Shown here: one piece after another, positions 1 through 64,000 of the stretch
How the letters are laid out: each line of letters starts with the position of its first letter
Numbering within the stretch: the first letter of the stretch is position 1
From: Phaeosaccion multiseriatum
Lineage: Eukaryota; Protista; Ochrophyta, other classes
DNA length: 64,000 nt
Assembly (NCBI GenBank): GCA_965112735.1
Contig: OZ218950.1
Span: forward strand, 868,001-932,000
Direction of reading: 5' to 3'
Program-made: the position numbers and the translations under genes
The notes under the pieces: model-generated
What the model saw: only the letters and a program-made list of their open reading frames with translations
What the model was told of the DNA's origin: nothing
Databases searched by the model: none

Positions 1-1547
1 GCATGCATGCAGGGGCCAGGGGAGGAGTCCGTCTCACCTCGTCAAAGGCTGCGTGCTTGAACACCGTCATGAGTGTCCCCCGCGGCACAGGGACGCCCCT
101 CTGCAGCAGACCCAGCGCTCGCTTCACCCGATGCAGAGGCAGGAAGAAGCTCGAGGCGGCCTGCTCGTGTCCGCCACAGTTGAGAGCGACAGCAGCCCCG
201 TCGATGCTGAGGATGGGGCTTCCACTGCTGCCTCCGCTGCTGCCGCTGGCCGCTGCGATATAGAAGGTGTTGAAGTCGTTGTAGGAGAATGCGCCGTAGT
301 CTGGGGCGTCTCTGTCCACTCGTGCCAAGATCCCGGGGAGGATGCTTCGTTTCGAGTTGGTGCCCGTCGTGAGGAATTAGAATGTATGCCCAGATTGGAA
401 ATGAGAGCACCAGAAGCAGCAAAAGCAGCAGCAGCAGCAGCATTTGTGATATACAGGGGGGGGGGGGGCGGAAGGAGGGCAGAGTGAGCTGCCGTGGCGA
501 TCGGTCGTGCTCAAAAGACGCTGACAATCGGCCCCCGACAAGCCTCGCAAAATTGAGTACGTGTGATTACGTGTGTGTGTGTATACCTGAGCTTCTCCCC
601 ATTGTCGTTGCCCACGAGGCGGATGTCCAAGCCCACCTTGGCCCCCTCGGGATCAAGCTCAATCTCCTCCACTGCCATGAACCGCACCGCCTTTGCAGGC
701 ATATGGGGGAAGGGTGGCAGTGGATGGGGAGGGAGGGAAAGGGGAGGGGGGGGTGGGAGATATGAGGATTGGTCGGCAAAGGCGAGACAACATGCGAATG
801 TTCAGCGTACACAGCACCAAGACTTGCTGTAGCGTTTGTGCTGGATGTGCTACTGCTGCTGCCTCTCCTCTCTGCTCCGCTGGCCTACCTTGGGGTCGAA
901 CTGATAGAAACCGAAGTCGTGCACGGGGTCTCTGTAAATGGCCTTAAGGTCCACCTCCTCCTTGTTCTTGAAGATCGCATCCGCCACGACAGGCCCTGGC
1001 GGCGGGAAGATGGGGAGGAAGGACGGTAGGCCGATGGAGGAAGAATGTGGGAGGATGGGGGAGAGGTTACAAACACATTTCCAAAAAAACTACCGCCAGA
1101 GCAGGGGACAGAGAGAGAGAGAGAGTCGGGAGGCAGGAGGAGAAGGGAGAGGGAGATGGATGGAGAGGACGGTTCCAAGGGCTGGAAGGGGGCGGAGGGG
1201 GGGAGGGACTTGAATATCATACCTGGAGTAACGACATGCCTATTCGTCAGCACAATGCCCCTCTCCTTGTCCACGATGAAGCCCGTGGCATAGCTGTACG
1301 ACGAGCCAAGGCCGTCGAACCCCCTCGCAGAGCACACGCGAATGACCAAAATGGAGGGGATTGTCTTCTCGAGACATTGGCGCCACCTCCTCGCGATGGT
1401 GCCTTCCCCCACCCCCTCCATAGCGCTGCTGCTGATGCCCACGACCTCCGCTGGCGGCACAGCGGCTGCGGCAGGAAGGGGTGCCGCTTTTTGTATTGAG
1501 GGGGGCTTGGCTACGCTCCCTCCCTCTTGCTGTTGTTCGTCCCCCAT
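1..1547 (-). CDS. Nma111/DEG7-type HtrA-family serine protease, 5' part (spliced; continues off the left edge)
   Basis: Spliced exons give [25 protein letters not shown] / [34 protein letters not shown] / [24 protein letters not shown] / [23 protein letters not shown]. The catalytic H-D-S motifs of the Nma111/DEG7 family are all present. ATG at 1547. Confidence 0.93.
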
Positions 1548-1843
1548 GACTACCTTCGCCTTTAAATCCTGTTAATAACTGTTAACACGTTCGTTTTCAA
1601 AGTGCGTCCTCGCTCCTTTGAAACCCTTCCCTCCCTTGTCGTAAGAAAGGGCTTGGGAATGCACAAGGCCCCTTGGTGCCGCTTGTTGCTGCGCAGACGC
1701 AGCGGCGTGGAAGGAACAGAGCAAAAGTAAAGGGGGGAGAGGGGAGAAGGAAGCAAGGAAGGGATGATGGAGAGGTCGGGAGTGGCATGAGCGGGGACTT
1801 TATTGACTTCAAAAAAAAAGAATCTAAGAAACTGAAAGTGTGA

Positions 1844-1845
<2 letters not shown>

Positions 1846-1929
<84 letters not shown>

Positions 1930-2317
1930 GTGTCGCTGTGTCTCCGGGGCCCTCAAGGGGCCGGTTACTCCCCCTCTAGGGCGGGGAGGGGGAGTGCGGG
2001 ACCGGCTCCATGAGCGGAAGAAGAAATATGGAAAGTCAGCGTCGCCACATGTGAGCAGGGCCTTACGTAATTCTGGGATGGCTGCTGGTGCTTTCTTTTC
2101 TTTGTTACAATGCTTAATTTTGTTCCTTTGTTGCTGTGTCTCTTCTCTTTGCCTTATGCCCTGTTGGCCTCGTGCTTCTGCTGTCTTCTCAAAAACCTTC
2201 CTTCCCTGATTCCCTGATTCCCTCTGTCTTGAGGGAGGCTAACCTTCCCTCTCCCTTTGTTTACTTACATATATGCATAAAATGTGCTTTCTCGCTCGGT
2301 TGTATGTGTGTGTGTGT

Positions 2318-2404
<87 letters not shown>
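1846..2404. repeat. Two (GT)n microsatellites (1846-1926, ~2303-2404)
   Basis: Direct reading. Confidence 0.95.
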
Positions 2405-2406
<2 letters not shown>

Positions 2407-3006
2407 CGCGTGTGTGTGTGCAGTGCGTTTGGGGCGACCCTGCGCGATAATTGATACAAATAACTTCTCCCTCCCTCCCTCCCCCCCTTCCCCTCCCTCC
2501 CCCCCCTCCCCTCCCTCTCCCGCTGCTGGGCCTTCCAATCGTCTGGTCCTCCTCTCCCCCCCTCCCTCCCTTTGCACCAACAAACACAACCCCCATCTCT
2601 TCCCCTTGTTCTTCTGGGGGGCAAAAATGAAGCCTCTCCCTCACCCTGAGGTTGACTGAGGCTGAGAGACTCCCCCCTTCCGGACATTCTTTCAACCCCG
2701 TGCGCGTTGCCCACCTTGTCCTTATTCGCCCCTAACAGACGCTGCGACAGGCTGATATTGGCTGTGTGAACAACGGAGCCGACGCACAGGACAAGCAAGC
2801 AAACAAAACACACACCGGAAGAGGAGGAAGGGAAACGCCAAGCCACAGCTCACCAGGACTTTCCCCTGTCCCCACGCCGTTCGTCCAGTTCGAGTGGCAA
2901 TTTAAGGGCACCTGCCCGCCCTAAGAAGTGCCACACGAACGAGCGGAGCGGCGCCATCCACAACCATCCACGACCATCCACGACCATCCGTGGGCCCTTG
3001 CCTTGC

Positions 3007-7879
<4,873 letters not shown>

Positions 7880-8549
7880 ACTCGGTGGCTCTGCCTCCCA
7901 TTTCCTCTTCGCTCTTCCGTCCAACCCATTTCGTACTCCGACGTCCTTCCGGAAGCGTTTAACTTCTTTTCCCGCTCTCCTTTGCACTCCGCCTTTCTGC
8001 CCTCCGACGGGCTGTACACCCCCATGACAAGGACGGTGCGCTCCTCCTGGTAGCTTACTGCGGTCTCCCTTGCTTCCCTCCCCGTCTCTCTACTGCTTCC
8101 TTAATTCTCCTGCCATTGAACTTTGCCTGCCTCCACCCCCTTCTTACCGATCCGAGTCCTCTCCCGCCGCCATCCTCGACGCCAACTCAACCTACACAGG
8201 TGGGTGAGTACCTCAGAACGAATACTTCAGCAAGAAGAGTGTCGTTGATTGAGTTAAAAGGGGATTAATACTACCTGACCCCTTTCTTTTTTTCGAACCA
8301 GCCTTCTTCTGACTGTTTGTTTCGCCCACCCCTGGTACTGCAGTTGGTGCTCCGATGGCCACCTGTGAGGGGGGGGGGGGGATGGGCCAACCGTCCAGCC
8401 ATAACCAAACCATCACAAAGGCGCGTGGAATGAGTGCGTTCATTGCTACGGCTCGATGCAGCTTGTCTCTTACCCCTGCTTTGGTTGGATCCGCTGAACA
8501 AAGGCTGTATGGAAAACGAAGCTAAATAATAGGCAAAGCCTGCCGCCCA

Positions 8550-11440
8550 ATGTCACTTCTGGTGCATTGGCTCCATGTTGTGCTACTCCTGCAGCTGGTG
8601 CTTCCCACAGCCTCCACCCCGACCCTTCGGGTAGAGGAGAGAGAGCAGGGGCAGAAGCAGCGGCTGCAGCCTCCGTCGGCTTTCAGAAGACGCGCTTGGG
8701 ACATCAGCACGGTGGTCCCCACACTGGAGCAAGGCCGAGGTGAGTGAGGGTTTGCGCTATACGGCGGCTGTGCTTGGTGATCGCTCCTCGAGGCTCCGAA
8801 ACCCCGCCTGACTTTGAAGTGTCGGAGTTGCATTGCATCACCACAGGACGTTACAACCACTTACGATCTGGATAGATCGACTTTCTACCTTTCAACGATT
8901 CTCTTGTCTGTCTCTCTTGTCTTCCGTCCTTTCTGCCTTGTCTCCTCAGCGGTGGTGGAATTCGACGCCTTGCTCGACTCGCCTGCGTCGGTTGCGGCCT
9001 TCATCTGCACACCTGGGGCCGTGTTCGAGCAAGGCTGCTCCACCCCACAGCAGCAGACCCACTTCGCGGATGCTCTGCGGCAAGTGCTTTGGGAAGATGC
9101 CCTGGACCCTTCTTTGTACGTCGCCCTTGAGGCCCACTTGTTGATGCAGGCGGCGGTGCCTCCGAGTGGAAGCAGCGCTAGCGCTAGTGCACTCCCGCCG
9201 ACGCAGGGAGGAGGAGAGACTGAAAGAGCACAAGCCACATGGGGATACCTCTCCTCTGCTGACCGCGTGTGCGTCGAGCAGGCAGGCATTCGAAGGGCGG
9301 AGGTTCGATCACTCTTCCTAGAGGGATCCTTCCAGCCGGCAGATCCATCATGCCTGCAGCAGATGGGGGGGAGGAGTACGCTGGATGCCGCGGTGGGCAG
9401 GTGTGTCATTTTGAGGGGTTGGGAAGTGTGGCAGGTGTGGCAGCACCGCATTCGCATGGCAGGCAGCGATGGTGGTGGTGGTTCTGAGGATCACTCCCAG
9501 GAGGGCTTGAGGGGGGACTCTAGTGAGGCGGGGGGTGGAGCAGCAGCGGCAGGAGGTGATATTACCGCACTAGTTGGTGATACAGGAGCAACAGCAATCT
9601 CAGCAGCACAGGCGACGGCATGGGCGGACGTAGGCAGAGCGTTCATGGCAGCGGGGGAGATGGAATACGCCAAAGCCGCACTCTTGCGCTCCCTGAGAGA
9701 GGATGGGGAGAAGGAGGGTCATGTGGCGGAGGGAGGGGGGGAGGAGGGGGATACGATGAGGGAGATGGAGGTATGTTACGCCAGAAGGCAGCAGACGGAC
9801 CTCTACCTAGCAGCCATTATGCAGGCCCAAGGAGAACTCCGGCTCGCCACGCGACTCTATTTGAGGGTCATGGCGAGGTCTGACCCTCCTCCTCCGCTTG
9901 GGTCTCCCCCCACCCCACATCAGCCCCCCGAGCCTGCCACCCACCACGAGTACAAGGGCAAGAGCAAGAGCAAGAGCCCCGGTGGGGAAGCTGCCCCATC
10001 CTTACGCTTGGCGACGGCCATTCGAGTCCTCACTATGGTCCCACCTCTCTGTCCGGAGGATGAGGATCTAGTGAGTGCGTTCAGAGAGGACTGGGTGGAG
10101 GGCCTGGATGCGCTCAGAGCGCAGGTGGAGCAGTTGGTGATACAACAACAGCAGCAGCAGGAGGAGGAGGAAGGTGAGAGTGTGGGCACTCGCTCTTCTC
10201 CTCCTCCTCCTCCTCGTTGGGGCCTTGTCCGAGACCCAAACACGGCCATCGGAGTGACACCTTTCCACCTGGCACACCAGGGACAAGACGATCGTCGCCA
10301 GCAGAAGGCCTTGGGCATGTTGTACGCCACGGCGGTGGGCACGCAGGACCTGTGCCACATAGCGCCTCACGTCATGAGGATGGCACCAGACAGCAAGCCC
10401 GGACAAGGGGGGTCAGGGTCAGCGGAATCACGAGGAGGCCAGGGTGAGGGTGTAGGTCAGGCTCCGGACAAGGCGGAGAGGAGGCGACCGAGGCGGCCTG
10501 TGAAAGTGGGCTTTGCTTCTTTGAACATGCGGGATCACTCCATAGGCCGCATGATGGTGCTGCTGGTGGCGGGCCTGGCGGAGAGGAGGGACGAGTTCGA
10601 GGTGCACGTGTTCCAAGCACAAGATGACGACGACCCGAACCACCAACACGAGGAGGAGAAGGAGGAGAGCAAGGGCGAGGAAGAGAAGGAGCGATCGTCT
10701 GCCCCCCCCCCCAATGGCGATGATGCCGTGCAATCGGCCTTGCGTGGGGTGGTGGCGGGGTGGCACGCCCTCCCTCTGGATCTGCAAAGGGCGAGGGCCG
10801 TCATTTCACATCACGAGCTCGACATTCTCGTCTACCCCGACATTGGCATGGAGATCTTCACCTATCTCTTGTCCTTCTCGCGCCTTGCACCCGTTCAGGC
10901 AGTGTGGTGGGGCCACCCTGTGACTCCCGCGGTGGGGTGCGGCAGTCTGGACTACTTCTTGTCGCTGGAGGTGGAGGTGGAAGAGGGGCAGGAGCAGTAC
11001 GAGGAGCAGCTTGTGCGCTTCGACCTCGTTAACACCGCACCTTTCGCCCCGGACGTCAAGAACATTCGTCTCAGTCCTCCTCCTGCTGTATCACCAACTG
11101 CTGCTGATGGCAGTGATGGTGACGATTTCCTTGGTCAGGAGGCAGCTGAGGCTGGGCTGGTGCCGTTGACGCAGCTTCTAGGGCTGGATGGCAACAGCAG
11201 CAGCAGGAGTAGTACGAGCCCCGATACCACCATCCCCATGGACGGGGGAGGCGAAGGCTCTGGACGAGCACCTCACGCCTACCTCATCTTCGGCAGACTG
11301 TTCAAGCTCCATCCCTCCTTCTACCCTATGCTGCTCGCCATTCTGGAGCGGGACCCTGATGCGTACATTGTGCTCATTCACGAGAAGTTGGAGGAGCGCT
11401 GGACACAGGGGGTGTGGGAGAGCTTTCACCTACACGCTCG

Positions 11441-11473
<33 letters not shown>

Positions 11474-13133
11474 TGGTGATACCGCAGCAGCAGCAGCCAG
11501 GGCCGAGGACTGGACTGATCGTTTTCGCTTCATCCACCACTGGAACTACCCCAGCCTGCTGCACCAGGTGTGTAAGCCCTGATCCCTCCTTTGGGGGGTG
11601 GGTCCCCCGGGGCAGGGACTCAGCGTAATCGCTTCTTGTCTTCTTAGCGCCTCCGTTCCCTCCTCCTCCTGCTTACATCTCTTCTTGTCTCAGCGTCTCC
11701 GTCCCCTCCTCCTCCTCCTCCTCCTCCTCCTCCTCCTCCTCCTCCTCCTCCCGCTCCTCCTCCCTCTCCTCCTCCTCCTTCTTCTCCTTCTTCTTCTCCT
11801 CCTCCTCCTCCTCCTCCTCCTCCTCCTCCTCCTCCTCCTCCTCCTCCTCCTCTTCCTCCCTCCTTCTCTTCGTGTCTTCTCAGCGTCTCCGTCCCCTCCT
11901 CCTCCTTCCGTCTCCTGTGTCCCTTATTCCGACCTTTGTAAGCATGATGATGGCCCGTCCCTCCATGTCTTTTTGACGTGGTTGGGCATCATTGGGCACC
12001 CACCCACCCATTCACCCCCGCACCCACCCACGCGCCCACCCACCCACCCACCCACGCACCCACCCACGCACCCACCCACGCACCCACCCACGCGCCCACT
12101 CATCCCCCCACCCACCTACCCCAGGCCACGGCTGTGCTGGACACCCATCCTTACGGGGGGTGCCTCACAGTGCTAGAGGCCCTCTCCGCAGGGGTGCCCG
12201 TGGTGACTCTGCCCAGTGAGGCCGTCAGAGGTGCGTGTGAGCTTCTGTTGTCTGGCTAGCTGGCTGGCTGGCTGGCTGGCTGGCTAGCTGGCTTCAGTTT
12301 CAGTTTCAATTTCAATTTCAATCAAACACAGTGACGTCTTGCCCTGTAGCAAACCTCCGCTCTCTCTCTCCCCCCCTCTTTTCTATCTGTATGTATCTCT
12401 CTCTCTCTCTCTCTCTCTCTTTATCCTGACTCCCGAGGATTTCTCATTCTCCTGCCTCCCTCCTCCGTGTTGATCGTGCTGCTGCTTCTGCATGCCTGAC
12501 CAATGTGCTGCGATTGGTGATACGGGGATCCAACAGGGCGATACGCCCTCGCAATGTACGAGCAGATGGGAGGGGCGGCGCGGGCGGAGCTCGTGGCGGC
12601 AGACGTGGAGGCCTACGTAGGCATCGCCGTGCGTTTGGGCACTGATAGTGCCTTTCGGGCCAAGATGAAAGAGGAGGTAGCGAGAGGGTATCGAGACAGG
12701 CTCCATAGGTGAGGAGGAGCGCCAGTAGACAGGACAGAAGGCTTTGCGGTTAACATTGGTGGGGATGGAGAGTTTGGGGGGGGTAGGGAAGAGAGAAAGA
12801 GAGAGGAAGAGGGTGGGGAGGGAGGAATAAGCGGGGGCATGAAGGAGATTGCATGAGATGGGGAGAACGTGTCAGGAGGTGCGCTTGCTTCCGTGCTCAT
12901 GCGAGGCACTCTCCTGCCCCTGCTTCTTGCTCTCTCTCTCTTCCGCTCTTGTTGTTGCTTGCTCTCTCTCTCTCTCTCACACACACACTCATTCACTCAA
13001 TCACTCACCCACCCACTCACTCACTCCGTGCTCTGTGTCTGTGCGCTTTGCTCCCTGTGCCAGACACCACGACGTGGTGGAGGAGTGGGCAGGCTTCCTC
13101 CGCAGGGCCCTTCGCATGGTAGAGACTACTTGA
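8550..13133 (+). CDS. GT41 (SPINDLY/OGT/HMW1C-like) glycosyltransferase with a TPR-like region and predicted N-terminal signal peptide; 5 exons
   Basis: Motifs VKVGFAS..RDHSIG, DILVYPDIGM, RLAPVQAVWWGHPVT, GRLFKLHP and LDTHPYGG..LEALSAGVPVVTLP. Exons approx. 8550-8739, 8950-11568, 12125-12230, 12537-12708, 13064-13133. N-terminus MSLLVHWLHVVLLLQLVLPTAST. Confidence 0.88.
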
Positions 13134-14101
13134 TTGGTAGATGGGTCGATAGATAGACAGATGGACAAGCGACGAAGCAGTCAAAATCGCAGCCCGACCC
13201 ACGTCCCACCCCCCCCCCCCCCGGGTCACCCGCCGCCCCCCTGGTCCTTGTGAAGTCTGCAACACCATACCAGGGCTCGCGATGGGCAGACAGTCAGTTC
13301 AGACAGACAGACAGACAGACAGACTGACAGACAGACAAGACAGCCGTGTACCTCACCCGAGAGGAAGAGAGGGAGGGTGGGTGGGAGGGAGAGGGGGGGT
13401 GTGCCATGGATGGACGACCGATCGATGGATCGGATGGATCGGACCAATCGGATCGATGATGGGCACAGGAAGGGCAACCTTAGCCCAGACAGCAAAGAGA
13501 AGACGCCAGGGCATCACACCTTTGCACCTTCGATGGCATGTGCAGCTGCTGTAGCTGTACATGTAGGTGCACCTGGAGCCTATAGCTGCTGTAGCTGTAG
13601 GTGTATCTGGAGCCTATTCGGTGGAGGGAGGGAAGGAAAGACCGGCCCAGAGCCCCGACCTTGACAGAGGAGCAAGCACACCCCTGCCATGCATGCAGAT
13701 GGCAACCGAGGGAGGAAAGCGCGCTGCGGTATCACCAGCTGCTGCTGCTGCTGCCTCATTGGGTACATGGCGCCCCACCTTGACACCCTACTCCTCGGCC
13801 ATGAGTCATGGATGGCGAGCGGATTCCAACCGGGGAGGCTTAGTGCGTCATGACATAGAGCGATGGGAGGGAGGGGCGCAACATCTGCGGTGGCAGCAGC
13901 AGAAGCAGCAGCTGCTGCATGAGGAAGAGGACCAAAAGGAGCGAGACGCCAACTCTAAACAAGAGCACCAAATTGCGAAATTGTGTTGTTCGTGCAACTG
14001 ATGAGGAAAGTTTGAGAACAAGGGCTTGAAGGGGTCTTGCCTTCTTCAATTATATACTCTCTCTTGCAGTCTCTGTCTACTTTAGTATCAACCTTCCCTC
14101 G

Positions 14102-16284
14102 TCATATCACGACGGAGCCAAACACCACCCTACAGAGCTCGCCGAGGGTAAAGTCCAGCTGCATCGTCGCCAGCACAAGGAGGGATATCACCACCATGGC
14201 AACGCTGGCCAGAGCGGCGGGAAGCGTCAGCGGCCGGAGAGAGCGCACCAGTTGGGCATTCGGATACAGATGGGTCATGTCTTCGTTGAGCGAGCGGACG
14301 GCGTAGGTGTAGAGCGAGCCGTTACGACTTGAAACGCTCAGAAGCTTGCCCGTGGGGGCCCAGGCTATGGAGTGAAGCTGTGGTGGGGGGGGAGAGCGGG
14401 TGGAGGGGGGAGGGGCGTGAAGGGCGTGGGGTGTGGGTGGGAAGGGTTGAGGAATTTGGGGGGGGGGGGGGATGTTTCGCAAGAGGAAAGGGGCACGATA
14501 CAAGGGAGAGAGAGAGAGAGAGATAGGGAGGTGCGCGGGTAAGAAAGGTCTACAAAATGCGAAGAAGAAGAGGAAGAAGAAAAGTAGAAGACAACGAAGC
14601 TCCCCTTCTCCCCCGTCCCTCCCTCCCTCCCTCACCTCCTTGTCGAGATAGACGGTCTTGACCTCCTGCAAGTTGGGTGTGCGGATGGAGTCTGAGCCGA
14701 ACTTCTTCCACGTCCCCATGTCTATGAGCTTGACGCAGTTCTTATCCCCACACGTCGCCAGCCTGTTAGGTGGAGCGGGTGGGGTGCTTCAGTTTCAGTT
14801 GATTGCGCCCTATCCATCCATCCCGCCCCCCCCCGCTCTGTGCCTTTTGTAGCCTTGCCGTTCCTTGCTGTGCACCAAAACAAGATGACAAACTACATAC
14901 TACCAACTAACTAACAAGTTGCTTACGATGCACCGAAGTAGTCCATCAGGCTCCCAATCAATCCATCAGGTCATTCCCAAGGGGGCCCTGCCGATGGCGG
15001 CACGTACCGCTGGTTGGTGGGAGAATAGGCGAGGGCACGCAACTCGTCGTTGTGGAACTTTGCGCAGTACTGTGGAGGGGTGGGGGCAAAACGGATGGGA
15101 GGGATCGTACACGGCGTCAGGTTTCTATGGAGGCCTACGGACGCCCTAGACCTACGGAGGCCTTTGAAATACAGTGAGAGAGAGTAGCACGCACGCACGC
15201 TCTTACGCGCGCACAAAAACACGTGTATAATACACATACACATGCATACATACATGCATACGTGCATACATACATGCATACATAAATACACACATATATA
15301 CATACATACAAACATACATACATGCATACATACATACATACACACATACATACATATATGCGTACATACATACATACACACATACATACCTACACACATA
15401 CATACATACATACATACATACATACATACATACATACATACATACATACATACACACATACACTGCATACTTACACACTCATACATACATACCTGCTCCC
15501 GCCCGATTTCGTAAAAGTGTGTGGAGATGACGACGACGTGTCCGCTGCTGAAGCCTGCGATGATGTAACCGTCTCCGAACCATGTGTACGTCACGATACC
15601 GCCGTAGCGAGACTTATCGGACGGTGAGTGGGAGGGTGGTTGGGCAGGCAGAAGGGTGTGTGGGTGTAGGTGGGTGTGTGGGTGTATGGGTGGGTGTGTT
15701 GGTGCATGGGTCAGTGGATGTAGGTGGGTGTGTGGGTGGGTGGTAGGGTGGGTAGAGAGCAAAGCAAGGAGGACAAGGGACAATAGAGACGGTGAAGAAG
15801 TGAGCGAGTGGGAGAGGGAAGACAGCAGAGGGTAGAGCACCGAGGGCCGCTAGCGAGCGAGCGAGAGAGATGTATAAATATGTATTGTATTCCAGAGAGA
15901 AAGACAAGCGAAAGAGCAAAGGCGGGGGTGGGGTGGGTCCGAAAGACATGCGCTTCGTGTAGTAAGCTTCGTTTGAAGACGCAAGAGACAGATCGATGCA
16001 CATGAGGGCTTCCCTCAACGCAAGAGACAGGTCTGTCAATGCAAAGGAGGGCTGCCCCTCACTGACTTGCAGTTGCGCTTTTTACGCTTTACCCTTACCT
16101 GAAAGGCCAGCTCGAGGGCGTTGTCTTGGTCGTTGAGGTTGTAGAGGAGTATGGTGCGCCCCTCCATGTTGACGCTCACCACACTCTCCTGCTGCTCGGC
16201 CTTTCCCCCGAAGGCCACCTCCTGCGGCCGGCACTTGACCTTGACTTGGTCCAGCGTCTCGCCGTTCTCACTCGCTATGCTAAT

Positions 16285-16333
<49 letters not shown>

Positions 16334-17481
16334 CGGGACGGGATTGGAAGAGGCAAAGGCAAAGGCAAAAAGGGCAACAGAGAGAGAGAGAAAGAACCGT
16401 ATAACCAACGGGTATAGGTGATGGTGCGAGTAAGCCGTCCGTCCACCCCCTGTCCCCCCCCCCGCCGCGGAGCCCCCGACGGTACTACATCCCTCCTATA
16501 CCTTAAACACCCCCCCACGCACACACACGCATGCACACACACGCACACACACACGCACACACGCACACGCGCCACCCTCACCCACCCACCCACCCACGTA
16601 CCTGTCTATCCTCGCTGGCAAAGGCTAGCTTGTTCTGCTTGTTCCACGCCCCCCCCACAAGGCGTCGCTTGTGCTTGCCCGCCGCCCACACCTTCTCGTG
16701 TGTGCCCCGGTGGTATATACACATGGTGCCCTTGCCTGTGCCAATGGCCAGATACTCTCCCCTCTTGGACCAGGCCAGGACGGTTACGTCCCTCACGCCC
16801 ACGTCAAGCTTACGGAGCATTCGGCTGCGCCGGTACCACAGCAGCACTGTGGAGGTGCTTGCCTGGGGAGGGGAGGGGAGGGAAGGGGTGGGGGAGGGGA
16901 GGGGAGGGGAGGGGAGGGGAGGGGAGGGGAGGGGAGGGGAGGGGAGGGGAGGGGAGGAGGGGGATGTAAGGTAAGGTAGAACCTATAAGACCCCCCTGGA
17001 GCAGAGCCCCTTGGGTCGTTGACCCCCACTCATCCCCACTCATCCCCACTCACCTGTGAGATTGCGAGCACATTCCCGGCGGGGTCCCATTCAAGGGCAG
17101 TCACCAAGTTGGTCCCCGGGGGGGAGATCTGCAGGCACACAGGCCGTCGAGACGGGGTGAGGGCGTGAGTGAGTGAGTGAGTGAGTAAGTGAGTTGAGTT
17201 TTCAAAGAGGAAGGTGGGGGATAGAAGCAGCTGGTGCAAGCAGCACCTTAAGCTTCCGCAGCTGGTGGGTGGAGAAGACGCCTCAGCTGCTGCCACCCAC
17301 CCCTCCTCTACTGCCATCCACTACCATCCACGATCGCCCACCAAGACGCCTTGGCCTCTGCTTTCTTCGACCGCTTTGCCTGCTTCGCCTTGCTCTCACC
17401 TCCTCCTCCTCGTCCTCCTCCTCTTCTTCTTCTTCCTCCTCCTCCTCCTCCTCCTCCTCCTCCTCCTCCTCCTCCTCCTCC

Positions 17482-17513
<32 letters not shown>

Positions 17514-17805
17514 CTCCTCCTCCTCCTCCTCCTCCTCCTCCTCCTCCTCCTCCTCCTCCTCCTCCTCTTCCTCCTCCTCCTCCTCCTCCTCCTCCTCCTC
17601 CTCTTCATCCTCCTCCTCCACCAAGTCCCCCCCCCCTTCTTCTTCCTCTTCTTCTTACCTCCGCGCAGAGGCTTCCCTTGCAGTCGAACACAAACACCGT
17701 TCTCGAGGCGCCTGAAGTGGCAATGAAGTCTCCTTGGGGCTGCCACGAGAAGCGCACTGGCCCCCTCCCATGAAACCGGTGGTCAATCAGAAACAGCTCA
17801 TCCAT
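14102..17805 (-). CDS. Short IFT144/WDR19-like WD40 protein (first beta-propeller only, ~415 aa) with a C-terminal hydrophobic tail; 8 exons
   Basis: Exons give [100 protein letters not shown]..EIGRE, which match the IFT144 N-terminus as I recall it. The last exon ends LPAALASVAMVVISLLVLATM...VVFGSVVI-TGA. Confidence 0.85.
15230..15490. repeat. (TACA)n intronic microsatellite
   Basis: Direct reading. Confidence 0.9.
17397..17620. repeat. (CCT)n intronic microsatellite (similar tracts at 11705-11860, 20010-20280, 51377-51462)
   Basis: Direct reading. Confidence 0.95.
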
Positions 17806-18455
17806 GTGCCTTCACTTCACTCTTCTCCGCGACTTGTGCAGGTCGGTGTGCCCTAAAGCCTGGACTGTCCTCACCCCTCGCCAATTCCACCTTGGCTCAA
17901 CAACCCTCTGCACTCTGCTCTCGAATGAAGCCGTGGCCCTTCCTGTGTTGAGGATGGCCCTCGGCCTGTCTGTGTAGCTCAATCCTGCTGTCGGTATCTC
18001 TTTGTGGTATCCTCTAGTAGGCGCACTTGCACTTGCTCCCGTTCGCCATCGCCATCGCCCGCCCCTTCACCTCTTGCTTGCTCGTCCTCCTCCTCGTCCT
18101 CGTCCTCCCCTTCCTCCTCGTCTGCTCTCTGGCTAGCACTTCGAGCTGCTGAGCTTCACAAAAAGCGCACAGGATGAAAAGTACAGCCGCTGCAGCCAAG
18201 CAGCCGAACTGATAGAAGACTCCTTTCTCCCAACCACGCTCGTTGACTAACGAGTGTTCTTTCAAGGCCTCCCGCTATCGCCAAGGTCCCCACTCCCGAG
18301 TCAAGGGCCTTCGACCTTCGAGAGAGGGGATTACTTTCGGATTGCATAGGCTCGGGCTCTCGGCGCAAGCGGGATCCTGAGCTGTTTTCATTTCTTCGCG
18401 GGGGGGGCTACTACAGTACGCAGCGTCTCGCTTCTTCTCATACTGGTGTGCGAAG

Positions 18456-20636
18456 ATGAGGTCGCTTTTTGTCATGCTTGGGCTGTTGCTGCTGACGCTG
18501 AGTTGGAGCGCTGAGGGATGGACCATGACGACAAATGGGAGCAAGGCTCCTCAACGAACGCTGCAGCGAAACAATCGAGCAACATTAGGGTAAGCAAGGC
18601 CTGCTGCCTATAGATCTCGCTGCACCATTGGAGGGAGACTGGGAAGGGTTGGGTCTACCTCTGGCTGCAAAGCTTTCACGTTGTTCTTCCCTAGTCCCTT
18701 CCTTCAAGTCTTCAACTTACCCTTCCTCCTCCTCTCTACCCCCGTTGCTGCAATGTTGAGGGGGGGCTAGGGGAGGGAGGATCTTCCTTTGTTGCTCCTT
18801 AGCTATCCTCATTTTTCTTGCCCCGTCATTGAAGTCTTCAACTCAACCTGCTCCCCACACCCCAACTCCGTCACCCTGTGGGGAGCAGGCGAGCAACGAG
18901 GCCCGGTCCCGCTCTCATGGCCAAGTACGAGAACGAGGCGGAGTCTGCTGCCGACATGATGGCCAGAGCCGAAGAGCTGCGCGCACGTGAGTGCATCCGT
19001 GTATATATCCCATCCATCATCCATCCTGCCGGCTGCGGTACTCCACAATCAGCATCGTCCACCGCACCTCTGTCCCTGCGTGTTTCGGCCCTGGTCTGAG
19101 CCAAGTATGCCATATCTAAGTAGGGCCTTCTATTTCGTAAGGAGTGCTTTGGTTTTCGTACAATGGAAGTGCCTCTGTGCTCTATCCCCTCTCACTGATG
19201 AACCTCCTGCATCCACCCCCTCCTCGTTCCACAGAGGCCGACAAGGCTGCTAGCGAGCTGAGCGAGGGGGACCAGGCCGCACTGCTCAACGCGGTCAAGG
19301 AAAAGAAGGAAGCGGAGGTGAGGCAAGGGGGAGAGGGAGGGAGGGAGCGAGGGACGGAGTTGGAGGGAGGAAAGAGGGGAGGGAGGGAAGGAGGAAGGGG
19401 GGGGGCGGAGGGAAGGACGGAGGCCAGTGTGGCCTCTACCTGCCTCTTGCACCACCACCCCTCCACATGTATATATACACCCGTTGGGCATGAAAGAGAG
19501 CCAAGAGAGACCCTGCGTGGAGGAAGTGCTTCATGCGTTACATCCTCTTCGTGACGTGACTGCTCCCAAGTCCACCCCCCTCAAACCAATGAATCGACTT
19601 TGCACTGTGCTTGTGGTCTTCTCCACCCCCCTCCTCTCCTCCCCTCCATTCCTGCCCTCTTTGGACCTCTGTTTCCCCCCCTCCTGTCTCTCTGGATGGA
19701 ACTGACTCCGCAGGCGGCCGCCGAAGCCTCCAGCCCTAAAGTAACCCAGCAAGCGCAGAAAGCGCCCACGGGAGTTTCCAAGTCAATGAAGGAGAAACTG
19801 AGGGCGGAACTCGCCTCCCAGGGGGCCTACGAGGATCGGTGAGTTTCAGTGCCAGTGTCATGTCTCGGCCGCGTTGTCTGGCTCCAGTTGATCCGTTTTC
19901 AAAGGCCGCTAGCTGAGCTGCTCTCTTGATGTGCAGGTTTGGGACCCACTCTCCTCATTCCTCGAACGCCCCCCCGCCCCAATCCCTCCTGTACATAGAT
20001 TCATACCCTCTCCTCCTGCTCCTCCTCCTCCTCCTCCTCCTCCTCCTCCTCCTCCTCCTCCTCCTCCTCCTCCTCCTCCTCCTCCTCCTCCTCCTCCTCC
20101 TCCTCCTCCTCCTCCTCCTCCTCCTCCTCCTCCTGCTCCTGCTCCTCCTCCTCCTCCTCCTCCTCCTCCTCCTCCTCCTCCTCCTCCTCCTCCTCCTCCT
20201 CCTCCTCCTCCTCCTCCTCCTCCTCCTCCTCCTCCTCCTCCTCCTCCTCCTCCTCCTCCTCCTCCTCCTCCTCCTCCTTGTCCTCGTCCTTGTCCTATTC
20301 TGTGACTTCCTCTGGCCGCTCATAACACCCCCCCCTCCCCCACCCTGTGTCCTGTGTCAACTGCTGGTGCTTGTACCCACTTCGGAACTTGGTGCTCGCT
20401 CACCTGGTGCTTTGCGTGCCGTATTCCTACCATATCCATCGTGTTCCTGCGCTTGGGGTTGCCCATGGGTACCCAACAACAGCAAGGCCGGAAACCCCAT
20501 CCTCATCATTGCAGCCATTGTGGGTGTATTGGTGGTGCTGGGTGGCAAGGATATCTTTTACGGCCTCCCGCCAACAGTAGGCCTCGAGGATGTGCTCAGG
20601 CACGCGCAGAACTTTAGCGACGGAATGGTGGCATAG
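18456..20636 (+). CDS. Small putative plastid-targeted protein with a helical middle and C-terminal TM helix; 5 exons
   Basis: Signal peptide MRSLFVMLGLLLLTLSWSAEG followed by W and an R/T/S-rich transit-like segment. Phase-consistent exons give ARAEELRAQADKAASEL...MKEKLRAELASQGAYEDRKAGNPILIIAAIVGVLVVLGGKDIFY. Last exon is 20483-20636. Confidence 0.7.
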
Positions 20637-20843
20637 AGAGGCTTTTTCATTCATTCCGCGATGGAATGGTAACATAGAGATAGAGTGGCGGCTCCCTCCG
20701 GGATTCCTCTGGGAGAGGGGTGGGAGAAAAGCCTTTACAGTGGGGGCCTTTATATTTTTGTATGGTATTTATGAGTTCAAGAAAGAACAGCAAAGAACGG
20801 GTTGAAGAATTGAAGAAGTACAATATAAATAGAATGCGGTGCT

Positions 20844-21878
20844 TTAGCAGCCTCCATCTCCTCCACCACATCCGCCTCCTCCATCTCCTCCACCGCATCC
20901 CCCTCCTCCATCTCCTCCTCCGCCGCCCCCTCCTCCCCCCCCTCCGCCCCCTCTCACGGGCACGCTCTCGCCACAGTGAGGGCAATGGTGACGAATATCT
21001 GGACAGAAGAAGATGCAGATCAACGCCAATGGCACAGTACAGTACCACGGAATCTCTACCATATAAGCAGCCAGCCACAAAAACATGCCAGTTATTAGAA
21101 CAGATGCCCAAGCAGCCCCCCCGAAGCGAGCAGTCCTGAGCAAGGCATTCGTTTGTTCGTGATGACATCAACAACAGCAGCAACAAAAACAATAAGCAAC
21201 AACAACAGCAACAGCAACAACAAGCAACAACAACAACAACAACAACAACAACAAGCAACAACAACAACAACAACAACAACAGAAGATTAGAAGGAGGAAG
21301 ACGGAGGCGCGTGGCTAGCTAACAGGCAGTGGGTCGGTTTGCAAAAAAGTGTCTTGTGATTGTGCTGCGATCAGAGCAGTAGTAACCAGGTCAGCCAGGC
21401 AGGGGAGGGAGACGGAGTGGCTATACTCGCTGCTGTACCACCAGCGTGAGGAGAGAGAAAACAGAGGTAAAGTAGAGCCACCACCGCTCGTTTTGGTCGC
21501 TTTGGCCATCAACCTCCCCCCCCCCCTCTGCCCCTTCTTGCTTGCTCTTCTTTGTTGCTTGTCTTTTGCGAAACAAAGGACACACCGGCCGAGCCCGAGG
21601 AGGGTAGCTACTCACCGGACTTCGGTCAGGCCTTCGCGATGGCAGTGAGAGCAGGTGAAAGCGCTAGGGGTATTCGAACCCGCAGGCACCCAATGGCGCT
21701 GGTGGCGGAAAATAGGCGCAACCCGCACCGTTTGCAAAGGCACCCCTCCCATAGTGAATTGTACACTGCCTGCTGCCCGAGAAGTGCTTGGGGGTTGCGG
21801 GAAATGGTCGACCGTCATCGGCGGCCGCCCCACCACGGCTGCGTTGTTACGATCGGTGGGCCTTGCTGCTGGTCTCAT
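20844..21878 (-). CDS. LITAF-domain protein, copy A, with Gly/Cys-rich tail; 2 exons (21878-21616, 21135-20844)
   Basis: Pro-rich N-terminus, then PSAFTCSHCHREGLTEVR, a hydrophobic stretch and RHHCPHCG: the CxxC...HxCxxC LITAF signature. Tail GGGCGGGDGGGGCGGGDGGC. Confidence 0.85.
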
Positions 21879-21939
21879 TTTCTTTCCCCCTGAAGGACGA
21901 GAAAGTTTTTTTTCTTTTTGCTTTGATGCTTGTTATTGT

Positions 21940-21973
<34 letters not shown>

Positions 21974-22361
21974 GTTGTTGTTGATTGTTGTTGTTGTTAT
22001 TGTTGTTGTTGTTGTTGTTGTTGTTGTGTTGTTGTCGTTGTCGTTGTTGTTGTTGTTGTTATTGTCTTGTGGCAGTGCTTTTGGAAAGAAGAGTCGGCGG
22101 AGTGCGTCTACGTTTAGTCCAGGCGTCTGGAAGTGCGGTCATGGCTGCTCACAGGACTCAGGAAAAAGATGTGAAAAGATATCATTGACATAATTTCACG
22201 ATGGGAACGTTCTTCAATTTTTTTCCCTTTTCTCTTCTGTCTTCTGCTTCTTACTGTACTAGTAGAAGAAGTGTGGCTCGCAAGATTGAGATGTGGGACA
22301 ACAGTGCCGCCGGATCATCATGTTCCTGCGCTTGGGGTTGTCCATGGGTGCCCAACACCAG

Positions 22362-22553
22362 CAAGGTCGGAAAACGGGTTACGTAATTTTTGGTAATTGC
22401 AAAGAACTTCACACCATCCTCATCATTGCAGCCATTGTGGGTGTATTGGTGGTGCTGGGTGGCAAGGATATCTTTTACGGCCTTCCACCAACAGTAGGGC
22501 TCGAGGATGTGCTCAGGCACGCGCAGAACTTTAGCGACGGGATGGTGGTATAG
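22362..22553 (+). pseudogene. Duplicated terminal exon of the plastid-protein gene, disrupted by a frameshifting insertion
   Basis: Near-identical to 20483-20636, but AACCCC is replaced by 44 nt (net +38) containing an in-frame TAA. Confidence 0.8.
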
Positions 22554-22852
22554 AGAGGCTTTCATTCATTCCGCGATGGAATGGTAACATAGATATAGAG
22601 GGGCGGCTCCCTCTGGGATTCCTCTGAGAGGGGGGTGGGAGAAGAAGCGCGAGTAGACTTGAGGCTACAGTGGGGGCCTTTATGCTTTTTTAAAATTAAA
22701 AGGTATTTATGAGTTCAAAAAGAGCAGGAAGCGATACTTCAGAATAGGCACCTTTTTATGCCGATGGATTAGAGTGCCTCGAAGAATCAAAGTACAATAT
22801 AAATAGAATGTGGTGCTTCGTAGCCTCCATCTCCTCCACCACATCCGCCTCC

Positions 22853-23272
22853 TCAATCTCCTCCACCACATCCCCCTCCTCCATCTCCTCCTCCGCCGCC
22901 CCCTCCGCCGCCCCCCCCTCCTCCATCTCCTCCATCGCATCCCCCTCCTCCATATCCTCCCCCACCAAAAAAGCCCCCCCCTCCTCCTCCTCCTCCTCCT
23001 CCCCCTCCTCCATATCCTCCTCCTCCCCCCCATCCTCCCCCTCCTCCCCCCCAACGTGGCCTTGGGGCCTCAAACACTCTCTTGCCGCAGTGAGGGCAAT
23101 GGTGACGAACACCAGGGAAGAAGATGCAGATCAACGCCAGTGGCACAATACAGTACCAGGGAAACCCTACAACAAGAGAGACCATCAAAAATACAATAGC
23201 AGTGGTGAGAACACACGCCACAGCCTCCTGCCCGAAGTGACGACGCCTGAGCAAGACATTTGTTTGTTCACG

Positions 23273-23371
<99 letters not shown>

Positions 23372-23939
23372 GCAGATTAGAAGGGGGAAGACGGAGGCGG
23401 GCTGGCTAACAGTGGGTCGGTTTGCAAGAGGGGGGGAAGGCCAAGAAGGTTTCTCTGTCTTGAATGTGCTGCGATCAGAGCAGTAACCAGGCCAGCCAGA
23501 GAGGTCAGGGGAGTAGAGGGGAGGAGAGAGAAAACAGAGGTAAAGTAAAGCCATCGCTGGTGCTTTGGCCATCAACACCCCCCCTGGGCCACCGCCTTGT
23601 TCCCACCACTTTCCGACTCTTCCTTGTCTTGCTAAACGAAGGACCGAGGGCTACTACTCACCGGGTTTCGGTCACGCCTTCGCGATGGCAGTGATAGCAG
23701 GTGAAAGTCCTCGGGCGCATCGCACCCGGAGACACCTGCTGGTGGCGGAGAATAGGCCCACCACCAGCAGCCGGCACCGTCAAAGGCAAAGGCACCCCTC
23801 TGGTGCTGGCGGTGGGGGGAGCGTAGTATTGCAGACTGCCCGCCCGATATGGTTGAGGTTGGGGACAATGGTCGACCGTCATCGGCGGCCTCACCACCAC
23901 CACCGCTGCGTTACGATCAGTGGACTTTGCTGGTCTCAT
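22853..23939 (-). CDS. LITAF-domain protein, copy B, with a longer Gly-rich tail; 2 exons (23939-23662, 23246-22853)
   Basis: PRTFTCYHCHREGVTETR|RRHFGQ...PWYCIVPLALICIFFPGVRHHCPHCG. The intron position and phase are the same as in copy A. Confidence 0.85.
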
Positions 23940-24117
23940 TTTCGTCCCCCCTGAGAATGGACGAAGAGCAGACGTTGTTGTTGCCTTGTGGCAATGCTTT
24001 GTGGGGGGAGTGTGTGTGGCAAAGGGGGCAAAAAAAGAACGACAGAACAAATCATTGACATAAGAAGGACCGTTCCCAAAACAGCAAAACGTGAAATCAC
24101 AAAATAAGCGTCAGTTG

Positions 24118-24205
24118 TCGAACCTGATACACTATGCGCTATCCGCTATCGCCGGGGCCCGATAGCGCGCTATCGAGAATGTGGCGATAGTGTATCAGGG
24201 GTCGA
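24118..24205. repeat. Small inverted-repeat (hairpin) element
   Basis: Perfect 13-bp IR: CCTGATACACTAT (24123-24135) and ATAGTGTATCAGG (24187-24199), extendable to flanking TCGA. The interior carries repeated CGCTATC/GATAG words. Confidence 0.75.
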
Positions 24206-24280
24206 AAGTTGCAGGCTATCCTTGGCGACCAATTCGGTAAATGCTGTGGTGTGTGGCTAGGTGTGCTGATGGGGGGGTGA

Positions 24281-24568
24281 TCGGCCCTGGAAGAGGTTAT
24301 CAGATTACTGATTACGGCCGGCGCAGCCGGCCTGATTACTGATTACTGCCGGCGCCAGCCGGGCCTGATTACTGATTATGGCGCCAGCCGGGCCTGATTA
24401 CTGATTATGGCCGGCGCCAGCCGGGTCTGATTACTGATTATGACCGGCGCCAGCCGGCCTGATTACTGATTATGACGGGCGCTAGCCGGCCTGATTACTG
24501 ATTATTGGCGCCAGCCGGCCTGATTACTGATTATGACCGGCGCACACTGTAACCTCTTCCAGGGCCGA
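24281..24568. mobile_element. MITE-like non-autonomous element with 19-bp perfect TIRs around a ~30-bp tandem array
   Basis: TIRs are TCGGCCCTGGAAGAGGTTA (24281-24299) and its reverse complement (24550-24568). The interior (24303-24543) is ~8 units of GATTACTGATTATG(A/G)CCGGCGCCAGCCGGCCT. No clean TSD. Confidence 0.72.
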
Positions 24569-25381
24569 GGGCGAGAACGCCGTCTCCCTTCTACCTGTTC
24601 TGGGATGTGCCCGCTCTGCTGATCCGCTGGTGCGGGTGCTGGTGCTAGGGTTGCATCTTCTCCATCTTCTCTTCAGCGTGCCTGAAAGAGATGAGATGGA
24701 GACGGAGATGGAGCTGGGCGCGCTGAGATCCTGAGCTGAAGTGAACAGGATTCCTCCGTCGACGGTTTCATGCACCCCTCCTTCATTCCACGTCACTTCC
24801 ACACATGAAACGAGAACCAACTGAGGCTGGTTCTCCATATGCTTCCAGCGCCCCGACCATACCACACACAGAGAGAGCTCGATGTCGGGCCCACCGCAGC
24901 GCTGAATGCAGAATGCCAACCCACCCCCAAGTGGATAAGAGGAGCCCCTGGCCTGATCAGGGCTGCGTGCACTGAGGGGGGGTGGGGGGGGCGCTCACAG
25001 ATCCCGTGCGACGGGTGTACTTCGGCCCCGTTCGTACACCGCCCATGGTGGTGCCGCTGCGCCCCAGTGGGAATTGCTTTCGGTCCTGCCTGCCGCGACG
25101 GTTGTGGCCGTCCGTCGATTCCCATCAACGCTTTAGTAACCGCCGTCCAACATAGGAGCCCCCCCCCCTCTGTCTTGTCCTCCGGAAGCCCTTCGCCGCC
25201 CGCTTCCCACGTAAGTCACAACAGGAGAGGTGGGGGGTCGGGCAGCGGAGCATCGTCCTCGTCCCTTGCTTTGCCCGTGTCATACTGTAGACCGGGGCCA
25301 TTTGGGCACCCCGTCCGTCCACCCATCCTATCCTCCCTTCCTCCCTCTCTCCCTTCCTCCCCTCCTCTCGCGCCCCATGAT

Positions 25382-25949
25382 TCACGCCACTGCAGCACCG
25401 CTCTTGTGACTCAGCTCCGCCGGGAGGCCCGTTCCTCCGCCCATGGCACCCACGTGGTCATGCGCGAAGTGCTTGTTACAGCCCTCCAGGCCGCAGTCGT
25501 AGTACTCTACTCCACCTTCTCCTCCTCCGTCCTCCTCCTCCTCCCCTCCCCCCTGCTGCCCAAAGGGGTACCGGTGCCCTTCCTGCTGCTGGAGGTGGCC
25601 CAACACCTGCTTCAGGAGCTTCTCGACCTCTCCCGGATCGTTCTGAGCACCCCCTCCCCCTCTCAGACCCCCTGCATGTTCGAGCCATCCTTCCACTTCT
25701 CGGTGCTGTAGAGAGGCCCCCCTCCCGACGCCCCGCCTGTCGAGTGCAGATCGTTTTGGTTTGTCGTTTCGTTTTTGTTTCACACGCCAGGAGGAGGGGA
25801 GGGGGGGTGAAGAGGAACGATGTGCCGGGGGGAAGGGAAGGGAAGGGAAGGTAGGGGGGGGGGGGAGGGACAGACGGAGATGGAGGTAAAAGAGGGGGGC
25901 AAGAAAGGGGGAGGGAGAGGGGAGGGTGGAGAGTGGGTGAGAAATACCA

Positions 25950-25994
<45 letters not shown>

Positions 25995-27306
25995 CCACAC
26001 AGGTGGCTGCTCATTTAGAGTCCCGCACAAGCGCAGCACTTTCGTCCTACTACACACAACCAAGAAGATGGCACAGCCCTTACACAGCAGGCACGGCCGA
26101 CATAGCAGGTCAAAGGGTGCCTGTTGACGAGCAAAGGTCCCCACCCACCCACCCACCCACCCACAAGCACTCACGCACTCACTCACGTGCTGAACTGGGC
26201 CAAGCCGGGGATGCTCGCTACGAGATCGCCGTTGACGAAGCATGCGAGGGCCCCTCCTCCTCCGTCGAGCCCACCCATGCCCTGCAGCTTCCTCAGCCCC
26301 TGCCCACCATCCACCCCCCTGCTACTGCTGCTGCTGCTGCTGCTGACTCGGGTCTGCTTGAAGGCTTTTGTGGGACATCTGACGAAGCAGGATCGGAGGA
26401 AGGTCTTGGCAAGCGCCTCCAAGTGGAGATCAAGCTGCGCACTCACGTCCGAGTCCGCCTCGTATAAATGCAGCACCACCGCGCAGTCCCGCAAGGCGCC
26501 CTCCACCACGCTCTGCACCTGCTCTGCAGAGGACAGGGCGCGATGTGCTCCGTACCCCAAGCCGGCCAGTTGCTGCCGCTGCTCCACTAGCCGGCTCAGC
26601 CCCTGCAGCTGGGCGAGGTGGAGACGGCCGAGCTCAGAGGCTCCGTCTTCGAAGTCGTCCAAGAGGCTGTCAAACTCGTCACCGTCATCGCTGTCGTCCT
26701 CCCCACCACCACCACCACCACCACCACCACCACCACCACCACCACCACCATTCGTACGCGCGTTGAGTTGGTCTTGCTGCTGCTCCAGATCGACGGCCCC
26801 GCCGAGAGAGGCGGTCGTGTCTGTGTTGGTCTGGTGCTGGCCCTCCCTGGCTTGGGCGAGGGCAGGGTACTCCGCGGCCTCCCGAAGATACTCGTCCTGA
26901 CTGAGCAAGGGTGGGATAATCGCTCTTCTACCAATGCCACTGCCGTCCGCCGTGACGTTGCGGCGCTCCAAGGCAATCCTTGTGAGGTCCACCTTGTCCA
27001 GCTCCGCTCTCACCTTCGACGCTCTGTTTTTGGGGAAGACAGGGGGGAGGGAGGAGGAGAGAACGTCTACCGTCAGGAATGGTCCGTCACGGATGTGAAG
27101 GAGCCTTTACAGGCACCGCCGACAGAGAGTGTGAAATATAAAGAGGCCAGGGTGGAGGCGAGACGGCTCCTGGCTCACCTCTCTTGCGCCTCCCGGTCTT
27201 TCACGCAGCAGGGGTGGTCCTCGCCCTCGTCCCAGTCCTCACAAGACTCGTGGTCATGGTCGTGGTCGTGACCGCAGCCTCCCGTGTGGGACTTCTCGCC
27301 AGACAT
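25382..27306 (-). CDS. Phosducin-like/thioredoxin-fold protein with Cys/His-rich termini; 3 exons
   Basis: MSGEKSHTGGCGHDHDHDHESC...HPCCVKDREAQER, an acidic linker, then GYGAHR...VVLHLYEADSDVSAQLDLHLEALA...LACFVNGDLV (phosducin-like pattern), and C-terminal YDCGLEGCNKHFAHDH. Splice phases are consistent. Confidence 0.75.
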
Positions 27307-27602
27307 GGCTCAGGTAAAAAGTGGGGGGAGGTGCGGGGGGAGCCAATCCGGAACGAACATGTCGGCGCGGAACCCGTTTTGAGTTTAAGGTCACTGGCCA
27401 GGCGTTTCTGTTTGATTTGTCTGTTTTGCAAGAGGGTGAGCGAGGAGGCAGCGCACGATCCCTAGTGACCTTTAGGACGGATAGTCCCAGTCCTTCAAGC
27501 ACTGCAGCAGTAACAGAGCGGCAGCAGTAGCAGGAGTAGCAGGAGCGCATTCGAAAAGACCAGGAAGCCTTGACTGCTTGAGCAGGGTAGAGTTGCACAG
27601 CC
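27307..27602. promoter_or_regulatory. Probable bidirectional promoter (phosducin-like / CFAP52)
   Basis: Divergent ATGs at 27306 (-) and 27603 (+), ~300 bp apart. Confidence 0.55.
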
Positions 27603-30600
27603 ATGGCGGTCTCTGGAGACGAGGTGGCCTTGGAGCTGGAGTCGTGCATCGGGTTTAGTGGTGAGTCGACGTGGTGCTGTTCGCTCTCTCGCCTGACTGC
27701 TGCAGCAGTAGGGGCTGCTTTGGGAAGCCGGAAGACATCAGTTTCGAAGACAGAGAGAAGAGAGAGGAGGGAGGAGAATGGGAGTGGGGAAGAGTCTCTC
27801 TTTATAAGAGAAATAGATTGGGGAATCAGGCCTCGGGTATCCTTCTTCTCCTACGCTCCGTCCCAAGTTTCCTTTGCTACTGCTCAAGGGATGTGAACGC
27901 TTCCAGCGCTTCGTGGTTCGGCAGCTGCAGCAAGAGCCTCATGAACTAATCCATCATCTTACCGTCCGTCTCCGTCCCCTCTCCTCTGCAGGCAAAGTGC
28001 CGAATGGCTACAAGGTGACCACGTGCGGCAACTATGTGGTGTACCCCCTGGGCTCCACAGTGGTGCTCAAATCGCTCAAGACGCGCAAGCAGTCCTTCCT
28101 CTCCGGCCACAGCAACTCCATCAGTTGCATTGCCATGTCGAAGGACGGGGCCTACCTCGCTTCAGGACAGGTACTTATCTTCAAAACCTGTATATAACCT
28201 ACCCAAGCCCCTCTAGACTGATCGATCCCAGCAGGACCACCAGGGGGAAGGGAAGAGATACCGCGACTGCCGCTCGATGAGTGGGTCCAATCAATCAATC
28301 AATCGAGAGTCCAAAGGATGATGACTGGCCTCCCTTCCTTTCTTTTCACACAGTGCAGCGGCAGTAGACAAAAGGTACAGGTTCTCTCCCTTCTCTCCCC
28401 TCTCACCATCCCTCGCTTTCCTCTCCCCCCTCAACCCCCTGCTGCTGCACCATCGCGCAGTCCAACCACTCCGGAGTGAAGGCGGATGTCATGATCTGGG
28501 ACCTCCAGACCGCCAAGAACGAGTGCGAGGCGGGTGTTACCAACCTGGAGGCCACTGCTCTGCTGCACCGACTCCGGTAAGTCGATCGATTGCTTCAATG
28601 TTGCTGACAATCGAATGGACTATGTGTGTATGTATGTATGGATGGGTGGATGGATGGAGGGGGGGAAGTACGTGAGTGACTCAAGTCAGAGCAGTGTCCT
28701 TGTTTGGCCCAGGTTACCATGCGAACTGATGAAAACGAAACCCAAACTTGTCTCGAGCTTGCCTTGAGCACCATCCCCTCGAGCCTCGAGGCGCCTCTTA
28801 GCGTGCACGAAGAACAACTTGTACCACAATCCACGCAATGACCTCATCCTCCCCCCCCTTCGTCTTGCCATACACTACAACTGTCGTCCCATCTCCAAGA
28901 CAACACACCGGGCGCGTGCAGGCTCTGGGCTTCAGCTGCGAGGGAAACTTGCTGGCCAGTCTCGGAGGGCAGGACGACAACGCTGTCGTGGTAAGCGACA
29001 TGGAGAGAGGAAGAAGGGGGGTAGGGGGGGGGGGAGGGGGGTGACATCGTTGTTGGGTATCCCCCCCCCCATATACCCTCCCAACCACGCTCCCAATCAC
29101 TCGCAACAAAGCGTCCCTCCCCTCCGCCATACGTAGTGCTTACGTGATTCCTTCAAGTCAATGAATGAATGTCCTTCTCCGCCACACTTGCGTCTCCACT
29201 CCACATGACGCCAACTTGATCCAAATCAACCTCCCCATCCGCACTCCTCTCCCCACTCTCTCCCAACCTCGACCCCCATGAACCTGAAAACCACTACACG
29301 AACACGCACTCACCCACACACACACGCACACGCACGCACACACGTTGGTGATACAGGTGTGGGACGTGCAGCAGGGCAGGGCCGTGTGCGGATCCCCTGC
29401 GGGTAACGACATGGCGGTGTGTCTGGAGTGGCTCAACGGGAGGAACGACAGGCTGGTCACAGCTGGCAATTACAACATGCGTGTGTGGCAGATCGACTGC
29501 GACATTCCCAAGATGCACCCCATGGACGCGAAGCTTGGGGCCATCCGGAGAGTCATCCAGGTCAGTACATCAGTTGGTCATTCAGTTGGTCACATGGGGT
29601 AGTGGGTCAGGCCAGTTGGTGTTGGACAGGTCGCGATCATCCAAGTCTGAGCAGCGCCGCCTCTCATGCCGCCCCCCCCTCCCTCGTGGCCATCTTTCCT
29701 TCCTTTCTCTCTTCCTTCCTTCCTTCCTTCCTTCCTTCCTTCCTTCCTTCCTTCCTTCCTTCCTTTCTCTATTCCTTGCTTCCTTCCTTTCTACCTCCCT
29801 CCCTCCCTTCCTTCCTACCTTCCTCCCTTCCTTTCTTCCTTCCTTCCTACCTTCCTTTCTTCCTTCCTTCCTTCCTTTCTTCCTTCCTTCCTTCCTTCCT
29901 TCCTTCTTCCGTCCTTCTTCCTTCCTTCCTTTCTCGATTCCTTCCTTCCTTCCTTCCTTCCTTTCTACCTCCCTCCCTCCCTCCCTCCCTCCCTCCCTTC
30001 CTTCCTTCCTTCCTTTCGCTCTTCCTTCCTTCCTTTCTCCCTTTCTCCCACTCCGCCTCCCTCCCTCCCTGCCTCCCTCTCACCGTCCCCATACGCCTCT
30101 ACAGTGCCTCTCCATCGACGCGAATGACGACTTCGCTATTTGCGGCACCAAGACGGGCGATTTGCTCAAAGTCAAGATCGACAGAGACCCCATCGGGAAC
30201 CACAACGACCCCGACGTTGTCCGCCCCTGTCTACTGGTGAGTGCGTGTGTGGTTGTGAGTGTGAGCAAGTGACGGAGTGAGTGACCATGGCCCTGACCGT
30301 TACATCTTGCCCATGTGACTGCCCTTGACTCTTCTCAGGACTACTCCAAGGAGAAGTTTGGCAAAGGTGTCAAGGCCGTGCGCTGCGTGCTCAACGAAGA
30401 GACCGGCCGTACCAACACCTTAGTCGGGGCAGGAGACGGAACCGTGTGCTTTGTCAACCCCAATCTCAACCGGGTAGCAGGTAGAACCGCTGAGCTGCTG
30501 GGAGGAGTAACCTCCATTGCCCCCAACCCCAACGGGGATGGCTTCTACGTGGGCACTGACCAGGCCAACCGTTACTGGTGCAACTTCAATCTTGAAGCGG

Positions 30601-31284
30601 AACTCATTGGGACGTGCCATGCGACGGGGGTGAACGATGTCGTGTTCCCCGAGGGGTGCTCGGATCTCTTCCTCACTGCGAGTCAGAGCGATATTCGGGT
30701 GTGGAACGTTAGTCTCAAGCAGGAATTGCTTCGTATCCAGGTAACGTGTGGGGTGGTGTCATGAATGCCATAAGGGATGGCAGTGGATGGGGAGGGATGG
30801 CAGAGGAAGGGGAGGGATGGCACTGGAAGGGAGGGTAGGGAGGAAGCGCCGGTGTTCCCGAAAGCTGTTAACCATTAGAGTTTGGTCTCCACCCTCCCCT
30901 TTCCTCCTCCATGGCGAATACAACCCTTCTCTCTTGGGCCTCCGGTAGGTACCCAACCTCAATTGCCAGTGTATAGCCATCACGCGCAGCGGAGGTACCA
31001 TCGTGTCCGGCTGGTCGGACGGAAAGATCCGCGCCTTTTACCCGGAGTCAGGCAAGCTAAAGTTTGTCATCACAGGTGAGGAGGGTGAGGAGGAGGAGGA
31101 GGAGGAGAAACAGGAGGAGGAGGAGGAGAAACAGGAGGAGGAGGAGGAGGAGGAGGAGGAGGAGGAGGAGGAGGAGGAGGAGGAGGAGGAGGAGGAGGAG
31201 GAGAAACAGGAGGAGGAAGTGCTGACTAGACTACCTACACACATGCAGACAAACACTCACTCACGCCCACGTACCCACAAACAA

Positions 31285-31315
<31 letters not shown>

Positions 31316-32512
31316 CACGCCCACACACACACACACGCCCCACAACCAGATGCACATGTGGGAGGGGTAACGGCGCTGACGCTTGCCAACGACGACGACA
31401 CCCGCCCCCCCTGGAGAATCATCTCCGGGGGGGAGGACGGGCGCGTGCGTGTGTGGAACGTGACGAGCTCACACCAAGCCATGGCCATCAGCTGGAAGGA
31501 GCACCGCAGCCCAGTCACATGCATCAAGGTGTCGCGTGACAATAGTCAATGCATCAGTGGTAGTGCGGACGGCAGCTGCATTGCCTGGGATTTGGAGCGG
31601 GGGGTGAGGGCGACTGCCATGTTCGAGCCAACCGTCTTCAAGGCGTGCGTGTACCACCCCGACGAGAGTCAGTACCTCACGTGCGGCAGTAACCACATGA
31701 TTACGTACTGGGATGCGTATGACGGATCTGCGATCAGGTGAGGAAAGGGAGGGCAGGGCAGGGCAGGGCAGGGGAGGGGAGGGGAGGGACAGAGGAAGGG
31801 AGGGCAGGGGAGGGGAGAGAGGGCGGGCGGGAGGGAGGGAGAGGGGGAGGGGAAGGGGAAGGGAGAGAGGGAGGGAGGGTGGGAGGGAGGGAGAGATGGA
31901 GGGACGGAGAGAGGGAGGACCCCTTCTCCTATCGAGGGTACCACGCCCTGAGTGCTTTTGTTGCTGAATCACTGACTGTTGGTTCTGTATCACCAACTGC
32001 TGTTGCTTGCAGGGTGATTGACGGTGGGGAGGAGGGGATGAACGCCCTCGACGTGGACCGAACGGGAGAGCGCTTTGTGTCGGGGGGCGATGACGGGCTC
32101 TTTAAGCTTTGGCACTACGACGATGGTATCACAATTGGCACTGGCAAGGGACACAGGTGAGTGAGGCAAAACAGCAAGTACAGCAGCAAGTGCACGTAAA
32201 AGTTCAAGCAGGCTGCAAAGCTTTGCATTGTAACCCTTTGTGGTCAAGAAGAGCTGTCTGAGGGAAGTGGAGAGGAGGTGAACGGCAGCAGACACCACTC
32301 GATCCTGCTCGTCTCTGACCTCCTTCGTTCCCTCCCTCCCTCCCTCCCTCCCTTTCTCCCTTCCTTGTGGTGGTCGTGTTGGTTGTACAAACAGCGGCCC
32401 TGTGAATGCGGTGCGCATCTCGCCCAATCAGGAAACGTGCGTGAGTGTAGGGGCGGAGGGAGGCATTTTCATTTGGAAAATGCCGAAGGAGATGCACGAT
32501 TACCAGAGATGA
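27603..32512 (+). CDS. CFAP52: Cilia- and flagella-associated protein 52 (WDR16)
   Basis: LELESCIGFSGKVPNG...YVVYPLGSTVV...QSFLSGH...LASGQ; LLASLGGQDDNAVVVWD; GRAVCGSP; DIRVWN..KQELLRIQVPNL; SGWSDGKIRAFYPESGKL; YHPDESQYLTCGS..ITYWDAYDGSAIR; VSVGAEGGIFIWKMP. Stop TGA at 32510-32512. Confidence 0.95.
29695..30030. repeat. (CCTT)n intronic microsatellite
   Basis: Direct reading. Confidence 0.9.
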
Positions 32513-32784
32513 AACAGAGGGACAGGGAGACAGAAGCAGGACCGGGGGGCGAGGAGGAGAAAGATGTCAAGGCTGGCGGAAGGGACACAGGAGAGGAGAG
32601 GGAAGGCGCGCACGGAGGGAGGGATGGAGGGAGGAAACAGAAATACTCTTGTGTCTGCCTCTCCTCGGAGTGTCCTCCGCTACGACCCCTTGGGGAAACC
32701 GCCGAATCACGAGGGAGGCGGGGTATTTGCAACTCCTACTGCTGAGCGAGCCGGGAAGTAGGCGTGCCTTGTTCTGCATGTGAG

Positions 32785-32833
<49 letters not shown>

Positions 32834-33461
32834 TATGTGTGAATGTACATCATTGGTTAGGTATTGGATAGGGTGGGGTCACGGGCTCAGCCCTTTGTTC
32901 AGAACAGGGGAGGGGCGAGCAGCAAAGCAGAGACAGGGGCGTTCATCTTCCTTTCTTCGGAGAAGGAAAGAGTGAGTGATTGGGTGGGTGAGTGAGTGAG
33001 TGAGTGATTGAGTGAGTGAGTGAGTACAGATACACGCACAGCAACATCACACAAACTCTGCGCATGGTGGAGAGCGAAGGTAGCAGGCCGCTTGCTTCGT
33101 GCTTACACTTGACATGCTTGGTCGCTCGCTCGCTTCCCGGAAAGGAGACTTTCGAGCGAGCAAGCGCATGACTCACTACCACTCTCACTCTCACTGACAC
33201 TCGCACCAGAGCACCGCACCGGACCACACTTGTTTGGTCCCGCGTTGAACTGCATAACGAATTAATTAAATATGAGACCTCACAGACAGACGTTTGGACG
33301 TTACAGACCTCCCAGACCCACAGGCGAATTTGTGAATTTCACCTCTGATTTCACCACCATGCAGGCCTTTTGCCTGTGGCCATAATGATAATGATGGGTC
33401 ATTGCTGAGCGCTTGCTGAACCAAAGGCGACTGAATGAATGCCCAACAGCCTTACTTTGCT

Positions 33462-37931
<4,470 letters not shown>

Positions 37932-38194
37932 GAAACAATGGTCGTGGTTGCCAGGCCAGCCAAGCGAAAGAAGCGGACATTACTTCTGTCGACGACCGGA
38001 TTCCAACCCCCCAGCCACTCGACAAAAAGGGGAAAAGGGGGGAAAGAGGAAATTGGGGCATATAACACTTGTACACCCTTGAATAGATATAGGCCCGCAT
38101 GTCCAGTGTGGCGTGAAAAAGAGGGTCTAGTGTGGTTGCGAGGGGAGGAGAAAGCGGAGGCGGACACCTCCGGCTCCTGGTCCCCCCCCCCCCC
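37932..38194. promoter_or_regulatory. Probable bidirectional promoter (ADH class III / Pol eta)
   Basis: Divergent ATGs at 37931 (-) and 38195 (+) with 263 bp between them. Confidence 0.6.
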
Positions 38195-39511
38195 ATGTCG
38201 CGCTCTAAACCCCCAAGAGTGATTGCTCATGTCGACTTGGACTGTTTCTACGCGGCAGTCGAAGCTGTCAGACTCGGCTTCGGAATCAATGAGCATCCAT
38301 TGGCAGTCCGCCAGTGGGACTCTGTGATCGCAGTGAACTATGCTGCCCGCAAGTTTGCCGTTAAGAGAGGAGACAATGTGAAAGTATGCCGAGACAAGTG
38401 CCCAGACATCAAGCTGCCTCATGTGCAAGTACGTGACATGGGGAGAGACGGAAAGGGGAAGGACGCCAGAATCCCAATTCCATTGGAGGACGGAAGGCCT
38501 CAGCGACGGGCATCGACGGGCTTCACTGATCCCTCCAAGTGCAAAAAGTAGGCATTCACTCAAAATCTCTCGCATTTCTGTACATACGCACATATAAACA
38601 CATACCTAGGTGCTGCTGGAGGATGGCAAGCCCGCCACAGAGCCGGCAGGAGGCGAATGGGGAAAGAGCCTCGACCGCAGCAAGTGCAAGATATCACTGC
38701 AGCGCTATCGAGAGATGAGCGACAAGATTATGAACATCATGAGCAGGTGGGATCAGCGAGCGTACACTTCCAAGGCATGGGCGCTTTTGGGGCTCATTTC
38801 TGCAGCGTCTGGGCCAATCTCTCCCTCACTCACCTCCCTCCTCCCTCCTCCTCTTGTGACATGTGTAACTTGTTGTAGCCACTGCCCGTTGGTGGAAAGA
38901 GCAAGCATCGACGAGGCGTACCTCGATCTCACCACGCAAGTCGCAGCCAATTTTGCCAAGCAGCACCACGGCAAGAGAAGCAAGGGAGGGCCCAGCGAGA
39001 GGAAACACAGCCGAGCAGCAGGAGGAGGAGGAGGAGGAGGAGGAGCACATTGTGATACAGCAGTTGGTGGTACAGCAGAAGCCTCGGTAGTGGAGGAGGG
39101 CCTGCCAGAGTGGTCTCTGCAGGAGGGGGCCCGCCTCGTTGCAGCCCTGCGGATGGAGGTAGAAGCTACCCTCGGAGTCACACTCAGCGGCGGTGTCGCA
39201 CAGAACAAAGTCGTGGCCAAACTTGCCTCAGCGCGCAACAAGCCCAACAAGCAGACCATCATGTACCCGTCTGAAGTGGGGGGGTTGATGCGGGATATCG
39301 ACATTACGGACGTCAAGGGGCTGGGGGGCAAGTTTGGGCAGAAGATTCACGAGGCTTTCCCCGGTGTTGTCAAGGCCGTTGATTTGCAGGTAAGCGTGCT
39401 TTTGTGTGTGTGTGGGGGGGGAGGGGGGGTGGGTGGGTGTATTTTGTGGGTGTGGGGGTGGGTGGATGTGTGTGCGGGCGGGTGGGTTATGAGTATGCGT
39501 GTATGCGTGTA

Positions 39512-39552
<41 letters not shown>

Positions 39553-42500
39553 ATGTATTCTTTCCTCGAGAAGGTACTCCAGCCCAGCCACCCCCCTCAC
39601 TCTCTGAGTCCCCTCCCTCCCTCCCTCCCTCCCTCCCTCCCTCCCTCCCTCCCTCCCTCCCTCCCTCCCTCCCTACCGTACCTGTTGACTGCTTGGTTTG
39701 TTTTCCGCTGCGGCATGCATACACACATACACACACATAGGCGGTCAGCATGGAGGAGTTGCAAGGGAAGTTCGGCAGCAAAGGCGCGTGGCTCTACAAT
39801 GTGTGCAGGGGGGAGGAGGACGGGGAGGTCAAGCCCAACCTTCGCGTGCTCAGCCTCAACGCTTGCAAGACGTTCGGGTGCGTGTGGGCGTGCGTGCGCG
39901 CGCGCGTGCGTGCGTGGATGACCGCTGGCCATGGGCTGCTATCGTTCGCCTCTCACAGTCGTACTCTCTCTCTCTGTCTCTCTCTCTCTGTCTCTCTCTC
40001 TCTCTCACACACAAGGGCATACACTTTTCAGTCAAGCTCCGAGGCGACACCCTCCCCATATGTTCTCCACTCTCCCCATCCTCTCCTCTACGCTCCTTTT
40101 TCACTCACTTTGTCCTCTCTCTCACACTCCCACTACACGCATATCACTCATTGCCTTACTTACTCCATCGTCGTCATTCGTCTGGTGTGCGTTGCCTCCC
40201 TCAGTCCCGTGGGTATGGTGGGGGTGAAGCAGTGGGTCCACACTCTATCCGTGGAGCTGCAAGACCGGATGGCAGCAGAGAGGAAGCTCAATCAGCGCAG
40301 GCCCACCCACGTTGTGCTCAGTCTCTCGCACTTCGGCAAGGTGAGAGGGCCTCCGGCAGGCAGGAGGGAAGGAAGGAGGGAGGGAGAGAAGAAGGAAAGA
40401 AGGAAAGACGGAAGGAAGGAAGGAAGGAAGGAAGGAAGGAAGGAAGGAAGAGAGGGATAGAGAGAAGAGGGAGAGACGGAGAGAGAGAAGAGGGAGGGAG
40501 GGAGAGAGAGAGGGAGGGAGGCTGAGGGGGCTTAAGACCCCCACCCGCCTGAAAGCGCCTCTTGCAAACCTCCCACCCACCAGCTTGCCGTTTCAGTCTC
40601 AGTCGCTGTGACGTTGTTCACTACACATACCCACCACGTCGACTCTCTGCTCTGTGTCGCTCTCTTCCTGGGCCTCTCTCTCCCCCACCTCACCCCTCTC
40701 CCCACATGTGCACCCCTTACTTCCCCTCCTTGCAATGCTGCCCTGCCCTCTTCAGCGATCGTCCACCAGCACGGCTCTGCCCCCGTCCCTCCCTTCCCCG
40801 GAGGAGGTGGAGGAGTTGGCTCTCCGTTTACTCGCCAAGGCCGTCGCCAAGTTCGGGTCGGCAGAGCTCAGCTGCACCTCCGTCGGACTCGCAGGTAAGA
40901 GGAGGGGATAGAGAGGGATGGCAGTGGATGGGGAGGTGTGTGTGAGAGAGAGAGACTCGCAGGTAAGAGGAGGGGATAGAGAGGGATGGCAGTGGATGGG
41001 GAGGTGTGTGTGAGAGAGAGAGACTCGCAGGTAGTTAAGAGGGAGGGGCAGAGAGGAGGGACGGAGAGTGAAAGGCCCCGCGGGGGGGGGATACTTTCCC
41101 CCATCGGGCATGTGGATGGCAGCAGATTGATGGCCGGGGATGGCAGTGGATGAATGGCGGACCTGCCTCTTTCCCACTTTGTGACAATCACCACTATGGA
41201 TATGTTACTCACTGGATGTCGGGCCGACTGCTCTCCTTTTCTCTTTCTACCTCCTTCTACCCCTTCTCTCCATCTCTCGCTCTGCTCTCTGTCTCTTCTC
41301 TCTTTCTCTCGTCTCTCTCTCTATCATCTGTTCTCTCTCTCTCTGTCTCTTCCGCGTATTCTCCAACGGTACTGCCCACACAGCCAAGCCCATGGAGGCC
41401 ATCGAAAGGGTGCACACAGGGGTCGGGTCCATGACCTCCTTCCTCAAGACGAAGGCGTCGCCCCTCCATCCACTGCCATCTACAGCACCAGCCGGAGGAG
41501 GAGGAGGAGAAGGGGAAGCGGAAGATGAAGAGGAAGAAGAAAGAGGGGATGGAGGAGGAGGAGGAGGAGGAGGAGGAGGGGGAGGAGGAGGAGGAGGAGG
41601 AGGAGGAGGAGGAGGAGGAGGAGGAGGAGTTGGAGCGAGACAAGCAGCAGCAGAAGAAGCAGCAGTAGAGGCAGCAGAGGAAGGGGACGCGGGAGAGTCT
41701 CCCCGCCCTTCCCCTTCTCCCTCCTCCTCTTCCTCTCTCCCCCCTCCCGCCACCTCTGTCCTTCCTCCAAAGTCAAAGAAGCGCAAGAGAGTGGAGGCGG
41801 AGGCAAAGGCGAAGCAAGGCTTTAAGTCCTACTTTAGCCTAAGTGACCGCAACAGCTGCGGTGGCAGCACCACCAACACTCGCAGCAGCGCCACCACCAC
41901 AACCACCACCACCACCACCACCAGCAGCAGCAGCAGCAGACAGAGGAAGAGCATCCCTTATCCCCCATCAACGGAGGGGGTGAAGGCTGCAGTAGCTCTG
42001 CATGAAGAGAGGGAGAGTACTGGTGTCGTTAGTGGTGGTGCTGGTGGTGGTGCTGGTGGTATTGATGGCGACTATCCTTTGGGAAATTCTGATGGGCCGC
42101 CAAAGGAGAAGGACGGGGCCGAGGAGGGGGAGGGAGTAAGACGGCGAAGCCATGGGGAGGAGGAGGAGGAGGAGGATGGGGAGGGAGACGAGGACGAGGA
42201 GGAGGAGGACGTGGCGGACGAGGAGGAGGAGGACGTGGAGGACGAGGAGGGGGAGGGAATGGCAGTGGATGGATTACCGGGCGATGGACCAGAGAAGGGT
42301 GAGGCGGGGGCAGAGGTATCGCGGATGGCAGTGGATGGCGAAGGGGCACCACTGCCAGGCGCTGGAGATGAGGGTGGACATGGAGAGCAGCAGGAGCAAG
42401 TGGTGATACAGCAGCTACGGTCACCACCACTACAAACAACAGCAGCAGCGCTTGGGGGGGGAGGGTACCCAACTTCAGCGCCAGCGCCAGCACCAGTACC

Positions 42501-42891
42501 AGTGGCAGCAGTCGCAGCACCAATTCGTTGCCCAAGCTGCGACACGCCCTTCGCCTCCGGCACGTCCAATAAAGAGATCAATGTGCACATCGATGAGTGC
42601 CTCAATAGCGCGCTGCTCAGCAGCTTGGGCAGGGAGCGGCAGGGAGGGGAAGGTGCACAGCGGCAGCAGAAGCAGCAGCAGCAGGAGGAGGTGGAGGAGC
42701 AGCAGCAGCACACTGGTGGCGCCACTGGGCGTACTGGTGGTAATAGTGGAGGCAGTGGCGGCTGTGGTGGCAGTAGTAGTACTAAGAGGAGTAGTAGGAG
42801 TAGCAGTAGTGGGAGTAAAGGGGGCAAAGGGAAGAGGCGCCAAGGCGGGAAGCAGCCGCGTGTAGATATTCGCCGCTTCATGTCTTCATGA
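38195..42891 (+). CDS. POLH: DNA polymerase eta (Y-family) with low-complexity C-terminus, UBZ4-type finger and terminal PIP-like box
   Basis: HVDLDCFYAAVE, QWDSVIAVNYAAR, SLQRYR, ERASIDEAYLD, KLASARNKPNKQT and GLGGKFG (eta-type motifs). C-terminal CPSC...INVHIDECL and QPRVDIRRFM. Confidence 0.92.
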
Positions 42892-42970
42892 TGATGTCAT
42901 GATAAATGGGAGGAAGGGAGGGCGGCAGCAGCCTACAAGAGGGCCCATGAGAGGGCCTACCAGAAGGCCT

Positions 42971-43034
<64 letters not shown>

Positions 43035-43613
43035 GCCTGAGACTCTTCCAGTTCTTATTTTTAGTTTTACTTTCCGTCGCGCGCTCCAAGGGCGCCGAAC
43101 AGAAGCGCTAAACGCTAAACCCTAAACCATTTCATTTCAGTACCCTTCCTGGAGCACTTCGTATGTGAGGCAGCAGCAGCAGCAAGCAGCAGCAGCAGCA
43201 GTTGGTGATACAGCAGCAGCGGAGGGTAGGGACCGAGAGCACCACCGCGAGCTTGCCTCATTACTGGGCCTATCTGCGCGGTACTTGCTCGTTGCTCGCC
43301 CCCCCCCCCCCCCCTCCCCGCTTGTTCTACCTACGCCACTCGTCCACATGTTCTGTCCTCTCCTGTCCCCAACACTTCGTCGTGCCCCTCTCATCCTCCT
43401 CCTCCTCCTCCTCCTCCTCCTCCTCCTCCTCCTCCTCCTCCTCCTCCTCCTGTGCCGTCGTCGGCTGCGGATCCAATCCTTCCAAACCTTCGGCACGCCA
43501 TCGTCCTCCCCTCTTTTTCCTCCCCCTAAACCTACCCTTTCTCCATCCTTTCAGTCAGTCAGCAAATGCCACGGTCAGTCAGTCGGTGGGCCTTTCGCCT
43601 CGCCGCTGCCAGA

Positions 43614-43687
43614 CGGGACTGTAACTGTCACCGGGACTGTAACTGTCACCGGGACTGTAACTGTCACCGGGACTGTAACTGTCACCG
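43614..43687. repeat. 18-bp minisatellite CGGGACTGTAACTGTCAC x4
   Basis: Direct reading. Confidence 0.9.
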
Positions 43688-44028
43688 TTGCGTGGACTTT
43701 ACATGCCAAACATGCCAAAACAAGCTATGGTACCCATGTCCGTGCTACACCCCCCTTCGCCCCCCCCCCCCCCCCTTCTTCCTTGTGTGAGCGCTTCTGA
43801 TGCCCCGGTTGTGGTCATTCTCCTCCGTTAAGACGGATGGAGGCGCGATGTATTTCCCTCTCTCTCGCCCACACATTCCTTGTATTCCCTTCCTTCCTTC
43901 CTCCCGATCGATTCCTCCCTCCCTTCATTTTGGCTCTGAGGGTACAGTTATTTTTTTTGCCTGAAACGTGTTCGCCCATGACCTCATCCCGTCAACCCAT
44001 CCATGCATCCACTGCCATCCAGACAGTT

Positions 44029-44211
44029 TCACTTGTCCTGCAGCTTTCCCTCTAGGCCGAGGAAGTACTTCTCTCTGGCCTCTCTCTCAAGGGCGGCATC
44101 CACCTTTCCCGAAACGGGATCCGTCCCAAGGGGGCGCTTGAACAAGAGGATGTGCGGCTCGGGCCTGGGTGGGGGGACAGACAGAACATGCACTAGTTGG
44201 TGATACATCCA

Positions 44212-44244
<33 letters not shown>

Positions 44245-44820
44245 CACAGTACGATATCCCCCTTCCTTGCGTAAGGCCAGACGAATTGGTTCTTCACGTA
44301 CCTGTGAATGGCGTAGTGCACCCAGCCTCGGCTCTGCTGCACGCCGATGCCCCTCCACTCCTGCTCGGTCAGCACTCGAGATTTCGGCAGGTTTCGAGCC
44401 AAATCTTTGGGCAAGATGACGTGTCTGGTTGGTGCGGAGAGAGAGAGAAGACAGGGAGGGGGGAGAGGAGAGGAGAGGCAGAGGGAGAGGGAGAGAGAGG
44501 GAGAGAAACGGCGGGAGAAAGTAGGGACAGTAGGACCAGTAGGACGAAGGCGAGAGGGTGAGGAGGGGTAGTCGGAAGCAAAGGTCGATTGAATGTTCTT
44601 GGAGTGAGGAGAAGACAAGTTCTATCGTCTCCTCCCGCATCCATGCATTCACTCCTTGAAGATGAAAGCACAAGAACCACCACGACGGTGCCGGACGGCC
44701 CTGGCCATGGGAAAGGCCACCCATCCACTCACCCAATCATGCAAGCACCCAATCACCCACTCACCTATATTCACACTTGTCATCTTGGTACTTTTCGCTG
44801 TACTCGATTCGCGACGCCAT
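44029..44820 (-). CDS. CKS1: Cyclin-dependent kinase regulatory subunit; 3 exons (44820-44765, 44424-44302, 44164-44029)
   Basis: [19 protein letters not shown]|HVILPKDLA...[22 protein letters not shown]|[12 protein letters not shown]. Confidence 0.97.
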
Positions 44821-46395
44821 CCTTCTGCGACCCAGATGACTCCACGGCTGCTGCTGCTGCTACGGCGCCGGCGCTACACCCACCTCTCTTGGGGGGGGGC
44901 AGAGCAAGGCAGCTTTCGCTCGACTGAGGAATCCTTTCCTGGGTGGTGTATTGATCTCCTCTTGCTGGCGTGTGCGGCTCTGCTCTACCCAGGTAAGTGC
45001 AAGTCACAACACAGGTGGGGCAGGCGATTGGGGTCTGTGAAAGAGAAGACAAAGGAGAAAGGGCGGGAGGGAAAGGGGAACAAGACGCACGCACGTGCAA
45101 AATATGAGTCGTGTGGGGCCCACAGAGTGTGAAGGAGTCGCTATTAAGAACAAATTGCTTCTGTTGGTAGGAAAAAAGAAGCGGCACGGCTTCCACGAGA
45201 GGCACAGGGTGTCACCTGACTCCCCACCTAACATATCCGGGGACGCAGCTCAGCGACACAACCCACGATCCCTCTTATGGTCGTGCTGCTGCTTGCTGCG
45301 CCACTGCTGGCGCCGCAGCTGTTGCTTCTGTGGCAGGTACGTCCACCGTCTGAGTACCGTCCAAAGTACCCCTGGCGGTGTCAGTCGTTTAGTCCCTTCC
45401 CTTCCCCTAAGGCCCAAGTCTGTGCGCTCAGCACTCCTCGTCGTGCCCGCAGAACAGCCCTTTATTTTGGTGTGCCTTTCGCCTCCCCTTTATTAGACCC
45501 TTCCTCCTGGTATGCGGTCAACTTGCAAAAATTCAAGAAGATCTAATCGATTGCGAAGCCCTCTGCCTGGAAAATAGCGTGCCGCAGCAGCGCAGCATCG
45601 CTTCACTCAAGAAGGCAGAGCTTACCCCATCGTACCTTTGTCGTTGTCTTCGCTGGGCAGGGTGTGGCACGAGGAAGAGAGGGTGTGGTAGCAAAGGATG
45701 CCGAGGGCAAATTATTCGCATCTGACCGGAGTGAAATTCAAATTTCTAAACTGAACTGAAATGGTGACAAAATGTTAAAAGCCCCCTGGATGATCCAAAT
45801 CGATATCCCAAATCATCAAACCACAGTGGAGAACGAGAGAGGGCAGGCGAGCGGGGGTGAGTCACGAAGTCTTGATGGCCTGAAGGCCTTCCTCCCCCCG
45901 CTCGGAAGATTCTCCTTTCCCCTTCCCTCCTCTCTCGGCAACTCTTCACTGCCCGTTGGGGCTTATCCGTGTCCATCTGCCCCCCCTCTTCCCTCCCCAC
46001 GGCTCTTTCTTATCCCTCGACTCTGACTCCTTTGCTCACCAGTGATATCTGGGAGATCTCTGTCCTGGAGCTCCTGCTTTGTCGCTGTGGCTGCTGTGCT
46101 GAAGTGCATCTCACCCTGCCTCCTTTTGTGTCCTTCCGTCCACCCCACTCTCCACCGCAGCAGCAGCAGCAGCAGCAGCAGCACGGCAGCAGCAGAAGCG
46201 ATAGAGCCTTCGTTAGACAGGGAGGTGCGGAGGAAGGAGAGCAACGCAGAGCACACGTACCGAGGGTGAGGGGCCTGACTGCTGGCACGAGTTCGCGACG
46301 AGGACCACAGCCCAATCTGACCGAAAGTAGCGACTACTCAGTAGTTCTACCCAATAGGCTGCCCACGCCCATTCTACTTAGCTTAGGCGGGAGAC

Positions 46396-58237
<11,842 letters not shown>

Positions 58238-58436
58238 CGTCACAGGGCAGGAAGGACCCTTTTGATTAAGGACCATCGCATTTTTGGCATTGCAACGGGG
58301 CTTGGCTTTGCTTTGCTTAGCTTAGGTTGGCTTGGCTTGGCTCGGCTTTGCTTGGCTTGACCTACCGCTCGCTTGGGCTTGGGCTACTGAAGGGGCGAGG
58401 GACTGAAGACTGAAGTGGATGAAGGCGATGCGCATG

Positions 58437-58608
58437 ACTGATGTGGACACTCATTCTCCAATGTGTCTACAATCATGTGGGAACTCGGAATGTGTCTACA
58501 ATGAGCAGACTGATGTGGGCAGTCTCCAATGTGTCTACAATCATGTGGGCAGTCTCCAATGTGTCTACAATGGACTGATGTGGACACTCACTCTCCAATG
58601 TGTCTACC
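58437..58608. repeat. ~30-35-bp minisatellite with core CTCCAATGTGTCTACAAT..ATGTGG, ~5 units
   Basis: Direct reading, downstream of the CSE1 stop. Confidence 0.85.
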
Positions 58609-59429
58609 ATGAGCACATTTTGCACACTTTGCGTCGCGTCACTCAGTCATTTAATGTGGCGCGGGTCATTGCAGCAGCAGCAGCATGGGTGTGTATGCAT
58701 TGCGGTTCATTGCAGAAGCAGCAGCAGCAGCAGCAGCAGCAGCAGTTGGTGATACAACAGCAGGGGAAGTGTTGGGGCGACGTGGACTCCCTCTGACCCT
58801 CTCCGCGCCGCGCATCGCTTGATTTGCGCCCTTCTTTGCTGACTGCTTTACCACTTTACCTTGGTATATACCACTCATCTTCATTTATTACTAGTATTAT
58901 TATTCCTGATTTGAAAAAGAAAAAAAAAAAAAAAGGGGACCACACCGTTCCCCGACTGCCTCTCTCCCTGTATCCAGGCCCTCAAGCGGACCATCTGCCC
59001 TCCCCTCCTCCTTTCTCCCAGACTCAAGATTCTTGATGCTTGAACTCACCCTTGGCTGTTCAGTGCCGCCCATGTCCCCATCACCACCTATCGCCCTAGC
59101 TCCGCTCCATCGTCACTAAGCCCACCAAAGCTCTCGGTCTCGGCTACCTGCTGCACTCTCGTCCCCTTCTCTTGTTCGCTGCACGACGGCTGCTGCTGGG
59201 CTGCTCCTCCCCTTGTGCCTTTCCTGCCCGTGAGAGCAGCGGAGGCAGCAGGGCGAGAGGGGGTGCGCGGCTTGCTCGCTCCTCGCTTCTTATGCTTCTC
59301 ATCCACCTCGCGGCCATTCCCCGGGGGGGGGGGGGGGCATGTTGAGCGCTGTCTCTGTCTCTCCCCTCGGCTTCCTCCCTGACTGCTGATGCGTGCATGC
59401 CGTGCATGCCTCTGGTACGTGGCGCTCAT

Positions 59430-59612
59430 CTTTCCCTCTGCCTCCTTATCACACCCTCCAACTCGGCAGCGCCTGTTGATGCCTTTTGAGCGCCATGGGA
59501 CACGCACACCCCTCCTTTCCGCACCTTCATGCCGCATCCCTCTACTCGACAGAGCTTGACTTGCCTTGCTGAGCGCCATGGGAAACACCCACCCTTGCTT
59601 CGTATGCTTATC
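59430..59612 (-). pseudogene. Degenerate, frameshifted CxxxxC...CxxH (WRKY19-like zinc-finger) repeat fragment
   Basis: One intact unit, CRVEGCGMKVRKGGVCVSHG, is flanked by two out-of-frame units (e.g. RRCRVGGCDKEA). The nucleotide word TCCCATGGCGCTCA is repeated. Confidence 0.55.
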
Positions 59613-59850
59613 CCCTCCCCTCTTCGTCTTCCCCTCGTGTGTGTGTGTGTGTGTTCAAGGCATGGCAGAGGTAGGAGGTGAAGTGGGAGGTGTGTGAGTG
59701 ACAGTGGCGCCACCCTACTGCCGCGTCTGCCATTGCTCCATGCGCATGCCGAAGGATGAGAGAGTCCGGCACTTGCTCGAGGCCGCGTCGCTGAAGGCGC
59801 CACCGCTGCCACCCACCCCAGCCCGGCACAGCTCACGTCCTCCGAGGGTG

Positions 59851-61828
59851 TCACTGGGGTGGAGCAGAGGGGGGAGGGGTAGGGGGAGGACTGGTGCTTC
59901 TGCTCTCGCACTCGGGGGCATGCGCGTCTGTCTCCCCCGTGAGCAGGTTGGCGCAAGTGGAGCGGCAGTCGGTGGACAGGATGTATCCGAGCCGTTTGAA
60001 GACTCGCTGTGTAAGGGCACCAACACAGCGCACCACCTCCGCCTTCGTGGCCCCCGGGGTCATGAGGCTGTTGACTTTCCCTGCGGGGAAGTAGGACTCG
60101 TCGAAGTGACTCATGGAAGACGCGGCGTAGTAGACGCTCGGCGTGTAGATGGGCACACATGTGTCCGCTGCGGCGGGGCGAGGGAGGGAGTGGAGGGACG
60201 GACGAAAGGCAGCAGAAGGAGGGAGAAGAGGGTTAAGAAGCGAAGACCGTGAGTCATCCTAAGCAAAGGAGGAGAGAGAGAAAATTTGAAAAGCGAACTC
60301 ACTCGGCTCGTCCAAAATGCAGAGCGTGCCGGCTGTGAAGATGGCGTTACTGGAGATATTGCGCTGGGACGTTGGAAATGTAATGGGGCTGAGTAGCAGG
60401 CCTGCGGAACCGTTGGTCATGGCCAGCGTGAACAACGAACCGAGGTAATTGGTCACTCGGTTTCCCTTGGTGGGGGAGGGAGAGAGGGGGAGGAGGAGAG
60501 AGAGAAAGAGAGATAGAGGGCGGTGAGGGGAGTTAAGGTCGGTAGGGATGTTTGCTGTCCTCATGTGCAGGTGTGGAGGTAGCAGCAGCAGCGCCCACGC
60601 TGAAAACAACAGCAAGACAGGCCCATCCCACCAGCTCTACCAACTCAAGAGTGTCAGTGTTCCTACTACGATTTCTCTCCTCTTTCTCCCTCTTCCCCCG
60701 TCTCTTTCTCCCTCTCTCTCGCCCTCTCTTCTTCTCACTATCCCCCCCCCCCCCCCCTCTCTCTCTGTCGCCCGTCTCACTATGCCTTGACTCACTTGGT
60801 TGTCCGCGTACTCCGTCCAAAAGGCGCTTTGCACGCCCGTTCGATTGTTTTGGTGAACTCTTAATGGATCGTAGAAGCCCAGCGTGTGCCCGATCTCGTG
60901 CGCCATTACAGTCGTGAAATCGATCTGTGGGGCACGTGCGTGCGTGCGTGCGTAAGGAGGAGGGGTGGGAGGAGTCAGCAGCAGAGCAGACAGCTGTGTC
61001 AGTCGCCAGCTGTTCTGTTGGCCCCCTTCACTCGATCTTGCGATACTTTTCGCTTGGGGCTTTTGGTGTCCCCCCTCCTTCCCCTCCGCCCCGATAGGAA
61101 GCTCAGCAAATGGCGTGGCCAGGCAAGAGTGACGGCCTCACCTCGTTCGAAGCGATATCCGTGCCGTCTCCGTAGTGCCAGTCAACGTATCGATTGAACT
61201 TAATGTCGCCGTCGAACTCCACCCCGATCTCGTCCTCGCTGAAGGCCCCCCCGTAGCGAAGCTGTGCCGGGGTCCTGTCCAGATACAGTTCTCTCCCGTC
61301 AGAGTAGGAATACTTGACGGGGAGAAAGTCGACCAGTGTGCCCGCCAATGTAGTCTCGCCCAGCTCTTTCAGGTCCGCCACAGGGTCGATGCGGAGGCGG
61401 ATCGGACTTCCACGGCCAGGCTCAAAAATATCCGCCCACATGCACAGAGATTCGGCCGTGGCCGCCTCTGCCTGCCTCACTTCCCCGGCTGGGGCCGGGC
61501 TGGGCGAGAAGGTCACGTTAAACACTGAGGAGAAGTCGCAGCCCGGGGCCAGTCTCCTTCGTGTGCCGCCACTTCCCTGTCCGTCCGCCACCACCTCGAC
61601 CCTCTCCACTCTCGTGTGAGTCGGGCCCTTCGAAGGGTCCCACAACACCGGCGTCTTGATGGTCCTTCTTGCCCCGGGCACCAACGTCGCCGTGCAGTTT
61701 CCGGCTCGTAAGTCGGCCTCCAGGGAGGCCAAGGTATCCCTTGTTGGTGCTGCTGCTGCCGCGGCTGCTACTGCTGGAAAGGGAAGCAGCAGCTGCAGAG
61801 CACCGAGCCACACTTGCAGGGACTGCAT
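59851..61828 (-). CDS. Secreted zinc metalloprotease (HExxH-type); 4 exons
   Basis: Signal peptide MQSLQVWLGALQLLLPFPAVAAA; DGDIKFN..VDWHYG..NE|IDFTTVMAHEIGHTLGF; IYTPSVYYAASSMSHFD...SLMTP (Met-turn-like). Splice phases are consistent. Confidence 0.82.
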
Positions 61829-62419
61829 CGGAGGCGGCGTTGTGATCAAGAGCTCATGTTTGCTGTGCCTAAGTGCATTTCACGAAAAAGGGCTCACTTT
61901 TGCGGACCCCCTCGTCGTCGTCGTCCTGTGACCGTGAGGCCTCCATTCAGCGTTGAGATTCCTGGAGAAAATTCAGTGGTCGAGAAGAAAGAGGCTGTGA
62001 GAGAGAGCGACCGAGTGGGTGACGGGCGGCGGCCTTAAGCAGTGCAGCAGAGAAGAGGGCGGAAGGGAAGGGTCTCCCCTGCCTGGTGCGTCAAGCAAAC
62101 TGTGATCCGCCCCCCGCTCATTCGCCTATTCGCTCTTAGACCTTGGAGAAAGGCTCGAATAAGGGACCTCAGATGGCGTAGCGAAGTATATATATATATA
62201 ATATATGGACGTCTCGAGACAGCCAAAAAGCCCCGCGCCCCCCCTCCATATCGAAGCTGAAACGTGCGGACAGCTCTCTGGCGATGAGCGATGCCATCGA
62301 CATGAGTGCCCACTTGAGTCTGTGGAAATAGGTGAGGGTCTATCGGTGGGAAAGTGTAGCAAGCAATGAAAATCAAGTCCAGGGGCTCTCTAGATGTTCA
62401 AGTGTCTGCTCTCTTTTCC

Positions 62420-62541
62420 ACCTTTCGTATTCCCTCACTTGAAAACGAATCAGAGGAGGTGGGTCCATGGACACCTCAATACCTTTCGTATTCCCTCACT
62501 TGAAAACGAATCAGAGGAGGTGGGTCCATGGACACCTCAAT
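62420..62541. repeat. ~61-bp direct tandem duplication
   Basis: ACCTTTCGTATTCCCTCACTTGAAAACGAATCAGAGGAGGTGGGTCCATGGACACCTCAAT occurs twice. Confidence 0.92.
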
Positions 62542-62631
62542 GCCGTCGGCCCTCCCTCTCCTTGCTCTCGAGTTGGGGTCTCCCTTGCCCCCAAGCCCTA
62601 CACACGCACGAACGCGCTCACGTACGCACTC

Positions 62632-62964
62632 CTACGTCCCAGCGGTTCCACCCCTCGCCCGCCAACCCTCTTTGGGCCGTCGCCGGAGAGACTGCAGAAG
62701 AGCCGGGACGATGACGATGCTGCCTCCGCTCCTCAGCGTCTCGTCGGGGTTGGGCACCGAGATGCCCAAATAGTCCTGCAGGACGTCGTCTACAGCGCCT
62801 GGGGTGGGGGGGGGTAGAGGCGTATAGGCAAGACGTAAGAGACCACAACAGGAAAGAAGGGGGGCACGTGCGGAAAATAAAGTGCGTTACCTATCCTCTC
62901 CATGGCGGTGGCGGTGCTGCTACTACTGCTGCCCTCCTGGTCTTGCTCCTGCTGTAGCACCAAC

Positions 62965-63005
<41 letters not shown>

Positions 63006-63571
63006 CCCTCGAGCGATGCCCCCTCCTCGCCTCCGTGAGCCCACCAGGATCTCGAGCTCCCTGCTGGGGTCGTGACGGTACATTCCAGGGGGGTACATCC
63101 CAGGGGGGTACATCCCAGGGGTGGAAGGGCGGCTGCTGCTGCTGCTGCTGCTGCCTCCCTGCTCTGTGCCAGGGCTGGTATCTCCTGCTGACCAACGGTT
63201 CGCATTCGGGGGCAGAGTTACAGAGTGTGAGACTTGTTGTGTATGTGGATGACAGGAAGAGGAGGCACCACAGCAGCGAGCATACGCGAGGAAAGAAAAG
63301 GGCAAGTTGAAGTTGATGGATGATGACTTGCTCGTCCAGTGGTCGCAGAAGGGCAAGCTGGAGCCACATCCACTCTCTTCATCTTTGGATCTCTCTCCCT
63401 CCCTCCCTCTCTCTCTCTCTCATTCTCTCTCATTCTCTCTCTCTCTGTGGCCTTTGCTGCGGCCTGGAGTGCCCTTTTCGCCTCGCACGTGAGGCGACAT
63501 GCGAATGAAGAGCACACCGCACACACGCATGTCGGCACACGGACACGCACACATACACACATATGTGTACG

Positions 63572-63606
<35 letters not shown>

Positions 63607-64000
63607 GCGCGCGCGCGCACCTGCAATGTCCTCGAGCACGAGGCGTAAGAGGTCGGCGGAGAGGGAGGGGCTGAAGCGCCTTAGATCCAGCACGCCGAGT
63701 CGACGGCTGCTCCAGGGGGACAGCACACCGGAGGAGAGAGCGTCTCTGCGGGGAGAGGCAGAGGATGGGTGGGTGGGGAGGGGGGGTGGGAGGGGGTGGG
63801 AGGGGTTGGGAGGGGGTCAAGACAAGGGGTCACTGAGAAGGAGCACTCTTTCATCCCGTCTCAGGTAGTTGTGTGGAAAGGGCGACATGGGTGTGACAGA
63901 GACAAGAGACGCCGTCGCCCATCCGTCTGTCAACCTGAAACTAAAACTGAAACTGAAACTGACCAGTCTGTCTCCTGTGCAGCACGCAAGCAACTTGTCC
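62632..64000 (-). CDS. 3' end of a probable Smr-domain (possibly PPR-Smr-like) protein; gene enters from the right edge
   Basis: Phase-consistent exons: [31 protein letters not shown] / ELEILVGSRRRGG / AVDDVLQDYLGISVPNP..GSIVIVP...TAG. This resembles a degenerate Smr fold (LDLHG..., xIxxGxG) with a large insertion. Confidence 0.45.

What the first reader, a model, noticed from the sequence alone, without database searches (positions are those of the whole stretch)
14102..17805. Mini-IFT144: a single IFT-A-like beta-propeller fused to a membrane tail anchor
Seen: similarity to IFT144/WDR19 runs to the end of the first propeller (...SVSSRNGSLYTY). Within the same exon it then switches to a short linker, a ~22-aa hydrophobic helix (LTLPAALASVAMVVISLLVLAT), a second short amphipathic/hydrophobic stretch and a stop. 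Under 1 kb separates this stop from the convergent GT41 stop, so there is no room for the remainder. Established: canonical IFT144 is ~1300+ aa, soluble, with two propellers and a TPR solenoid. The 8 exons appear intact and in frame, which argues against a decaying fragment. Inference: a paralog that tethers an IFT-A cargo/membrane-facing propeller to a membrane, possibly an undescribed ciliary-trafficking adaptor.
Basis: partly seen in the sequence, partly recalled or inferred. Interest (0 to 1): 0.78.

Follow-up and report, generated by a model that had tools for sequence, protein, structure and literature searches.

The report
Membrane-anchored mini copy of IFT144
This alga has a real, expressed gene for a short copy of the cilium-transport protein IFT144 that keeps only the first propeller and ends in a membrane anchor; the same short form is conserved in brown algae, water moulds and other stramenopiles, in at least two species beside the normal long gene, and I found no description of it.

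Summary
An 8-exon minus-strand gene (17805-14102) encodes 417 aa. It has a complete WDR19/IFT144-type first beta-propeller, a ~20-aa linker, a 23-aa hydrophobic helix ending about 20 residues before the C-terminus, and a short terminal helix.

Spliced transcript contigs from a public run match the modelled introns. They run unspliced through the stop into at least 208 nt of 3'UTR. No second propeller or TPR region lies anywhere in the 64 kb.

The main new result is that this is not a one-off truncation. About 25 proteins or fragments, ~400-450 aa when complete, align end to end with it, tail included. All named sources are stramenopiles: brown algae, Chrysoparadoxa, Florenciella, Aphanomyces and Platysulcus.

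- The family splits cleanly from all canonical IFT144 in a tree (SH-aLRT 100).
- It coexists with full-length IFT144 in Chrysoparadoxa and Aphanomyces stellatus.
- It is under strong purifying selection (dN/dS about 0.06; tail 0.09).

The protein lacks every known IFT-A assembly interface, so it is a tail-anchored paralog, not an IFT-A core subunit. A role in ciliary traffic is plausible but untested. I found no paper on it, and earlier notes of this scan do not mention it. Novelty: new variant of a known kind.

The parts
17806..18184 (-). 5'UTR (at least this far)
   Evidence: Transcript contig X5 record 27 covers 17663-18184 in one piece with exon 1
17659..17805 (-). exon 1, start codon at 17805-17803; blade 1 of the propeller
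   Evidence: Pfam PF23389 positions 1-33; the N-terminus aligns with the family's
17054..17128 (-). exon 2
   Evidence: this intron position is shared with Chrysoparadoxa
16602..16862 (-). exon 3
   Evidence: PF23389 E 4.8e-24; WDR19 chains are the best PDB matches; covered by X5 record 27
16099..16284 (-). exon 4
   Evidence: PF23389 E 2.9e-11; RNA joint 15612/16099; the intron after ...LAFQ is shared with brown algae
15493..15612 (-). exon 5, the most IFT144-specific stretch (..WFGDGY..VVVISTH..EIGREQ)
   Evidence: PF23389 E 1e-14; used as query in the representative search
15008..15069 (-). exon 6 (begins with the family-specific YC of the EQ[YF]C motif)
   Evidence: RNA joint 14761/15007 (cut +1)
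14636..14762 (-). exon 7
   Evidence: inside X5 record 25 by length arithmetic
14303..14377 (-). exon 8, part 1: last propeller strands (LHSIAW...NGSLYTY)
   Evidence: AF2 strands 3-26 of the exon-8 product; family alignment
14237..14302 (-). exon 8, part 2: linker (residues 352-373)
   Evidence: Low pLDDT in both models; variable in the family
14231..14236 (-). Arg-Pro just before the helix, the family's [R/K]P motif
   Evidence: Pro is nearly invariant (90% or more) in alignment A3
14162..14230 (-). 23-residue hydrophobic helix, the predicted membrane anchor (residues 376-398)
   Evidence: KD maximum 2.53; AF2 helix 52-74 of the exon-8 product, pLDDT about 93; same position in 20 of the 21 relatives checked
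14105..14161 (-). C-terminal 19 residues with a short conserved helix (..LDF-TLGELCRVVFG..)
   Evidence: Family motif D/Q-hydrophobic-S/T/P-x-x-E/D-L..G; a tail HMM built without the window scores it 28.5 bits, against 12.3 for the best of 2000 shuffles
14102..14104 (-). stop codon TGA
   Evidence: lies inside the unspliced transcript contig X5 record 25
13894..14101 (-). 3'UTR (at least 208 nt)
   Evidence: X5 record 25 lies unbroken on 13894-14379

Best explanation
The locus is a functional gene for a tail-anchored membrane protein.

Shown:
- Residues 1 to about 351 form a complete seven-bladed beta-propeller that is a paralog of the first, membrane-facing propeller of the IFT-A subunit IFT144/WDR19.
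- A flexible linker, an Arg-Pro, a 23-residue hydrophobic helix and a conserved ~19-residue C-terminal helix follow.
- The gene belongs to an undescribed family found across stramenopiles. In at least two species that family sits beside a normal full-length IFT144.

Inferred:
- With no N-terminal signal sequence and a single hydrophobic helix about 20 residues from the end, the protein is probably inserted post-translationally. The propeller would then be in the cytosol and the short conserved tail on the luminal or outer side.
- It lacks the TPR solenoid, so it cannot join IFT-A through the known IFT140, IFT122 and IFT88 interfaces.
- Most likely it acts as a membrane-fixed docking propeller. 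It would hold on a membrane (flagellar base, pre-ciliary vesicle or flagellar membrane) whatever binds the IFT144-type propeller face. It would not ride as a soluble train subunit.
For: Gene and expression:
- The exon model is intact.
- Transcript contigs of run X5 show the modelled joints, an unspliced exon 8 and a 3'UTR.

Fold:
- PF23389 hits.
- The AF2 model of the Florenciella member has pLDDT 90. It shows a propeller at 1-341, a disordered stretch at 346-359 and helices at 369-391 and 395-403.
- The best Foldseek matches are the IFT144 chains 8bbg_A and 8bbf_A, at rmsd 1.7-1.9 A over 352 columns and 39% identity.
- The window's own exon-8 product folds into the same strands, long helix and short helix.

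Family:
- End-to-end alignments that include the tail.
- In 20 of the 21 relatives checked, the most hydrophobic 19-aa window lies 16-27 residues from the C-terminus.
- The tail HMM scores 28.5 bits against 12.3 or less for shuffles.
- Nine mini-specific conserved columns.

Taxa: Scytosiphon, Ascophyllum, Ectocarpus, Chrysoparadoxa, Florenciella, Aphanomyces stellatus and A. astaci, Peronosclerospora (fragment) and Platysulcus.

Paralogy:
- The tree splits the minis from all canonical IFT144 with SH-aLRT 100.
- Both forms occur in Chrysoparadoxa (P0156 and P0291) and in A. stellatus (P0111 and P0324).

Selection: Scytosiphon against Ascophyllum gives dN/dS 0.058 overall, 0.051 for the propeller and 0.094 for the tail.

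Context from papers:
- IFT144-WD projects toward the ciliary membrane, and an unidentified density bridges IFT144-WD and IFT140-WD (PMC10191852).
- IFT-A still assembles without the IFT144 N propeller, and assembly goes through the TPR and C-terminal regions (bioRxiv 10.1101/2022.08.09.503213).

All complete named carriers are organisms with a flagellate stage (my own knowledge). Earlier notes place flagellar genes in this same genome (unchecked).
Against: - No localisation, interaction or phenotype data exist, so the ciliary role rests on ancestry and phyletic pattern only.
- I could not test absence from flagellum-less stramenopiles, because the searches were capped.
- Membrane insertion is predicted from hydropathy and AF2 helices, not from a dedicated topology predictor or an experiment.
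- The brown-algal helices are Ala/Gly-rich (KD about 2.0), at the low end for a transmembrane segment.
- This genome's own full-length IFT144 was not located.
- dS between the two brown algae is about 1.26, near saturation, so the ratio is approximate.
- Contigs cannot exclude a rare onward-spliced isoform.
Confidence: 0.55

Rival explanations
1. It is a real, conserved tail-anchored propeller protein, but its function has left the cilium. After duplication the propeller would have been re-used as a membrane-bound WD40 scaffold in general endomembrane biology (ER, Golgi, nuclear envelope or plastid-ER), with no link to IFT.
For: - It lacks all IFT-A assembly interfaces.
- A long branch separates the minis from every canonical IFT144.
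- There are nine mini-specific and seven canonical-specific conserved columns.
- Transcripts appear in bulk-culture transcriptomes (MMETSP Florenciella, Platysulcus) and in run X5. Nothing is known about the life stage sampled.
- A piece of the gene is present in Peronosclerospora sorghi, a downy mildew that to my knowledge makes no zoospores.
Against: - 47 propeller columns stay conserved together with canonical IFT144.
- All named carriers with a complete copy are flagellate at some stage.
- The Peronosclerospora entry is only a 185-aa piece that ends before the anchor.
Confidence: 0.3
2. The hydrophobic helix is not a membrane span. It would be a buried or oligomerising helix, or an in-plane or lipid-droplet-type segment, of a soluble or peripheral protein.
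For: - The brown-algal versions are Ala/Gly-rich with modest hydropathy of about 2.0.
- No dedicated topology predictor was available.
- The conserved helix after it could pair with it.
Against: - A 22-24-residue uncharged stretch sits at a fixed distance from the C-terminus in 20 of the 21 relatives checked, although its sequence is almost free to vary. That pattern is typical of membrane spans.
- It is preceded by a conserved basic residue plus Pro, and followed by an acidic residue in most members.
- KD reaches 2.5-3.05 in many members.
- AF2 gives one straight isolated helix after a disordered linker.
Confidence: 0.08
3. It is an artefact or relic: a full-length IFT144 broken by misassembly or rearrangement, a pseudogene, or the first part of a gene whose transcripts splice onward.
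For: - The hydrophobic tail by itself could arise by chance: 83 of 1079 stop-free segments are as hydrophobic.
- The DNA contigs that bridge the 3' end may come from the sample the assembly was built from.
Against: - A transcript contig runs unbroken from exon 8 through the stop to 13894.
- DNA contigs bridge 13404-14496.
- The same architecture with a homologous tail is encoded in independent genomes and transcriptomes.
- dN/dS is about 0.06.
- Canonical IFT144 in species that have a mini keeps its own first propeller, so this is not a gene fission.
Confidence: 0.03

Closest known systems
IFT144 / WDR19 (IFT-A subunit)
   Same: The propeller is clearly homologous to IFT144's first propeller (WD40-A, residues 1-350). 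It matches Pfam PF23389, shows 36-41% identity to full-length IFT144 over about 355 aa, and superposes on chain 8bbf_A at rmsd 1.7 A.
   Different: It has no second propeller, no TPR solenoid and no C-terminal IFT88-binding region. It carries a C-terminal membrane anchor instead. It groups outside all canonical IFT144 in the tree and coexists with a canonical copy.
Sec12 / PREB (COPII initiation factor), compared from my own knowledge
   Same: The overall layout is the same: a cytosolic seven-bladed beta-propeller of about 350 aa, held on a membrane by a single C-terminal span with a short luminal tail. Human PREB is a protein of similar size. Both belong to the wider coat-related world.
   Different: There is no specific sequence or structural kinship. 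Sec12 is not among the Pfam hits or the 50 best Foldseek matches. The GEF activity and K-loop of Sec12 were not examined and are not expected.
ODA16 / DAW1 (stand-alone propeller that adapts cargo to IFT)
   Same: It is a single beta-propeller protein working in ciliary transport without a solenoid. It gives the best non-IFT144 structural matches (5mzh, 5nnz).
   Different: Identity is only 16%. ODA16 is soluble, has no membrane anchor and belongs to a different family.
IFT140, IFT122, IFT121 (the other IFT-A propeller-solenoid subunits)
   Same: They are weakly matched by the same exons (PF23383, PF23381), and their propellers also face the membrane in trains.
   Different: The scores are far weaker than for WDR19. 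All of them are two-propeller plus TPR proteins.

Membership tests
Canonical IFT144/WDR19 | First beta-propeller (Pfam PF23389) | tested here: met
   Exons 1-5 hit PF23389, the best at E 4.8e-24. Whole relatives score 1e-113. The fold matches IFT144 chains.
Canonical IFT144/WDR19 | Second beta-propeller (PF15911) | tested here: not met
   The stop comes about 65 residues after the first propeller. tblastn of nine full-length IFT144 finds nothing beyond their residue ~290 in the 64 kb.
Canonical IFT144/WDR19 | TPR solenoid that binds IFT140 and the IFT122 C-terminal domain, plus the C-terminal cleft for IFT88 | tested here: not met
   Absent from the gene and the window. The interfaces are as described in bioRxiv 10.1101/2022.08.09.503213.
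Canonical IFT144/WDR19 | Groups with IFT144 orthologs in a tree | tested here: not met
   16 minis lie on one side and 21 full-length IFT144 on the other, SH-aLRT 100. A stramenopile-only origin is not rejected (AU p 0.153).
Stramenopile tail-anchored WDR19-propeller family (delimited here) | End-to-end similarity at about 400-450 aa, including the tail | tested here: met
   blastp covers residues 1-413/416 of the mini against P0111, P0048, P0152 and P0153. Identity to the brown-algal and Chrysoparadoxa members is 59-61%.
Stramenopile tail-anchored WDR19-propeller family (delimited here) | [R/K]-P, then a 22-24-residue hydrophobic helix 16-27 residues from the end, then a conserved short C-terminal helix | tested here: met
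   A tail HMM built without the window scores 28.5 bits (E 2e-7) against 12.3 or less for 2000 shuffles and 1078 window segments.
Stramenopile tail-anchored WDR19-propeller family (delimited here) | Family-specific residues in the propeller (for example EQ[Y/F]C after ..ISTH..EIG) | tested here: met
   The window has EIGREQYC. Nine columns are conserved at 80% or more in minis and 15% or less in canonical IFT144.
Tail-anchored membrane proteins | Single transmembrane segment close to the C-terminus (within about 30-40 residues) | tested here: met
   Residues 376-398 of 417. AF2 gives one helix. This is a prediction only.
Tail-anchored membrane proteins | No N-terminal signal or other hydrophobic segment; N-terminal domain cytosolic | tested here: inconclusive
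   The 15-aa hydropathy maximum in the N-terminal ~45 residues is 0.9, and the only strong hydrophobic window is the C-terminal one. No signal-peptide predictor was available, and topology was not tested.
Tail-anchored membrane proteins | Post-translational insertion (GET/TRC40 or EMC route) | not testable with these tools
   Needs an insertion assay.
Sec12/PREB | Homology to the Sec12 propeller and its Sar1-GEF loop | tested here: not met
   There is no Sec12 family among the Pfam hits or the 50 best Foldseek PDB matches. Only the architecture is alike.

The most novel reading that the evidence does not exclude
The family could be a stramenopile invention that fixes a copy of the membrane-facing IFT144 propeller onto a membrane. 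There it would capture the still unidentified partner that bridges IFT144-WD and IFT140-WD in trains, or it would compete with IFT-A for that partner.

In this way it could couple a lineage-specific membrane cargo route to the IFT system. One candidate route is the delivery or anchoring of vesicle-borne tubular flagellar hairs (mastigonemes), the hallmark of the group. That would be the first membrane-integral relative of an IFT subunit, and a handle on what the IFT144 propeller binds.
Probability: 0.15. Interest if true: 0.85.

Novelty: new variant of a known kind. Interest (0 to 1): 0.66.

Why it matters
As far as I know, IFT-A subunits are described as soluble two-propeller plus solenoid proteins. 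I found no membrane-integral relative in the papers searched.

A conserved, selected, tail-anchored copy of just the membrane-facing IFT144 propeller gives a natural separation-of-function version of that domain. This family is present from deep-branching Platysulcus to oomycetes and brown algae.

It could reveal what the IFT144 propeller binds. In-situ train structures show an unassigned density at that spot (PMC10191852). It could also show how stramenopiles, with their hair-bearing flagella, link membranes to the transport machinery.

There is a practical point as well. Automatic pipelines label these genes 'WD repeat-containing protein 19' or 'unnamed protein product'. That can inflate or confuse IFT-A presence/absence tables in comparative studies.

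Tried and rejected
- **Rest of IFT144 in the window.** tblastn with nine full-length proteins found none.
- **Earlier notes of this scan.** A word search for IFT144, WDR19, intraflagellar and IFT found nothing.
- **Known family or structure for the tail.** Pfam and PDB searches with exon 8 returned only generic WD40 matches to its first 30 residues.
- **First full-length query.** I used P0013 as a 'close' full-length IFT144 to find stramenopile orthologs. It turned out to be euglenozoan-like and the search was wasted. P0055 (Chrysophaeum) worked.
- **This organism's own full-length IFT144.** I looked among the database hits. The only genomic Logan candidate I fetched (P0177, L005) is an intronless gene in a compact genome, so it is another organism. 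No hit was closer than 54% to Chrysoparadoxa IFT144.
- **Brown-algal full-length IFT144.** It did not appear among the 120 rows listed, and the searches were capped at 8000 candidates. I draw no conclusion from that.
- **Taxonomy of the unnamed, more divergent minis** (P0134, P0023, P0081, P0083). The one contig I tried has no DNA on file, so a range beyond stramenopiles is neither shown nor excluded.
- **ESM Atlas searches,** by features and by fold. They gave only generic WD40 or canonical WDR19 clusters.
- **Fusion partners as a functional clue.** The 705-aa variant P0069 holds only propeller pieces with inserts.
- **dN/dS between the window and brown algae.** It is saturated (dS above 1.2, pN about 0.3) and is not used.
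- **Gene fission.** Rejected, because canonical IFT144 in species that have a mini keeps its own first propeller.
Full report
**1. What is at the locus**

Reading the minus strand of 17805-14102 gives eight exons with canonical GT..AG borders and one open frame of 417 codons.

I searched the exons one by one by reference. Exons 1-5 match Pfam PF23389, 'WDR19 first beta-propeller'. It is the best family for exons 1, 3, 4 and 5 and the second-best for exon 2. Exon 3 scores E 4.8e-24, exon 4 scores 2.9e-11 and exon 5 scores 1e-14. Together they cover profile positions 1-251 of 325. The best solved-structure matches of exon 3 are the WDR19/IFT144 chains of the human, Chlamydomonas, Tetrahymena and Leishmania IFT-A structures.

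Exon 8 begins with the last propeller strands (...NGSLYTY). It then carries a ~22-residue linker, an Arg-Pro, a 23-residue uncharged hydrophobic stretch (residues 376-398), 19 more residues and a stop. The Kyte-Doolittle 19-aa maximum is 2.53. Nothing known matches that tail.

tblastn with nine full-length IFT144 proteins finds only their first ~290 residues in the whole 64 kb, all in this gene.

**2. Is it a real transcript end or a broken gene?**

I laid public runs on 13000-18900, which is 5901 letters and within the operators' limit. Run X5 is labelled 'DNA?', but its contigs are spliced, so it is transcript data.

- Joints at 15612/16099 and 14761/15007 (cut +1) have CT..AC ends on the + strand. 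These are exactly introns 4 and 6 of the model.
- One 795-nt contig lies unbroken on 13894-14379. The rest of its length equals exons 7, 6 and 5 together.
- A 1076-nt contig holds the end of exon 5, then exons 4, 3, 2 and 1, and a 5'UTR reaching 18184.

So the gene is expressed and spliced as modelled. The assembled transcript runs through the stop into at least 208 nt of 3'UTR without leaving exon 8. DNA contigs of runs X1-X3 bridge 13404-14496.

Two caveats apply. Those DNA runs may be the sample the assembly was made from. Contigs also drop rare isoforms.

**3. The tail is conserved: a family, not an accident**

A hydrophobic window this strong occurs in 83 of 1079 stop-free six-frame segments of this GC-rich window. 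The helix alone therefore proves little.

I used the one exhaustive protein search on exon 5, the most IFT144-specific 40 residues. It returned 290 proteins at E of 1e-3 or better. I aligned the 150 listed against the joined model, built only inside local scripts. Full-length IFT144 proteins (1189-1453 aa) align only to about residues 1-354. A second set, ~400-450 aa when complete, aligns end to end, tail included.

A profile search and cluster look-ups added named members:

| Species | Length (aa) | Note |
|---|---|---|
| Scytosiphon promiscuus | 423 | brown alga |
| Ascophyllum nodosum | 429 | brown alga |
| Ectocarpus sp. | partial model | brown alga |
| Chrysoparadoxa australica | 454 | |
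| Florenciella parvula | 409 | transcript |
| Aphanomyces stellatus | 454 | oomycete |
| Aphanomyces astaci | 438 | oomycete |
| Peronosclerospora sorghi | 185 | piece only |
| Platysulcus tardus | 443 | deep-branching stramenopile |

The window's protein is 59-61% identical to the brown-algal and Chrysoparadoxa members (64% to the partial Ectocarpus model), so it is none of these species.

In 20 of the 21 relatives checked, the most hydrophobic 19-residue window lies 16-27 residues from the C-terminus. The exception is the 705-aa variant P0069. The helix is preceded by [R/K]-P in most members; the Pro is nearly invariant. A short conserved motif follows, roughly D/Q-hydrophobic-S/T/P-x-x-E/D-L...G.

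A profile of the tails built without the window scores the window's 62-residue tail at 28.5 bits. The best of 2000 shuffles scores 12.3, and none of 1078 background segments comes near.

**4. Structure**

AlphaFold2 on the Florenciella member, with a 38-row alignment, gives mean pLDDT 90. The model has a closed propeller over residues 1-341, a low-confidence linker at 346-359, a straight 23-residue helix at 369-391 and a short helix at 395-403.

Foldseek against the PDB ranks IFT144 chains first. Chains 8bbg_A and 8bbf_A superpose at rmsd 1.7-1.9 A over 352 columns with 39% identity. Tetrahymena, Chlamydomonas and Leishmania IFT144 follow, and only then ODA16 and generic WD40 proteins at about 16% identity.

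The window's own exon-8 product, folded with the family tails, shows the same pattern. It has three strands, a linker, a 23-residue helix with pLDDT about 93 and a 9-residue helix.

**5. Paralog, not ortholog, fission or relic**

A maximum-likelihood tree of the propellers (37 rows) puts the 16 minis on one side of a branch and 21 full-length IFT144 on the other. The full-length set covers stramenopiles, haptophyte, dinoflagellate, animals, excavates and others. Support is SH-aLRT 100.

The minis do not nest inside stramenopile IFT144. However, an AU test does not reject a tree that joins them with stramenopile IFT144 (p 0.153). A duplication in the stramenopile ancestor followed by fast divergence is therefore as possible as an older origin.

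Two species have both forms. Chrysoparadoxa has P0156 (mini) and P0291 (1433 aa). Aphanomyces stellatus has P0111 and P0324 (1401 aa). Those full-length proteins keep their own first propeller, so this is not a gene fission.

I rebuilt coding sequences from the Scytosiphon locus and an Ascophyllum transcript contig. They give dN/dS 0.058 overall, 0.051 for the propeller and 0.094 for the tail. dS is 1.26, near saturation, so the values are approximate.

Across the family, 47 propeller columns are conserved together with canonical IFT144. Nine are mini-specific, for example the Cys of EQ[Y/F]C. Seven are canonical-specific. Two intron positions are shared between the window and its relatives.

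**6. How it most likely works**

Shown: the protein is an expressed, selected, conserved IFT144-type propeller followed by a C-terminal hydrophobic helix.

Inferred: there is no hydrophobic N-terminus and a single span about 20 residues from the end. It therefore has the layout of a tail-anchored protein, with the propeller in the cytosol and the short conserved helix on the far side of the membrane. The acidic, non-basic flank suggests the ER/secretory route rather than mitochondria. That last point is my inference from general knowledge of tail-anchor sorting.

Three points from published IFT-A structures bear on function:
- The IFT144 N propeller (residues 2-349) can be deleted without preventing complex assembly. 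Assembly runs through the TPR region (IFT140, IFT122 C-terminal domain) and the C-terminal cleft for IFT88 (bioRxiv 10.1101/2022.08.09.503213).
- WD40-A is flexible (PMC10066299).
- In situ, IFT144-WD 'projects out toward the membrane'. An unassigned density bridges IFT144-WD and IFT140-WD and may be a cargo or adapter (PMC10191852).

The mini form therefore cannot be an IFT-A core subunit. The most economical reading is a membrane-fixed docking propeller that presents the IFT144-type binding face at a membrane. It would either recruit the partner of that face or compete for it.

I put 0.9 on the structural part (a real tail-anchored paralog family) and about 0.45 on a flagellum-related role. 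That gives roughly 0.55 for the statement as a whole. The chief rival, a conserved membrane WD40 scaffold with no ciliary link, gets 0.3.

**7. Comparison with what is known, and novelty**

The protein is homologous to IFT144 but fails four of five defining features of that subunit, so it should not be filed as IFT144. Its layout resembles Sec12/PREB (cytosolic propeller plus C-terminal span), but there is no specific kinship.

Seven full-text searches found no paper on a truncated, tail-anchored or 'IFT144-like' paralog, or on IFT144 in oomycetes. Databases call the members 'hypothetical', 'unnamed protein product' or, automatically, 'WD repeat-containing protein 19'. The scan's own notes had no entry on it.

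I rate it a new variant of a known kind.

**8. Limits**

- I could not search this genome for its full-length IFT144.
- I could not establish the family's absence anywhere, because the searches were capped at 8000 candidates.
- I could not name the source of the more divergent unnamed members.
- I could not run a topology predictor.
- Relatives with protein ids and the exons by reference stood in for it.

Noticed in passing
window 13000-18900 (run X5): The run listed as 'DNA?' holds contigs spliced exactly at the modelled introns, so it is transcript data. Its label should not be trusted when judging expression elsewhere in this genome.
   Followed up: partly
window 18456-18940 (+ strand): The divergent upstream neighbour starts with a signal-peptide-like N-terminus (MRSLFVMLGLLLLTLSW...). 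An X5 contig ends at 18597 and continues with letters found near 18899. This implies an intron of about 300 bp and high transcript depth.
   Followed up: no
window 15230-15480, 16290-16330, 16860-16960, 17400-17620: The introns of this gene are packed with microsatellites: (CATA)n, (GA)n, (GGGGAG)n and a ~220-bp (CCT)n run. Read contigs break at these places.
   Followed up: no
L002 1-2517 (minus) and 3001-7565 (plus), Ascophyllum nodosum: The Ascophyllum ortholog lies head to head with a DRC7 gene (nexin-dynein regulatory complex, a flagellar protein). The neighbours differ in Scytosiphon (ankyrin), Chrysoparadoxa (VDE, RabGAP) and this window, so it may be coincidence.
   Followed up: no
L004 8146-8401, Chrysoparadoxa australica P0156: The deposited model departs from the family about 16 residues into the hydrophobic helix and ends in an unrelated 60-residue tail. 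No other frame of that exon shows the family motif. It could be an unannotated intron, an assembly error or a real change; this is unresolved.
   Followed up: partly
P0069 and four cluster mates (705 aa, Logan/JGI): This is a longer variant of the family with large inserts and an N-terminal extension, but only WDR19-propeller pieces in Pfam. It keeps a K-P plus hydrophobic helix plus C-terminal motif.
   Followed up: partly
P0002, Peronosclerospora sorghi: Only a 185-aa piece of a mini-type propeller is on record, ending just after the last blade. To my knowledge this downy mildew forms no zoospores, so the piece may be a decaying copy. That would be a useful data point for the flagella-linkage test.
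   Followed up: no
P0284 and P0296, Aureococcus anophagefferens: Full-length-type IFT144 proteins are annotated in Aureococcus, an alga generally described as non-flagellate. I saw this in the hit list only.
   Followed up: no
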